From positions 320,001 to 384,000 of the forward strand of contig CAVUDW010000002.1 of assembly GCA_963740355.1 (NCBI GenBank): DNA of 64,000 nucleotides. The letters are read 5' to 3'. Both the position numbers and the translations under genes were made by a program. Source of the stretch: an uncultured Gemmatimonadaceae bacterium. GTDB taxonomy: Bacteria > Gemmatimonadota > Gemmatimonadetes > Gemmatimonadales > Gemmatimonadaceae. Every line of letters starts with the position of its first letter. Within the stretch, counting starts at the first letter, position 1. This document shows, in pieces, positions 1-64,000 of this stretch. The notes under the pieces are model-generated. The model did not search any database. It had not been told where the DNA came from and saw nothing but the letters and a program-made list of their open reading frames with translations.

Positions 1-162
1 CGTGCCCGTCGCTTCCAGCACGACCAAGGTCGGCGGCTGCGCGGTGAGCGCGGTGACGAAGGCGTCGATGTCCGCCGCCGTATTGCGGAGCTGCGTCACC
101 GCACCGTCGTGGACCGCCACATCCAAGTGGGCCTTGCTGACATCAATGCCGAGATACGTCAT
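1..162 (-). CDS. IS110-family DEDD recombinase/transposase, N-terminus (runs off the left edge)
   Basis: Manual translation from ATG 162: MTYLGIDVSKAHLDVAVH...LVVLEATGT, carrying the GIDxxK and EATG motifs of the IS110 RuvC-like domain; GGAGG RBS upstream. Not in the ORF track. Confidence 0.92.
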   Translation of the reverse strand, partial: MTYLGIDVSKAHLDVAVHDGAVTQLRNTAADIDAFVTALTAQPPTLVVLEATGT

Positions 163-184
163 ACTGCCTCCAGGTGACGACCGC

Positions 185-330
185 GCGCGCCCTGCCTTGC
201 GAGATGCGGGATCGCGTCGGCGTCCCTGGTAGCTGTCCGGGCTTGTAGCGATCGGGACGACGGCGCTCTGACTCTGCGACGGGCTCACGGCGCCCGGGGC
301 GCTCCGAACGAGCTGCCGCCGTCCCGGAGA
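185..330 (-). ncRNA. Putative bridge RNA (target-binding and donor-binding loops)
   Basis: Two stem/internal-loop/hairpin modules: stems 254-264/315-325 and 189-192/239-242, inner hairpins 281-295 and 208-226. Loop strands match the flanking target and the element end. Confidence 0.65.
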
Positions 331-566
331 TTTAGCTTCTGTGCGAGGAGACATACAAGGCGCAGAGACGCAGAGAACTGCAAGGGCAAGACAACGGCGC
401 TGGTAACAGCAACAGCAACAGCAACAGCCACGGCAAGGGCCAGGGCAACTGCCTTGACGCAGAACAGAAAACTGCGGTACTGCACCAGCCGCAGAACTGC
501 ACAGCCGCAGAACTGCGCGCGTGTCTAGTCCTAAATAATGTCTACACAGGGTGCAGGCGGTCTGGG

Positions 567-1438
567 TTAGGCCGCCTGGTGAAACACGGCGTGCGGGGTT
601 TGGAGCGCGAGACTCCAGTGCGTGCGGACGGTGTTGTAGATCGTGACCGCGTGGGTGACCGCCGCGCGCGCGTCGGCCAGCGAGGGGAAGACGGCATCGA
701 GGTCGAATTCATCTTTCAGGATGCCGTTCACGCGTTCGGCGACCGCATTCTGATAGCAGTGGGCGCCGTCCGTCGTGCTCGGGAGCATGCGATGGGCGTG
801 CAGCTGCTGGACGTACGCGTGGCAGCAATACTGACTGCCGCGATCCGAGTGGTGCACGATGCCCTGACAGTCACCCAGCGTCTGCTGCGCGGCCGCGAGC
901 GCCTGCAGCGCGCCCTGCGGCGAGAGATCGGTGCGAAGATGCCAGCCGACGATGTGGCGCGCGTACAGGTCGGTGACGAGAAACAGGTACGCAAACGCGC
1001 CGTGCTCGAGCCGCAGGTACGTGATGTCGCTCACGACGACCTGGCGCGCGCCGGTGACGGTGAGCGTCTTGAGGCGATTGGGCGCCACGACGTAGGGATG
1101 GTGCGCATACGTCGTCTGCGTGGCGCGGCGCTTCCGGGCCACGAGGCGCCCCGTGGTGCGGAGCACCGTGAACAGGCGGTCCCGCCCCACGGTCACCCCT
1201 GCGGTCGTGAGGGCGTCGTGCAGCTTCCGCGTCCCGACGCGCGGCTGGACGCGGCGGAGGGCATCGACCTGCGCGATCACCGCGGCGTCCGGGTCGGTGT
1301 CTGCGTCGCTCCCGCGGCGCTGTCGCTTGTAGTAGGCGTCGCGGGTGCAGCCGAGCGTGCGGCAGACGCCGGCGACGGTGTGCGCGGTGTCGGCCGGGGC
1401 GCAGAGGACGGCAGCGGCGGCGTACCAAAGTTTTTTTT
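567..1438 (-). CDS. IS3 transposase OrfB (rve/DDE integrase core), reached by -1 frameshift
   Basis: VVSDITY, HHSDRGSQY and NAVAERVNGILKDE motifs; the frame stays open back to the A8 run and gives the typical VAGVCRTLGCTRDAYY start. Confidence 0.93.
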
Positions 1439-1741
1439 GATGTCGATCTTGTAGTGTTTGTTCGCCTGGGTGATCAGCTCGTCGAACACCTGCAGCTTGA
1501 GATGCGCCTCGGCCAGGGCCTTCTCCAACGCCGCAATCCGATCCTGCTCGCTCTTCATGACCACCTCCACGATGTCGCGTTTCGGCTGGAACCGGCCGTA
1601 CTCCCGCAGCCAGGTCTGCACCATGGCCACGGTGGTCTGCGCATCCCGCGCGGCTTCGCGCATCGACAGATGCCCGCCCTCAATCTCCTCGACGAGCCGC
1701 TGCTTCAAGTCCGGACTGTACTGGTGAAACGATCGGGCCAT
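1277..1741 (-). CDS. IS3 transposase OrfA (HTH)
   Basis: YSPDLKQRLV...W.R.Y HTH followed by a coiled coil (RIAALEKALAE); slippery AAAAAAAAC at ~1430-1438. Confidence 0.9.
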   Translation of the reverse strand: MARSFHQYSPDLKQRLVEEIEGGHLSMREAARDAQTTVAMVQTWLREYGRFQPKRDIVEVVMKSEQDRIAALEKALAEAHLKLQVFDELITQANKHYKIDIKKNFGTPPLPSSAPRPTPRTPSPASAARSAAPATPTTSDSAAGATQTPTRTPR

Positions 1742-2039
1742 GGGTCTACGTCTCCAACGGCGGGGGACGTGTAGACGCTAATCAGGACGTGACACGCGGT
1801 CGTTGAGTGGACGTGCTGAACTTTTTTGGGAACAGCACGCTCACTGTTCCTCCGCTTCCAATGCCGTTCCCAAAGCCGTGCAGTTGCGGTTCCTCTGCGC
1901 CTCTGCGTCTCTGCGTTTTGCAATGGCAGTTGAGCAGTTGCCGTTCTGCGGCCGTGCAGTTCTGCGGCCGTCGCTGTATCGCTGTCTTCTGTTCTGCGTT
2001 GAGGCAGTTGCTGTTGCGGTTGCCGTCGTAGCTGAGCCG

Positions 2040-3830
2040 TCAGCCGACCTCGATCAGCAGTGTCCCGACAGGTGTGCGCGTGAAGCGGTGGGCCATCAAC
2101 CAGGCGACGGCAAGCGTCAGCGACGAGAGCGCGGCTGCGGTGGTGATGACGATGGCGCGGTCGTAGCTCGGGGCGCCAGGGATGATGCGCGGGAGCACGT
2201 CCCAGAAGATCTGGCCCAGCCAGGCGCCGAAGAGCGAGCCGCCGAGTGCGACAAGTCCGGCGCGCCCGAGCACGAGGGCATGGATGGCGCGACGGCTGGC
2301 TCCGACCGCGCGGCGGATGCCAAGCTCGCGCTGTTGTGAGTCGAGCCAGAGGCGAAGCATCGCAATCAGGCCGCCAACCGCGATCAGCGCCGTCACGACA
2401 CCCATCGCGAACAGCAGGTTGGTGAACCACTGCAGCACCGAGGTGTCGGCGGCGCGACGCGCTGCGATGCTGGTCGCAGTGCCGCGAACGGTGCCAATGC
2501 TGCGCAACACATCGGTCGCCAACGGCTTGTCGGCCGTTCCGACTTCGATCAGGCCCACCGGTTGCTGCAACACGCTCACGTAGACGCCCAGCTTCGGTTG
2601 CATCACGGCGCCAAGGCCGAGCGCCTCGCCATCGCTCACGATCCCCACCACCTCAAACCACTGGTTGTTCAACACCGTCAGCTGAACCCGCTTGCCGACC
2701 GCATCGCCATTCGGGAACATCGCCTGTGCAAAACTCGCATTCACGACCGCGACCAGTGGGCTGTCCCAGCGGTCGCCGTCCGTGAGCAGACGCCCTGCCT
2801 GCAGGCGCAGTCCGCCGAGCGCAAAGCTGTCTCCGCTGACGGCAAAATGAGCCACCGTTTCCGTACTGCCGCGCAGGATCGCGACCGTACCACACCGCTT
2901 GCCGCAATCGCTGCTGGCTTGCGCGATGGTGCCGAGGCCGCGGTGCACGCCGCTCGAGCCGAGGCTGATCAGCGCTGACGGGTTGACCGCATGCTGCTCC
3001 GCGAGGAATGCAGCGAAGCGCTTGGCCCGCGCCAATCGATCGGTACCCTCGGCGCGCAGTTCCTGAACCAGTGTCGTGGACGTGGCCAGCTGGGCCACAT
3101 CATTCCGTTGCGTCGTCGTGAGCTCGCGCAGCGTGGCGCCGCCCGCGAGCACCACCACTGCGGCACCCAACTGAAGTGCCGGGATGATGAGCGTCAGCGG
3201 TCGGCGATCATCATCAACCAATCGCGTGGTGCTGAGTGCCCGAATGAGCAGCAATGGGGCCACCATCACCAACGCCGTCACACCCAGTGTGCCCGCGACA
3301 CTCAACACACGATCTGCCGGTGCCACGCTGCCAGGCCACGCCGCGCGCATCACCACGACCGCGAATAGCGCGAGCAGCATCCCGACAAACAGCGCGACGC
3401 CTGCCAGCGCCCCGGACTCCAGCACCATCGCGCCGAAAACATCCCGACGCGACGCTCCGATCGACCGCACCACGATCACTTCGCTGCTGCGCGCTGCCGT
3501 GCGCGCGAGATGCAGCGCGAGCAGCGTCGCCGCGCCCACGGCGAGAGTCATCACCGTCGCGCCACGCACGACTGACAGCAACTTCAGGATGGCGAGCTGC
3601 TGCAGCTGCGGCCAGACCACGCCGCGCCCGCCCCAGTCGGCCAGCAGAGCTCCCGTATCGCCAAGTGCGATCGTCAATGAAGGCGCCGCCGTGGTGCCGC
3701 CAAGAATCGTCAGCGCTGGCAGGGCCCCCGCCAACGTGAGGGCCGCGGCCAGTGCCACCAGCGCGCCAGTGCCAGCGTGCCACCGAAGGGCGAGCAGCGC
3801 GGCACTGCGTTGGGCGATGCGAGAGCTCAT
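2040..3830 (-). CDS. MacB/FtsX-like ABC transporter permease
   Basis: Two R..E..IR.A.GAS FtsX motifs, a periplasmic core (GRLLTDGD, VAVVN.SFA, EVVGIV) and multiple TM helices. Confidence 0.85.
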   Translation of the reverse strand: MSSRIAQRSAALLALRWHAGTGALVALAAALTLAGALPALTILGGTTAAPSLTIALGDTGALLADWGGRGVVWPQLQQLAILKLLSVVRGATVMTLAVGAATLLALHLARTAARSSEVIVVRSIGASRRDVFGAMVLESGALAGVALFVGMLLALFAVVVMRAAWPGSVAPADRVLSVAGTLGVTALVMVAPLLLIRALSTTRLVDDDRRPLTLIIPALQLGAAVVVLAGGATLRELTTTQRNDVAQLATSTTLVQELRAEGTDRLARAKRFAAFLAEQHAVNPSALISLGSSGVHRGLGTIAQASSDCGKRCGTVAILRGSTETVAHFAVSGDSFALGGLRLQAGRLLTDGDRWDSPLVAVVNASFAQAMFPNGDAVGKRVQLTVLNNQWFEVVGIVSDGEALGLGAVMQPKLGVYVSVLQQPVGLIEVGTADKPLATDVLRSIGTVRGTATSIAARRAADTSVLQWFTNLLFAMGVVTALIAVGGLIAMLRLWLDSQQRELGIRRAVGASRRAIHALVLGRAGLVALGGSLFGAWLGQIFWDVLPRIIPGAPSYDRAIVITTAAALSSLTLAVAWLMAHRFTRTPVGTLLIEVG

Positions 3831-3876
3831 GCGGGTCTCATGCGAGTGTCATGCGAGTGTCATGCGAGTGTCATGT
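3826..3876. repeat. 11-bp tandem repeat (GTCATGCGAGT, about 4.5 copies) at the permease start
   Basis: Units start at 3826, 3837, 3848, 3859 and 3870. Confidence 0.85.
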
Positions 3877-3941
3877 GGGGCTCGGCGGTGTGCGCTGGCG
3901 ACCGACCGGACCATCGAGCAGAAACGTCGTGCAGGTTTCCG

Positions 3942-4376
3942 TCAGGACGCGGGTACAGCAGGAGCGGTTTCGCGAACGGCCACGTTCTGCAGTCTCACGC
4001 GCCCCTGCGCCACCAATCGATCCTTGTCGTCCCGAATCCACGCTTCCCACAGCTGGTTGGTGCGTCCGCGCGAGATCGGCTTCGCGACGGCAAACAACTT
4101 CCCGCTGCTGGTGGCGCGGATGAATGACGTCGAGTTCTCGAGCCCCACCGCCTGCTGACCCAGTGCCTGCACGAACATCGTCGCACCGAGCGACGTGATC
4201 TGCTCGATCACGCCGCAGTGGACGCCACCGTGCACGAGGCCGAACGGCTGCAGGTGCTTCGGCGCCACCTCGAACTCGCAGCGCACCTCGTCGGCACTGC
4301 AGGCCGTCCACACGATGTCCATGGACTTGCTCCAGCCACCGGCGGAGTTGATCCAGTCGAGCGTGATCTCATTCAT
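3942..4376 (-). CDS. PaaI-family (hotdog) thioesterase
   Basis: HLQPFGLVHGGV motif; start MNEITL with GGAG RBS. Confidence 0.9.
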   Translation of the reverse strand: MNEITLDWINSAGGWSKSMDIVWTACSADEVRCEFEVAPKHLQPFGLVHGGVHCGVIEQITSLGATMFVQALGQQAVGLENSTSFIRATSSGKLFAVAKPISRGRTNQLWEAWIRDDKDRLVAQGRVRLQNVAVRETAPAVPAS

Positions 4377-4386
4377 CGCAGCTCCA

Positions 4387-6348
4387 CTATTTGTTGAGAC
4401 GGTAACCAATCGGATAGAGCGGCGACGGGCTGTCATGCGGCACGTCGGTCTTCTGGGCGCGGACGGCATCCATCGAACGCGGTAGCTCGAACGGCAACCG
4501 GCCCGTCGGACGCACCTTGCCCGTCAGTGCATCGAACAACGCCCCATCACTGACACCAAACTCGCCGATCAAGGTTTTCGCCAACGGCACCAGCGCGGTC
4601 AGGATGGCCGGGCGATCGAGGTACACCACCACGATCGTCGGCACCTTCGCCGCCGTGGCCTTCACCAGTGCCAGCGTCGAGTCGGCATCCTTGAAATCGA
4701 GGTCGCCTTCGTGCTGGAAGCTGCCGAAGAAGAAGGTCGGGTGCAGGCGCTGAAACGGTGCCGCAACGCGAATGATGGCGACATCGGCCTGCTCCGCGCT
4801 GCTCACCACCTGATAGCCGCGCTCCGTCGCAACCGCTGCTGCGACACCATGCAGGAACAGCTTCGCGCCGCGCGCCGGCAGCATCTGCGCACCGCGCGAG
4901 TTCTCCAGCACCACCAACGCCCGCGACTGCGCCGCAACACCGGCCGCGAGTTTGTCGGGTGAGCCCACGATCGTGGCGGCCTTGGCCGGGTCCACGAAGG
5001 GATTTTCGAACAGGCCAAGGTCGAACTTCACGACCATGATCCGCCGCACGGCTTCGTCGAGTCGCGCCAACTGCACCGAACCATCCTTCACCGCATCCAC
5101 GAACGGCTGACCGTCATCCACGCCGCCGAACTGGTCGATGCCGGCGTTCATGCCCTTCGCAAAGCGCTGCGCCTTGGTCAACGATTCGACGCCCCACGGC
5201 ATCGCGATCTGCATCGGCGCCTGGCGCGGTACTCCCGTCACGCAGGCATCGACACAATCCTGCGTGATGGCCCAGTCGGACAGCACCATGCCGCGGAACT
5301 TGTGCGTACCTCGCAGCAGGTCGGCAAGGATCTGCTTGTTGAATCCAGCACCGACCGCCTCAACCGGTGCGCCATCGATCTTCAGGTCCTGCAGGATGTC
5401 GTAGGTCGGCATCACACCCACCACGCCGGCCGCAAACGCGCCAAGAAACGGCGTCACGTGATCCTGGAAGCGTCCGCCGTCGAAACGCGCATAGCGACCA
5501 TAGTAGTTATGGCCATCGAGGCCATCGACCGATGCGCCGTACCCAACCCAGTGCTTCACGATCGTCGCCACACCGTTGCGCGCCAGGCGCGTCGGGCTGC
5601 CCTGCATGCCCTTCACGTAGGCTGTGACCATCGCGCCGACACGCGTGGGTGATTCGCCGAAGGTGCCCGTAATGCGCGACCAGCGCGGCTCCGTGCCAAG
5701 ATCCGCTTGCGGTGACAGCGCCATGTGAATGCCGACGGCGCGGTACTCGCTGCGCACGATGTCGGCGAATCGCTGCACCAGCGCCGGATCATCCAGTGCG
5801 CCAAGGCCAAGTGTCTCGGGCCACTGCGAAAATCCCGAGGTGTTCGAGCTGGCGCCGACGACGACCTGAAAGTGACTGCGCGGGTCGGTGCTGATGGTGA
5901 CTGGAATGCCGAGTCGGCTTCCCTCGGCGATGCCTTGCAGGATGTTGTTCTGGACGGCGAACAGTGCCGGCGCGATCGACAGCCGAGTGATCACACTGTT
6001 GACGTGGCGCGTGAGAATCTGCGCCTGCGCTGCGGTGGTGTCGTAGTTGGGAGCCGGGGCCATCATGGCGCCGGCGGTCGGTGCGGTGCCATGTACCGCC
6101 GCACCGGCTTTCTCCTCGAGTGTCATCCGTGCGACGAGGTCCGCGGCCCGCGTTGCCGACGACAGCCGCCAATCCTCGTACGGCTCCAGCGTGCCGTTCC
6201 GATTCAGGTCGCGGAATCGCTTGCCGGCAATCGTCAGGATCGGCGTCGAGCGCGACTGCACGCTTGGCTGGGTCGCAGTCTGCGCGCCGAGCGGCAGGCC
6301 AGCGACGAGGAACGGCAGCGCGCGGACCAGCGGTCGCAACACGAACAT
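4387..6348 (-). CDS. Glycoside hydrolase family 3 beta-glucosidase, secreted
   Basis: RMTLEEK, SRLGIP, KHWVG, VLSDW nucleophile and GRLPFELP motifs; signal peptide. Confidence 0.92.
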   Translation of the reverse strand: MFVLRPLVRALPFLVAGLPLGAQTATQPSVQSRSTPILTIAGKRFRDLNRNGTLEPYEDWRLSSATRAADLVARMTLEEKAGAAVHGTAPTAGAMMAPAPNYDTTAAQAQILTRHVNSVITRLSIAPALFAVQNNILQGIAEGSRLGIPVTISTDPRSHFQVVVGASSNTSGFSQWPETLGLGALDDPALVQRFADIVRSEYRAVGIHMALSPQADLGTEPRWSRITGTFGESPTRVGAMVTAYVKGMQGSPTRLARNGVATIVKHWVGYGASVDGLDGHNYYGRYARFDGGRFQDHVTPFLGAFAAGVVGVMPTYDILQDLKIDGAPVEAVGAGFNKQILADLLRGTHKFRGMVLSDWAITQDCVDACVTGVPRQAPMQIAMPWGVESLTKAQRFAKGMNAGIDQFGGVDDGQPFVDAVKDGSVQLARLDEAVRRIMVVKFDLGLFENPFVDPAKAATIVGSPDKLAAGVAAQSRALVVLENSRGAQMLPARGAKLFLHGVAAAVATERGYQVVSSAEQADVAIIRVAAPFQRLHPTFFFGSFQHEGDLDFKDADSTLALVKATAAKVPTIVVVYLDRPAILTALVPLAKTLIGEFGVSDGALFDALTGKVRPTGRLPFELPRSMDAVRAQKTDVPHDSPSPLYPIGYRLNK

Positions 6349-6470
6349 CAGGAACTCCGGAAGGTGTAGTCGCCGCTCCCTGCGGCGGTCGGGACGCATC
6401 GGGCGCCCCGGGGGCTACAGAAAGCTATGACGCAGCGTTGGCCGGTACGACAGTCCTCGTCGGCAGCGGC

Positions 6471-7049
6471 CTAAATGCAAGTGACCATTGCATGCAGCTT
6501 CCGCATCGTGGCCCAGTTCCGCGCCGTGACGCCGTCGCGCAGTGCCTTGCCGATGTGCTCGAACAACTTGCCCGCCAGCAGCCCGTCCGGGCTCCAGACG
6601 TAGGCCGTCCTCGAACCGATCGCCAACACCTCCGGTGCCCACGATGTCGCCTGCAGCATCGCCAGCTTCGCGAGCGCAGTCTGGTCATACGGCACGTAAC
6701 AGACGAACCGAGTGTCGTCGGTCACGACAGCCGTGAGCGGATGTTCGGCGATGATCGTGGTCAGTTCACCGGCGGTGAGCACGGTCGTCCGTGTATCCAC
6801 ACCGGTCGCCGCCAGGATCGCCTTCTGCAAGATGGGACCGGTGATCGTCTTCCTCGTCGTGAACACGACGTTGCCGCTGTTGAGCAGTGTTTTGACGCCG
6901 GTGCCCCCCAGCGACTCGACGACGGCACGCAGGTCAGCCATCGCGATCCGCTTCGCCTTGCCGACGTTGATGCCGCGCAGCAGGGCGATGTGTGTCGCGC
7001 CTGGCGAAGCTGCCGCCACCGTCGTTGCGCCTGCCGTTTTTGCTGCCAT
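6471..7049 (-). CDS. DUF1697 family protein
   Basis: IALLRGINVG, TLLNSGNVVF and TARNW motifs. Confidence 0.9.
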   Translation of the reverse strand: MAAKTAGATTVAAASPGATHIALLRGINVGKAKRIAMADLRAVVESLGGTGVKTLLNSGNVVFTTRKTITGPILQKAILAATGVDTRTTVLTAGELTTIIAEHPLTAVVTDDTRFVCYVPYDQTALAKLAMLQATSWAPEVLAIGSRTAYVWSPDGLLAGKLFEHIGKALRDGVTARNWATMRKLHAMVTCI

Positions 7050-7058
7050 GCGCAGATG

Positions 7059-8339
7059 CTACACGGAGGACCCGGTTCCCGACACCTCGTCGAGGCGGCG
7101 CCGCAGGAATCGACGCTCCGGTTCCTGGCGCGCCAGCGTGAGGGCAATGCGATACGCCGCCGCGGCATCGTCCAGCCGTCCGAGGCGACGGAAAAAATCT
7201 GCGCGAGCCGCATGCGCGAGGTGATACTCGTGAAGTTCGCCGCGATCGAAGAGTGCGTCGACGAGCGCCAGTCCTGCCGCTGGCGAGTCTGCCATCGCCA
7301 CGGCCACCGCGCGATTGAGCGCAATGACCGGTGAATCATCGATGCGCAGCAGCACATCGTACAATCCGACGATCTGTCGCCAATCGGTCGCAGCGGCCGT
7401 TCGCGCCTCCGCATGTACCGCCGCAATCGCGGCCTGCAGTGTGTACGGCCCGAAACGATGTGACCGCAAGGCGTCCTGCACACGCGCGCATCCCTCGTCG
7501 ATCAGCTCCTGATTCCACCGCGACCGATCCTGGTCCTCGAGCAACACCAACTCGCCATCAGTGCTGGTGCGCGTGGCACGACGGGACTCCTGCAGGAGCA
7601 TCAACGCCAGCAAGCCGTCTACTTCGGGTTCTGGAAGCAACTCGAGTAGTACACGCCCCAACCGGATGGCCTCCGCCGATAAGTCATGACGCGTCAGTGC
7701 GTCGCCTGCGCTGGCCGAGTACCCCTCGTTGAACACGAGGTAGATCACCTGCAGGACGGCATCGAGGCGCGCTGGCAGTTCGTGGCGTGCGGGCAACTGG
7801 TACGGGATCCGCGCAGTGCGGATCTTCCCCTTCGCACGCACGATGCGCTGTGCGATCGTGGAGGGTGTGGCGAGGAACGCGCGCGCAATTTCTTCGGTCG
7901 TCAGGCCGCACACTTCGCGAAGCGTGAGTGCGGTCTGGGCTTCAGGTGAGAGAGCGGGATGACAGCAGGTGAAGATCAGCCGCAGCTGGTCGTCGGCGAC
8001 GTCGCTGTCATCGTCCACATGTTCCGCTTCATCACGTGCCGGGTGCACGCCGTCGGTGACCTCGTGCACGGCATTGTCGAATCGCGCCTGCCGCCGTGTC
8101 GCGTCGGTTGCCTTGAAGCGAGCCGTCGAAATCAGCCACGCCCGCGGCTTGCCGGGCACGCCGTCGCGTGACCATCGATCGATCGCGGTTGCGAACGCAT
8201 CATGCATCGCCTCCTCGGCGCGATCAAAATCACCGAGGAGGCGGATCAACGTGGCGAGCACGCGGCGGGACTGCGTGCGATACACCGCTTCGACGATGGC
8301 GCGAGTGGCGTCCCCCGTCGGCTCGCCGGCGTCGGACAA
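7059..8339 (-). CDS. ECF RNA polymerase sigma factor with C-terminal extension (YCII-associated type)
   Basis: Region 2 (AEEAMHDAF, RAWL), DDQLRLIFTCCHPAL, region 4 and a TPR-like tail. Confidence 0.92.
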   Translation of the reverse strand: MSDAGEPTGDATRAIVEAVYRTQSRRVLATLIRLLGDFDRAEEAMHDAFATAIDRWSRDGVPGKPRAWLISTARFKATDATRRQARFDNAVHEVTDGVHPARDEAEHVDDDSDVADDQLRLIFTCCHPALSPEAQTALTLREVCGLTTEEIARAFLATPSTIAQRIVRAKGKIRTARIPYQLPARHELPARLDAVLQVIYLVFNEGYSASAGDALTRHDLSAEAIRLGRVLLELLPEPEVDGLLALMLLQESRRATRTSTDGELVLLEDQDRSRWNQELIDEGCARVQDALRSHRFGPYTLQAAIAAVHAEARTAAATDWRQIVGLYDVLLRIDDSPVIALNRAVAVAMADSPAAGLALVDALFDRGELHEYHLAHAARADFFRRLGRLDDAAAAYRIALTLARQEPERRFLRRRLDEVSGTGSSV

Positions 8340-8696
8340 CTACTGCTCGCCGAAGATCGTGACGGGTCGCACTTCGATGCTGCCAGTTCGGGCGGACGGA
8401 ATCTTGGCGGCAATCTGGATCGCCTCGTTCAAGTCGTGCGCCTCGACGAGGTAGAAACCGCCCAGCTGCTCCTTCGTCTCGGCGAACGGGCCATCGGTCG
8501 TGGTCAGCTTGCCATTGCGGATTCGTACGGTCGTGGCCGTGTGCACCGGGTCGAGGGCTTCGCCGCCGAGCATGCGCCCCGAGTGATGCAGCTCGTTGCT
8601 GAACGCGAAGTATTCGCCGAGGAAGGCGTCGGATTCGTCCTTCGGCATCGCAGCCATCTTGCTTTCGTCGTCATAGATCAGGCACAGGTACTTCAT
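8340..8696 (-). CDS. YciI/YCII-related protein (DGPF type)
   Basis: TDGPFAETKEQLGGFY and IEVRP motifs. Confidence 0.93.
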   Translation of the reverse strand: MKYLCLIYDDESKMAAMPKDESDAFLGEYFAFSNELHHSGRMLGGEALDPVHTATTVRIRNGKLTTTDGPFAETKEQLGGFYLVEAHDLNEAIQIAAKIPSARTGSIEVRPVTIFGEQ

Positions 8697-8828
8697 GGCG
8701 TCCTCTGGGGCGTGGCGTGAATGAACAGGTTGGCCCCCATAGTCGATTGGGCTGTGCGGAAATCGACATGGCCGTCCCCGCGGTCGCCAGCGGTCTCGTC
8801 CAGGGATTCGCGAGTGGCGGTTCGCGGC

Positions 8829-9578
8829 CTACGGTTCGCGGACCGAATAGGCGCGGGCGACGGCATCGAAGCAGGTCACCGGATCGGCCGAGGGAATCGC
8901 GACTGCCTTGCCGGCGCAGCCGTTGCTGGTGGTCGCCTCACCGCGCAGCGCGCCCCGGTATCGAGAAATGGCGTTTTCGACGGGAAGTGGTGACGTGGGA
9001 GGCTCGAGAAGGGTGTGCGGGTAGAGGCGCTCACCGCTCAATGCGTCGAGGTAGACGCCGCTTTCGCGGATGTCCGGCACCTGCCCGAGGATGCTCCAGG
9101 CGACGATGGGCATCGCGTTGCGCGTGTTCACTTCGAGGACCGCGCTCGTCACACGCCGCACACCGACGTCCTGCGCCTTGTGCCACGCATCCTTGAAGTC
9201 CATCGGCACGACTGGCAGCGGCAGGGGTTCGGGCCGGTCAGCCGGCCAGTCCTGCGCTTCCGCGCCATCCCATGGGATTCGGGGATCGCTGGTCGCGGTC
9301 ATGAAGGTGCGCGATGCCGGCGAGAAGAAACTGTAGAGTGCGTCCGTCGGTGCGTTGTCGCTGGCCGCGTCGGTTCGGAGCTCGATGCGATACAGCACCG
9401 CGTCGGCCTGCTGTGTCCGCGCCCAGCGTGTGTTGCGCTCTACCAGTGCAAGCACGTTCGTCGCCACACCTTCGTCGTCATAACTCAGGTGATCGCCTTG
9501 GCCGCGGCAGCTGGCCAGCAGCAGCAGGGTGACGACGGTGGTGACCCAACGAGCGGGAAGGCCTGGACGGCGGAACAC
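8829..9578 (-). CDS. Hypothetical lipoprotein (start uncertain)
   Basis: Hydrophobic stretch followed by a LLASC lipobox; coding-like composition. Confidence 0.6.
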   Translation of the reverse strand: MFRRPGLPARWVTTVVTLLLLASCRGQGDHLSYDDEGVATNVLALVERNTRWARTQQADAVLYRIELRTDAASDNAPTDALYSFFSPASRTFMTATSDPRIPWDGAEAQDWPADRPEPLPLPVVPMDFKDAWHKAQDVGVRRVTSAVLEVNTRNAMPIVAWSILGQVPDIRESGVYLDALSGERLYPHTLLEPPTSPLPVENAISRYRGALRGEATTSNGCAGKAVAIPSADPVTCFDAVARAYSVREP

Positions 9579-9763
9579 GAATCCTTGTGCAGTGGGAGCT
9601 GCGCGCGGCCATCGATGTCGGTGGTATCGCGCGCAAGCCAATTTTCCGGATCGCCTCGGGCAATGCAAGCGATTGCGACGTGTGGTCTGCTGGATAGGCA
9701 TACCCCGATCGGGATGGGGGGTTACCGTTGGGGATCCCATCTCTTCCACTCGTTGGAGCAAGC

Positions 9764-11047
9764 ATGCGCATTCGGCACGTGTTGCTGGCCCTCGTTCTCG
9801 TGACGCAGGATCTTTTCGCCCAGGCGGCGCCGGTGACGGCAATCCGCGCGGCGCGGCTCATCATTGGCGACGGGACGCAGGTCGAGTCGCCGGTGGTCGT
9901 GATCACCGGTGATCGCATCACGGCCGTCGGGCCCGCGTCACAGGTTCGGGTGCCGAACGGTGCGCGGGTGATCGATCTCGCCGGCTATACGCTGATGCCC
10001 GGCTTTTTCGACATGCACACCCACCTGACGTCGATCGACAACGATGGTGGCGACCTCTCGGTGCTGAAGGAGACCGCAGCCCACGGCGCGATCTACGCCG
10101 TGATCAACGCGAAGAAGACCCTCGACGCTGGCTTCACCACCGTGCGCGAGGCCGGGTCGACCGACTATGTGGACATCACCGTGCGTGACGCCATCAACCG
10201 CGGATTGATTCCTGGTCCGCGCATTCACGCCTCAGGCCCGTCGCTGGGCAGCACGGGTGGCCACGCGGACGTGAATGGCTGGAGCCCGAACATCCAGATC
10301 CCGGGCACCGGCGCGATCGTCGATGGCCCGGACGCGATTCGTCACCAGGTGCGACTCAACGTCAAGTACGGTGCCGACCAGATCAAGTTCGTCGCCACCG
10401 GTGGCATCCTGTCGGTGGGTGATGCCGTCAACGCACCGCAGTACGGCGACGATGAGATGAAGGCGCTGGTCGACGAAGCCACGCGACTGGGGCGCAAGGT
10501 GATGGCGCATGCACATGGTGGTGCCGGCCTGCTGGCGGCGGTGAATGCCGGCGCGGCATCGATCGAACATGGCAGCCTGGTGGACGATGCGGCGATCACG
10601 GCGATGAAGGCACGGGGCACCTATCTCGTCCCCACGCTGATCATCCTCGAGGAGATCGTGAAGGATGGTGCGCGCAAAGGGGTTCCGGCAAACTCCGTGG
10701 CCAAGGCCACCGCGATCGCGGCGGAGCGTCGGGTCCGGCTGCGCCACGCGTATCAGTCGGGCGTGAAGTTTGCGCTCGGAACCGATGCCACCAGTGACAT
10801 CCACGGTCGCAACGGTGAGGAGTTCAAGTACATGGTCGACATTCTTGGTGCGACACCAATGGATGCGATCACCGTAGGGACCATGAACGCCGCCACGCTA
10901 CTGGGGGTAGAGAAGGAGTTCGGGAGCGTGACCGTCGGCAAGGTGGCGGACCTGGTGGCCGTGCAGGGTAATCCGCTGCAGGACATCGCACTTCTCGCCC
11001 ATGTGCAGTTCGTGATGAAGGGTGGCGTGGTGGTGAAATCGAAGTGA
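9764..11047 (+). CDS. Metal-dependent amidohydrolase (Xaa-Pro dipeptidase-like), secreted
   Basis: PGFFDMHTH, GADQIK, AHAHG, SIEHG and GTD motifs; signal peptide. Confidence 0.92.
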   Translation: MRIRHVLLALVLVTQDLFAQAAPVTAIRAARLIIGDGTQVESPVVVITGDRITAVGPASQVRVPNGARVIDLAGYTLMPGFFDMHTHLTSIDNDGGDLSVLKETAAHGAIYAVINAKKTLDAGFTTVREAGSTDYVDITVRDAINRGLIPGPRIHASGPSLGSTGGHADVNGWSPNIQIPGTGAIVDGPDAIRHQVRLNVKYGADQIKFVATGGILSVGDAVNAPQYGDDEMKALVDEATRLGRKVMAHAHGGAGLLAAVNAGAASIEHGSLVDDAAITAMKARGTYLVPTLIILEEIVKDGARKGVPANSVAKATAIAAERRVRLRHAYQSGVKFALGTDATSDIHGRNGEEFKYMVDILGATPMDAITVGTMNAATLLGVEKEFGSVTVGKVADLVAVQGNPLQDIALLAHVQFVMKGGVVVKSK

Positions 11048-11102
11048 GCTGTTCCGGGGGTGTGGCGGTCGCACGCCCCGCCTGCAGTGCGTCGCCCATC
11101 CC

Positions 11103-12836
11103 GTGCCCATCATGAGTTCATCTGATCTCGACCATGTGCGCGCCTGTCTCGGCGCGAAATACGCGATCGAGCGCGAGCTTGGGCGCGGCGGCATGGGCAC
11201 GGTGTATCTCGCACGCGACCTGCGCCTTGATCGGCAGGTCGCCCTCAAGGTCCTGCCGACGGCGTACGCGCTCGATGCGGCGCTGCGCGAGCGGTTCCTG
11301 CGAGAAACACGGACGGCGGCATCCTTCTCGCACCCGAACATCGTGCCGGTCCACGCGATCGAGGAGAGCGATGACCTGGTGGCGTTCGCGATGGGATACG
11401 TCGAAGGCGCGGTGCTGACTGAGCGCGTGCGTCGCGGCGGGCCGCTGGGAACACGCGAGTTGGTACGGCTGCTGCAGGATATCGGGTACGCGCTGGCGTA
11501 TGCGCACGGTCGGGGCGTGGTGCATCGCGACATCAAGCCCGACAACGTGATGATCGAGCGCGCGACCGGTCGTGCACTGCTGATGGATTTCGGCATCTCG
11601 CGCACCATCACCACATCGCCCACCGGTGTGGCTGGACTGACGCGTGTTGGCGAGGTGGTTGGCACACCGTCATACATGAGCCCCGAACAGGCCTCGGCCG
11701 ACGCGCTCGATGGTCGCAGCGATCTCTATTCGCTTGGGCTGGTCGCTTTCTTCGCGGCGACGGGCCGCACCGCCATGTCAGGGTCGTCTCCGCAGCGGAT
11801 CCTGATTCGGCAGCTGACCGAAACGGTCCCGCCGCTCGCCGACGAACGCAATGACCTGCCGCAGTCGCTGACCGATGCCATCGATCGCTGTGTGGCCAAG
11901 GATCCGGCGTTGCGCTTCCCGAGTGCCGCAGCGCTGGTCGAGGCGATCGACGAGGCCCAATTGGCCGCGCCCGACATTCCGATTCCGATCCGCGGCTTCG
12001 CGCAGGAACTCGGGACGCTGTCGTTGTTCAGCTTCATCATGTTGCTGCTCGGCTACTGGAGCTATCGCACCGGCCCGAAGCAGCTTGCCACGATCGAGCG
12101 CATGCTGCCGCTGGTGCTGTTTCTCGGCATCATCCTGACGCGCGTCCTGCAGTCGCTCTCGGTCGTGCGCCGGCTGGCGGAGGCGGGATTTTCGGCGTCG
12201 GACATCATGCGCGGCCTGCGTGGTACCGTGGATGAACAGGCGTCATTGCGCGATCAGATCAAGCGCAGCGCCGCATCGCACCGCCGGCGCCGGAAGACGA
12301 TCCTGATCGCGCTCATCCAGCTGCCAGTGGGGGCAGGCCTGCTGTACATGGCGAGCCGACTGCGGAGCGAGAACATGCCGCCCCCCGGGTCGACACCAGC
12401 GGCACAAGTCATCGTGCCGCCGCAGGCGGTGCCCGCAGCCGAAACACCGACTGTGCTCGGCATCACGCTGGTCTTCACCGGGCTGATGCTCTTCGCCGTC
12501 AGCTTCGTGTTGCTGTCACGCTCGCCATTCCGCATGTCACCCGGCGAGCGGATGTTCCGCCTCATCTGGCTCGGTCCGATCGGTCGCACGTTCGTTCGGA
12601 TCGGTGCGCGCAGCGTGCCGGCGCGACAGGGTTTTGGTGAGACGCCGCGCCCCGCGACACAGTCGCCAAGCCTGGTCGACGACGACCTGCCGCTGATTGC
12701 AGCACTCCCGGCACCGGTCGCGCCGTTCGTCGCGCAGTCACCACTGCCCGACCCGCCGCCAGGTCAGCTGACGGGCAACTCCCTCGAAGCGCGCGTCAAG
12801 GCGCTGGAGGAGTGGCGGGAGCGAATGTTGCCATGA
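11103..12836 (+). CDS. Hanks-type Ser/Thr protein kinase with TM C-terminal region
   Basis: LGRGGMGTVY, VALK, HRDIKPDN, DFG and GTPSYMSPE motifs. Confidence 0.95.
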   Translation: MPIMSSSDLDHVRACLGAKYAIERELGRGGMGTVYLARDLRLDRQVALKVLPTAYALDAALRERFLRETRTAASFSHPNIVPVHAIEESDDLVAFAMGYVEGAVLTERVRRGGPLGTRELVRLLQDIGYALAYAHGRGVVHRDIKPDNVMIERATGRALLMDFGISRTITTSPTGVAGLTRVGEVVGTPSYMSPEQASADALDGRSDLYSLGLVAFFAATGRTAMSGSSPQRILIRQLTETVPPLADERNDLPQSLTDAIDRCVAKDPALRFPSAAALVEAIDEAQLAAPDIPIPIRGFAQELGTLSLFSFIMLLLGYWSYRTGPKQLATIERMLPLVLFLGIILTRVLQSLSVVRRLAEAGFSASDIMRGLRGTVDEQASLRDQIKRSAASHRRRRKTILIALIQLPVGAGLLYMASRLRSENMPPPGSTPAAQVIVPPQAVPAAETPTVLGITLVFTGLMLFAVSFVLLSRSPFRMSPGERMFRLIWLGPIGRTFVRIGARSVPARQGFGETPRPATQSPSLVDDDLPLIAALPAPVAPFVAQSPLPDPPPGQLTGNSLEARVKALEEWRERMLP

Positions 12837-15009
12837 AGCGCATCGCCCCCAGCGGATTGGAATAGTCGTCCGTCCATGTGCGTGCTGCCCGCTGCATGAT
12901 CGGCATCCACTGCTCGTCGAGTGCCGGCACCTGGCCGGCAGGCGCCAGGAGGACCCACTCCGATGGGTATTTCAGCTCGGCTGCGTGTGCTGCAGTGATG
13001 TCCAGATCGGCGGCGGCGCGCGCTTCGAGCCCTGTAGCGCCCGCGACGGCGGCGAGAATCGGCTGCAGCTGGAAAAATCGATTGGAGACGTGGAAGAGCA
13101 GCGCTCCGCCGGGACGCAGATGTCGCGCATATCCCTCGACTGCCTCTCGAGTGAGCAGGTGGATCGGGATCGCGTCGGAGCTGAAGGCATCGATGATCAT
13201 CACATCGTATTTCGCACTGCGATCGCGCTCCAGTGCCAATCGTGCGTCGCCGAGGATCAACGATTGCGTCGCGGCGTTCGATCGGGCGAGATAGGTGAAC
13301 CACGTCGTGTCACTTGCCACGCGCGCCACGACCGGGTCCAGCTCGTAGAGGTCCCATTGCTCACCGGTACGCGCATAACATGCCAGCGCGCCGGAACCGA
13401 GTCCCACCAATGCGATGCGCCGCGGTGTGACGGACGGTGCGAGTGCCGTCAGGAAGCGACCAATCGGACCAGTGGGATGATAGTATGTCGCGGGATTGCA
13501 GCCCCGCATTTCGCTCACGCGCTGGATACCGTGTACCGTGGATCCGTGCACCAGCAGGTGCGCGTCGTGTACGCGATCGTATGACACCCGGACGCGGCCG
13601 AAGAAGCTGCGTTCGCCATAGAGGATGGTGCCGTAGGCCGACGGCACGAAAAGCGATGCGACCAGGAGGCCGGCGAGACGTCGCGCGAAGACGGTGCCAC
13701 GCTCGTTCGCATTGAGCACATACAGCGCGGCCGGTGCGAACAGCAGTGGCGACCAGCGCAATTGATCGACGGTGGAGTAGCGATAGAACAGCGTCGCTGC
13801 GATCAGGACCAGCGCGGACGGAATCACAACGTCGAGCCCGCGCTGCCACCAGCCGCTGATCGTCGGCTTGGTGGCGGTGAGTACGGTGGTCGCCAGCACC
13901 AGCGCGATGGGGTACTCACTCATTCGGTCCGTCACCAGCGGCGGCACCAGCAACGTGATCATCCCGCCCACTGCACCACCAATCGACATTGCGAGGTAGA
14001 ACTGCGGAAGGAACTGTGGATGCGGCGCCATCGACGCGATGCGCCGGTGGCAGATCAGGCTGGCGATGAAGAACACGGCCAGATGGGCCGGAATGAGTAC
14101 CGAGGCCGGTGAATTCGCCTCAGCGGCGAGCGCCACCACGATGAACAACACCGCTAGGGTCCAGGCCCGCTCCAGCAATGTGTACGGCGCCGTGGAGCGG
14201 CTGCCGAACGTGATGATGAAGGTGATCAGGTACAACGCGAGCGGCACAACCCAGAAGAGCGGGAGCGATGCGACATCAGTCAGGATGTAGTTGGTGACGC
14301 TGAGCAGCAGACTGGCTGGAATCGCGGCCAACGCAATGACACGCCACCAGGCAGCAGACGAGAAGCTTGCGGCGCCGGCGAATGCACCATCAGCCGCGGT
14401 CGGCGCTGCAGTTTCATCACCGTCCGTCGAAGGTCGCGTGAACGCCAGCGCCACGATCGAGACGATCACCACCGTCAGCAGGCCGAGGAAGACCGTGCGC
14501 TGTCCGGAGAGCGAGAGCCGCGGTTCGAAGACGAGGGGATACACGAACAGTCCGACCATGCTGCCAGCGTTGCTGGCCGCGTACAATCGGTAGGGACTCG
14601 ATGTCGTCGGCGCTGTGCCGTGCGCAAGCCACGACTGCACCAGTGTGGTCAGCGCAGCCAACGCCACGAAGGTGAGTAGCACGTGGCGCGTCAGCCAGAT
14701 GACGAGACTGATGCTGGGCGATGCCGCAACGAACTCGATGCTCTCGCCTGCACGCGGATAGACGATGAAGAGTGTGCAGAGGAGCAACACCTGCACCAAC
14801 ATCTGCCGGCTGATGGACAGGTGCCGCACCAGCAGCATCGCCAGCCCGTAACCCACCAGCAGCGCCACCTGGAAAAACACCATGCAGCTGTTCCAGAGCA
14901 GTGGTGTGCCGCCGAACGCAGGCAGCAACAGCTTTCCCACGTACGGTTCGAGCGAGAACAGCAGCAAGGAGCCGCCGAACGTGGCCGCCACCGCCAGCCA
15001 GGTGCGCAT
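12796..15009 (-). CDS. Fused membrane protein / spermidine synthase-like SAM-binding domain
   Basis: Multi-TM N-terminus; VGLGSG, YELDP, GDAR, DAFSSDAIP.HLLT and WTDDYS motifs; start overlaps the ridA stop (TGATG). Confidence 0.88.
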   Translation of the reverse strand: MRTWLAVAATFGGSLLLFSLEPYVGKLLLPAFGGTPLLWNSCMVFFQVALLVGYGLAMLLVRHLSISRQMLVQVLLLCTLFIVYPRAGESIEFVAASPSISLVIWLTRHVLLTFVALAALTTLVQSWLAHGTAPTTSSPYRLYAASNAGSMVGLFVYPLVFEPRLSLSGQRTVFLGLLTVVIVSIVALAFTRPSTDGDETAAPTAADGAFAGAASFSSAAWWRVIALAAIPASLLLSVTNYILTDVASLPLFWVVPLALYLITFIITFGSRSTAPYTLLERAWTLAVLFIVVALAAEANSPASVLIPAHLAVFFIASLICHRRIASMAPHPQFLPQFYLAMSIGGAVGGMITLLVPPLVTDRMSEYPIALVLATTVLTATKPTISGWWQRGLDVVIPSALVLIAATLFYRYSTVDQLRWSPLLFAPAALYVLNANERGTVFARRLAGLLVASLFVPSAYGTILYGERSFFGRVRVSYDRVHDAHLLVHGSTVHGIQRVSEMRGCNPATYYHPTGPIGRFLTALAPSVTPRRIALVGLGSGALACYARTGEQWDLYELDPVVARVASDTTWFTYLARSNAATQSLILGDARLALERDRSAKYDVMIIDAFSSDAIPIHLLTREAVEGYARHLRPGGALLFHVSNRFFQLQPILAAVAGATGLEARAAADLDITAAHAAELKYPSEWVLLAPAGQVPALDEQWMPIMQRAARTWTDDYSNPLGAMRFMATFAPATPPAP

Positions 15010-15401
15010 CAGTCTGGAATGACCGCGGTCACCTCGATCTCCACCAGCGCATCGTCTTCCATCAACCCGCTCACCTCGACGGCCGACATCGCCGCATTGT
15101 AGCTGCCGATGATCTCGCGAAAGGCGAGCCCAAGTTCCGCCGCAGCCTCGAGGTACGCTTCCTTGTCGAGCACGTACCAGGTCATGCGAACGATGTGTTC
15201 CGGCTTCGCACCGGCTTCGGCCAGCACTGCCACGATGTTTTCGAGCGCCTTCCGCGCCTGACCGCCGATGGTGTTGCTGGGGAACTTGCAGTTCGTGTCC
15301 CAGCCGACCATGCCTGCGACGAACACCATCTCGCCGCGCACAGCGACGCCGTTCGAATACCCGCGTGGCCGCGGCCAACCGGGTGGCAGCAGGATGCGCA
15401 T
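15009..15401 (-). CDS. RidA/YjgF family enamine deaminase
   Basis: PRGYSNGV, VFVAG and LVEIEVTA motifs. Confidence 0.9.
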   Translation of the reverse strand: MRILLPPGWPRPRGYSNGVAVRGEMVFVAGMVGWDTNCKFPSNTIGGQARKALENIVAVLAEAGAKPEHIVRMTWYVLDKEAYLEAAAELGLAFREIIGSYNAAMSAVEVSGLMEDDALVEIEVTAVIPD

Positions 15402-15495
15402 CAGGGAACCTCCGTCACTGCGTGACGCTGGAAGGTGTGACGAGATGGGTGACGCGACGAATGGCGCGACGGGGAAGACCGCGGCTCGTGCGCGG

Positions 15496-17106
15496 TCATG
15501 CGGGGTCCTTGAGCCGGAACCGCTGCAGCTTGCCCGTCTCGGTGCGCGGCAACTGTGTACGGAATTCGATCGCGCGAGGATACTTGTACGGGGCGACGGT
15601 CTGCTTCACGAAGTCCTGCAATTCCTTCACTAGTGCCGCACTTGGCGAGTGCCCATCGCGCAGCACGATGTAGGCTTTCACGAGCTGACCGCGTTCCTCG
15701 TCCGGCACACCAATCACTCCGCACTCCGCCACCGCAGGGTGGCGCAGGACCGCCTCCTCGACTTCCGGGGCCGCGATGTTGTAGCCCGCCGAGATGATCA
15801 TGTCATCGGTGCGCGACTGATAGTGGAAGTAGCCGTCGGCATCGACCAGGTAGGCATCGCCGGTGAGGTTCCAGCCGTCGTGCACATAGGCCCGCTGCCG
15901 GTCATCTGCGAGGTAGCGACACCCCGTTGGCCCCTTCACGGCGAGACGACCGACCTGCCCCACGTCGGCCGGATTCCCCTGGTCATCGAGCACCGTGGCG
16001 ATGTATCCGGGCACCGCCTTCCCCGTCGCGCCGGGTCGCGCGTGTGCCTCATCGGCCGAGATGAAGATGTGCAACATCTCGGTTGCCCCAATGCCGTCGA
16101 TCAGCTCGATCCCCGTCGCATCGCGCCAGAGTTGCCGCGTGGAAGCCGGCAGCACCTCGCCGGCGGATACGCACTGCCGAAGCGACGACGCACGCAGCCT
16201 CTCGCCGTGTTGTGCCATCGTCCGATAGGTGGTCGGGGCGGTGAAGAGCGTGGTGGCTCCGAACTCCACGATCGCGTCCAGCAGGTTCTGTGGTGACGGC
16301 CGTTCCAGGAGCACCGCAGAAGCACCGACCTGCATCGGAAAGAGCACCAGCCCACCAAGTCCGAAGGTGAAGGCCAGCGGGGGGCTGCCGATGAACACGT
16401 CATCCTGATGCGGCCGAAGGATATGCTTCGGCCAGCAGGCGCAGATCGCCATCACGTCACGATGAAAATGCATCGTGCCCTTCGGCTGCCCAGTCGTGCC
16501 GGATGTGAAGGCGATGATGCAGGTGTCGTCCGAGGCGGTGTCGACGTTGGTGAAGTGCGACGAGGCGTTGGCCATCAGGCTTTCCAGCGCATCGTCCTCG
16601 GTGCTGTTGAACAGTCGCAGCGACACCGGCTGGGCACTCTGCCCAAGCGCTACCTCCAGCTCAGCCTCCAGTGCGGCATCACACAATGCGTGTGTCACCT
16701 GTGCCTTCTCGATCACCTTCTGCAGTTCACCCGCGCGCAAGAGCGGCATGGTGGCAACGGCGATACCGCCCGCCTTGATGACGCCGAACCAGCAGGCCAC
16801 CATCATCGGGTTGTTCGGGGCGCGCAGCAGCACTCGATTGCCGGGGACCAGTCCCAGCTGCTCCACCAGCACGTTTGCGACACGATTGGCGTGTCGCTGC
16901 AGCTCGGCGTACGTCCAGGTGAGCCCCGAGCCGCGCAGGCAGATCCGATCGCCGCGACCGCTCTCGATGTGGCGGTCGAGCAACTCCGTGGCACAGTTCA
17001 GCTGTTCGGGGAACTGCAGTTCCGGCAGCGAGAAGATGAACTCCGGCAGCAGTTCCGCCGCCGGCAGGTTGTCGTGCGCGAAGGTGTCGACATGAGCGCT
17101 TGGCAT
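15496..17106 (-). CDS. abmG: 2-aminobenzoate-CoA ligase (benzoate-CoA ligase family)
   Basis: SAHVDTFA.DNLP N-terminus; FTSGTTGQPKG, DGIGATE and PRTETGK motifs; operon context. Confidence 0.85.
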   Translation of the reverse strand: MPSAHVDTFAHDNLPAAELLPEFIFSLPELQFPEQLNCATELLDRHIESGRGDRICLRGSGLTWTYAELQRHANRVANVLVEQLGLVPGNRVLLRAPNNPMMVACWFGVIKAGGIAVATMPLLRAGELQKVIEKAQVTHALCDAALEAELEVALGQSAQPVSLRLFNSTEDDALESLMANASSHFTNVDTASDDTCIIAFTSGTTGQPKGTMHFHRDVMAICACWPKHILRPHQDDVFIGSPPLAFTFGLGGLVLFPMQVGASAVLLERPSPQNLLDAIVEFGATTLFTAPTTYRTMAQHGERLRASSLRQCVSAGEVLPASTRQLWRDATGIELIDGIGATEMLHIFISADEAHARPGATGKAVPGYIATVLDDQGNPADVGQVGRLAVKGPTGCRYLADDRQRAYVHDGWNLTGDAYLVDADGYFHYQSRTDDMIISAGYNIAAPEVEEAVLRHPAVAECGVIGVPDEERGQLVKAYIVLRDGHSPSAALVKELQDFVKQTVAPYKYPRAIEFRTQLPRTETGKLQRFRLKDPA

Positions 17107-17109
17107 TGG

Positions 17110-18283
17110 CTAGCGCTCCGCCGTGCGCTCACGCAGCAACTCGCGCGCGATGATCAGCAACTGCACCTCGGTCGCACCCTCATAGATGCGCAGCGATCGG
17201 ATCTCGCGATAGAGCTGCTCCACCGGATTGCCGCTCATCACGCCCAGCCCGCCAAGCAGCTGCACGGCGGCATCGATCACCTCCTGGGCGCCTTCGGTGG
17301 CGACCAGTTTCGCCATCGCGGCCTCGCGCGTGACCGTCTCGCCGCGGTCCCGCATCCAGGCGGCGCGGTAGGTGTGCAACGCGGCGCTGTCGATGGTGGT
17401 GGCCATCTGCGCCAGCTTCGCCTGCGTGAGCTGCAGGTCGCTCAGCTTGCCGCCGAACATGGGTCGCGTGGTCGCACGCGCGAGTGCTTCGTCGAGCGCG
17501 CGGCGCGCAAAGCCAAGCGAGGCTGCGGCGACCGAGGTGCGAAAGACATCGAGCGTACGCATTGCGACCTTGAACCCTTCGCCGGCTGTCCCGACCCGCG
17601 CCGTGAGTGGCACTCGGCATCCGGTGAATCGCAGCCGCGCCAGCGGGTGCGGTGCGATCACCTCGATCCGCTCCGCAATCTCCAGCCCTGCGGTGTCGGC
17701 ATCGACGATGAAGGCCGAGATGCCGCGTGAACCCGCCGCCTCACCGGTGCGCGCGAAGACCACGTAGAAATCCGCGATGCCGCCGTTGCTGATCCAGGTC
17801 TTCTCGCCATCCAGAATCGCGTGGTCTCCCTCGATCCGCGCCGCGCAGGACATCGCGGCGACATCGGAGCCTGCGTCCGGCTCCGACAGCGCGAACGCCG
17901 CGATGGCCTCGCCGCGGGCCACGCGGGGCAGGTATCGCTCGCGTTGCGCCGGCGTGCCGGCAAGGCTGATCGCGCCTGAGCCAAGCCCCTGCATGGCGAA
18001 GGCGAAGTCCGCCAGGCCATCGTGACGCGCCAGTGTCTCGCGAATGAGGCAGATGGCGCGTGTGTCGATCTGTGCGCCAGCGCCACCGTGCGCAATGCCA
18101 GCCACGGCATGTGTCAACCAGCCCGAGAAACCAAGGTGCCGCACAAGGGTGCGACAGTCATCGTCGACGTTGGTGTGGGCGACATGGGTGAGATTCGCAT
18201 CGCACCATTCCTCGAGTTGCTGCCGCCAGCGCGCGATGGTGTGGCTCGAAAAACGGCCAGTCGAGGTATCGCATGTCACTCAT
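17110..18283 (-). CDS. Acyl-CoA dehydrogenase (apparent frameshift near codon 20)
   Basis: [20 protein letters not shown] and RIYEGATE motifs; the family-like N-terminus [20 protein letters not shown] (ATG 18283, GGAG RBS) is in a different frame from the body. Confidence 0.88.
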
Positions 18284-18323
18284 GGGCCGCACTCCACTGT
18301 CGTGATCCGCTGGACGGCGTGCA

Positions 18324-19199
18324 TCAGTTCCCCTCGAAGATGGGACGCTGCTTGGCGACGAAGGCGTGATAGGCGCGGCCGAAGTCTTCCGTCAACATGC
18401 AGAGGGCCTGGACCTGCGCCTCCGATGCAATCGCGTCGTCCACGCCCATGGCCCATTCCTGATGGAGCATCGACTTGGTCAGACCGTTCGCGAACGTCGG
18501 GCCATGCGCGATATCATGTGCGAGCGACATCGCCTCGGACATCAGAACGTCCGGCGTGCAGAGTCGATTGAAGAACCCCCACTGCAGTGCGTCGTCGCCG
18601 GCCAGTGATCGACCGGTGAACAGCAACTCGCTGGCGCGGCCCTGGCCGATAATGCGGGGCAGCATCGCACAGGCACCCATGTCGCAGCCGGCCAGGCCCA
18701 CGCGATTGAAGAGGAAGGCGGTCTTGCTGCGCGCCGTGCCGCATCGCAGGTCGGACGCCATGGCGAGAATCGCCCCCGCCCCCGCACAGACCCCGTCGAT
18801 GGCGGCGATGATCGGCTGCGGGCAATGCCGCATCGCCTTCACCAGGGCGCCCGTCATCTGCGTGAAGCGCAGAAGATCCGGCGCGCTCAGCCCCACCAAC
18901 GGCCCGATGATTTCGTGCACATCACCACCCGAGCTGAAGTTGCCGCCCTCGCCGGTGATCACGATGGCCTTCACATCCTCGGCGAAGCGCAGCCCTTCGA
19001 ACAGGTCGCGGAGTTCGGCGTACGATGCGAACGTGAGCGGGTTCTTTCGCTCCGGGCGGTTGAGCGTCACCACGCCAACGCGGTCCTGCACGGTCCATCC
19101 AAAGTGCTGCGCGCTGTAGCCCGCCAGTGGACGCGAGGTCCCGGCGAGGAGTGACGGGTCGACTGGAGTCGGTGTGACGCCGTTCGTTTGTTCGCTCAT
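18324..19199 (-). CDS. Enoyl-CoA hydratase/isomerase family protein
   Basis: [15 protein letters not shown] and [12 protein letters not shown] motifs. Confidence 0.92.
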
Positions 19200-19759
19200 G
19201 CTGTCGCTCCCGACCGACGTGTTCGACGCACGGTCGCAGGGGGTGGTTCGGGTTGATCGGCCAGTTGCACCCGCAGCTTGCCGAGCAGCTCGTACATCTG
19301 GCGCTGCTCGGCGGCGCTCATGCCGCTGAACATCGTCACCAGCCACGACTCGTGCGTTGCGGCCAGCTTGTCGAACAGCTTGCGGCCCTTCCTCGTGAGC
19401 GACACGCGTGACGAGCGTCGATCGTGCGGCTCGACGATTCGCTCCACCAGCCCTTCCTTCTCGAGTTCATCCGCCAGCCCAGTCACATTGCCGCCAGTCA
19501 CCATCAGGTAGCGCGACAGCACGCTCATCGTGAGCCCATCCGGATGCCGATGGAGCTGCGCCATGAAGTCGAATCGCGCCAGGGTGATGCAGGCCTCCTG
19601 GCGCAGTCGCTTGCGAATGGTGGTCTCGACTTGAGTGCTGCACGAGAGCAGGCGCAACCAAAGCTTCAGCGACTGATGGTTCTCCGACACCACCCGTCCT
19701 TCGAGCCCAATCGACTCGTGGTCGAGAAGTGGCGACGCAGCGCGGCGGCTCGGGCTCAC
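19196..19759 (-). CDS. MarR-family transcriptional regulator
   Basis: [15 protein letters not shown] and DRRS..V.LT.KG motifs. Confidence 0.92.
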
Positions 19760-20535
19760 ATGACCTCCCCACCGCTGATTGACAGGGACTGGCCGGTGAC
19801 CGAGCCCGCAGCGTCACTGCACAGCCAGCGCACGGCAGCGGCCACCTCGTCCGGTTGGATCAGCCGTCCCTGCGGATTGGTCTTCGTCAGCTCGCTGCGC
19901 GCCGCTGCCTCGGTTCGTCCCGTTTTCGCCACGATGACGTCGAGGCTCTGCTGCAGCATCTCGGTTTCGGTAAAACCGGGACAGATCGCGTTCACCGTGA
20001 CGCTGGTCGATGCCAGCTCGAGCGCGAGGGATCGTGTCAGCCCGATCACGCCATGCTTGGCCGCAGAGTAGGCGGCGACGTAGGCGTAGCCGCGTTGTCC
20101 TGCGGTGCTGGCGATGTTCACGATCCGGCCTGCGCGCGCCATCAGGATGTCGGACAGCGCCTGCTGCGTGCAGAGGAACGTGCCCGTCAGGTTCACGGAC
20201 AGCATGCGATCCCAGAGTTCACGCGAGGTGCGGCGGAACGGCGCGCTGTCGGCCTGGCCCGCGTTGTTCACCAGGATCGCGATGTTACCGCGTGCCTGTC
20301 GCGCCGCAGCGAACGCGAGGGCGACGTCGTCAGCGTCCGACACATCGGCGGTCACCACGGTGACGTCGCCACCCAGCGTGGCGGCCAGACTCTCCAGCGG
20401 CGCACGTCGTCGGCCCAGCAGGGTGAGTGACGCCCCGTCGGCCGACAAGCCGCGCGCGATGGCTGCGCCAATGCCCTGGCCAGCACCGGTGATCAGCGCA
20501 TGCTGCCCTGCCAGTGGGCGAGGGGCCACGCTCAT
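19756..20535 (-). CDS. SDR-family oxidoreductase (3-hydroxyacyl-CoA dehydrogenase-like)
   Basis: [12 protein letters not shown] and YSAAK motifs. Confidence 0.92.
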
Positions 20536-22886
20536 GCGGGCTCCTTTGCAGTGCCGGCACCCGCCAGCGCTGCCTGTGCGGCCTTCTCCCGCGCAAAGAG
20601 CGACTCCATCTGAGGCTTCGCTGTGCGGTACTGCTTCGGCCACGTGAGCCCGGTGTAGCCGATGCGCGCGGCTTCCGTCAGCGTCCAGGCGGGATTCGCG
20701 AGGTGCGGACGCGCAACAGCGCACAGGTCGGCACGACCCGCCGCGATGATGCTGTTCACATGGTCGGCTTCCGAAATCGCACCGACGGCGATGGTCGCAA
20801 TGCCACCTTCGTTCCGGATCCGATCAGAGAAGGGCGTCTGGAACATCCGACCGTACACCGGCTTCTCCTTCTTGCTCACCTGACCCGATGAGCAATCGAT
20901 CATGTCGGCACCTGCTGCCTTGAACGCACGTGCAATCATGATGGCTTCATCGGGCGTGATTCCGCCGGGCACCCAATCATGCGCTGAAATGCGGACCGAC
21001 ATCGGCAGGTGCGTCGGCCAGACTGCGCGCATGGCCGCAAACACCTCGAGCGGATATCGAAGTCGATTCTCCAGCGAGCCACCGTATTCGTCGTCGCGCT
21101 GGTTGGTGAGCGGCGAGATGAACGACGACAGCAGATACCCATGTGCGCAGTGCAGCTCGAGCCAGTCCACGCCGGCATCGGCCGCCCATCGCGTACTCTG
21201 GACGAACTGCGCCGTCACCAGGTCCATCTCTTCGCGCGTCATGGCGTGAGACACCTGGCTTACGTCGGCCAGATACTGCTGCGGTGACGCCGACATCACC
21301 GGCCAATTGCCCGACTCCAGTGGCCGATCGATCCCCTCCCACGCGAGGCGTGTCGACCCCTTGGCACCGGAGTGCCCAAGCTGCAGCGCGAACTTCGCGT
21401 CGCTGTTGACATGAATCCAGTTCGCAATGCGAGCCCAGGCATCGCGCTGCCCTTCCGTCCAGAGTCCGGGACACCCGGGCGTGATGCGCCCTTCCGGACT
21501 GACACAGGTCATCTCGGCGAACACCAGGCCAGCGCCGCCCATCGCGCGTGCACCGAGATGCACCAGGTGGTAGTCGCCCGCAATGCCATCAACCGCCGAG
21601 TACTGCGCCATCGGCGACACGACGACGCGATTCTTCAGCGTCACGCTGCGCACGGTGTACGGCGTGAACATCGGCGGTGGTGCCGGCGTCCCTTCGGCGA
21701 GGGGCAACCCTGCGCGCTCGGCAAACCATCGCTCGAACCCGTCCAGCCAGTGCTTGTCGCGCAGGCGAAGATTTTCATGCGAGATGCGCTGCGACCGCGT
21801 CAGCAGCGAATACATGAACTGCTCCGGCGGCAGCGAGTCGGCGTATCGTTCGCCCACGTTCTCGAACCACTCCATCGCATTCCAGGCGGCGTTCTGGAGC
21901 CGCAGCACATCGATCGCGCGCACTTTCTGGTACTCCGCCAGCACCGCCGGAATCGACGAGCGCGTTTGGCCTAGTACACCGAACTGCCGCGCCAGCTCGA
22001 TCGCGTCCTCGATAGCCAGCTTCGTGCCGGAGCCAATGGCGAAATGTGCGGTGTGCACCGCGTCGCCCATCAGCACCACGTGGCTACGACCGTTGAAGTG
22101 TGACCACTCGGCACACCGCACACGCTGGAAGTTGAGCCATGCCGAACCACGCAAGTGCCGCGCGTTGGTCATCAGCGTGTGGCCCTCGAGTGTGCGCGCG
22201 AAGAGTCGCTCGCAGAAGGCCACCGACTGATCGGCGTCTGCCGTGTCGAGGCCATGCGCCTTCCAGACATGCTCTGGCGTCTCGACGATGAAGGTGCTGG
22301 TCTCGTCGTCGAACTTGTAGATGTGCGCCTGGAACCAGCCGTGCTCTGTCTTCTCGAAGGTGAAGTTGAAGGCGTCCCACAGTCGTTTGGTGCCGAGCCA
22401 GATGTAGCGATTGGGCCGGGTGACGATGTCGGGCTGGAAGACCGCCTCGTATTTCGTGCGGATCTTCGAGTTGATGCCGTCCGATGCGATGATCAGGTCG
22501 GCGTCAGGAAAATCCTCATCCGAGTTCACGTCCTGCTCGAATCGCAGCGCGACGCCCAGCTCTTCGCACCGTGCCTGCAGGATGTTGAGCAGTCGTTTGC
22601 GGCCGATGCCGATGAAACCGTGGCCACCACTGCGGATGGTGCGGCCCTTGAAATCGAGCTCGATATCGTCCCAATGCACGAACGACGATTCGATGGCGTT
22701 GGCCGTCGGCACATCGCAGCGCCGCATGTTCTCGAGAGTCTGGTCTGAGAAGACCACGCCCCAGCCGAAGGTGTCGTACGGCTTGTTGCGCTCCACCACG
22801 GTGATGTCGTGTGTGGGATCGAGCTTCTTCATCAACAGGGCGAAGTAGAGCCCTGCCGGCCCGCCACCGACACACACGATCTTCAT
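20532..22886 (-). CDS. abmA: Bifunctional anthraniloyl-CoA monooxygenase/reductase (salicylyl-CoA 5-hydroxylase family)
   Basis: N-terminal FAD monooxygenase ([33 protein letters not shown]) fused to an OYE domain ([18 protein letters not shown]); 784 aa. Confidence 0.92.
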
Positions 22887-22974
22887 CCGGTCTCCCCTGG
22901 AGGTGCGAGGGGAGACTGGGCGTCGATCCTTTAGTTGTCAAGTGTCGTGGTGGGCCGCTGGTCGTGCCGAGGGA

Positions 22975-23802
22975 TCAACCCTTGGCGAAGGCGATCATTT
23001 CCGCGCTCACCTGTGGTCCGTGGGTGGCGGTCATGCCGTGGGGCGCGCCATCCAGCACCACCAGCGTGCTGCCGGGAATCGTCGACGCGGTCAACTTGCC
23101 CGAAATCTCGAACGGGACGATCCGATCTGCGGAGCCGTGGAGCACCAGCGTGGGGATGGTGATCTTGGCCAGGTCGCCGCGGAAATCCGTGGTGCCGAAG
23201 GCACGGATGCATTCATACGTGCCGACGGGCGACGCGGCGTAGGCGATCCACTTCGCGAACTCGATCGCGTCGGTCGGAAAGTCCGCCGCGCTCACCTCGA
23301 AATTGAAGAAGTTCGGGAAGAAATTCGCGAGGAACGCCACCCGATCGGCTCGCACGCCGGCCATCATGCCATCGAATAGCGCCTGATCGGCGCCGGTCGG
23401 GTTGTCGGGCGTCTTGAGCAGGAATGGCGGCACCGCGCTGATGAACATCGCCTTGGCGATCCGGTCGCTGCCATGTGTACCGAGGTACCGAGCGACCTCA
23501 CCGCCACCCATCGAGAAGCCGGCGAGGATCACATCCTTCAGGTCGAGCGTCGTGATCAGGTCCTTCAGGTCGTTCGCGAAGGTGTCGTAGTCGTAGCCAG
23601 ACGCTGGCCGCTCTGATTCACCGAAGCCGCGACGATCGTAGGCGATCACGCGAAACCCGGCGTCCACCAGCGCGGCAATCTGGCCTTCCCACATCCGATG
23701 GCTGAGTGGCCATCCATGAATGAGCACCACCGGCTGACCGCTGCCGTGGTCTTCGAAATACAGCTGGACTGGTGGCTTGGAATGTGTCGTGACGTGCGGC
23801 AT
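22975..23802 (-). CDS. Alpha/beta hydrolase, non-heme chloroperoxidase/arylesterase family
   Basis: HGWP, YDRRGFG, GFSMGG and APHG motifs. Confidence 0.92.
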   Translation of the reverse strand: MPHVTTHSKPPVQLYFEDHGSGQPVVLIHGWPLSHRMWEGQIAALVDAGFRVIAYDRRGFGESERPASGYDYDTFANDLKDLITTLDLKDVILAGFSMGGGEVARYLGTHGSDRIAKAMFISAVPPFLLKTPDNPTGADQALFDGMMAGVRADRVAFLANFFPNFFNFEVSAADFPTDAIEFAKWIAYAASPVGTYECIRAFGTTDFRGDLAKITIPTLVLHGSADRIVPFEISGKLTASTIPGSTLVVLDGAPHGMTATHGPQVSAEMIAFAKG

Positions 23803-23918
23803 TGCTCACCTCGTTGCGCGTTGAATCCGAAAAGCAATCGTCTGGATTCAAGTGTACTGATCGCGCGTCACCGAGCGCACTGAACCGCGCTGGTACATCG
23901 GGAACGATCCCGTCACGA

Positions 23919-24719
23919 TCAGGACGCGCGCACCACCTCGCGAACGGTGCCAGCGAGCCACGACGGGCCGGCATCGCTGATGACGAGGTCGATCTCGCGC
24001 AGGTCGGCCACCGCGTACGGCGCGACCATGTCGTGTTTCGTCGCATCGGCGAGTACTGCACATGACGCGGCCGACTCGATCATGGCGCGCTTGACATGTG
24101 CATCGCCGGCAATCGACGTGGTGAGCCCGGCGCGTTGATGCAGCGCACAGGCGCCGAGGAAGGCCCAGTCGGCACGATGCGCGCGAATGGTGGCCTGCGC
24201 CTGATCACCATAGAACTCGCGGGTCTCGTGCGACCAGGTGCCACCGGCCAGCACCAGCTGCACGGTGGGGTCGTTCGCGAACAGCGCCGCCACGTCGAAT
24301 GCGGCGGTGATGATCGTCAGCGGACGTGGTGCATCGGGTGACGCGAGAATCTGCGCCAGTGCGAGCGTCGTGCTGCCACCATCGATGAAGAGCGCCTGGT
24401 GTGCATGCACGCGCTCGGCCGCCGAGCGCGCGATGGCGCGTTTCGAGCTGGCGCGCACATCGACGCGTTGCGCCATCGGCAGGGCGGTTGTGTAAAGAGC
24501 GACTGCACCGCCGTGGGTCTTCTGTACCAGTCCGCGCGAGGCCAGCAGACGGAGGTCCCGTCGGATGGTATCCTCCGATAGCCCGTACTCTGCGGCCAGC
24601 GCCGATACCTCTACCCGGCCCTGCTCGCGGAGGGTGGCCGCGATCCGGGCCTGACGCTCCTGCGCAAAGCGCGGGCTGTCGTCGGAGGTCGGTGTTCCGG
24701 GAGTCTTGGGATGAGCCAT
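23919..24719 (-). CDS. DeoR/GlpR-family transcriptional regulator
   Basis: SEDTIRRDL HTH; FIDGGSTT sensor domain. Confidence 0.93.
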   Translation of the reverse strand: MAHPKTPGTPTSDDSPRFAQERQARIAATLREQGRVEVSALAAEYGLSEDTIRRDLRLLASRGLVQKTHGGAVALYTTALPMAQRVDVRASSKRAIARSAAERVHAHQALFIDGGSTTLALAQILASPDAPRPLTIITAAFDVAALFANDPTVQLVLAGGTWSHETREFYGDQAQATIRAHRADWAFLGACALHQRAGLTTSIAGDAHVKRAMIESAASCAVLADATKHDMVAPYAVADLREIDLVISDAGPSWLAGTVREVVRAS

Positions 24720-24754
24720 GAGATGAAAGTTACTCAATTTTGTGTCCGTACACT

Positions 24755-24788
24755 TGCACGAACGTGCACGTTCGTGCATCTTCGTGCA
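24755..24788. promoter_or_regulatory. Putative DeoR operator
   Basis: Perfect 24-bp palindrome TGCACGAACGTGCACGTTCGTGCA (24755-24778) plus a further TTCGTGCA; TGCA recurs every 10 bp between divergent deoR and MFS genes. Confidence 0.7.
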
Positions 24789-24820
24789 GTGACCAGATAC
24801 ACCCCTCTTGCCGAGAGGCG

Positions 24821-26062
24821 ATGATGCCCCCCGACTCGACCGCATTCGCTGGCCGTCGACCACGCTCCGTGCTGTCCCGGGCGCGCTGGGCGACCCGTGC
24901 CCAGTTCCTCAACCTCGGCTTCGTCGCCGGTGTCTGGGGTGTGCACGTACCGTCCATCAAGGGGCAGTACGCCCTCGATGAACGCTCCCTGGCTGGTGCG
25001 CTGCTGGCGACCAGCGTCGGTTCGTTGTTGACGCTTACGATCGCGGGCCGGACGGTGGGTCGGTTGGGCGCCCGCAACACCTCTGTCCTTGCTGGCTGGG
25101 GCTTCTGCCTCGCGCTCGGCCTGTCGCTCGTGCTTCCGGGCTATTGGGCCCTCGTGCCGGCAATGATGCTCCTGGGCGCCAGCGAAAGCGTCTTCGACGT
25201 GGCGATCAATGCGGAAGGCACCACGCTCGAGACCCTCAGCGGGCGTGCGGTCATGAGCGGCTTTCACGGCATGTTCAGCCTTGGCGCCATGGCCGGCGCG
25301 GCGTCGGCCGCGCTGATGTTGCGCGCCTCGGTGCCGGCCTGGACGCAACTGATTGCCGTCGGCACGGTGGTGGCGGTCTCGATTGTCGTGTCTTCGCGCG
25401 GAATGCTCGAGTCACACCCCGCTCCCGAGTCGTCACAGGCGCACTTCACCTGGCCGAAGGGCACGCTGCTGCTGGTCGGCATGCTGATCTGCTTCGGCAT
25501 GTTGGCCGAAGGGGTGATGTACAACTGGAGCGTGTTGTACGTGAACCAGGAACTGCACGCGCCGCAGGACCTCGCCGCCATCGCGTACGTGTCCTTTGCC
25601 GGTGCCACGGCCGCGATGCGTTTCGCCGGTGATTCCGTGCGCGCCCGCGTCTCCGAACGCACGATGCTGGTGGCAGGACCGACGGTATCGGCGATCGCCA
25701 TGCTGCTCGTGTTGCTCGTTGGCCGGCCCTGGTTTGCGATGGTCGGTTTTGCGGTGGTTGGAATCGGACTCGCGACGGTGGTGCCGATTCTCTACAACGC
25801 CGCGACGCGCGTGCCGGGCGTGAGTCGGGCCGCCGCCATCGCGTCGGTGTCGTCCATCGGCTACGTCGGTTTCATGATCGGTCCGCCGATCATCGGTGGC
25901 ATCGCACACGCCACCACGCTCACGATTGCGATGGGCACACTGATCGTGGCCGCCGTGATCCTGATCATCGGTGCACGTCGAGTACCCGATGCAGCACCAG
26001 CCACGTCGCGTGCTGTGCCGAAGACCAGCGGGACCCTCGCCCCGCATCACGCTGGGAACTGA
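24821..26062 (+). CDS. MFS transporter
   Basis: About 12 TM helices; DVAINA, MSGFHG.FSLG and YVGFMIGPPIIG motifs. Confidence 0.9.
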   Translation: MMPPDSTAFAGRRPRSVLSRARWATRAQFLNLGFVAGVWGVHVPSIKGQYALDERSLAGALLATSVGSLLTLTIAGRTVGRLGARNTSVLAGWGFCLALGLSLVLPGYWALVPAMMLLGASESVFDVAINAEGTTLETLSGRAVMSGFHGMFSLGAMAGAASAALMLRASVPAWTQLIAVGTVVAVSIVVSSRGMLESHPAPESSQAHFTWPKGTLLLVGMLICFGMLAEGVMYNWSVLYVNQELHAPQDLAAIAYVSFAGATAAMRFAGDSVRARVSERTMLVAGPTVSAIAMLLVLLVGRPWFAMVGFAVVGIGLATVVPILYNAATRVPGVSRAAAIASVSSIGYVGFMIGPPIIGGIAHATTLTIAMGTLIVAAVILIIGARRVPDAAPATSRAVPKTSGTLAPHHAGN

Positions 26063-26189
26063 TTCTCACTGCGCATCGTCGTTCAGCCAAAATTCATGTA
26101 GCGCGGCGGATCCACCGATCTGTCGCGCTACTGTCGTTCGGGGCTATTCCGACCGATGCAGTCTTCGGTGACATTCGGCGCTTCAAAAA

Positions 26190-26349
26190 GCAATGAGGGG
26201 GAGGCCACGGAGCTCACGGAGTGCGACCTTCGCCGCCAGCGGTGCAGCGCGGGCTTTGCGGGAAACACTCCTAGGACAAAGATGCTACCGGCGCGTTGCG
26301 CGACCTTTCGATCACGGCGCACTCCGTGAGCTCCGTGGCCTCCCGCTCA
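26190..26349. repeat. REP-like inverted repeat pair (family C)
   Basis: GGGAGGCCACGGAGCTCACGGAGTGCG and its reverse complement about 90 bp apart; 35 bp are identical to 42882-42916. Confidence 0.88.
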
Positions 26350-26467
26350 CATGCAGTTTCCCTCGGCCAGCACTGACGCTTCGGTTTTTCGCGTTGCCGC
26401 GTGCATGTTAAACAGCGTCTCTCCCCGCCTGACCGTAGTCTCCCTGTCTCCAACTGGACCGGTCCAC

Positions 26468-29400
26468 GTGCGTCAGTCCCTGTTCCGTCGCGCCCTGCTT
26501 GTCTTGGCCTGTGGTGCGACGTTGCCGTCTTTCCTTGCTGCGCAGCAGCCAGACATCTCCTCATCAATGCACTGGCGTCACATCGGCCCGGTGCGCGGTG
26601 GTCGGGCCCGCGCCATCGCTGGCGTGCCGAGCCAACCCAACGTGTTCTACGCCGGCTTCGACAACGGCGGTGTCTGGCGGTCCACGGACTACGGCTCGAA
26701 CTGGGTGCCGCTGTTCGACAAGGAAGGCACGGGCTCGATCGGCGCAATCGCGGTGGCACCGTCCAACCCGAACGTGATCTACGTGGGTACCGGCGCGGGC
26801 ATCATTCGCCCCGACCTGGCGGTTGGTGACGGCATGTACAAGTCCACCGACGGTGGCGCGACGTGGGAGCATCTGGGGCTCCGTAACAGCCAGATGATCG
26901 CCATGATCGACGTCGATCCGAACAACCCCGATCGGCTCTTCGTGGCGGTGCTCGGCCATCCATATGGTCCGAATCCGGAACGCGGCATCTTCCGTTCACT
27001 CGACGGCGGCAAGTCCTTCGAGCGTGTGTTGTATCGCGATGAGTACACCAGCGCGAACGACGTGCGCATCGACGCGAAGAATCCGAACATTCTCTATGCC
27101 ACGCTCTGGCAGCAGCAGCAGAGCTTCATCGAAGGGCAGGGCTTCACGGGTCCGGGCGGCTTCTTCAAGTCGACCGATGGCGGCACGACCTGGCGCCAGA
27201 TCACGGAAGGTTTGCCGGTACTGAACCAGGCCAACCTCGCGCTGTCGGCGAGCAACCCGAACGTGTTGTACGCCACGGTCGCCAACATCGCGACGGCGAC
27301 GGTGCCGAGCACGGTGTCGTTCTACAAGTCGGCGGATGCGGGTGAGCATTGGTCGCTGGCGGTCGCGATGCCGGGCATGCCGAGCCAGGCCGGACGTATC
27401 ACCGACAGCCGTCCGATGGGCCGTATCGGTGGCGGTGACCTGCCCACGCTATACGTCGATCCGAAGGACGAGAACGTGGTCTACAGTGCGTCGACGGTGA
27501 TGTGGCGCACCGAGGATGCGGGGTATTCATGGAGCGCGGTCCGTGGTGCTCCGGGTGGTGATGACTACCAGAAGATCTGGATCAACCCGATCGATCCCAA
27601 GATCGTCTTCGCCGTCAGCGACCAGGGCGCCGTCGTCTCCGCCAATCGTGGGCTGTCGTGGAGCAACTGGTACACGCAGCCGACGGCCGCCATGTATCAC
27701 GTCACCACCGACAATGCCTTCCCGTATCGCGTGTGCAGCGGCCAGCAGGACTCTGGGTCAGCGTGCGTCGCGAGTCGTTCCGACGATGGCCAGATCACGT
27801 TCCATGACTGGCATCCGGTGAACATCCAGGAGTACGGGATTGCGGCGCCTGATCCGCGCGATCCCGACATGGTGTACGGCAGCATGCGGAGCGGTGTGTC
27901 GCTCTACAACCGCAAGACCGCGCAGACGACGTATGTCGGCCCGGACATGGAAGGCTTTGCGCGCAACGTGCGCACGATGCCGTTGCACTTCTCACCGGCC
28001 AAGCCCGACGTGTTGTTCTACGCCTCGAACGCCGTCTGGAAGACGCTCGATCGTGGCAAGAACTGGACGCGCATCAGCCCGGACCTCACGCGCCAGACGT
28101 GGGCCGTGCCTGCCACGGCGGGGCAGTATGCGAGCAGCGTGAAGGTGGCGCCGGCGGGATCGATTACGGCACTGGCCCTGTCGCCGAAGGATGTGAACGT
28201 GATTTGGTCCGGCAGTGACGATGGGTCGCTGCAGGTGACGATGAACGGCGGTGCCAGCTGGTCGAATGTGACGCCGCCGGAGGTCAAGCCGTGGGCGCGC
28301 ATCTACAATCTCGAGGCGGGGCAGTTCGACACGAAGACTGCGTATGCGGCGGTGAACACGCTGCGTCTCGACGACCTCAACCCACACTTCTTCCGCACCC
28401 ATGATGGCGGCAAGACGTGGACCGAGATCAACACCGGCATCGCCGCCGGTGCAGCGGCCAACTCGATTCGCGAAGATCCTCGCCGCAAGGGCCTGCTTTA
28501 CGCGGCCACCGATCTTCAGGTCTGGGTCAGCTACGACGATGGCGATCACTGGGAATCGCTGCGGCTGGACATGCCGGCGATCTCGGTGCGCGACCTGCAG
28601 GTCAAGGACGACAGCACCTGCATGTGCTCCGACCTGGTGATCGGCACACATGGTCGTGGTTTCTGGATTCTCGACAACATCACGACGTTGCGGCAGGTCG
28701 CCGAGGCGCGCGCGGCAACCGCGGCATATCTGTTCAAGCCGCCGACAGCCGTGCGGGTTCGCTTCGCAACAAACGATCCGACACCGTGGGCACCGGAAGT
28801 GCCGGCGGGTGAAAACCCGCTCCCTGGTGGCATCATCGACTACCGACTCGGGGCCGATGCGTCGGGGCCGGTGACGATGGAAATCCTCGACGCGGCCAGT
28901 CGAGTCGTTCGCCGCTATACGAGCAATGAGCCGGTCCTCGATCCCCATCCGGCGTTCGACATGGCCGCCTACAATCGCGTCTGCCAGAAGACACCGACGG
29001 CAACCTTCTGCGGCCTGCCACTGTACTGGCCTGCGAAGCCGATCCAGCTGTCGACGAAAGCTGGCATGCACCGATTCGCATGGGACCTGCACTACGACCC
29101 GATCCCGCCCGAGGACATCACCGACAATGGTGATGACGATGCGACTGGTGCCGTGCCGCACCGCACATACCCAGTGGTGAATGCACCATGGGCACCACCG
29201 GGACAGTACACGGTGCGACTGACGGTGAACGGCACGAAGTACACCCAGCCGCTCACGCTCAAGCTCGATCCGCGTGTGCGCACCTCTGCGGTCGCCATGA
29301 CGCAGGTGGCCACACTCTCCCGTGAGATGTGGGCCGGCTCGATCGCTGCGTATAACGCCAATCGCACCGCTCGGGCGCTCTCGGCGGCATTGGGCAGTGG

Positions 29401-29734
29401 CGCCGATGTCGCGGCATTCAAGGCGCAGCTCGATTCCATCGCGCCGGAAGTGCCGCGTGCGCGCGCTCGTTTCCGTCGTCGCGGGCCAGCTGGTCCCACG
29501 CCGACGCTCTCGGCGGCGAGCAATGGCATGATGGCCGCCGCGATGGCGATGCAGACGGCCGATGTGGCGCCGACCGCGACGCAGGTCGCCGCCTGCACCG
29601 CAGCACGGGCTCAGGGTGCGGCGGCGATGGCAAAGTGGAATACGCTTCGTACGACCGGTCTCGCGGCGCTGAATGCGTCACGTCGCGCCGCAGGCCAGAC
29701 GCCAATCACCATTCCTGAACTGCCGAGCAACTGA
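26468..29734 (+). CDS. VPS10/BNR (Asp-box) repeat beta-propeller protein, secreted
   Basis: WRHIGP.RGGR start and many S.DGG.TW Asp-boxes; signal peptide. Confidence 0.88.
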   Translation: MRQSLFRRALLVLACGATLPSFLAAQQPDISSSMHWRHIGPVRGGRARAIAGVPSQPNVFYAGFDNGGVWRSTDYGSNWVPLFDKEGTGSIGAIAVAPSNPNVIYVGTGAGIIRPDLAVGDGMYKSTDGGATWEHLGLRNSQMIAMIDVDPNNPDRLFVAVLGHPYGPNPERGIFRSLDGGKSFERVLYRDEYTSANDVRIDAKNPNILYATLWQQQQSFIEGQGFTGPGGFFKSTDGGTTWRQITEGLPVLNQANLALSASNPNVLYATVANIATATVPSTVSFYKSADAGEHWSLAVAMPGMPSQAGRITDSRPMGRIGGGDLPTLYVDPKDENVVYSASTVMWRTEDAGYSWSAVRGAPGGDDYQKIWINPIDPKIVFAVSDQGAVVSANRGLSWSNWYTQPTAAMYHVTTDNAFPYRVCSGQQDSGSACVASRSDDGQITFHDWHPVNIQEYGIAAPDPRDPDMVYGSMRSGVSLYNRKTAQTTYVGPDMEGFARNVRTMPLHFSPAKPDVLFYASNAVWKTLDRGKNWTRISPDLTRQTWAVPATAGQYASSVKVAPAGSITALALSPKDVNVIWSGSDDGSLQVTMNGGASWSNVTPPEVKPWARIYNLEAGQFDTKTAYAAVNTLRLDDLNPHFFRTHDGGKTWTEINTGIAAGAAANSIREDPRRKGLLYAATDLQVWVSYDDGDHWESLRLDMPAISVRDLQVKDDSTCMCSDLVIGTHGRGFWILDNITTLRQVAEARAATAAYLFKPPTAVRVRFATNDPTPWAPEVPAGENPLPGGIIDYRLGADASGPVTMEILDAASRVVRRYTSNEPVLDPHPAFDMAAYNRVCQKTPTATFCGLPLYWPAKPIQLSTKAGMHRFAWDLHYDPIPPEDITDNGDDDATGAVPHRTYPVVNAPWAPPGQYTVRLTVNGTKYTQPLTLKLDPRVRTSAVAMTQVATLSREMWAGSIAAYNANRTARALSAALGSGADVAAFKAQLDSIAPEVPRARARFRRRGPAGPTPTLSAASNGMMAAAMAMQTADVAPTATQVAACTAARAQGAAAMAKWNTLRTTGLAALNASRRAAGQTPITIPELPSN

Positions 29735-29736
29735 GA

Positions 29737-32436
29737 TTGCGTCACCGATCACTGTCACTGATGCTGGTTTTCACCGCCCTTGCGTGCTCTGCACGTGAGG
29801 GCGGTGCGCAGTCGGGTGCTGCAGATGCGCGGCTGGCGCCGGGGGTGCCGCATCTGCTGGCCACCGAGCGCGCGGCACAGCTGCGCGATGTGCGTTACAC
29901 CCTCTCCCTCGACGTCACACGGCCCGATACGGCGGCTGGTTCGGTCGTCGTGCGCTTCACACAACGACAGGCGCGCGAGGTCATCCTCGACTTTCGCGGC
30001 CTGGCCATCCGGCGCATCACGGCCAATGGGCATGCGGTCGACGTCACCGATCCCGCAGTCTGGAACAAGGCGCATGTGCGCATTCCCGCTGCGGTCGTGC
30101 GTGCTGGCGCGAACGAGATTCGGCTGGTTTTCGACTCGCCGATCGCGGCCGCCGGCGCGAGCATCATTCGCTCGCGCGATGCCAGCGATGGGCAGGATTA
30201 CCTCTACACACTGTTGGTGCCATCGGATGCGAACCTGCTCTTCCCCTGCTTCGACCAGCCGGACCTGAAGGCGCGTGTCACGCTCAGCATCACCGCGCCA
30301 TCCCGCTGGGCGGTGCTGGCGAATGGTGCTGCAGCGCGAAAGGACTCCTCGCTCAACACGATCACGCATCACTTCGCGGAGACGCGGCCGATCAGCACCT
30401 ACCTGATCGCGTTCGCGGCAGGGCCCTACGCGACGGTGTCGCGTGCACGAGTGCTGGCAGCTGGCTCGCCGATGTCGAATGTCAACCTGCTGGTGCGAGC
30501 GTCACGGCTGAAGGAGGTCGAGGCCGACTCGCTGATTGCGATGAATACGCAGGCACTCCGCTGGCTCGGTGACTGGTTTGGGATCGCCTATCCATTCGGG
30601 AAATACGACTTCCTGCTCGCACCAGCGTTCCCGTTCGGCGGGATGGAGCATCCGGGCGCGGTGTTCTACAACGAGCAGAGTTTCATCTTTCGCGAGCGTC
30701 CCACCATCTCGCAGTCGCTGGGCCGACAGGCGACCGTCTTCCACGAAGTCGCACACCAGTGGTTCGGCGACTACGTCACCATGCGCTGGTTCGACGATCT
30801 CTGGTTGAAGGAAGGTTTTGCCACCTACATGGCGGCCAAGATGCAGGCCGCCATCGCGCCGTCGGCGTCGCCATGGAAGACGTTCTACCTCCGCAACAAG
30901 CCGGTCGCCTACGGCACCGATGCCACGGCCGGCACGACGCCGGTATGGCAGGCGCTGGACAATCTCGAGCAGGCGAAGAGCAACTACGGGCCGATCGTCT
31001 ACAACAAGGCACCGGGCGTGCTGCGCCAGTTGAACTATCTCGTTGGGGAACAGGCATTCCAGCGTGGAGTGCGTCGCTTCCTGTCGCAGCATCCGTATGG
31101 CAATGCGACATGGCGCGACCTTTTGCAGGCCGTGGGCGGTGCATCGGGGCGCGACCTCACCAAGTGGGGCTCGCAGTGGATCCTGCGCCCAGGGATGCCG
31201 ATCGTGGAGCAGGAGATCGCCAGCGCGAATGGTCGGATCACGCGCCTCGCGCTGACACAGCGGCCGGCGCAGCCGGACGTGTCGGGCAATGATCCGTGGC
31301 CGCTGCGCGTCTCGGTGCTGCTCTGGTACACCGATGCGCCGCCGGTGCGGATTCCCGTCGAGATGACGGAGCGCACTACGGTCATCAACGCAGCCCGCGG
31401 ACGGAAGACGCCCGCTTTCGTTTTCGCGAACGACGGCGACTACGGCTATGCGATCGTGCTCCCCGATGAATCGAGCGTCCGCTGGCTGGAGCAGAACATC
31501 GGCTCCGTGAAGGACGACCTGCTGCGCGCCATGCTGTGGGGCGCACTCTGGGATCTGGTGCGTGAGGCGCGGCTGTCGCCGTCGCGTTACGCCGCTGCCG
31601 CACTGCGTGCACTGCCCCAGGAGCGAGACGAGCAGATCGCAGCGGCGCTCACGGCCCGCATCGGCGTTGCGGTGAGCCGCTATGGTAGTGAATCGGCACG
31701 TGACTCGTTGCTGCCAGCACTCGAGCGCACGTTGCTCGCCGGTGCCATGGATACCTCGCTCGCATATGGACAGCGGAAGTCGCAACTGGACGCCTTGATC
31801 GGGTCGGCGCAGTCACCCGCAACGCTGCAGCGACTCGATCGGTGGCTCGACGCCGATTCTGCGGCGGGCCTGCCACTGCGCGCACCGACGCGGTGGGCGA
31901 TCGTCACTCGACTTGTCGCGAACCGCTACGCCACCGCGTCGACGCGGCTCGCCGCCGAGACCGTGCGCGATTCGTCGAGCGAGGGGCAGCGTCAGGCCTT
32001 CGTGGCAGCGGCCGCCGTTCCGGATTCGGCGGCGAAGCGGGCCTACTTCGCGCGCTGGTTTGGCGACAACAGCTTGAACGAGGAGTGGGTGACGTCCAGC
32101 TTGCGCGCCTTTCACGATCCTGATCAGGCGGCGCTGACGCAGCGGTTCGTGGTGCCGTCGCTCGACACGCTGCCATGGATCCAGAAGAACCGTCGCATCT
32201 TCTTCCTTGGTGCGTGGCTCAGCGCAGCCATCGGCGGGCAATCGTCCCCCGAGTCATTGCAGCAGATCGATGCCTGGCTTGCAGCACATCCTGCACTTGG
32301 CGCCGACCTGCGGCGGAAGGTGCTGCAGGCGCGTGATGAACTGGAACGCACGGTGCGCATCCGAAAGAGCTTCGGTGGTGATCGCGTCAGCAGTGAGGCG
32401 CGCCATGACGCCACCGAGCGCTCGACGGTTAACTGA
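29737..32436 (+). CDS. pepN: M1-family aminopeptidase N (lipoprotein-like signal)
   Basis: FPCFDQPDLKA, GGMEH, HEVAHQWFG...WLKEGFA and IVYNK motifs; ERAP1-like C-terminus. Confidence 0.88.
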   Translation: MRHRSLSLMLVFTALACSAREGGAQSGAADARLAPGVPHLLATERAAQLRDVRYTLSLDVTRPDTAAGSVVVRFTQRQAREVILDFRGLAIRRITANGHAVDVTDPAVWNKAHVRIPAAVVRAGANEIRLVFDSPIAAAGASIIRSRDASDGQDYLYTLLVPSDANLLFPCFDQPDLKARVTLSITAPSRWAVLANGAAARKDSSLNTITHHFAETRPISTYLIAFAAGPYATVSRARVLAAGSPMSNVNLLVRASRLKEVEADSLIAMNTQALRWLGDWFGIAYPFGKYDFLLAPAFPFGGMEHPGAVFYNEQSFIFRERPTISQSLGRQATVFHEVAHQWFGDYVTMRWFDDLWLKEGFATYMAAKMQAAIAPSASPWKTFYLRNKPVAYGTDATAGTTPVWQALDNLEQAKSNYGPIVYNKAPGVLRQLNYLVGEQAFQRGVRRFLSQHPYGNATWRDLLQAVGGASGRDLTKWGSQWILRPGMPIVEQEIASANGRITRLALTQRPAQPDVSGNDPWPLRVSVLLWYTDAPPVRIPVEMTERTTVINAARGRKTPAFVFANDGDYGYAIVLPDESSVRWLEQNIGSVKDDLLRAMLWGALWDLVREARLSPSRYAAAALRALPQERDEQIAAALTARIGVAVSRYGSESARDSLLPALERTLLAGAMDTSLAYGQRKSQLDALIGSAQSPATLQRLDRWLDADSAAGLPLRAPTRWAIVTRLVANRYATASTRLAAETVRDSSSEGQRQAFVAAAAVPDSAAKRAYFARWFGDNSLNEEWVTSSLRAFHDPDQAALTQRFVVPSLDTLPWIQKNRRIFFLGAWLSAAIGGQSSPESLQQIDAWLAAHPALGADLRRKVLQARDELERTVRIRKSFGGDRVSSEARHDATERSTVN

Positions 32437-32453
32437 TCGGGCGCCGATGATCG

Positions 32454-33644
32454 TCAGCTGAAGGCGCGCAGCGCTTCGATGCGTGGTACGCGCGACTTCG
32501 GCGAATCGAGGGAGAACGACCGCGCATCGCCGAGTTGATCACGGACGAACGTCTCCGTCTCGTCGATGGTCGAACGCAGTGCCTTGTCCATCTTGCGTCC
32601 GAACAGCGCATGGACGATGCGCTGCGCTTCGGCGTCGAACTCCCACAGGCCAATCAGCTGTCCGCGATCGAGAATCGCATGACTCGGCAGGTCGGACAGC
32701 TTGCCGATCGAGACGAGATTCTTGTCGGACACCACCTGTCGCGCCGTATCGCTGTCGTCGAGCAGGCTGATGACGTTGCGGCGCGCGGCGGTGATCGTGT
32801 CGAGGCTGCTCACCAGCGCGTACTGTGGCGTGGTCGGTACTTCGAATGCGTTGAATGCGGAAAGGTCTGCTGAAGGAAGGAGCAAATCGCTGCCTGGCAT
32901 CGCTGGTACGAGGTCGAGCGCGGACACCGCGTCCTTCGCGAGCTTCGCCCCGAGGCCTGAGAACCACTGGAACTCCTTCATCGTGGCGGGGCCGATCCAG
33001 CGGAAGTACCGTCGAGCGATTGCGACATGCGCGTCAGCGGAGGAAAGTGCCGCACCCGCACGCGCATTCGGCGACCACCGCGTGTACGCATACCGCTGCT
33101 GATCGAGCCGACCATTGATCGGCACTCGGCGAATGTCGCCACTCGACTGCAGTCGGCCCAGCGCGAGGGGCAGGGTGGTCGAGAGCCCCTTCTTCTTTCC
33201 GGCTTCGCCCAACGATCGAGACGCCGATCCGGTGGCATCGCGCACTTCGTCTGGTGTGAGTGTCGCGTCGGTCAGCGCCTTCAGCACCGCCGCACAGAGC
33301 TTGTCGATCTCGCGCTCGGTGACGCCGAGCTTGAGTGCTTGTGCCATGTCGCCGCTGCCGAATTCATCAGCGAGCGTCAGCGCCAGCGCGAAGTCTGCTG
33401 CTGGTACGACGTAGGTGCAGCCGCGCGCGGCAGGGAGTTCGTGGATCTCGAGTGCGGCGACGGCGCGGTCGGCCTGCTCACGTGAACAGCGAGCGCGGGA
33501 AAAAAGTGTGAGGTACGGTCCAACGCCCGCCACGCTGCGCGACCATCCGGACTGCGAGAGAATTCCTGCCGGCTGCGCCTTCGCGAGTGTCCCGGTCAGT
33601 CCCTGTCGATACATCCACCAGGCGCGGAGTTTCGCGACGGCCAT
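32454..33644 (-). CDS. HTH_42 winged-helix protein (AlkZ/YcaQ DNA-glycosylase-like)
   Basis: PYLTLFSR, RRYFRWIGPAT.KEFQWFSGL and G.LIGLW motifs. Confidence 0.78.
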   Translation of the reverse strand: MAVAKLRAWWMYRQGLTGTLAKAQPAGILSQSGWSRSVAGVGPYLTLFSRARCSREQADRAVAALEIHELPAARGCTYVVPAADFALALTLADEFGSGDMAQALKLGVTEREIDKLCAAVLKALTDATLTPDEVRDATGSASRSLGEAGKKKGLSTTLPLALGRLQSSGDIRRVPINGRLDQQRYAYTRWSPNARAGAALSSADAHVAIARRYFRWIGPATMKEFQWFSGLGAKLAKDAVSALDLVPAMPGSDLLLPSADLSAFNAFEVPTTPQYALVSSLDTITAARRNVISLLDDSDTARQVVSDKNLVSIGKLSDLPSHAILDRGQLIGLWEFDAEAQRIVHALFGRKMDKALRSTIDETETFVRDQLGDARSFSLDSPKSRVPRIEALRAFS

Positions 33645-33856
33645 GACACTGTCCCGGCTGAATTGGGTGCTGTGGCGGATGCCGTTAGAAAGAGGCGCTG
33701 AAGCTCGAACGCCGAAAACGTAACATTTCGGCGCGGAGGGTCGGCCCGGGATGGCAGGACTAAAGCGGGGTGAACCATTGGCCGATACTGCAGAGTGTCC
33801 CGCGTCCGGCGGGCGCACAATGCACGCCTGCCACCGAAACCCCACTGGAGTCGACG

Positions 33857-34270
33857 ATGACCCATCCGTCCCGTATTCGCCTCTCGCTGGTCGCTGCTGC
33901 GATCACCGCTGTCACACTGCTGCACCCGACCGATGTCCTGGCCCAGGATGCCAGCCGCACCTATACGCTTGCCGAAGTCGAGACCAAGCCGTCGCTCGCC
34001 TCGGTCACCAACTTCCAGCGCATCGTCTCGGAAGGGTATCCCGAAGACCTGAAGCGTCGCCGCATGGGCGGCATCGCCGAGATCGCGTTCGTCGTCGATG
34101 CAACGGGCAAGGTCGAGCCGGGCAGCGTCGAAGTCGTCGATGCGACGCAGCCGGCCTTCGGTGAGGCCGCCAAGAAGGCGTTGCTGCAGGCTGGTTTCAA
34201 GCCGGGCAAGGTGAGCGGCAATGCGGTGCGCACCAAGGTTTCGCTGCCGATCGTGTATCGCGTGCAGTAG
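33857..34270 (+). CDS. TonB C-terminal domain protein
   Basis: YPE, FVVDATGKV and FKPG...G.AV motifs; signal peptide. Confidence 0.88.
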   Translation: MTHPSRIRLSLVAAAITAVTLLHPTDVLAQDASRTYTLAEVETKPSLASVTNFQRIVSEGYPEDLKRRRMGGIAEIAFVVDATGKVEPGSVEVVDATQPAFGEAAKKALLQAGFKPGKVSGNAVRTKVSLPIVYRVQ

Positions 34271-34289
34271 TCGCGACACGCTCGTCCGT

Positions 34290-34334
34290 CACGTCCCCGA
34301 CTCGCATCTGCCGAGTCGGGGACGTGGTGTTTTC
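34290..34334 (+). terminator. Intrinsic terminator-like hairpin
   Basis: 15-bp stem CACGTCCCCGACTCG/CGAGTCGGGGACGTG followed by GTGTTTT. Confidence 0.65.
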
Positions 34335-34369
34335 GGGAGCCACTTCCTGATTCCGTGTAGCTTTCGTGT

Positions 34370-34855
34370 ATGCCTCGCATCGCCTTCTCCGAGATTCCTG
34401 ATCGTGCCCGACTCTGGGTCTTCGCCGCCGACACGCCGGTAGCCGATCCCACCCCGTTGTTGAATGCGGTCGACGCGCATTTGTCGCAGTGGGCGGCGCA
34501 CGGCGTACCGCTCGTGTGCGCCCGCGACTGGCGTGATGATCGATTCCTCGCGATCGCCGTCGACGAGGCCGCGACAGGCGCGTCTGGCTGCTCCATCGAT
34601 GGCCTGTTCCGCACGATCGGTCGGGTGCAAGCGCAAGTCGGCGCTGACCTGCTGGCCTCGGGGCGCGTAGCCTGGCGCGATGGCTCGGGCGCGATCAATG
34701 TCACGCCACGAGGCGACTTCGAGGTTCTCGCCACATCCGGCGCGGTCACGGCTGACACGCCCGTCTTCGGTACGCTGTGCGAGACCGTGGGTGATTGGCG
34801 CGTGGAGTTCGTGAAGCCGGCGCGTGAAAGCTGGGCGGCCTCGCTCCTCCCCTGA
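34370..34855 (+). CDS. Conserved hypothetical protein (SGCSID motif)
   Basis: ARLWVF, WAAHG.PL and ASGCSIDGL motifs; no Walker motifs. Confidence 0.8.
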   Translation: MPRIAFSEIPDRARLWVFAADTPVADPTPLLNAVDAHLSQWAAHGVPLVCARDWRDDRFLAIAVDEAATGASGCSIDGLFRTIGRVQAQVGADLLASGRVAWRDGSGAINVTPRGDFEVLATSGAVTADTPVFGTLCETVGDWRVEFVKPARESWAASLLP

Positions 34856-34969
34856 ACGCAAAACCGCCGGCGCAGACAGGGCTGCACCGGCGGTCCGTAC
34901 TTCAGGGATTCAATTCGTGTGTTGCGGGCACTCGGTCACGACGGCGTGCGAACCCAACCAATCCGCCTC

Positions 34970-37426
34970 CTACCGATCGTCGTCGCTTCCGATCGGACTA
35001 CCCGGCGGCACGGTGATCTTCACCTTCTTCTCGGCCGGCTTGTACGTGCCGGCCATCCACGAGCGGATGTCGGCGGCCAGCTGTTCGGTCGAGGCATTGC
35101 CGCGACCAGTCACGCCTGGCCGCAACGATGTGCCGAGCATGTTGACCAATGCAAACCGAGCCTCAGCGCGCACCAGCGGCATGTCGGCGCTTTCAGCCAG
35201 TGTCAGCAGGTGATCGACATACGAGCGCTGCACCAGTGCCGAGAGCGTGGCATCGTAGGCGTTCGCCGCCGGCGCCCCGAACAGCTTCGACTCCATGCGC
35301 TTCAACAGGTCGCTGAAACCAGGCAGCGTCGGATCGATGGCGTGCTGCGCGACCAAACGTGCGGACCGCTCCTGATCGAGCAGCAGGTCGAAAGTGACAT
35401 TGGCGATGGTGGCGCCGGGCGCCAGCGGATCGAAGGTGATGCCAGTCCAGCGATCAAAGAGTTCGCGCGTCGACTCGATCAGGAAAGGGCGCGGCGGCAG
35501 CTTTCCGATCAGCGCGCGCGGCAAGGCGAGGTTCGCCGGCGACAACACATCAGCGATCGCATCGATGGCAATGTTCTGCTGCGCCGCCGGAACTGACACC
35601 GGCCCGGCCACACCATCACCGCGCAAGTTGTAAGCGTACGTCACACCGCCCACCACCTTGATCGCGGCCTCGAGCTGGTAGCGGTGATGCAGGTACACCG
35701 GCACCAGCACGTCTTCCATCGTCGCCAGCGGTGCACCGCGCTTGATCACGGTCTCGCCGAACTTGGCCAGCGCCCGTTCACGTACGGTCATCATGCGCTT
35801 CAGTTCCGTCACCGCATCGGCACCGTTGTCCCATAGATGCGTGTTCGGATGCGCGCTGCTAACCGGGCGGGCATCCTGGTCGGTGAGGAAGGTCAGGCCG
35901 CGCGTGCGCGCTGCCACCAGCACCGAGTCGAGCTGCTTCTTTTCGTCGCCCGGGAATTCGCCGTATCCCCAGGTCACGGCCACCTTGTCCCACTCACCGA
36001 TACCGGTTTCGTAGGCATTGGTGATGTCCACATCGCCGTTCGGCTTGAGCGTGATCATCGGGTGTGGATAGTCCATCACGCTGGTGTTCTTTTGCGCACT
36101 GCTGATGTAGTTGTGCGCCATGCCCAGCGTATGCCCTACTTCATGCGCAGCCAGCTGCCGGATGCGGGCCAGCACCATCGCCTCGACGCGCGCCGCCTTC
36201 TCCGTGCCGGTCGTGTACGGGCCATCGAGGCCTTCGCCGATCAGGAAGTCCTGTCGTGCGCGAAGTGAGCCGAGGATCACGTGGCCCTTCATCATCTCGC
36301 CGGTGCGCGGATCGGTGACCGCGCCACCGTAGCTCCAGCCACGCGTTGCACGATGTGCATACTCGATCACGTTGTAGCGCACATCGAGCGGATCGATCGA
36401 GTCCGGCAGCACCTCGACACGGAAGGCGTTGATGTAGCCCGCCGCCTCGAAGGCCTGGTTCCACCAGCGTGTGCCTTCCACCAGCGCGGTGCGAATCGGC
36501 TCCGGTGCGGTGTTGTCCACGTAGTACACGATCGGCTTCACAGCTTCACTGCGGGCAGCGCCAGGATTCTTCTTCTCGAGGCGGTGACGCGATGCGAAGC
36601 GCTGCACGAAGTCGCCACCGAGCGGCTGTGAATAGTCCTGATAGCTGATGCCGAAGAACGCCGAGCGTGGGTCGGCGGGGCGCATCTTGAAACCGGGTTC
36701 CGGCAGCGCGACCAGGCTGTGGCGCTCCCGGATCGTGAGCGCTTCTGGATTCGGCGTCACGTCGCGCACGTAGCGACCCGGGTTCGAGCCGGCGAGGGTG
36801 AGCGTGACCTCGATTTCGGTGTTGCGCGGGAAGGCCTTCGTGTGCGGCATGTAGACCGCGCTGCGCGACCGATCGAGGGCGAAGGTGCCCTGTTGGCTGC
36901 GGCGCAGGTTGCCGACGGCATCATGCGCATCACGCACCACGAATTCGGTGGCGTCGACGAGAACGCGTTGCCCATCCTGCGCCTCGACCGTGAAGCCGAA
37001 GATGGCGCTGCGTGCGAAGCTTTCTTCCACACCGCGCGCTTCGTTGGCGTCGGTCGTCACGCCGCGGAAGTTCGTGTTCTTCTCGATCAGCAGCACGCGC
37101 GGTCCGCTGCGGGTGAAGGTCACCAGTCGTTCGCGACCGAGCTGATTGCGATCGAGGCCGATGTCATTCGACCCCACGCCCCATGGCAGTGACGTGAAGT
37201 AGATGAACTCCTGGTCCATCGCCGGGATCTCGAGATAGAGCTTGCCGGTGCGCTCATCCCAATACAGCGGAAAGAGGCCGTCGCGCTTGGTCAGGCCGGC
37301 AGTGCGGGTGGCGATGCTGGGGAGGCCGGGAGCGGCGGCAGGGGTCGGCGTGGCGGCCGGCTGGGCCCCGAGGGCGGACAGCCCGACGAGGGACGACGCG
37401 AGCAAGGCGCGCAGGTGGCGTGTCAT
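34970..37426 (-). CDS. Zinc-dependent metalloprotease (DUF5117/DUF4953 type)
   Basis: HEVGHTLGMAH zinc motif, Met-turn SVMDY, DPRTGE and KPIVYY motifs. Confidence 0.9.
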   Translation of the reverse strand: MTRHLRALLASSLVGLSALGAQPAATPTPAAAPGLPSIATRTAGLTKRDGLFPLYWDERTGKLYLEIPAMDQEFIYFTSLPWGVGSNDIGLDRNQLGRERLVTFTRSGPRVLLIEKNTNFRGVTTDANEARGVEESFARSAIFGFTVEAQDGQRVLVDATEFVVRDAHDAVGNLRRSQQGTFALDRSRSAVYMPHTKAFPRNTEIEVTLTLAGSNPGRYVRDVTPNPEALTIRERHSLVALPEPGFKMRPADPRSAFFGISYQDYSQPLGGDFVQRFASRHRLEKKNPGAARSEAVKPIVYYVDNTAPEPIRTALVEGTRWWNQAFEAAGYINAFRVEVLPDSIDPLDVRYNVIEYAHRATRGWSYGGAVTDPRTGEMMKGHVILGSLRARQDFLIGEGLDGPYTTGTEKAARVEAMVLARIRQLAAHEVGHTLGMAHNYISSAQKNTSVMDYPHPMITLKPNGDVDITNAYETGIGEWDKVAVTWGYGEFPGDEKKQLDSVLVAARTRGLTFLTDQDARPVSSAHPNTHLWDNGADAVTELKRMMTVRERALAKFGETVIKRGAPLATMEDVLVPVYLHHRYQLEAAIKVVGGVTYAYNLRGDGVAGPVSVPAAQQNIAIDAIADVLSPANLALPRALIGKLPPRPFLIESTRELFDRWTGITFDPLAPGATIANVTFDLLLDQERSARLVAQHAIDPTLPGFSDLLKRMESKLFGAPAANAYDATLSALVQRSYVDHLLTLAESADMPLVRAEARFALVNMLGTSLRPGVTGRGNASTEQLAADIRSWMAGTYKPAEKKVKITVPPGSPIGSDDDR

Positions 37427-37609
37427 GGGAACGGTGGGGAGTGAGAGCTGGACCTTGGCGGAGTACGTCCTCCGGCAGGTGCCCGTTGCTCCCAGAATAC
37501 TGCCGCGCCGGGCCTTTGGCGGCACCGATTACCCGAGGTTTTAGTGGTTGAGGTCGCTTTTGACCGGCAAGTGTTATCTCCGGCTCATCTGCGTACGACA
37601 CTCCTCTGC

Positions 37610-38032
37610 ATGCCAGCGCTTGAACCTGCCGCCGTTCCTGAATCCGTGCCCACCGGCACCTCCGTCTTCATCGGCGCGCGCCGCTTCACGGCGCGCCGCA
37701 CCCGTCAGGGCACCCGCATCTGGGTCGGGAAGGACAAGCGCTTCATCGAGGTCGTGTTGCTCCGTACCGATGACCGCCGGTATGCGGTGGCACCGTGGCT
37801 GGAAGACGCCGCACCGCGCGCCATGCGTGAGCTGATTCGCAGCGGGCTGCTGATTCCGCCCGATCCGCTGACGATGCTGGAAGAGCCGACCTCGAATGAC
37901 GATGCCAACGATGCGGCATTGCGTGTGGCCGTCATCGAAGGGCTGGTCGAGACGTCCCAGCTATCGATGGACGATGCCTGGCAATCCCTGCGTGCGTGGC
38001 GCGCGCTCCGCGACGGCGTCACGCCCCGCTAG
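37610..38032 (+). CDS. Hypothetical protein
   Basis: Coding-like ORF filling the intergenic gap; no recognised motif. Confidence 0.6.
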   Translation: MPALEPAAVPESVPTGTSVFIGARRFTARRTRQGTRIWVGKDKRFIEVVLLRTDDRRYAVAPWLEDAAPRAMRELIRSGLLIPPDPLTMLEEPTSNDDANDAALRVAVIEGLVETSQLSMDDAWQSLRAWRALRDGVTPR

Positions 38033-38043
38033 CTGGTCCAGGC

Positions 38044-39084
38044 CTACGGCGTCAGCCAGCTGTCGCGATGTTCGGCGACGAAGGCGTCATCGGTGAGCCA
38101 CGGGTAGGACTGGATCACGCGATCGAGTTCGTCGGTCTGGCGGGGACTCAGCGTTTCGCGTGGATCGAGCGTCCAGGTGCCACGCAGCAGCCCCTGACGG
38201 CGCAAGACTTCATGGATGCCGGGAATGCAGCCGGAGAAACGGTGTAGCGAATCGAAGATCGCGCCGTTCGCATCGGTCAGTTCTGCCCCTTCCGTGAGCA
38301 GGCTGGGCGCCAGCGGTGAATCGCCGAGTGCCTTGATGCGGGCCAGCAATTCCACGGCGCGTCGCGTCCACACGGCCCACTGACCCAGCAATCCACCCAC
38401 GATGCGTGTGGTGTCGGCCCGACCATGTCGGCGCACGGGGAACGGTGTGGTGAGGTCGGCCACGATCGCGTCATCGTTCCCAGTGTAGAGCGCGACATCA
38501 TCGCGGCCGGCCGCGACGATCGCACGGACCACGTCCATCGTCCGATAGCGATCGAATGGCGCGATCTTGACCGCGATCAGCTGCGGGACTTCGGCCAGGT
38601 CGCGCCAGAAGCGGTACGACAGCACACGGCCGCCCACCGCCGGCTGCAGGTAGAAGCCGATGATCGGCATCACGTCGGCCACGTGGCGACAGTGGGACAG
38701 CAGCGCCCGCTCGTCGAGCGAGTCCAGTCCGCCAAGCGAGAGCAGCACCGCGTCGTAGCCAAGGGCACTGGCGATGCCGGCTTCGCTGATTGCTTGCGGT
38801 GTCTCACCGATCACACCAGCGATTCGCACAAACGGCCGCGGTGCCAGTTCGAGCGTCGCGTTGGCGGTCTCGATTGCAAGCTGGAGCACCGGGTGGTAGA
38901 GCCCGACCCGTCGAATCGCGAATTGCGTCGTGTGGACGCCCACCGCGATGCCACCAGCTCCCGCGGCCATGTAGTAGCGCGTCAGCGCACGTTGTGCGCG
39001 TTCATCCAGCGTTCGCGCCGCCGTCAGGGCCAGCGGGTGCGCCGGTATGACCTGACCGGCGAGAAGGTGCTGGCGAACGTTCAA
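38044..39084 (-). CDS. Dihydrodipicolinate synthase-family aldolase (start approximate)
   Basis: VIPAHPLAL, GVHTTQF, FYLQPAVGG, KIAPF and LYTGNDD motifs. Confidence 0.85.
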   Translation of the reverse strand: MNVRQHLLAGQVIPAHPLALTAARTLDERAQRALTRYYMAAGAGGIAVGVHTTQFAIRRVGLYHPVLQLAIETANATLELAPRPFVRIAGVIGETPQAISEAGIASALGYDAVLLSLGGLDSLDERALLSHCRHVADVMPIIGFYLQPAVGGRVLSYRFWRDLAEVPQLIAVKIAPFDRYRTMDVVRAIVAAGRDDVALYTGNDDAIVADLTTPFPVRRHGRADTTRIVGGLLGQWAVWTRRAVELLARIKALGDSPLAPSLLTEGAELTDANGAIFDSLHRFSGCIPGIHEVLRRQGLLRGTWTLDPRETLSPRQTDELDRVIQSYPWLTDDAFVAEHRDSWLTP

Positions 39085-39225
39085 GAGGCGTGCTCCGGCA
39101 TCGGATGTCTGGGGCCGGGCAGCTATTCCCGGTGTACGGAAGTTCCGCAGAACTGCCTTCACTACGATAATGACGATCGCCGCGCTCGGGCGATTCGTGA
39201 CACAATCCTGAAATTTCAGTGTCTC

Positions 39226-39570
39226 ATGCCACCTCTGTACCGCTTCATCCTGCTGCTGGCCTGTTCGAACGTCTTCATGACCTTCGCGTGGTACGCACAC
39301 CTGAAGAACCTGCACGACAAGCCGTGGTACGTGGCGGCGCTCCTCAGCTGGGGGATCGCGCTGTTCGAATACATGCTGCAGGTGCCGGCCAACCGGACGG
39401 GTGCCGAGGTGCTGTCACTCGGCCAGCTGAAGATCGTGCAGGAGGTGATCACCCTGACGATTTTTGTGCCGTTCGCGGTCTACTACATGAAGCAGCCGGT
39501 GAAGCTGGACTACCTCTGGGCAGGCTGCTGTATCCTGGGCGCTGTCTACTTCGTGTTCCGAGGCTCCTGA
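39226..39570 (+). CDS. DMT-family small membrane protein
   Basis: SNVFMTFAWYAHLK, SWGIALFEY.LQVPANR and QLKI.QEVITL motifs. Confidence 0.9.
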   Translation: MPPLYRFILLLACSNVFMTFAWYAHLKNLHDKPWYVAALLSWGIALFEYMLQVPANRTGAEVLSLGQLKIVQEVITLTIFVPFAVYYMKQPVKLDYLWAGCCILGAVYFVFRGS

Positions 39571-39577
39571 GCCGCGC

Positions 39578-40621
39578 TCAGAACTTTCCGTCGCGGACCT
39601 CGAACTTGGTCGCCTTGCCGAGCAACGGCCGTTCACCGCGCACCCAGTCGGCGGTCCAGTCGAGCAGGTGGTCGAGGGGCATCAGCGGCAGATCATCCCC
39701 AAAACGATCGCGCAGGGGACGGGCATCCGACAGCAGCGCGTCGGGGGCCTCGGTGCCGGTGAAGACGGGTGTTTCGCCAAGCCGAGTGCCGAGAGCAGAG
39801 GCGAGCGATCGGACCGTGTGTGGTTCCAGCCCGGTGACGTTGACCGGCGATGCCGGGACGCTGCCCTGCGTCAGCAACATCAGCGCGATCGCGTTGGCAT
39901 CGCCCTGCCAGATCACGTTCACGGTGCCCATCGTGACATCGATCGGGATCCTATCCCGCACTTTCACGGCCAGGTCCGTGAGCACGCCGTACGTCAGTGC
40001 GCAGGCGTAGTTGAGCCGATAGAGCACCACCGGCGAGGCATGTCGCTGGCCGAGCGCTGACATCACGCGTTCTCGACCGAGGCAGCTCATGGCGTATTCA
40101 CCAATCGGGGCCGGCGCGGTTGACTCGGTCGCACCGTACCCGCTGGAAGTGGTGAGTGGATAGACGTTGCCGGTCGAGAACACGACCTGTCGCGCACCAG
40201 CGAACCGCTCGCCGCACCACGCGGGAACGATGGTGTTCATTGCCCAGGTCTGCGCCGGATCGCCACCGGTGCCGAACTTCTGTCCGGCCATGAAGATGAC
40301 GTTCGGCGCAAACGGCAGTGCATCGACGGCTGCGCGATCGAGCAGGTCTGCGCGGATCAATCGGACGCCGGCCGACTCGAGCTGCGCCGCCGCCGTGGCC
40401 TCCGACCAGCGCGACACCGCGATCACGTCGCGCTGTCGTCCGCCGTCCGCCTCATCCATCGCGCGCCGAGCCATCCGGGCCAGCGACGGTCCCATCTTGC
40501 CGCCGGCGCCCAGCACGATCACATCGCCTTCGATGGCGGCCAGCGTCCGCACGACCGCGGGTGTCGGCGTGCTGAGTGCGTCGTCGAGTGAGTCGAGGTC
40601 GTGCGGGGCGGCGAGGTGCAT
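39578..40621 (-). CDS. NAD-dependent epimerase/dehydratase
   Basis: LGAGGKMG, FSTGNVY, GEYAMSCLGRER and RLNYA motifs. Confidence 0.88.
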   Translation of the reverse strand: MHLAAPHDLDSLDDALSTPTPAVVRTLAAIEGDVIVLGAGGKMGPSLARMARRAMDEADGGRQRDVIAVSRWSEATAAAQLESAGVRLIRADLLDRAAVDALPFAPNVIFMAGQKFGTGGDPAQTWAMNTIVPAWCGERFAGARQVVFSTGNVYPLTTSSGYGATESTAPAPIGEYAMSCLGRERVMSALGQRHASPVVLYRLNYACALTYGVLTDLAVKVRDRIPIDVTMGTVNVIWQGDANAIALMLLTQGSVPASPVNVTGLEPHTVRSLASALGTRLGETPVFTGTEAPDALLSDARPLRDRFGDDLPLMPLDHLLDWTADWVRGERPLLGKATKFEVRDGKF

Positions 40622-40749
40622 CTCGAATTCTATGCGGCTTGGGGCGGTCGCGCGTCCATCTGTATTCGGCGCGTTTAGCTCATCAGCCTGAGTTCTACAC
40701 GACTGCCAGCCTTCCGTCTTTCGCAGCGTTGGTCGCGCCGTCGCCTGAC

Positions 40750-41125
40750 GGTCTACACTTCCTCACGCGGAGGCGCGGGGAACGCGGAGCCGCGGGGAAC
40801 AGCAAACTGCAACGGCAGGGGGAACTGCGGTGGAGGGCGTGGCATCCGTGCGCGCTGCGGTCTCACCGATCACCCGGTCGGGTCCTCACCCATCATCCCG
40901 GTCTCGTCCTCACCCATCAATGCGGTCCCGTCCTCACCCATCAATGCGGTCCCGTCCTCACCCATCAACCCGGTCCCGTCCTCACCCATCAACCCGGTCC
41001 ATACCCTCCTCGCAGTTCCCCGCAGTTCCCCGCGGCTCCGCGTCCCCCGCGGCTCCGCGTCCCCCGCGGCTCCGCGTCCCCCGCGTCTCCGCGTCCCCCG
41101 CGTCTCCGCGTGAGAATGTGTAGAC
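40750..41125. repeat. Composite repeat: family-D inverted arms enclosing 24-bp x5 and 18-bp x5 tandem arrays
   Basis: GTCCTCACCCATCAAYSCGGTCCC units at 40882-41000; CCGCGKCTCCGCGTCCCC units at ~41029-41110; arm 40750-40800 is inverted relative to ~41075-41125. Confidence 0.88.
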
Positions 41126-41298
41126 GATCAGGCGACTGGTGCGGAGCCCAAGCGGCGCGGAGTCTTGGTTGGATTTCAAGGGGTCAGAGTCCTTGAAAGT
41201 TCATGGGGACGGAGTCGTGCGGCGCAGTGAAGCAATCCGGCTCGCGCATTCTGACGTAGCTGGTGCGGATCTCCTTCTGGACCTCCTCACCGATTCGC

Positions 41299-42711
41299 AT
41301 GTCCGTTCCATTGCAGACTGGCCGACCGCCGCGGCGCGTTCTGAACGTCCTCGCCACCCCAGTGCGCGACGAATCACGGGCGCTGCTGGCGAAGAATTGG
41401 AACGCGATGCCCGAGGCGTTGCAGACCAAGCAGCAGATGCTCGGCGTCCAGGGAAACGGATGTGGAGCGACCATCGGCGCCATGCCACGCTGTGATTTCG
41501 CGTGCCGTGGATGCTACCTCGGCGAGGCCGCCAATCGCATTCCCGCTGAGCCCGTGGAAGCGATCATGGCTCAGATGGACGCGCTGCGACCGATCCTTGG
41601 GCCGGACGGGAACCTGCAACTGACCGATGGCGAAGTCACGCTGCGGCCGCCCGAGGAAGTCGTGAAGTTGTTGCAGCACGCGCACTCGCTCGAACTAGTG
41701 CCGATGCTGATGACGCATGGCGACTCCTTTCGTCGTCGGCCGGGGTTGCTCGAGCAGTACATGCTGGACGGCGAGTTGGTCGAGGTCAGCATCCATGTCG
41801 ATACCACGCAGCGCGGCCGCGTCGGTGCGGAGTACAAGGGGGCGACGTCAGAGGCGCAGCTCAATCCACTGCGCGACGAGTTCGTGCAGCTGCTCACCGA
41901 AGCGCAGTCGAAAACCGGTAAGCGCCTGCGAGCCGCCACAACCATGACAGTCACGCGCGACAACCTCAGTGGCGTGCATGATGTGATGCGCTGGATCACC
42001 GGAGGGCAGCGCGTCTTCCGAATGATCAGCTTCCAGCCGATCGCACAAGTTGGCCGCACCGAAGATGGTTTCGGTGGCGGAGTGACCGGCGAGGCACTCT
42101 GGTGGCGAATCGCGTTCGCGCTGACGGGCGGGAAGAAGGGCGCCGCCGAAGAGTTGCTCAAGTCGCAGGTCTGGTTCGGCCATCCGTCGTGCAACCGGAT
42201 CCTGCACGGTCTCGTTGCGCACCGTGACGGCGAGGCGCCGGCCTTCCACGCCCTGCGCCCGTCAGCCGATGCACCGCACGCCGACACCGTCGACGAGTTC
42301 TTCCGACGATTTGGCGGTGTGAGCTTCAAGACCGACACCACCCGTACTGCCATCGCCCGTGCACTCGGCATGGCACTGCGCGCGCCAGGTTTCGTTCTCG
42401 GTCGCCTGCCCGGCTACCTCTGGCACTGGCTCGAACGCCTCAGCCCCGGCTCGCCGCTTCAGGCGATTCGGGACCTGCTCAACGGCTCACTCAAGGTGCA
42501 GCCGCTGGTGATCGTGAGTCATCACTTCATGAGCAGCGCCGAGATCCACACCGACGAAGGGCAGGCACGCTTGGCGCAGTGTGTCTTTCACGTGCCGGTG
42601 AATGGCGAGCTGGTGTCGATGTGCGAGGTGAATGCGCTCGGGATTCGGGATCGGTACTACGCGGACCTCGTGGGCACGGCCTCCCGGTCCGACGTCGTTC
42701 CGTCCCTCTGA
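41299..42711 (+). CDS. Radical SAM protein (Tes/MJ0619-like motif set, lacking the N-terminal domain)
   Basis: CDFACRGC (CxxxCxxC), LQLTDGEVTL, SFQPIAQVGR, HPSC, HHFM and RLAQCVFH...SMCEVN motifs. Confidence 0.88.
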   Translation: MSVPLQTGRPPRRVLNVLATPVRDESRALLAKNWNAMPEALQTKQQMLGVQGNGCGATIGAMPRCDFACRGCYLGEAANRIPAEPVEAIMAQMDALRPILGPDGNLQLTDGEVTLRPPEEVVKLLQHAHSLELVPMLMTHGDSFRRRPGLLEQYMLDGELVEVSIHVDTTQRGRVGAEYKGATSEAQLNPLRDEFVQLLTEAQSKTGKRLRAATTMTVTRDNLSGVHDVMRWITGGQRVFRMISFQPIAQVGRTEDGFGGGVTGEALWWRIAFALTGGKKGAAEELLKSQVWFGHPSCNRILHGLVAHRDGEAPAFHALRPSADAPHADTVDEFFRRFGGVSFKTDTTRTAIARALGMALRAPGFVLGRLPGYLWHWLERLSPGSPLQAIRDLLNGSLKVQPLVIVSHHFMSSAEIHTDEGQARLAQCVFHVPVNGELVSMCEVNALGIRDRYYADLVGTASRSDVVPSL

Positions 42712-42719
42712 TCTCGAGC

Positions 42720-43131
42720 GAACTCCGTACCCCTGAGCTCAGGAACTCCGTCCCCCCAAACGTTCGCGATGCGACCGACGCGGCTGCGGTCGCACTCCGT
42801 GAGCTCCGTGGCCTCCCCCCTATTTGTTGTTCGCGTTGGTGCGCGTTGCAGCATTCGTTTGCAATCGCGAGGGAAGCAACTGCAATGAGGGGGAGGCCAC
42901 GGAGCTCACGGAGTGCTCCAATGGCAACCTTGGCCGCTTCCCCATCAATGGTGCTGGAAGGGAACGAGCCGGAGGGACTCCGTCCCCGTGAGCTCACAAG
43001 GACTCAGCCTGCATGAAAGCCCTGACCCTTTGAAAGTCCCGTGAAAAGCGAACTCTCCGCCGCCATAGGCGTCGCGTGCAGTCCTCCGCGACTCCGCGTC
43101 CCCCGCGGCTCCGCGTGAGGAAGTGTGGACC
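42720..43131. repeat. Cluster of REP-like repeats (families C, D, E)
   Basis: C' at 42791-42820, C at 42882-42916; E' at 42976-43035 (inverse of 41172-41216); D' at 43081-43131 (inverse of 40750-40800). Confidence 0.85.
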
Positions 43132-43174
43132 AGCACCGCCACAGGCGTCCAGCGCCAGACGGCAGAACCCGTCG

Positions 43175-43990
43175 CTATCGAATCAGCCCCAGTCGCCGCC
43201 CGTTTGCCTGGCTGTTCAGGCTCCAGTCGTACTCCGTCTTCACGACCTTGTACTCCCCTGACTCCAGCAACGCCTTCTCGGCACCCGCAGGATAGTACCG
43301 CGCGATGAACCGCCCGACGCTTGCCTCACTGCCTCCGAAATCCTTCATGTAGTCGAGGAAGGAAAAGATCGGACTGCGATAGATCGTGCGATTCGCGACG
43401 TCCACGCGGTTCTTGGCCGGTGTTTGCGTGAGAAACCGCACCGCTTGCTCGTTCAGCTGCGCGTCGATGCGCGCGCCGGTGTAGGCCTCGCTGCGGAGCG
43501 GTGGGCAGCCAATCGCCGCACACACCAGCGCGAAGTGGATGCGCGGTTCCTTGAAGGTCGGGCGAATCGTACGCTGTTCGATGTCGTCCAGCGTGTACGT
43601 CTTGCCGCCCACCACGGCAAACGCTTCAGACCACGGACCCTTCAGGCGCAGAAGCCCCAGCGACTTGTTGATGTTCCGGATCGACTCGCGTTCGTTCTTG
43701 TTGTTGATCAACTGGATCGTGTACGCATTGTAGGCGTTGATCCAGAGTGCCAGTTGTTCGTTGCGCGGCAACGTGACCGGATTCGTCGCGGCCAGCAGTC
43801 GGAGATAGCCTGCGAAGGCCGGGTCAGCCTTGAATGCGTCGTAGTCCACCAGTCCGTTCACGACGTGGGCCTTCAGCAGTCGGTCAAACGCACTGTGGTC
43901 AACTGCCTGCGCATGCAGCAATGTGCTGGAAATCATCAGGACAGCGCCCGTCGCCAGCTGTCGTGCGACACGTGTGATGCGGAAAGTCAT
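43175..43990 (-). CDS. DUF547 domain protein, secreted
   Basis: GLVDY, WINAYNA, EPRIHFALVCAAIGCPPL and YDWSLN motifs. Confidence 0.92.
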   Translation of the reverse strand: MTFRITRVARQLATGAVLMISSTLLHAQAVDHSAFDRLLKAHVVNGLVDYDAFKADPAFAGYLRLLAATNPVTLPRNEQLALWINAYNAYTIQLINNKNERESIRNINKSLGLLRLKGPWSEAFAVVGGKTYTLDDIEQRTIRPTFKEPRIHFALVCAAIGCPPLRSEAYTGARIDAQLNEQAVRFLTQTPAKNRVDVANRTIYRSPIFSFLDYMKDFGGSEASVGRFIARYYPAGAEKALLESGEYKVVKTEYDWSLNSQANGRRLGLIR

Positions 43991-45492
43991 CTGAAGAGAG
44001 CGAAATAGCGAAGGAAAAGGTTCTTCACGAATGGCGTCAGCTTCGTACGGCGCCACGCATCTGCCACCTTGCGCAGCACTTCACCTTGTGTCGGATACGG
44101 ATGCATCGTCTTGCCGATCGCGCCGAGTCCGAGGCCGTTCGTCATGGCCAAAGTCACTTCGCTGATCATGTCACCCGCGTTCGGTGCCACGATCGTGGCA
44201 CCGACGATCTTGTCCGTTCCCTCGCGCACGTGCACGCGACAGAACCCTTGTGTCTCACCCTCGAGACGCGCCCGATCCACATCGTGCAGTGGTACCGTGA
44301 ACGTCTGGATCGGGACGCCCGCCTGCGCCGCACTCGCCGCGGTGTGGCCGACCTGCGCCAGCTCCGGTGAGGTATACGTCGCCCAGGGCGTGACCAGATT
44401 GCTCGCCTTGCCGCGGCCATAGAATAGCGCGTTCTGGATCACCATCCGCGCCTGAAAATCCGCCGCATGTGTGAATTGCAGCGGCGAGCAGACATCACCG
44501 ACGGCGTACACCCAGGAATTCGTGGTCTGGAGTCGCTCATTCACTGTCACCCCCTTCTTCGTGAAGGCGATTCCGGCGTGGTCGAGTCCGAGGTTTTCCA
44601 CATTTGGCTTGCGTCCGATCGCCACCAGCAGCGCATCGCCCACATGCGTGGTCTCGATGCCATCGCGCGTCGTGCGCACGCGAATTTCGCCACCCTGCTG
44701 TGAGACAGCCACGATTTCAGCGAGAGCGGAATAGCGGACCCCATCTTCGCTGAGTGCTTGCTGCACGATCAGCGCGGCGTCTTCGTCATCGCGCGGGAGC
44801 ACCCGTGGCCCCTTGTCGATCAGCGTCACCTGCGAGCCGAAACGGGCGAAACTCTGCGCCATCTCGCAGCCAATCGGGCCGGCACCAATCACCAGCAGTC
44901 GAGCTGGGAGCGCCGTGAGGTCGAAGATCGTTTCGTTCGTCAGGTACGGAACGGTTTCGAGCCCTGGGATCGGTGGCGCGGAGGCACGGGCGCCCGTTGC
45001 GATCACGGCGCGGCGGTACTTCAGCGTTGCCGCACCGACCGTAATTGCGGACGGGTTCATGAACGCGCCGTCGCCGAGGAATACGTCGACGCCCAGGTCA
45101 CGAAAGCGGGCCGCACTGTCGATCGGGCTCAGCTCACTCCGAATGCGCCGCATGCGATTCATCATCGTCTCGAAATCGCCGCGTGAGTCAGCCGCGATCG
45201 CGGGCCCGCCGAACTTCCCTGCCGCAGTGCGCGCCGTCGACCACGCGCGGGCCGCACTGATCAGCCCTTTGGACGGCACACAGCCGACGTTCAGGCAGTC
45301 GCCGCCCATCAGGTGCCGTTCGATCAGCGCGACCTTCGCGCCCAGTCCCGCGGCGCCGGCGGCCGATACCAGTCCACCGGTGCCGGCACCAATCACGACT
45401 AGATCGTAGTTCGGCGCTGGCTTGGGATTCACCCAGTCCGACGGATGCACCTGCGAGACCAGTTCGTGATCCCAATGATCGTGCTCGAGCAT
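43987..45492 (-). CDS. FAD-dependent pyridine nucleotide-disulfide oxidoreductase (MerA/Lpd-like, no C-terminal Cys pair)
   Basis: GAGTGG, GGDCLNVGCVPSK, GAGPIG and HPYPTQGE motifs. Confidence 0.9.
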   Translation of the reverse strand: MLEHDHWDHELVSQVHPSDWVNPKPAPNYDLVVIGAGTGGLVSAAGAAGLGAKVALIERHLMGGDCLNVGCVPSKGLISAARAWSTARTAAGKFGGPAIAADSRGDFETMMNRMRRIRSELSPIDSAARFRDLGVDVFLGDGAFMNPSAITVGAATLKYRRAVIATGARASAPPIPGLETVPYLTNETIFDLTALPARLLVIGAGPIGCEMAQSFARFGSQVTLIDKGPRVLPRDDEDAALIVQQALSEDGVRYSALAEIVAVSQQGGEIRVRTTRDGIETTHVGDALLVAIGRKPNVENLGLDHAGIAFTKKGVTVNERLQTTNSWVYAVGDVCSPLQFTHAADFQARMVIQNALFYGRGKASNLVTPWATYTSPELAQVGHTAASAAQAGVPIQTFTVPLHDVDRARLEGETQGFCRVHVREGTDKIVGATIVAPNAGDMISEVTLAMTNGLGLGAIGKTMHPYPTQGEVLRKVADAWRRTKLTPFVKNLFLRYFALFR

Positions 45493-45523
45493 CTGCAGTC
45501 GGAGAAAAGGGAAAATCAGCTCG

Positions 45524-46300
45524 TCAGGTCGGGACTGATCCGTTCGCCGTCGCATCGGCCAATGCACGCTTGGCGAGACGCGTCACCAGGATCGTCACCG
45601 CAGCCGTAGCCGCAAGGCCGAGGCCAAGCACGGCGTAGAAGGCGGGCCCGCGCGCGGGAGCGGTGGTGCCCGCCGCGCCGACCACCACGCGCGCAACGTT
45701 CCCGGTGTACACGTAGAGCAGTGTACCGGGAATCATGCCGACGGATGCGACCAGGAAATCGGCCATGCGCACCCGTGTCAGCCCCAGTGCGTAGTTGAGC
45801 ACGTTGAAGGGAATCACCGGCGATAGGCGCAGGAGAAACACCACGCGGCGGCCTTGCTCCGCGATCGCACCGTCGATCGCCGCGAAGCGTGGATCGCGCT
45901 GGACACGCTCGGCGACCCAGTCGCGCGCCACGTAGCGTGCAATCAGGAAGGCTCCCAGAGCACCCAGCGACGCGCCCAGCAATACGAAAATGGTGCCTTT
46001 CACGACGCCGAACAGCGCACCAGCTGCCAACGTGAGGATGGAGGCTGGAACGAACGCGACGCAGGCCAGCGCATATCCCGCGATGAACACGACGGGTCCC
46101 CATGCGCCAAGCGCGTCCACTGCCGCCGTGAGGCGCGGCAGCTGCCCACTCAACTGCCGTCCCAGCAACACGAGGCCCACGACGACGAGCAGCGCTACGC
46201 CAACGCGCAGGATGGTCGCGCTTCGCGACGTCGGCGCGCCACCATCCGGTGTGCGATCCGTCGCCTTGTCGCGTGTGTTGCTGGTCGCTTTGTCAGTCAT
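45524..46300 (-). CDS. TVP38/TMEM64 (DedA/VTT) membrane protein
   Basis: LTLAAGALFG and LLRLSPVIPFNVLNYALG motifs. Confidence 0.92.
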   Translation of the reverse strand: MTDKATSNTRDKATDRTPDGGAPTSRSATILRVGVALLVVVGLVLLGRQLSGQLPRLTAAVDALGAWGPVVFIAGYALACVAFVPASILTLAAGALFGVVKGTIFVLLGASLGALGAFLIARYVARDWVAERVQRDPRFAAIDGAIAEQGRRVVFLLRLSPVIPFNVLNYALGLTRVRMADFLVASVGMIPGTLLYVYTGNVARVVVGAAGTTAPARGPAFYAVLGLGLAATAAVTILVTRLAKRALADATANGSVPT

Positions 46301-46372
46301 CGGTCATCTGCCATGGGACGCCTGCATCATACGACGCGCCCGAAGGTTCGGATTGACCGACGGTACAGCCGG

Positions 46373-47158
46373 CTACGCGGACTGGGCGCCGAGCGAAAGC
46401 GGTTCACCGTTTGCGCCAAGCCCGAGCTCGACATGCAGGCGCTCCTTGGCCGCGGCAATCGCATCCCGCGTCCGATTCTTCAGCGTCGACAGGTCAGCCA
46501 GAGTTAGCCCGGTCGTCTCGATTGGTTCCAGTACCCGACAGATCGCACGCGTCTTCTGGAACTGGAACGTGTGCTTGGCCATCGCCCGACGGGTGCCCGC
46601 CACCACGATCGGCAGGATCGGAATGTTGTTCTCGATCGCCAGCCGGAAGGCGCCATCCTTGAACGGCAGCAGCTCGCCGTCAGGGGTCCGAGTCCCTTCA
46701 GGAAATATCATGACGCTCAAGCGGTGCTTCAGCTTGTCGCGGCAATCGTTCATTGCGGCCACGATGCTTTCGCGTGTGCCGCGCTTGACCGGGATGTCGC
46801 CGGCCAGCCACATCATCCAGCCAAGGAACGGAATCTTGAAGAGTTGCTCCTTCCCCAGCCACTTCATCTCCCACGGCAGGTGTGAGATCAGGAAGATGTC
46901 GGCGTAGCTCTCGTGATTCGACACGGCGACGTACGGCCGACGGGGATCCCGGATCCGGATCCCGTCGGTGCTGAACTTCCACAGCGGATTCAGAAAGACC
47001 GTGGTCGCGCCTACGAGGCGGAAGGTGCGACCCGCGATGTACCGGTCACGATCGAACGGTACGGTGACGATGAAGACCGCCAACACCACGAAAAACCCGA
47101 CGATGATCGCCGCGATGAGCACGACCCACGCATAGGCATTCAGGACTTTCTGGAGCAC
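46373..47158 (-). CDS. plsC: 1-acyl-sn-glycerol-3-phosphate acyltransferase (PlsC family)
   Basis: NHESYAD and IFPEGTR...FKDGAF motifs. Confidence 0.85.
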   Translation of the reverse strand: MLQKVLNAYAWVVLIAAIIVGFFVVLAVFIVTVPFDRDRYIAGRTFRLVGATTVFLNPLWKFSTDGIRIRDPRRPYVAVSNHESYADIFLISHLPWEMKWLGKEQLFKIPFLGWMMWLAGDIPVKRGTRESIVAAMNDCRDKLKHRLSVMIFPEGTRTPDGELLPFKDGAFRLAIENNIPILPIVVAGTRRAMAKHTFQFQKTRAICRVLEPIETTGLTLADLSTLKNRTRDAIAAAKERLHVELGLGANGEPLSLGAQSA

Positions 47159-47161
47159 GGC

Positions 47162-47407
47162 TCAGCTGGCGGCAGGCGTGATGGGTGCGGGCGTGACCGG
47201 CGCACAGGTCCCGTCAAAACCATTCGTCCGGTGCGACCCGTCGCAGAACGGCTTGCGCTTGCTGTCGCCGCAACGGCACAGCGACACGTTCTTTCCTTCG
47301 GGCAGCGGGATGACGTTCCCTTCCGCGTCCGTGATCTGGATGGACTGTGCATCGGCCGCGGTGATCAGCAGCGACGCGTTGTTGTTGACCTTGATCGTGA
47401 TCGGCAT
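47162..47407 (-). CDS. CDGSH iron-sulfur domain protein
   Basis: LCRCGDSKRKPFCDGSH motif. Confidence 0.93.
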   Translation of the reverse strand: MPITIKVNNNASLLITAADAQSIQITDAEGNVIPLPEGKNVSLCRCGDSKRKPFCDGSHRTNGFDGTCAPVTPAPITPAAS

Positions 47408-47522
47408 CGGCAGGGCATGGGATGATACGGCAGGGGCGGAACGCCCACAGCACAGCAGAATAATGCCCGGGCCGCTGGACCGTCACCCACACCTGCCCCC
47501 TGAGCCGGTTACCGCCGAGTCC

Positions 47523-47963
47523 CTATGCGGCCTGGGCCAGCGCCGCGTGGCGCTTCAGGCGCTGCACCATCGCATTCAGGCCGACTTCGCGCCCGGCCAG
47601 CCCGATGTCGTGCATCAGCTGACGCACGATGTCGTTCGGGATCGCCAGCGTGACACTCGCGGGCTGCTCGTTCACCGCCTGGAAGAGGATCGCCAGCACC
47701 GCCGCCACCGTCGGTGATTCACGCACGTTCACATCGGCATAGAAGTGCAGCAGCCCATCATGCACTTCGGGAAAGAGGTCGACACGTGTCTGGCACTCGG
47801 CAACGGTGAATGCGGCGCGATCGAGGGCCGCCAAACGCGGCGGGAGCGGCTCGAGCTTTTTCGCGTACGCCACCAGGCTCGCCATCTTCTCTTCGCGTCC
47901 CATGGAGCGGAACCGGCCAAGCACGCGTTCGAGGGCTGGAGGGATCATCTCAGTCTGCGTCAT
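47523..47963 (-). CDS. SufE-family sulfur acceptor
   Basis: YAKKLEPLP, VAECQT (acceptor Cys) and ESPTV motifs. Confidence 0.82.
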   Translation of the reverse strand: MTQTEMIPPALERVLGRFRSMGREEKMASLVAYAKKLEPLPPRLAALDRAAFTVAECQTRVDLFPEVHDGLLHFYADVNVRESPTVAAVLAILFQAVNEQPASVTLAIPNDIVRQLMHDIGLAGREVGLNAMVQRLKRHAALAQAA

Positions 47964-48004
47964 CCCGAAAGCTACACACCACCGATAGCCATATTTCCCT
48001 CCCT

Positions 48005-49282
48005 ATGCATCTGGTGATCGTCACCTCGGGATCGCGCGGCGACGTGCAGCCCTACCTCGCCCTCGCGAAGCGGGCGATGCACGATGGCCATCGGGTGACG
48101 CTGGCGACGCACGCGGTGTTCGAGCCGTGGGTGCGCGCGCACGGCGTGCCATTCCGCGCGCTGCATGGTGATCCGAAGGCGATGCTGAGCAATCCCGGTG
48201 CCCGGGCATGGCTGTCCGATGGCTCGCTGGGCGGCCTGTGGCAGTTCGCCTGCGAGTTCGGCCGCGACTTCGGTGGCCTGTTCGACGGCCTGCTGCACGA
48301 CCTGACCATCGCAACGGCGGACGCGGACGTGGTGCTCTACAGCGCCGTCTGCATGGCGGCGGCTCAATTGCACGAGATTCGAGGGACGCCCGTCATCGCC
48401 GGCTGGCTGCAACCGCTCACGCCCACACATGCGTTTCCGGCTGCAGGGCTGACCTACCGCGAACCCGCCACGCTCTGGGACCGGCGTCGCAATCGGCTCT
48501 CACACGTGATCGGCGAACAGCTGCTCTGGCAACCATCGCGGCGCACGGTGAATCGCTGGCGTGCGCGCGAGCTCAACGCGCCGCCAGTGTCCTTTCTCGG
48601 TCCGTTCGCCGCCCAACGCTCCGCGGCCTACCCGGTCTGTTACGCCTACAGCCCGGCCGTGCTTCCGCGTCCCGCCGATTGGCCGGAGTGGATTGCACCG
48701 ACCGGCTGGTGGTACCTCGACGAGCCGGATTTCCAGCCGAGTGAGTCGCTGTCGCGCTTTCTCGCCGCCGGCGATGCACCGGTCACCATCGGGTTCGGCA
48801 GCATGACTCCGCAAGATGGTGAATGGCTGACGAAGGTCGTGCTCGACGCCTGCGATCAGGCGGAGTGTCGCGCGGTGCTGCTCGAAGGCTGGGGCTCACT
48901 CGGCAACACGTCCTTGCCCAGCACGATCCACGTCGAGCGCGACGTGCCCCACGACTGGCTCTTCGGCCGCAGCAGCGCGTTGGTGCACCACGGTGGCGCG
49001 GGCACCACCGGAGCTGCCGTGCGAAGTGGCGTCCCGTCGCTGATCGTGCCGCTGGGCTTCGATCAACAGTTCTGGGGAAGCCGACTGCAGTCGCTCGGTG
49101 TCTCGCCCGCGCCGATCAAGCGTCGCGACCTCACCGTCGCCAACCTCGCCGCGTCGATCCGTACCATGCGGACCAACACCGCCATGCGCACCGCCGCCGC
49201 ATCACTCGGCGAGATCGTCCGCACCGAAGACGGTACCGGTACCGCACTCCGTCGCATCCTCGCGCACGCGGAGCATCGCTGA
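48005..49282 (+). CDS. GT1/GT28-type glycosyltransferase (sterol/lipid glycosyltransferase-like)
   Basis: GSRGDVQP, IGFGSM, PHDWLF, HHGGAGTT and DQQFWG motifs. Confidence 0.92.
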   Translation: MHLVIVTSGSRGDVQPYLALAKRAMHDGHRVTLATHAVFEPWVRAHGVPFRALHGDPKAMLSNPGARAWLSDGSLGGLWQFACEFGRDFGGLFDGLLHDLTIATADADVVLYSAVCMAAAQLHEIRGTPVIAGWLQPLTPTHAFPAAGLTYREPATLWDRRRNRLSHVIGEQLLWQPSRRTVNRWRARELNAPPVSFLGPFAAQRSAAYPVCYAYSPAVLPRPADWPEWIAPTGWWYLDEPDFQPSESLSRFLAAGDAPVTIGFGSMTPQDGEWLTKVVLDACDQAECRAVLLEGWGSLGNTSLPSTIHVERDVPHDWLFGRSSALVHHGGAGTTGAAVRSGVPSLIVPLGFDQQFWGSRLQSLGVSPAPIKRRDLTVANLAASIRTMRTNTAMRTAAASLGEIVRTEDGTGTALRRILAHAEHR

Positions 49283-49284
49283 AC

Positions 49285-49645
49285 CGCAACTGCGAATCGC
49301 GGAGGCGCAGAGACGCAGAGAACTGCAACGGCTGAACTGCTACTGCCTTATCGCAAAACAAACTTTTGGGTCCAGCAACAGCCGCAAGACTGCGAACGGC
49401 CGCAAAACTGCGTGCGTGGGCACCGGTGGTCGGTGAGCACATCGCCCTGACATTTTGTGGGAACAACTCGCCCACCGTTCTTCCGTTTTCAAGGTCCTTT
49501 ACCAAAGCTGTTGCAGTGGCCTTTGCAGTTCTCTGCGGCCTCTGCGCCCCTGCGATTCGCTGTGGCAGTTTTGCGGCTTCTGCAGTGTTGCGGCTGTTGC
49601 TGTACCCCAGAGCACTTTTGCGTCAAGGCAGTTACGCAGTTCCCC
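49285..49645. repeat. Intergenic repeat element copy 2 (intact A-B-core-A'-B')
   Basis: A 49292-49328 / A' 49523-49560; B 49342-49411 / B' 49565-49632; core 49429-49510; lies between convergent genes. Confidence 0.88.
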
Positions 49646-49658
49646 AGCTCACAGAGGA

Positions 49659-50684
49659 TCAGCCGACTCCGAGCACGGGGTGGCCGCCGGTGGCGGCGGC
49701 GTCGGTGAGGGCGGCGACGAGGAGCGGGCGCGTAGTGCCGAGCACCTGCGGGGTGTCGAGCACACTCTCGACCACGATGCGCGCACGGCCGTCGACCACC
49801 GAATGCAACTTCGCATTGGCGCGGGTCACGCCTTTCACACCCGCTGCCGCTTGTTGGCAGCGAACCGCAAGCGCAAGCAACGATTCACCGGTCTCACCGT
49901 TGGCTGGAACGCCCACTGTGAGCGACACCATGCGCGTGCGCGTGCGGCTGACGTTGGTCAGTCGGGTCTTCATCACGTCGGCGTTGGCGAGACTCACTTC
50001 CTCGCCCGTGCCAAGCCGAAGGCGTGTCGTCTTCAGGCCCACGTTTTCGACGCGGCCTGTCACGTCGCCGACGGTGATTTCATCGCCGACCACGAACGGC
50101 TTGTCGAACGCGATCGCGAGCGCAGCCAACAGGTCGCCGAGGATGTTCTGGACCGCCAGTGCGACTGCGATACCCGTGATGCCGAGGCCCGTGACCAGGG
50201 CCGTGACGTTGATGCCGAAGTTGTCCAGCGCCAGCACCAGCACGATCACGAAGACCGCGGCCCGGATCAGGACGCCCACCACCGCCAGGGATGCGCGACT
50301 GGACTGCGTGCCGTCGGCATTGGTGTGCATGCGATGGAGCCAGAAATCCACCGAGGCGTTCGCCCACCACAGGAGCTGCAGACAGAAGGCGCCGATCGTG
50401 AACATCCGCAACCAGGTTGGCAGCTGCGAGCTGGTCGTCTCGTAGTACGCCGCCGTCGAGATGCCCATCGCCAGCATGTAGATGCGCGATGTCTTCCGGG
50501 CCAGCAGCAGGAACAGGTCGTCCACCCAGGTGTCGGTCGCGGCGGACCCCTTGAGCCGCTTCACCATCAGCTCCCGGATCGTCCACAGCGCTGCAATGGT
50601 GAGTGTGCCGATGCCGAGGCCCTTCAGCAGCTCGAGATACGAGATGCCCATCAGCGCGTGGTCGCGAAGCGTATTCATCAACAT
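49659..50684 (-). CDS. MscS mechanosensitive channel (start approximate)
   Basis: GLGITGIAVALAVQNILGD, DKPFVVGD and G.VE.VGLKTTR motifs. Confidence 0.92.
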   Translation of the reverse strand: MLMNTLRDHALMGISYLELLKGLGIGTLTIAALWTIRELMVKRLKGSAATDTWVDDLFLLLARKTSRIYMLAMGISTAAYYETTSSQLPTWLRMFTIGAFCLQLLWWANASVDFWLHRMHTNADGTQSSRASLAVVGVLIRAAVFVIVLVLALDNFGINVTALVTGLGITGIAVALAVQNILGDLLAALAIAFDKPFVVGDEITVGDVTGRVENVGLKTTRLRLGTGEEVSLANADVMKTRLTNVSRTRTRMVSLTVGVPANGETGESLLALAVRCQQAAAGVKGVTRANAKLHSVVDGRARIVVESVLDTPQVLGTTRPLLVAALTDAAATGGHPVLGVG

Positions 50685-50794
50685 CCAGTTGGTGGTGCGT
50701 GGCGTAAGGAGGTGGGGCCGGGGAACCAATCACCGCGCCCGTGTCTTGTCGTGCCTCTGAGGAGGGCTCGCCCTCCAAACATATCTTCCTTGCG

Positions 50795-53479
50795 ATGCGC
50801 GCCCTCAATTTCGCTGCCCTCGCGGCACTGCTGGCCTCGCCGACGCTCCTGTCGGCGCAAGATTCCTCTCGCGTCCGTCCGGACAGCGTCACCTGCGTCC
50901 GGCGGCCAGCCACCGCGGGGTGCCGTCGCTTCCGTGACTCCACGGCGGCGCAGCTGTCGGTGGTCAGTGTGGTGGCCGATCAGCCGCGACGCCTGCTCAA
51001 TCGAAGCACGGCCACCGTTGGAGGCACCGTCGAGCGAAAGGAGCTGAACGCGCTCCCGACCGACTCCCGTGATCCAATTTCACTGGCCTTTTCGCTGCCG
51101 AACGTGGCGCAGGCCACCGGCTTCTTCGGTGACGCACCACGCCTCACGATCAACGGCAGCAATTCGCTCTACACCTCATACACCATCGATGGCCTCGAGA
51201 ACAACGAAGGGTTCCTCGGTGGTGCGCGCGTCGAACTGCCGCTGTCGGCGCTGGAGCGACTGAGCGTTGCCGCGAACACCTATGGCGCGGATATCGGCCG
51301 CAGCAGCAATGGCGTGGTCCAGTTCGAGACGCGATCCGGCAAGGCGAAGTGGGGCGGCGAGGCGTTCGCCTACAACCGCCCCGGTGTGCCATTCGATGCT
51401 CGTGCCAAGATCGTGCCCGGCGGCAACGCCGACGCCTTCAACAAGGCGCAGGATGGCTTCCGTCGCACGCAGGTCGGCGCGGCGGGCGGCGGGCCGTTGG
51501 TGAAGGATCGCACCTTCGTCTTCGGTGCGCTGGAATACACGAACGAAAACGAGGATCGCATCGCGAGCACCACCAGCGTGCCGTTCGTTGGTCGTGAGTT
51601 GCGCCAGATCTGGAAGGCCTTCGGTCGTCTCGATCAGGGCCTCGGCAATGCCGGCAGCCTGACGGCGAAGTTTGCGCTCACCAGTACCGATCGGGCGGGT
51701 CAGGGTAGTGGTATCCTCGCGCCCGAGGCAGACACGCGCACGCAGCGCATCGGCTCACTGAGCAGCGTTACACATCGCGCCTCGCTGAGCAATGGCCGCG
51801 CCAGCCAGGTCACCTCGCTGCAGTTCGGCACCTTCCGCTGGAACTTCCCGCCGACGCGCAGCAGCTTCAGCATCCCGCAAGTGACGATCGTCGCCAACGA
51901 TCCGGCGCGACCGGGCAACACGATCACGCAGGCCATTGTCGGCAGCAGCAACTTCGTCTTCGACGAGTCGGAGCGTCAGTTCCAGTTGCGCACCGAGCAT
52001 CGACGCGAGCTGGGCGCGAAGAACACGATCAGCACCGGCGTCGACATTGCTCGCAGTGCCTTCGAGCTGACGGGGTCCAACACCAATCCGATCGGCAGCT
52101 ACACCGTGCTGAATACCGGGAACATCAACCCGGCGGCGGGACGGTTCTACACTTACGGCGACATCCCGCAGGATGTACAGGTGCTTCGCTACAGCATCGA
52201 TGCCCGGCAGAAGCAGGTAAACCTGTCGCAGCTGCTGACCAGCGCCTGGTTCGAGGATCGGTTCACGCCAACCTCCGAGCTCACGATCAACGCCGGCCTG
52301 CGCTGGGACTACGATGATCTGACGTCTCGTGGTGAGAGCAAGCCTGACCTGAACAATTTTCAGCCGCGCGTCTCGATCAACTGGACGCCCACCGATCGTT
52401 CGGTGCTGCGCGTTGGTGCCGGTCGCTACACGGGCAAGTTTCCCTACACGATTTATTCCGACGCGGTGCAGTTCGGCCCCGATGGCAACGCCACCATCAC
52501 ACTCGACGGCGCACAGGCTCCAGCCTTCGGCCAGGGGCCGCGTGGCGAGTCGCTGGCCGCGCAGTCGAGCACGTTCCCGCCGCGCGAGATCCGGCGACTC
52601 TTCGCGCTTGGTCTCGAGCAGCCATACAGCGACCAGGTCAGCCTCGGCTTCCAGTATCAGGTCACGCCAGCGGTTGGCATCACTGTCGACGCGGTTGCCA
52701 CGCAGACGAACAACCTCCCGCTATCGTGGGACCTGAATGCGAATACCCGCGGTATCCGTCCCGGCGATGTGACGTCCGTCCCGGTCTCCGAGGGTGACAC
52801 GTTCCGCCCCGTGGCTCCTGTCGCCGGCAGCTATCGCCGCCTGACCACATCAGCGTCGCGAGGTGAAGCGAACTACATCGGCCTCACCACCGCACTTCGC
52901 TGGCAGCCGGAGCGCACCATTCTGCTCGACGCGAACTACACAGTGAGCCGCTCGCGGAACAACACCGAGGACATCAACTTCAACGCCACGCAAGGCAACA
53001 ACTTCGATGCCGAGTGGGCGGATGCGGTCAATGATCGCCGCCACAAGTTGTCGCTGCGTGCGGTGTACACTGGCATTCGTCGACTCTCGCTGAGCACCGT
53101 GTTCGACGTGCAGTCGGGCACTCCAATCAACCGCATTGCCGGCTTCTGCGGCGCATCGTACTGCGACCTCGATGGCTCCGGCGATACATTCGGCAACGGC
53201 TTCCTCGGCAACCAGGATCGTTTCTTTGGCGTTGCGCGCAATGGCGAACGGTTGCCGGCAGCGACGCTCGTGAACCTTGGTGCTGGTTATGAGCTTGGCC
53301 CGGTGCAGCTGCGCGCGGACCTGTTCAATGCCTTCAACACCCGCAATGTGAGTGGCTACGCGAATGGACTTCCTGGTGGTGGTGCGCGGACACAGGTGGG
53401 CCGGCCGGGTGATCCGGTCGTATTCCCGAGTGCGGCGCCAGCCCGTCAGGTGCAGTTCTCCGCCCGTTATGCATTCTGA
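50795..53479 (+). CDS. TonB-dependent receptor (Oar-like)
   Basis: Signal peptide, plug domain (YTIDG.EN, GADIGRSS.GV..TRSG), GLRWDY, NFQPR and terminal RYAF. Confidence 0.9.
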   Translation: MRALNFAALAALLASPTLLSAQDSSRVRPDSVTCVRRPATAGCRRFRDSTAAQLSVVSVVADQPRRLLNRSTATVGGTVERKELNALPTDSRDPISLAFSLPNVAQATGFFGDAPRLTINGSNSLYTSYTIDGLENNEGFLGGARVELPLSALERLSVAANTYGADIGRSSNGVVQFETRSGKAKWGGEAFAYNRPGVPFDARAKIVPGGNADAFNKAQDGFRRTQVGAAGGGPLVKDRTFVFGALEYTNENEDRIASTTSVPFVGRELRQIWKAFGRLDQGLGNAGSLTAKFALTSTDRAGQGSGILAPEADTRTQRIGSLSSVTHRASLSNGRASQVTSLQFGTFRWNFPPTRSSFSIPQVTIVANDPARPGNTITQAIVGSSNFVFDESERQFQLRTEHRRELGAKNTISTGVDIARSAFELTGSNTNPIGSYTVLNTGNINPAAGRFYTYGDIPQDVQVLRYSIDARQKQVNLSQLLTSAWFEDRFTPTSELTINAGLRWDYDDLTSRGESKPDLNNFQPRVSINWTPTDRSVLRVGAGRYTGKFPYTIYSDAVQFGPDGNATITLDGAQAPAFGQGPRGESLAAQSSTFPPREIRRLFALGLEQPYSDQVSLGFQYQVTPAVGITVDAVATQTNNLPLSWDLNANTRGIRPGDVTSVPVSEGDTFRPVAPVAGSYRRLTTSASRGEANYIGLTTALRWQPERTILLDANYTVSRSRNNTEDINFNATQGNNFDAEWADAVNDRRHKLSLRAVYTGIRRLSLSTVFDVQSGTPINRIAGFCGASYCDLDGSGDTFGNGFLGNQDRFFGVARNGERLPAATLVNLGAGYELGPVQLRADLFNAFNTRNVSGYANGLPGGGARTQVGRPGDPVVFPSAAPARQVQFSARYAF

Positions 53480-54710
53480 CAGGTCGACCGTGGCAGGACG
53501 GCGCGCATCACTCGCCGTCCTGCTAGCGGTCGCGGTGGCGTTCGGATGTGCACGAACGGCGCCCGCCGTCACCGCCGCCGAACTCGCACGACTCCCGTGG
53601 GACAGTGTCGTGGCACGGGCGCGCGGCACCGCGGTCGTCTGGCGGATGTGGCGTGGTGATCCATCCGTCAATGCCTACGTGGACAAGTGGGTCGCGCCGC
53701 GATTGCAGGCAGAATTCGGCATCACGCTGCAAGCGGTGAGCGGGCAGGGCAATGAATTGGTGGACCAGCTCACCGTGGAGCGAGAGTCGGGTGCGCGCAC
53801 TGGCACCGCGAGCCTGATGTGGATCAACGGTGAGACCTTCAGTGCGATGCGCAGTCGGCAGCTGCTCGCAGGTCCGTGGAGTGGGTCACTTCCCGCGGGC
53901 GCAGCCGTCGATAGTTCATCGCCGATCATCAGTCGAGACTTCGAGCAGGACCCGGCCGGGTTCGAGTCGCCGTGGGGCACGGTGCAGTTGGCGCTGATCT
54001 ACGACAGCGCGCGCACACCGCTACCGCCACGCTCCGTGGCCGAACTCACGAGCTGGATCCGGGCACATCCCGGTCGATTCACGTATGACCAGAGTTTCGC
54101 AGGCACCACGTTCCTCAAAGGAATGCTCTATTCGCTGAACGGCGGCGTGGAGACCTACCAGGGCGGCTTCGATTCCACGAAGTATCTGGCGGGTCGCGCT
54201 CGTCTTTTCGCGCTGCTCGATTCATTGAAGCCGTCGCTTTGGCGCAAGGGCACACAGTATCCCGCCGACGTCGCGGCGCTGCACCGCCTCTTCGCGAACA
54301 AGGAGGTCGACTTCACACTCTCCAACAACCAGAACGAGGCGGTGACGAAGGCGATGCAAGGTGTGTTGCCCCCCACTAGCCGTGCCCTCGTGTTGCGGGA
54401 TGGCACGATCGCCAACGCCCACTTTCTCGGCATTCCGTTCAATGCGCCGAATGCTGCCGGCGCCATGGTGGTGGCGAACTTTCTGCTCTCCCCCGCCGCG
54501 CAGTTGGAGAAGCAGCGTCCGACGGTCTGGGCCGACGGCACCGTCCTCAGCCTGTCGCGACTCCCGGCGGAATGGAAGCTGCGATTCGACTCTGTCGTGA
54601 ATGATCCGCGGCTGGTGCCCGCCGATTCCCTGCGGCGATATGCGCGGCCGGAAGTCTCGCCGCGGTATCACGAGCGGTTGCAGGATGACTGGCGCCGGAT
54701 GATCCGCTGA
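53469..54710 (+). CDS. ABC substrate-binding lipoprotein, YnjB-like
   Basis: AFGC lipobox; W....ARG..V, WINGE.F, E.PWG..Q, HPGRFTY and GTI.N.HF.GIPFN motifs. Confidence 0.85.
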   Translation: MHSDRSTVAGRRASLAVLLAVAVAFGCARTAPAVTAAELARLPWDSVVARARGTAVVWRMWRGDPSVNAYVDKWVAPRLQAEFGITLQAVSGQGNELVDQLTVERESGARTGTASLMWINGETFSAMRSRQLLAGPWSGSLPAGAAVDSSSPIISRDFEQDPAGFESPWGTVQLALIYDSARTPLPPRSVAELTSWIRAHPGRFTYDQSFAGTTFLKGMLYSLNGGVETYQGGFDSTKYLAGRARLFALLDSLKPSLWRKGTQYPADVAALHRLFANKEVDFTLSNNQNEAVTKAMQGVLPPTSRALVLRDGTIANAHFLGIPFNAPNAAGAMVVANFLLSPAAQLEKQRPTVWADGTVLSLSRLPAEWKLRFDSVVNDPRLVPADSLRRYARPEVSPRYHERLQDDWRRMIR

Positions 54711-54768
54711 TCGTGTCGAAACGACAGGCACGATTGCGCTCGGGACTCGCGCTATCCACTCTCCGCGT

Positions 54769-55659
54769 GTGAACTCCGCTCGCTCATCATCCCGTCACGC
54801 TGCCCCGTACGCTGGCTCACGCCGCGGACGCGAGCGTGTCGCCAGCGTGTTGCCCGTTGCAGCCGCAGCCGCGATCCTCGGCGTGCCGCTCGTGATTGGT
54901 GTCGGCTACCTGGTCGCGGGAGCGCTCGGCCTGATAGGTGATGCGACGCCGGGTGCGCTGGGCCGCGTACTGGGCGACGGGCAGGTGCTGCGCTCTGCGA
55001 TGCTGTCGCTCTGGATCTCGACGGTGGGAACGGGCGTCGCACTCGTCGGTGCCGTCATCATCTCCCTCAGTTTCTCCCGCGCGAGCGCACTCGATCGTGC
55101 GGCTCGATTCATCGCCACCCTGCCGCTGCCGGTGCCGACGGTCGCCGCGTCGGTCGCAATACTGCTGCTGCTGTCGCAGAGTGGCTGGCTATCGCGCGTC
55201 GCAACGCAGCTCCAGCTGACTCGTGTGCCGGCCGATTTTCCCGCACTGGTTCAGGATCCCTGGGCCCTCGGTGTGATCGTGGCTGTGGTCTGGAAGGAAT
55301 TGCCATTCCTGCTGCTCGTATCGCTGTCGTTGTTATCACTACGCGGCCCTGCGCTGTCGGATGCCGCTCGGACACTCGGCGCCTCGCCGTGGCAGGTGCT
55401 GCGCACCATCACGCTGCCGTTGCTCCTGCGTGGACTGGCACCGAGTGTCATTGCAGTGTTCGTGTTCGTGCTTGGCTCGCTCGAGCTTCCGTTGGTGTTG
55501 GCGCCCAGCTCACCGCTCGCGTTGCCGATGCTGATCCAGGAACGTCGACAGGCGCTCGATGCCCAGTCGCATGGCGAAGCGTATCTGGTCGCGCTGATGG
55601 CAACGATCCTTGCGATGATTGCCGTGGCGGCACACGAATGGCTCCGGGACGACGCATGA
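54769..55659 (+). CDS. ABC transporter permease (YnjC N-half-like)
   Basis: VWKELPF and AARTLGAS (EAA loop) motifs. Confidence 0.88.
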   Translation: MNSARSSSRHAAPYAGSRRGRERVASVLPVAAAAAILGVPLVIGVGYLVAGALGLIGDATPGALGRVLGDGQVLRSAMLSLWISTVGTGVALVGAVIISLSFSRASALDRAARFIATLPLPVPTVAASVAILLLLSQSGWLSRVATQLQLTRVPADFPALVQDPWALGVIVAVVWKELPFLLLVSLSLLSLRGPALSDAARTLGASPWQVLRTITLPLLLRGLAPSVIAVFVFVLGSLELPLVLAPSSPLALPMLIQERRQALDAQSHGEAYLVALMATILAMIAVAAHEWLRDDA

Positions 55660-56450
55660 CGCATCGGTCACCGTTGCCGCGCGTTGCCCTCTTCGTGGTG
55701 CTGACGCTTTTCGCGATTGCACCACTGCTGCTGTTGATCGTCACGTCCGTGGCACGCGGTTGGTTCTATCCTGCCATCGCACCGGCGGCAATCGATTTCA
55801 GCGCGTGGCGGGAACTGTTTTCAGAGCCCGCGCACCGGGGTGCATTGCTCAACAGCGTGATCCTTGGTGTCGCGACGGCCATCGCAGCCACGATGTGTGC
55901 CCTGCCGCTCGGGCGAACCGCGGCGCGCGGCGCACGCAGCACGAGGCGCGCCGTGGCCGTGCTGGCGTTTGCAGCGGTGGCCATGCCGCCGGTCGCCCTT
56001 GGCGTGGGCCTGCAGTTGACCGTGCTCACGCTTGGACTCGGCGGTTCGCTGGGCGGTGTCTTCCTCGCGCACCTGGTGCCAACGCTGGGGTATCTCACGC
56101 TGATCTTCCTTGGCGTGTTCACGCAGTGGGACGGCCGACTCGAGGAAGCTGCAGCGACCCTCGGTGCAACGGGCGTCAACCGCTGGCGCTACGTGTTGTT
56201 GCCGTTGCTCCGCCGACCGATCGTCGAGGCCCTCGCACTCGGTTTCCTCGTCAGCTGGGCGCAGGTTGCGTTGACCCTGCTGGTTGGTGGCGGTGCCGTG
56301 CGCACACTGCCGTTGGATGTGCTGGCACTGCTGCAGGCGGGTCAGGATCAGCGAGCCGCCGCGGGGGCGCTGGCGCTGGCGATTCCGGCGCTGATTGTCG
56401 TCAGCATCTCGCGGATCGCCGCGCGCGGCACCGCAGCGGTGGCGGCGTGA
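55656..56450 (+). CDS. ABC transporter permease (YnjC C-half-like)
   Basis: LEEAAATLGA motif; ATGA overlap with the preceding gene. Confidence 0.88.
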   Translation: MTHRSPLPRVALFVVLTLFAIAPLLLLIVTSVARGWFYPAIAPAAIDFSAWRELFSEPAHRGALLNSVILGVATAIAATMCALPLGRTAARGARSTRRAVAVLAFAAVAMPPVALGVGLQLTVLTLGLGGSLGGVFLAHLVPTLGYLTLIFLGVFTQWDGRLEEAAATLGATGVNRWRYVLLPLLRRPIVEALALGFLVSWAQVALTLLVGGGAVRTLPLDVLALLQAGQDQRAAAGALALAIPALIVVSISRIAARGTAAVAA

Positions 56451-57484
56451 CATCGACACTCGAGGTGACAGGCCTACGCGTCGATTTCGGCGAGCGCGTC
56501 GGTTTGCGCGACGTCTCGTTCGCGGTCGAAGCCGGTGACTGCCTCGCGGTGCTCGGTGTCTCGGGCTCCGGCAAGTCATCGCTGTTGCGAACGCTGGCCG
56601 GACTGCAGGCCGCATCGGCGGGGCGAATCGTGGTGAAGGGCCGCGACGTGACGACGCTGCCACCGGAACGGCGAAGTATCGTCTATCTGCATCAGGAACC
56701 GGTGCTGTTCCCGCATCGGACAGTGCTCGAGAATGTCGCGTTTCCGCTGCTGGTGCGGGGTGTCGCGCCCGGCGAGGCCCGCGCTTCCGCACACACCTGG
56801 CTCACGCGTTTGCAGGTCGATGAGCTGGCGGCACGTTCCACGGACGCGGTGAGCGGCGGTCAACGGCATCGCATCGCGTTAGCACGTGCCCTCTGTGCCG
56901 AGCCTGACGTGTTGCTGCTCGATGAACCACTGGCATCGCTGGATCCCGCCATTCGCCGCGATGTGCGCGAGGCGCTGCTCGCTGCGCGCGCGGCCAGCGG
57001 TGCAGCGATGCTGCTCGTGACCCATGACCTGGATGATGCCCTCGCAATTGCGAGTCACATCTCGACCATCGACGGGTCATCGCTCTCGGCGGCGAAAGCG
57101 CCAGCGGAACTCCTGCGCTCGCCGCCGTCGCTGGAAACGGCTCGACTCCTGGGCGTATATGCAGAGATCCATGGCACGGTGTCCGATGACAGTTCGGAGT
57201 TGTTCTACTGGATTGGCGGCGCGATTCCCGCCGCGGGTGTTCCGTCAGGCGCCACCGTCGCGTGTGTGCGCGCGCATGAAGTCAGCGTGCGGCCTGGCGC
57301 TGCGCTCTCGGCCCCGCTGCTGACGGTGGCTGAACGCCGCGACGGTGCACACGAATCGCTGCTGACCGTGCGCACTGATAGTGGCGAGACCGCCACGGTC
57401 CGAGTCGGCAGCGGCGTCGCGGTAACACCTGGCGACGTGATCCAGCTCGCGATCACGCAGGCGCGTTTCTTCACCCCCGACTGA
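56447..57484 (+). CDS. ABC transporter ATP-binding protein
   Basis: GVSGSGKS, VSGGQ, LLLDEP and VTHD motifs; GTGA overlap. Confidence 0.93.
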   Translation: MTSTLEVTGLRVDFGERVGLRDVSFAVEAGDCLAVLGVSGSGKSSLLRTLAGLQAASAGRIVVKGRDVTTLPPERRSIVYLHQEPVLFPHRTVLENVAFPLLVRGVAPGEARASAHTWLTRLQVDELAARSTDAVSGGQRHRIALARALCAEPDVLLLDEPLASLDPAIRRDVREALLAARAASGAAMLLVTHDLDDALAIASHISTIDGSSLSAAKAPAELLRSPPSLETARLLGVYAEIHGTVSDDSSELFYWIGGAIPAAGVPSGATVACVRAHEVSVRPGAALSAPLLTVAERRDGAHESLLTVRTDSGETATVRVGSGVAVTPGDVIQLAITQARFFTPD

Positions 57485-57490
57485 CGTCCC

Positions 57491-58096
57491 GTGTTCGATC
57501 ACTTGCTCCGTGGCCTGAAGGATCGATTGCTGGCGCCGCTCGCCATGCTGTTGCGCGGTGTCCCGCCGAACCTGTTGTCGGTCGTGGCACTGGCATTTGG
57601 CCTCGGCGCCGCCGTAGCTGCCTCGCGGGCGGCGTGGGGGGTGGGACTGGCGCTCTGGCTCACGAACAGGATCATCGATGGCCTCGACGGCACAGTGGCC
57701 CGGGTGGCGGAACGGCAGACTGATTTCGGCGGTTATCTGGACATTCTGCTGGATTTCGTCGTCTATGCCGCAGTCCCGGTCGGTCTGGCAATCCAATCGA
57801 CCGATCGCGTCGTTTTGCTATGGACGGCGGCCATGGAAGGCGCCTTCTTCGTCAACGCCTGCAGCTGGATGTACCTCTCGGCCGTATTGGAGAAACGCGC
57901 ATCCGGTGCGCAGGCGACTGGCGAACTCACGACAGTGACCATGCCGGCCGCACTGGTGGCCGGTTTTGAGACGGTGGTGTTTTACGCGTTGTTTTTCCTC
58001 TTCCCGGCGAAGCTGGCGCTGCTGTTCGGCATCATGACGACGCTGGTGGGTATCAACATCCTTCAGCGCCTCGTCTGGGCTCGCCGAGTGTTGTAG
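57491..58096 (+). CDS. CDP-alcohol phosphatidyltransferase family protein (YnjF-like)
   Basis: PN..S and NRIIDGLDGTVAR...TDFGGYLDILLD motifs. Confidence 0.92.
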   Translation: MFDHLLRGLKDRLLAPLAMLLRGVPPNLLSVVALAFGLGAAVAASRAAWGVGLALWLTNRIIDGLDGTVARVAERQTDFGGYLDILLDFVVYAAVPVGLAIQSTDRVVLLWTAAMEGAFFVNACSWMYLSAVLEKRASGAQATGELTTVTMPAALVAGFETVVFYALFFLFPAKLALLFGIMTTLVGINILQRLVWARRVL

Positions 58097-58188
58097 CCTT
58101 CTCGACCGCAGGTTCGTGCACTTGCTGTACACCCGCCGGCTCTTCGCCGCAGGTCGCTGTTCACGACTCACTTTCCACCGCTGTCGCC

Positions 58189-59115
58189 ATGCTGATCCGC
58201 AACCGAATCGAGCCGCCGTCCTCCGAGATCACGCCGGAGATCGACTACCTCAACCGCCGCCAGTTCCTTGGCATGGTTGGCAGCATTGGTGCGATCACGG
58301 CCACCGGCGCACTGGTCGAAGCGGCGATGGGCGGGCTCCACCCAGTAGGCGCACAGCAGGCGGAGGAGGTGACCGATGAGGACAAGGTCACCAGCTACAA
58401 CAACTACTATGAGTTCGGCACCGACAAGGAAGATCCGAAGGCCAACTCGCAGCAGTTCCGCACCCGCCCGTGGAGCGTGAAGGTCGAAGGGATGTGCAAG
58501 AAGCCCGGCAACATGCCGCTCGATGACTTCCTCAAGCCGAGTAGGATCGAGGATCGGACGTATCGTTTTCGGTGCGTCGAAGCGTGGAGCGCGGTGATTC
58601 CGTGGCGTGGCATTCCGCTGGCGGATGTCATTCGTCGCGCTGATCCGCTGCCGTCGGCCAGGTTCGTCGAGTTCACCACGCTCTACGATCCGGCCCAGAT
58701 GCCAGGGCAGCGTCGCGCCACGATCGCCTGGCCGTACATCGAAGGGTTGCGCCTCGATGAAGCGCTCAATCCGCTCGCCTTCCTTGCCACCGGCATGTAC
58801 GGCAAGACGCTGCCGAACCAGAATGGCGCGCCGCTGCGACTGGTCGTGCCGTGGAAGTACGGCTTCAAGAACATCAAGGCGATCGTGAAGATGAAGTTCA
58901 CCGACAAGCCGGCCAACACGACCTGGATGCAGGCTGCGCCGGATGAATACGGCTTCTATGCCAACGTGAATCCCACGGTCGATCATCCGCGCTGGAGCCA
59001 GGCGCGTGATCGCAAGCTGGGTGACATCCTGCGCAAGCCGACGCCGATGTTCAACGGCTACGAGGCCCAGGTGGCGTCGATGTACAGCGGCATGGACCTG
59101 CGTCGGAATTTCTGA
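58189..59115 (+). CDS. msrP: Protein-methionine-sulfoxide reductase catalytic subunit
   Basis: Tat signal NRRQFL; SYNNYYEFG, RCVEAWS and QNGAPLRLVVPWKYGFK motifs. Confidence 0.96.
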   Translation: MLIRNRIEPPSSEITPEIDYLNRRQFLGMVGSIGAITATGALVEAAMGGLHPVGAQQAEEVTDEDKVTSYNNYYEFGTDKEDPKANSQQFRTRPWSVKVEGMCKKPGNMPLDDFLKPSRIEDRTYRFRCVEAWSAVIPWRGIPLADVIRRADPLPSARFVEFTTLYDPAQMPGQRRATIAWPYIEGLRLDEALNPLAFLATGMYGKTLPNQNGAPLRLVVPWKYGFKNIKAIVKMKFTDKPANTTWMQAAPDEYGFYANVNPTVDHPRWSQARDRKLGDILRKPTPMFNGYEAQVASMYSGMDLRRNF

Positions 59116-59138
59116 CACCTGCTGATCTCGACCGTCGC

Positions 59139-59783
59139 ATGACTTCCGCTGTCGCCGCTCCCGCGCGGGCACGTCCGCGCGGCCCGCGCATCGGTCGTGC
59201 GTTGAAGCCGGTGGTGTTCCTCGCGCTGCTCGCGCCAGCCGTGTGGCTCGCGTACGCACTCGTCACGGGCCAGATCGATGGTGACGTGGTGAAGATCCTC
59301 GAGATCAACACCGGAACGCTGGCGTTGCGCAGCCTCGCCTACACGCTCGCCATCACGCCACTGCGACAGCTCACCGGGTGGGCGTGGCTCGCGACGTACC
59401 GCCGCATGCTGGGCCTGTTCGTGTTCTTCTACGCCACCGTGCACATGGTGGTGTATTTCGGGCTCGATCTCGAACTGCGTTTCGGCGAGATCTGGACCAG
59501 CATCGTGAAACGGCCGTACATCACGATCGGCATGATCAGCTGGTTGATCCTCGTGCCACTCGCGATCACCTCGCCGAATGCGATCGCGAAGAAACTCGGT
59601 GGTGTGAAGTGGAAGCGGTTGCATCAGCTGACGTACGTCGTCGCGATCACCGCCACCACGCACTACCTGTGGGCGGTGAAGAAGGACACCTTCTGGCCGC
59701 TGGTCTACTTCGCGCTCTTCGCCGCGCTCCTTGGTGTGCGCGCAGTGCAGTGGCAGCGGAAGCGGCGCCTGCAGTCGCGCTGA
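59139..59783 (+). CDS. msrQ: Protein-methionine-sulfoxide reductase heme-binding subunit
   Basis: RRMLGL, KRPYITIG, LAITS and WKRLH motifs; adjacent to msrP. Confidence 0.94.
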   Translation: MTSAVAAPARARPRGPRIGRALKPVVFLALLAPAVWLAYALVTGQIDGDVVKILEINTGTLALRSLAYTLAITPLRQLTGWAWLATYRRMLGLFVFFYATVHMVVYFGLDLELRFGEIWTSIVKRPYITIGMISWLILVPLAITSPNAIAKKLGGVKWKRLHQLTYVVAITATTHYLWAVKKDTFWPLVYFALFAALLGVRAVQWQRKRRLQSR

Positions 59784-59901
59784 CTGGCGGCGCCGTTAGT
59801 GCCCCGAACGCGGCTGTGTGCTCGGGGCAGCGGCAGGGTGTGCAAGTTTTTTCAGGTCCCGCCTCTCCCAACGCACCCTCCAACCAATTGGGAGATTTCG
59901 A

Positions 59902-60117
59902 ATGAACATCCGCTCGATGCGCCTCGGCGCCGCCGCACTCGCCACCATCGCCCTCGCTGCCTGCACCAAGCCGGCGGACAAGCCGGCCGTCACCGACAGC
60001 ACGGCGCCGGCCAACGCCACGCCGACCGTCGTCGATTCGGCCGTCAAGGCCGATTCGACGGCCCCGAAGCCAGTCACGGATTCGGCCAAGCCCGCCGTCG
60101 ACAGCGCCAAGAAGTAA
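59902..60117 (+). CDS. Small low-complexity lipoprotein
   Basis: GGAG RBS, LAAC lipobox, repeated DS motifs, downstream hairpin. Confidence 0.75.
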   Translation: MNIRSMRLGAAALATIALAACTKPADKPAVTDSTAPANATPTVVDSAVKADSTAPKPVTDSAKPAVDSAKK

Positions 60118-60148
60118 GGCGACGTACCCGTAGCACTGTTTGTAATTG

Positions 60149-60190
60149 ACGAAGGGAGGCCGTGCGCGCTTGCGGCCTCCCTTCGTTGTG
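60149..60190 (+). terminator. Terminator-like hairpin
   Basis: 14-bp stem ACGAAGGGAGGCCG/CGGCCTCCCTTCGT after the lipoprotein gene. Confidence 0.7.
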
Positions 60191-60297
60191 CTCGTCTGCG
60201 CGTGATCGCGAGTTGCGCGAAACCGCCGCAGCGTCTGGGCGTAGGGCGGGAGGTGCCGTGATCGCGTGCGGCTGACGCCTCACAACCGGCTCCACTC

Positions 60298-61099
60298 ATG
60301 AAGAAGACGATCGCTCGCCCTTCTGTTGCTCACGGCAGCAGTCCCTGTTGTCGCGCAGTCTTCGGCAGCCAATCCCCCAGCTGACACGCCGATCGGCGCC
60401 AGCAAGCGACGCGAAGTGGTCGGGAGTTACGCCCTTCTGCAAGCCGGCCGGAGCGATACGAGTTGGTTTCGCGTCTTCGAGCAGGATGGTCGCGTGCACG
60501 GCCAGATGCGGGACAACTCGCCGACGCTGTTGCTGCATCAGGGCGGGCAGCGGTTCGTCCCTGCCGACGCGCCAGACTACGTCGTGCGATTCACGCCTGT
60601 GCACGGTACGGCAACGATGGCGATCATCGAGGGGCCTGGTGTCACGATGACTGGCCGCCGTGCCACGCGCCCAGCCGCAACCGATCCAAGCATCTCGGGC
60701 CCGCTCTTCGACGAGATGATCCGTGCCGACAGTCTCCTCTTCGAGGCCGCATACGTCACCTGTGACACGGCCTCCATCAACGCCATGCTGACCGATGACA
60801 TCGAGTTCTACCACGACAAGACGGGCTTTCACGTCGGTGACGTGGTGCGCGGCGATTTCGCCCGACTCGCCGCGGATTGTCCGCGCAAGCATGGCGTCAC
60901 GCGTGTGTTGCGACGGGGTACGATGCGGGTGTACCCGATCAAGGATTACGGCGTCGTGCAGATGGGCGAGCACGACTTCCGCGTCAATGGCAAGCCAGGC
61001 AGTGCGGCGCGGTTCGTCAATCTCTGGACCAAGCGTAGCGGCCACTGGCAGGTGAGCCGCGTGTTGAGCTTCGACCACCTGCCGGTGCCCGGACAGTAG
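60298..61099 (+). CDS. Secreted NTF2-like (DUF4440) domain protein; apparent frameshift in the signal peptide
   Basis: DSLLFEA...CD, DDIEFYHDKTG and W..SRVLSFDH motifs; ATG 60298 (MKKTI) is one base out of frame with LALLLLTAAVP. Confidence 0.8.
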
Positions 61100-61140
61100 C
61101 CCATCGCCTGAGAGGGCTCGGCGGGCGCTAGCTTGTGTGG

Positions 61141-62286
61141 GTGTCTACCACCTGGTCTGCCTTCGCGATCACCGCTCCCGGAATCGCCCCCGTCACCGCC
61201 GCCGAGCTGGCCGCGCTCGACATCCCGCACGAACCACCCACACCTGATGGCGTGGCGTTTCAGGCGGATTTTCGGACGATTGCCCTCGCAAACCTCTGGC
61301 TGCGCACTGCCTCGCGCATCATCGTGCGCCTCGGCGAGTTCAAGGCGCAGGGTTTCGCTGACCTGGAGAAGGGCGCGGCGAAGCTGCCATGGGGCAAGGT
61401 GTTGCTTCCCGGCCAGCCGATCGCCGTCCGCGTCACCTGTCGCAAGTCGCGGCTCTACCACTCCGATGCGGTCGCCGAGCGAGTCGCACGACAGATCTCG
61501 AAGCACTTCGGTGTCGATGCTCCTGTCGTTCGCCTGACCGACAGCGACGACGACGATGCGCCGACTGACGAAGCGCAGCGCATCCTCGTTCGTGTGGTGC
61601 ACGACATCTGCACCATCAGCGCCGACACCTCGGGCGAGTTACTGCATCGCCGTGGCTATCGGCAGGCTGTCGCCAAGGCGCCGCTGCGTGAGACCGTCGC
61701 GGCTGCCTGCCTGCTCGCCTGCGACTACGACGGCAGCACGCCCTTCATCGACCCGATGTGCGGTTCGGGCACCTTCCCGATCGAAGCGGCGCTGATCGCA
61801 CGAAAGCAGGCCCCAGGTCGCGCGCGGCCGTTTGCCTTCGAGCATTGGCCCGGCGCTGACCGCGACGTGTTGCCGGGACTTCGTCGCTCGACCAAGGCGG
61901 GCGGTATCGACGTGGTGGATCTGCCACTGGTCGGCAGCGACCGCGATCCAGGTGCGATTCGCATGTCGCGCGAGAATGCCGCGCGTGCGGGTGTCGAGTC
62001 GATGATTCAGTTCGAGCAGGTCACGCTCGATTCACTCGAGCCGCCGGCCGAGTCCGGCCTCTGGTGCAGCAACGCGCCGTACGGGCGTCGGGTCGGGAAC
62101 ACCGATGCACTCACGGGCCTGTTCGTGCAGATCGGCAAGCTGGCGCGTGGTGCGTTCGCCGAGTGGCGCGTGGCGTTGTTGATGGCCGAGCAGAGTCACG
62201 TGAAGGCGCTGCAATCGCCGACCACCGAGATCCTGCATACGCGGGTGGGCGGGATTCAGGTGGGGTTTTACGGGATAGAGGTTTAG
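61141..62286 (+). CDS. THUMP-domain RNA methyltransferase (RlmL-like)
   Basis: ANLWLRTASR, LHRRGYR, APLRETVAAA, DPMCGSGT and NAPYG motifs. Confidence 0.9.
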   Translation: MSTTWSAFAITAPGIAPVTAAELAALDIPHEPPTPDGVAFQADFRTIALANLWLRTASRIIVRLGEFKAQGFADLEKGAAKLPWGKVLLPGQPIAVRVTCRKSRLYHSDAVAERVARQISKHFGVDAPVVRLTDSDDDDAPTDEAQRILVRVVHDICTISADTSGELLHRRGYRQAVAKAPLRETVAAACLLACDYDGSTPFIDPMCGSGTFPIEAALIARKQAPGRARPFAFEHWPGADRDVLPGLRRSTKAGGIDVVDLPLVGSDRDPGAIRMSRENAARAGVESMIQFEQVTLDSLEPPAESGLWCSNAPYGRRVGNTDALTGLFVQIGKLARGAFAEWRVALLMAEQSHVKALQSPTTEILHTRVGGIQVGFYGIEV

Positions 62287-62556
62287 CAGAGACTGACATA
62301 CCACGCGCGGAATGTGAGGTCGCCGTCGAGCGCCTCGGTTGCCTCACTACGGCAGCCACAATGCGAGCGCGGGCACTCTGCAAGCAGCGTGTGCCAGCCC
62401 CTCGTGTGGTTTGAGTCGTCGACAAAGCACACGGGATGCATTGCAACTATTGCCGCATCCACAACGATGCTATCGTTAGCTTGAGTCCTCGAGAGCAGTC
62501 GCTGACACGACTGCGAAAAATGCGCCAGTCCGAATCTCCTTTTGTGATTGATTAAA

Positions 62557-63372
62557 ATGGCAGCAATCGAGTCACCGCCTCCCCCCCCTGTGGGCGCAAG
62601 AACGGATCCGGCCTTTTGGGATGCGCAATGGGATGATCGTGACAGTCGCGCATTAGCGCATCGTCTTTTCCACGCGCGCGACTTCGGTGCCGGTGGATCG
62701 TTCCTTCGGATGATGGATCGGCACGTCGGCCTCGGCCAGCTCCATAACGCCAAGGTTGTCGAACTTGGCGGCGCCGCATCAAAGTTTCTGGTCGATCTGG
62801 CGCTGCATGCTGGTGCTCGTGTGACAGCCGTTGACTACTCCGAGACCGGCGTGCGTCAAACGGAGCAGCTGTTTCGTGCCCGTGGGGTCGATGGTGAAGC
62901 AGTGATGGCTGACATGTTCAACTGGCATGGTCGCGACAATGAATTCGATGTCGCTGTCCATTGGGGACTGCTTGAACACTTCGAGAGTCCTGACGCCGTG
63001 CTCAGTGTAACGGCGTCCGTCTTGAAGCCGGGTGGCGTCGCAGTGTTCTCCATGCCAAATCTCGAGGCGTACGGCGCGAGGATCTGGAAGTACGTATCGC
63101 CAGACAATTTCTCCAAGCACATCTTCCATACGGATGCAGACGTCGCTCGAGCCTGCGCCGCGGCTGGCCTCGAGCTCACCAGCACGTTCCACTGCGGTCT
63201 GCCGCTGATTCGCATGGCGCCAGCAGAGCACCGCGGAATTGTCTCGGTCGGCGCCGACGTCGTGCATGCAGCTGCGTGCCTGCTTGGCACGCTTCGGCCT
63301 GGTCTTTTCACTGGCGGGCTGCGCCACATCTCGAATACACGCGGGTTCGTCGCCAGAAAGACAGCGACCTGA
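62557..63372 (+). CDS. Class I SAM-dependent methyltransferase
   Basis: VVELGG, AVDYS, GLLEHF and LKPGG motifs. Confidence 0.85.
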   Translation: MAAIESPPPPPVGARTDPAFWDAQWDDRDSRALAHRLFHARDFGAGGSFLRMMDRHVGLGQLHNAKVVELGGAASKFLVDLALHAGARVTAVDYSETGVRQTEQLFRARGVDGEAVMADMFNWHGRDNEFDVAVHWGLLEHFESPDAVLSVTASVLKPGGVAVFSMPNLEAYGARIWKYVSPDNFSKHIFHTDADVARACAAAGLELTSTFHCGLPLIRMAPAEHRGIVSVGADVVHAAACLLGTLRPGLFTGGLRHISNTRGFVARKTAT

Positions 63373-63415
63373 GCTGCGAGCGCGAACGCAAATCGACAAC
63401 GGCGATGCGGCCGCG

Positions 63416-64000
63416 CTATTCCCGCGCGATGCTGTCCAGTTCCGCGAACCAGTTGAACACCACTCGCAGTTGCCGCCCCGTCGTCGGATCCGCCTTCACC
63501 ATGATGAACGTCCCGTCAGGACTCACCGCCCAATTCGCCGACTGACTGAAGTCGAACGGACCGCTGAAGAGGAGCTGCGGTGATCGCAGCGCGGCAAAGT
63601 CCGGGCGCGTGCGAACTGCGACGCTCATGAGACGCGTGCCAGCGCGATAAAAAAGTTCTTTGCCATCGGCAGACCACTGTGGCTCGACGCCGCCACGGGA
63701 CGAGATGAGGACCGCCGCTCCATTGCCGACATACGGCAGCACATAGACCTCGTTCGCGCCAGACACGTCGGAGGTGTAGGCGAGCCATCGGCCATCCGGC
63801 GAGAGGGCCGGATCCCGGTCATCGCCGGGGGATTGAACGAGGGGTGTCGTCGTGCTGTCTCCAACTCGGCTGCGTGCGATGTCACCGCCGATCTGGTCCG
63901 GACGGTCGTTGATCAGCGTGCCGATGAATTCATCGGTGCGAGTCCAGGTCTTGGCGGCAAAGTCGAGCCACGGTTTCGCCGCAATCGGCCTGAACGCGAG
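63416..64000 (-). CDS. C-terminus of a TolB-like/PD40 beta-propeller protein, typical of kinase fusions (partial)
   Basis: PALSPDGRWLAY, PQWSADGKELFY and VVFNWF.EL motifs; frame open to the window edge. Confidence 0.85.
   Translation of the reverse strand, partial: LAFRPIAAKPWLDFAAKTWTRTDEFIGTLINDRPDQIGGDIARSRVGDSTTTPLVQSPGDDRDPALSPDGRWLAYTSDVSGANEVYVLPYVGNGAAVLISSRGGVEPQWSADGKELFYRAGTRLMSVAVRTRPDFAALRSPQLLFSGPFDFSQSANWAVSPDGTFIMVKADPTTGRQLRVVFNWFAELDSIARE

Follow-up and report, generated by a model that had tools for sequence, protein, structure and literature searches.

A predicted IS621-type bridge RNA in an IS110-family element inserted in a genus-specific intergenic repeat of a Gemmatimonadaceae bacterium

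Introduction

The insertion sequence IS621 and its bridge RNA have been described by Durrant et al. 2024 (PMC11208160) and Hiraizumi et al. 2024 (PMC11208158). As set out in these papers, the left guides of the RNA have the top-strand sequence, and each right guide reads as the reverse complement of the core plus the right arm; the rule for the handshake bases is taken from the account of Hiraizumi et al. (PMC11208158). REP-targeting IS110 elements are also described from Pseudomonas, namely ISPpu10, ISPpu9 and ISPa11 (Tobes & Pareja 2006, PMC1525189).

In the IS110 family, the consensus RNA has a 5' stem-loop, and the promoter is reconstituted in the element's circular form, with none expected in the integrated state. 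The donor of IS621 is ACAGTAT-CT-TGTAT.

A preliminary description of the present locus, made from its letters, had proposed an IS110 bridge RNA aimed at the lineage's own repeat. Here we followed up this proposal by comparing the copies of the element, their flanks and homologous loci. We conclude, with a probability of roughly 0.93, that the locus forms the left end of an IS110-group insertion sequence that is active or was so until recently, and whose 197-nt leader is predicted to encode a bispecific IS621-type bridge RNA. By every test applied at the sequence level, the element is a member of the IS110 group of bridge recombinases, a kind of system that is already known and is comparable to IS621 with REP and ISPpu10 with REP. 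Transcription of the RNA, its binding to the protein and the recombination chemistry are what we infer from the sequence.

Results

An IS110-family recombinase at the edge of the window

The window, the whole 64,000-nt stretch of DNA that was analysed, is G000:C2:320001-384000, where G000 is the genome and C2 the contig. The left end of the IS110-family element occupies positions 1-359 on the minus strand, out of a total of 1148 bp. The first 54 codons of the recombinase lie at 1..162 (minus strand), with the ATG at 162-160, and the ORF exits the window's left edge; in the genome, the full protein has 311 aa and is followed by a 17-nt tail. Pfam identified an N-terminal RuvC-like DEDD domain (PF01548, 1.3e-26) with four acidic residues and a C-terminal Tnp domain (PF02371, 2.1e-15) with the conserved Ser-Gly. 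The protein also scored above the cut-off of 140 with the NCBIfam model NF033542, 'IS110 family RNA-guided transposase' (211 bits), and aligned over its whole length to ISCro4 (9t56, 1.2e-35) and IS621 (8wt6, 5.8e-33). In this alignment, D7, E50, D92, D95 and S230-G231 correspond to D11, E60, D102, D105 and S241-G242 of IS621, numbered as in PMC11208158. The acidic residues fall on the IS621 motifs GID, EATGTY and TDxVDA, and S230-G231 falls on ESG. The recombinase therefore shares its architecture and catalytic residues with that of IS621, whereas the similarity is at HMM level only and the lengths differ (311 vs 326 aa).

BLAST of the element against the genome returned seven copies. Five of them are identical over 1150 nt, one carries 21 substitutions and one 44, and the ORFs are open in all seven at 97-100% identity. 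At 97% identity or more, the element was present in G000 alone among 41 genomes, and the next best match had 53%. All seven copies lie on the minus strand of their own contigs. A strand bias relative to replication was considered and rejected, two copies running one way and five the other. GC skew is positive along the whole of C2 and negative along the whole of C3, and these two 2.55-Mb contigs therefore look like one chromosome's two opposite replichores. An eighth, different IS110-family gene is found at G000:C3:1718792-1719271 (+), with 78.7 bits to PF01548.

Junctions, an empty site and a candidate circle promoter

The preliminary description had staked its reading on further copies sharing one kind of site, and all seven do: their left junction reads ...GCGC-CT-TGTATGTC, their right one ...ACAGCTA-CT-CTGCG. 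The window-side junction reads TCTGCGC-CT|TGTATG at 352-366, as had been described. The core dinucleotide CT (358..359, minus strand) is the sole dinucleotide common to both junctions in the seven copies. The far end, left of the window in the genome, reads ...CAACACAGCTA-CT-CTGCGTTAAAG. It had been predicted as ...GCTAC-CT followed by CTGCG, and the real CAGCTA-CT-CTGCG comes close: the CTGCG half was borne out, and the extra C is absent. Taken together, the junctions of the seven copies give ...CTCTGCGC-CT-CTGCG(T/A)T as the target and ACAGCTA-CT-TGTATG as the donor (the circle junction), which is nearly identical to the donor of IS621. The flanks diverge past ~20 nt, indicating separate insertions.

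Scarless insertion was seen at one site. A contig of the metagenome run X2 (161 nt, depth 3.1; one side is repeat DNA) connects the left flank with the unique right-hand one, with exactly 1148 nt absent and 2 letters common at the joint. This contig is the empty allele in a relative, and the skip fixes the length of the element at 1148 bp.

In the integrated state, we found no sigma-70-like site upstream on the minus strand. When the two ends were joined in silico, the circle junction contained TTGACT-17 nt-TATGTC, in which the candidate -35 overlaps the stop codon and the candidate -10 box TATGTC (355-350) overlaps the right donor. TTGAC[A/C/T]-17-TATCTT was present at the same positions in 8 of 20 homologs, a count that is likely low since further cases were cut off by the extraction window. 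As far as motifs can tell, the gap in the integrated state and the junction motifs together fit a reconstituted promoter.

That five copies are identical over 1150 nt, that all seven ORFs are open with the catalytic residues kept and that a relative has an empty site argue against a relic, in which the loops would mirror past insertions of an element that no longer transposes in this genome. We regard such a relic as unlikely. It would agree with the null result for a circle junction in the contigs of X1, X2, X3 and X10, which as contigs cannot show rare forms, and with the lack of a promoter-like site upstream of the integrated element; the latter, however, is what is expected for the IS110 family.

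The leader is predicted to fold into two loop modules

The leader (LE) that would encode the bridge RNA has 197 nt and lies at 163..359 on the minus strand (359->163). The minus-strand fold of two stem/internal-loop/hairpin modules given in the preliminary description was reproduced, with an MFE of -91.8 kcal/mol (z = -2.36 vs shuffles). A scan of one genome per species yielded 80 loci with homologs at 37-60% identity, and nearly all of their leaders start CT|TGTAT. We aligned the own leader with those of 27 non-gammaproteobacterial loci (MAFFT/RNAalifold), and the consensus of these 28 leaders has the same two-module architecture. By eye, the same layout is recognisable in the gammaproteobacterial homologs (~25 loci), which enter none of the counts.

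In the consensus, module 1 consists of a 13-bp closing stem and an apical hairpin, and module 2 of a 3-bp outer stem and an apical hairpin. The closing stem of the target loop (helix 1) is formed by 310..325 (5' half) and 254..268 (3' half, from the 28-leader consensus), both on the minus strand; 10 of its 13 pairs have compensatory changes, and 95.9% of cells are paired. The apical hairpin of this loop, GGGC GCCGUGA GCCC, lies at 281..295 (helix 2) and that of the donor loop at 208..226 (helix 4), again on the minus strand. Over the whole consensus, compensatory changes were found in 16 of the 23 counted pairs, and 93.8% of cells were paired, compared with 79.9% in shuffles (0/500 reach the observed value) and 40-46% with slid partners. 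These data point to a two-module ncRNA in the left end, and the element resembles IS621 in the left-end position of its RNA, in the two internal-loop modules and in the core CT.

The leader appears to be constrained, being invariant in six of the seven copies. Of the 21 and 44 substitutions in the two diverged copies, 0 and 1, respectively, fall within it (binomial 0.019 and 0.0026), and the sole substitution lies in the apical part of the donor-loop hairpin, equivalent to window position 218. An Rfam 15 scan of window 1-2400 (E<=10) returned three chance-level matches, none on the leader. Ahead of the target loop, where only ~33 nt are available, the MFE fold gives no convincing 5' stem-loop, a difference from IS621.

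Guides and handshake bases match target and donor

In the target loop (all features of this section are on the minus strand), the left target guide lies in the window GGAGCGCCC (297..305), whose GCGCC (302-298) equals the left target GCGC plus the core C. The right target guide CGCAGAG (272..278) is the reverse complement of the core CT plus the right target CTGCG. The loop thus matches GCGC-CT-CTGCG in all seven copies. The base of the left guide opposite the core T is C, and only 5 contiguous bases pair, rather than 9 in IS621, which pairs both core bases according to its published description; the right guide has 7 nt, compared with 4 in wild-type IS621.

In the donor loop, the left donor guide ACAGCUAC (229..236) equals the right-end ACAGCTA plus the core C. 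The right donor guide strand GCAUCUC-GCAAG (196..207) contains the guide proper, GCAAG (200-196), in which CAAG pairs with CT-TG and the preceding 5' G makes a G·T pair with the next T. The donor loop therefore matches the RE-LE junction on both sides. The right donor TGTATG (357-352, within 350..357) occurs as TGTAT[G/C] in all 28 aligned homologs. Both guides resemble those of IS621 as described in PMC11208158, where the left donor guide A123-C130 likewise equals the left donor plus the first core base and where C162-G165 of the right donor guide pair with DNA next to G161·dT12.

The handshake guide of the target loop is UC (270..271), and its U (271) pairs with the last base of the left donor (A7). 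That of the donor loop is GC (194..195), which pairs with the last two bases of the left target (G6C7); a G handshake base pairing with target C7 is also described for IS621 (PMC11208158). Neither handshake guide pairs with its own, cognate DNA.

The four strings named in the preliminary description, GCGCC, CGCAGAG, GCAAGG and CAGCTACC, are indeed the reverse complements of 298-302, 272-278, 195-200 and 228-235, respectively, and some of the roles given to them needed adjustment. CAGCTACC was rightly placed in the left strand of module 2, and its last C is unpaired. Where CAGCTAC had been read, the final C pairs with the core C; the left donor is ACAGCTA plus the core. GCAAGG was said to pair with the element end; it does so through CAAG and the 5' G (as G·T), and its 3' G is a handshake base, not part of the donor guide.

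Guides track flanks across homologs

Right ends were located for 20 of the 28 elements. In seven loci (L008, L042, L060, L065, L072, L075 and L078), a search up to 500 nt from the stop codon gave no right end, and at L051 the contig stops within the right flank; the counts for right target, left donor and target-loop handshake exclude these eight loci. Over 19 non-redundant elements, the 5 nt of the right target guide next to AG were compared with the right flank of the same element. On average, 4.89 of the 5 positions matched, compared with 1.80 for non-cognate pairs, and 0 of 20,000 permutations reached the observed sum. Similarly, the run of the left target guide ending at the core C had a mean of 5.06, compared with 2.54 in non-cognate pairs (0/20,000 permutations). 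The own run of 5 is therefore typical. Contiguous matches of ~5 nt for the left and 7 nt for the right target guide are the norm among homologs, which answers the earlier worry that the guides were short. These permutations also bear out the loop-target covariation among homologs that the preliminary description had called for and, with the loops matching both target and donor, its central proposal.

In 18 of 20 homologs, the 7-nt left donor guide and the left donor are identical; there is one mismatch in the other two, and the left donor variants ACAGCTA, ACAGTTG, ACAGTCG and ACAGATG are each matched by the guide. The handshake base of the target loop pairs with donor position 7 in all 21 homologs with a known left donor, and in 27 of 28 homologs that of the donor loop pairs with position 7 of the target; only L008, with its atypical left junction, departs from this. 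Cognate pairing, which is forbidden by the handshake rule, was found in 0 of 21 and 1 of 28, respectively. Informative changes include G-C, A-T (L007) and U-A (L011).

The closest relative overall is represented by three loci of a Gemmatimonadaceae MAG (L001-L003, 60% aa identity), with an identical right target guide strand, UCGCAGAG, and an identical left donor guide, ACAGCUAC. Their flanks, ...CTCTGTGTC-CT-CTGCGG, ...CTGCGGC-CT-CTGCGG and ...TCGCGAC-CT-CTGTGG, are of the CTCTG(C/T)G type. In contrast to the element described here, their left target guide GUGGCC fits GYGRC-C partly by wobble, and the host genome is another. Guides and flanks are different in the homologs L086-L094 of related genomes (47-53% identity), and the octamer is not among their targets.

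Four Dehalococcoidia loci (L040, L041, L044 and L047) carry tandem 18-nt repeats of the ATGACCACTGGGACA type in variable number at the 5' end of the recombinase gene, just after the annotated start, so that the N-terminal extensions of copies within a single genome are of unequal length.

The target is a tandem octamer of an intergenic repeat

Each of the seven copies is inserted in ...CTCTGCGC-CT-CTGCG..., which is a tandem octamer belonging to an intergenic repeat specific to the genus. In the window, the left flank (360..540, minus strand) starts with the left target CTCTGCGC (reverse complement of 360-367) and continues into an arm of the composite repeat with GCAGTT/CTGCG arrays. An uninterrupted paralogous target, CTCTGCGC-CT-CTGCG (CTCTGCGCCTCTGCG), lies at 1893..1907 on the plus strand in the opposite arm of the same repeat locus, at the place where it had been reported before. 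This locus sits between the 3' ends of convergent ORFs. As in IS621, the natural target is an intergenic repeat; here, however, it is a tandem octamer in a Gemmatimonadaceae-type genome and not the REP of E. coli.

CTGCGCCTCTGCG occurs 14 times in the genome against 0.77 expected, three times directly upstream of an element copy. Tandem CTCTGCG-N-CTCTGCG has 45 occurrences, of which 29 have T at N, 13 have C and 3 have A; the guided site arises only from the C form. In an internal-octamer variant of the target, GCGC-CT-CTGCG is followed by TCTCTGCG. The octamer blocks end with a small hairpin, CTGC(G)-loop-(C)GCAG, and are often arranged as inverted pairs around the palindrome CTTTGGGAAC...GTTCCCAAAG with A/T tracts, flanked by GCAGTT/CTGCGG arrays. 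There are ~33 GCAGTT arrays in the genome. Beyond G000, the tandem octamer was found in 13 of 19 genomes of the same genus and in 2 of 21 genomes of other genera, in a search whose reversed-pattern control was also non-zero in rich genomes.

The 'dispersed repeat' of the preliminary description takes the form of a tandem (C/T)CTCTGCG octamer block beside a small hairpin, within a larger composite repeat that, over the genomes searched, is restricted to this genus. Compared with REP, it has small hairpins CTGC(G)-N-(C)GCAG, and its copies number tens, not hundreds. A REP/RAYT relationship was tried and rejected. The two PF01797 (Y1 transposase) genes have 1.5-kb flanks without GCAGTT arrays or octamer tandems, and the repeat is therefore not called REP.

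The composite repeat was observed at window 1810-2030, C3:2517500-2518100, C3:1345900-1346180 and C3:2454640-2454930. Here the central palindrome CTTTGGGAAC-N-GTTCCCAAAG often has A- and T-tracts in the manner of a two-way terminator, and is flanked by inverted (CGCAGAG)n/(CTCTGCG)n blocks and outer GCAGTT/CTGCGG word arrays. A GCAACA/GCTGTT hexamer run lies at window 387-425 (plus strand), inside the repeat arm that adjoins the IS110 copy. An IS3-family element with two ORFs overlapping at a T-run (518..1795, minus strand; NF033516, 3.2e-58) stands outside the bridge system. It has five copies, the others being C2:13910-15244, C2:152029-153307, C3:603058-604331 and C3:1515717-1516995. Every one of them is in or beside a GCAGTT/CTCTGCG repeat locus, one of them separated by only 5 nt from an IS110 copy's left end, indicating that the repeat attracts a second, unrelated insertion sequence.

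A hairpin at six of seven occupied sites

The guides specify ~11 bp (GCGC-CT-CTGCG), and 29 such sites in the genome are empty. The right target is the first arm of a CTGC-N3-8-GCAG hairpin at six of the seven occupied sites, compared with 5 of the 29 empty ones (Fisher 0.0014) and 2 of the 10 empty ones with the full CTCTGCGC (0.015), in a comparison that was made post hoc and with small numbers. We tentatively suggest that site choice may need a DNA-structure gate besides the 11-12 bp read by the RNA, although we consider such a gate doubtful. If it operates, insertion would take place only where the right target CTGC(G) is the 5' arm of the hairpin, i.e. at the last octamer of a block, and junctions with the same 11-mer core one unit further in would stay empty.

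This arrangement can be compared with that of ISPpu10, all copies of which, as described for the Pseudomonas elements, lie in one conserved intergenic repeat with a stem-loop adjoining the target. The stem-loop of ISPpu10 is described as a GC-rich 5' extension of the target, whereas the hairpin here is on the 3' side with its first arm being the right target, and its effect here is a post hoc count only.

A stronger version, in which protein or DNA structure mainly picks the sites and the RNA loops add little, appears very improbable to us. The hairpin counts would suit it, as would the 8 nt common to all seven left flanks (CTCTGCGC), which exceed the 5 that the left guide explains, and a preprint on ISPpu10 (10.64898/2026.03.19.712850) reports, in its own terms, a structural determinant in the target. 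Such a mode of selection is at odds with guides that track flanks across homologs with unrelated targets, and IS621 is described as reprogrammable via its loops alone (PMC11208160).

Discussion

We propose that the predicted RNA is a natural bispecific guide of the IS621 type. That the leader is instead an ordinary 5' UTR whose 5-8-nt flank matches are coincidence in a GC-rich genome can hardly be maintained, because, even with GCGCC being common (GCGCCT occurs 7802 times in the genome and GCGCC three times within the leader) and a fold z-score of only -2.36, four independent guide segments stand at the positions predicted by the IS621 architecture, the far end was predicted before it was seen, and the permutation, handshake and covariation tests contradict it.

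With the bridge RNA reading, the cycle of the element might run as follows. The element would excise as a circle whose RE-LE junction, ACAGCTA-CT-TGTATG, brings the -35 to 17 nt from the -10, and the RNA would be transcribed. Its donor loop would then hold the RE-LE junction and its target loop the genomic GCGC-CT-CTGCG, where GCGCC would pair with the bottom strand, and CGCAGAG with the top one. The handshake bases would come into play once the top strands are exchanged, each then pairing with the non-cognate DNA: U with donor A7, GC with target G6C7. Two copies of the octamer CCTCTGCG side by side, which is one of the modules of the composite repeat, would make up the site specified in this way. 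Being built from octamers of an intergenic repeat, such a site would let the element land in repeat DNA between genes.

The locus would represent a natural bridge-RNA system far from E. coli in which all four guides and both handshake positions are readable from the sequence, and the guides are checkable against seven insertions, 29 unused sites and one empty allele. It adds another IS110 element that appears to use a genus-specific intergenic repeat as a safe landing site and involves no new principle. The hairpin gate, if true, would be a 3'-side counterpart of the stem-loop 'dual-match' proposed for ISPpu10, and would explain how a 5-nt left guide is tolerated without off-target insertion at other 11-mer sites. 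For the engineering of bridge recombinases, the compactness of the protein (311 aa) and the possible need for a hairpin could be of interest. For the family, the comparison confirms at the level of sequence that distant homologs obey the rules of IS621, down to the pairing of the handshake bases and the end of the left donor guide at the first core base. Natural variation is seen as well, in that the left target guide has 5 nt, the right one has 7 nt and the core T is unpaired.
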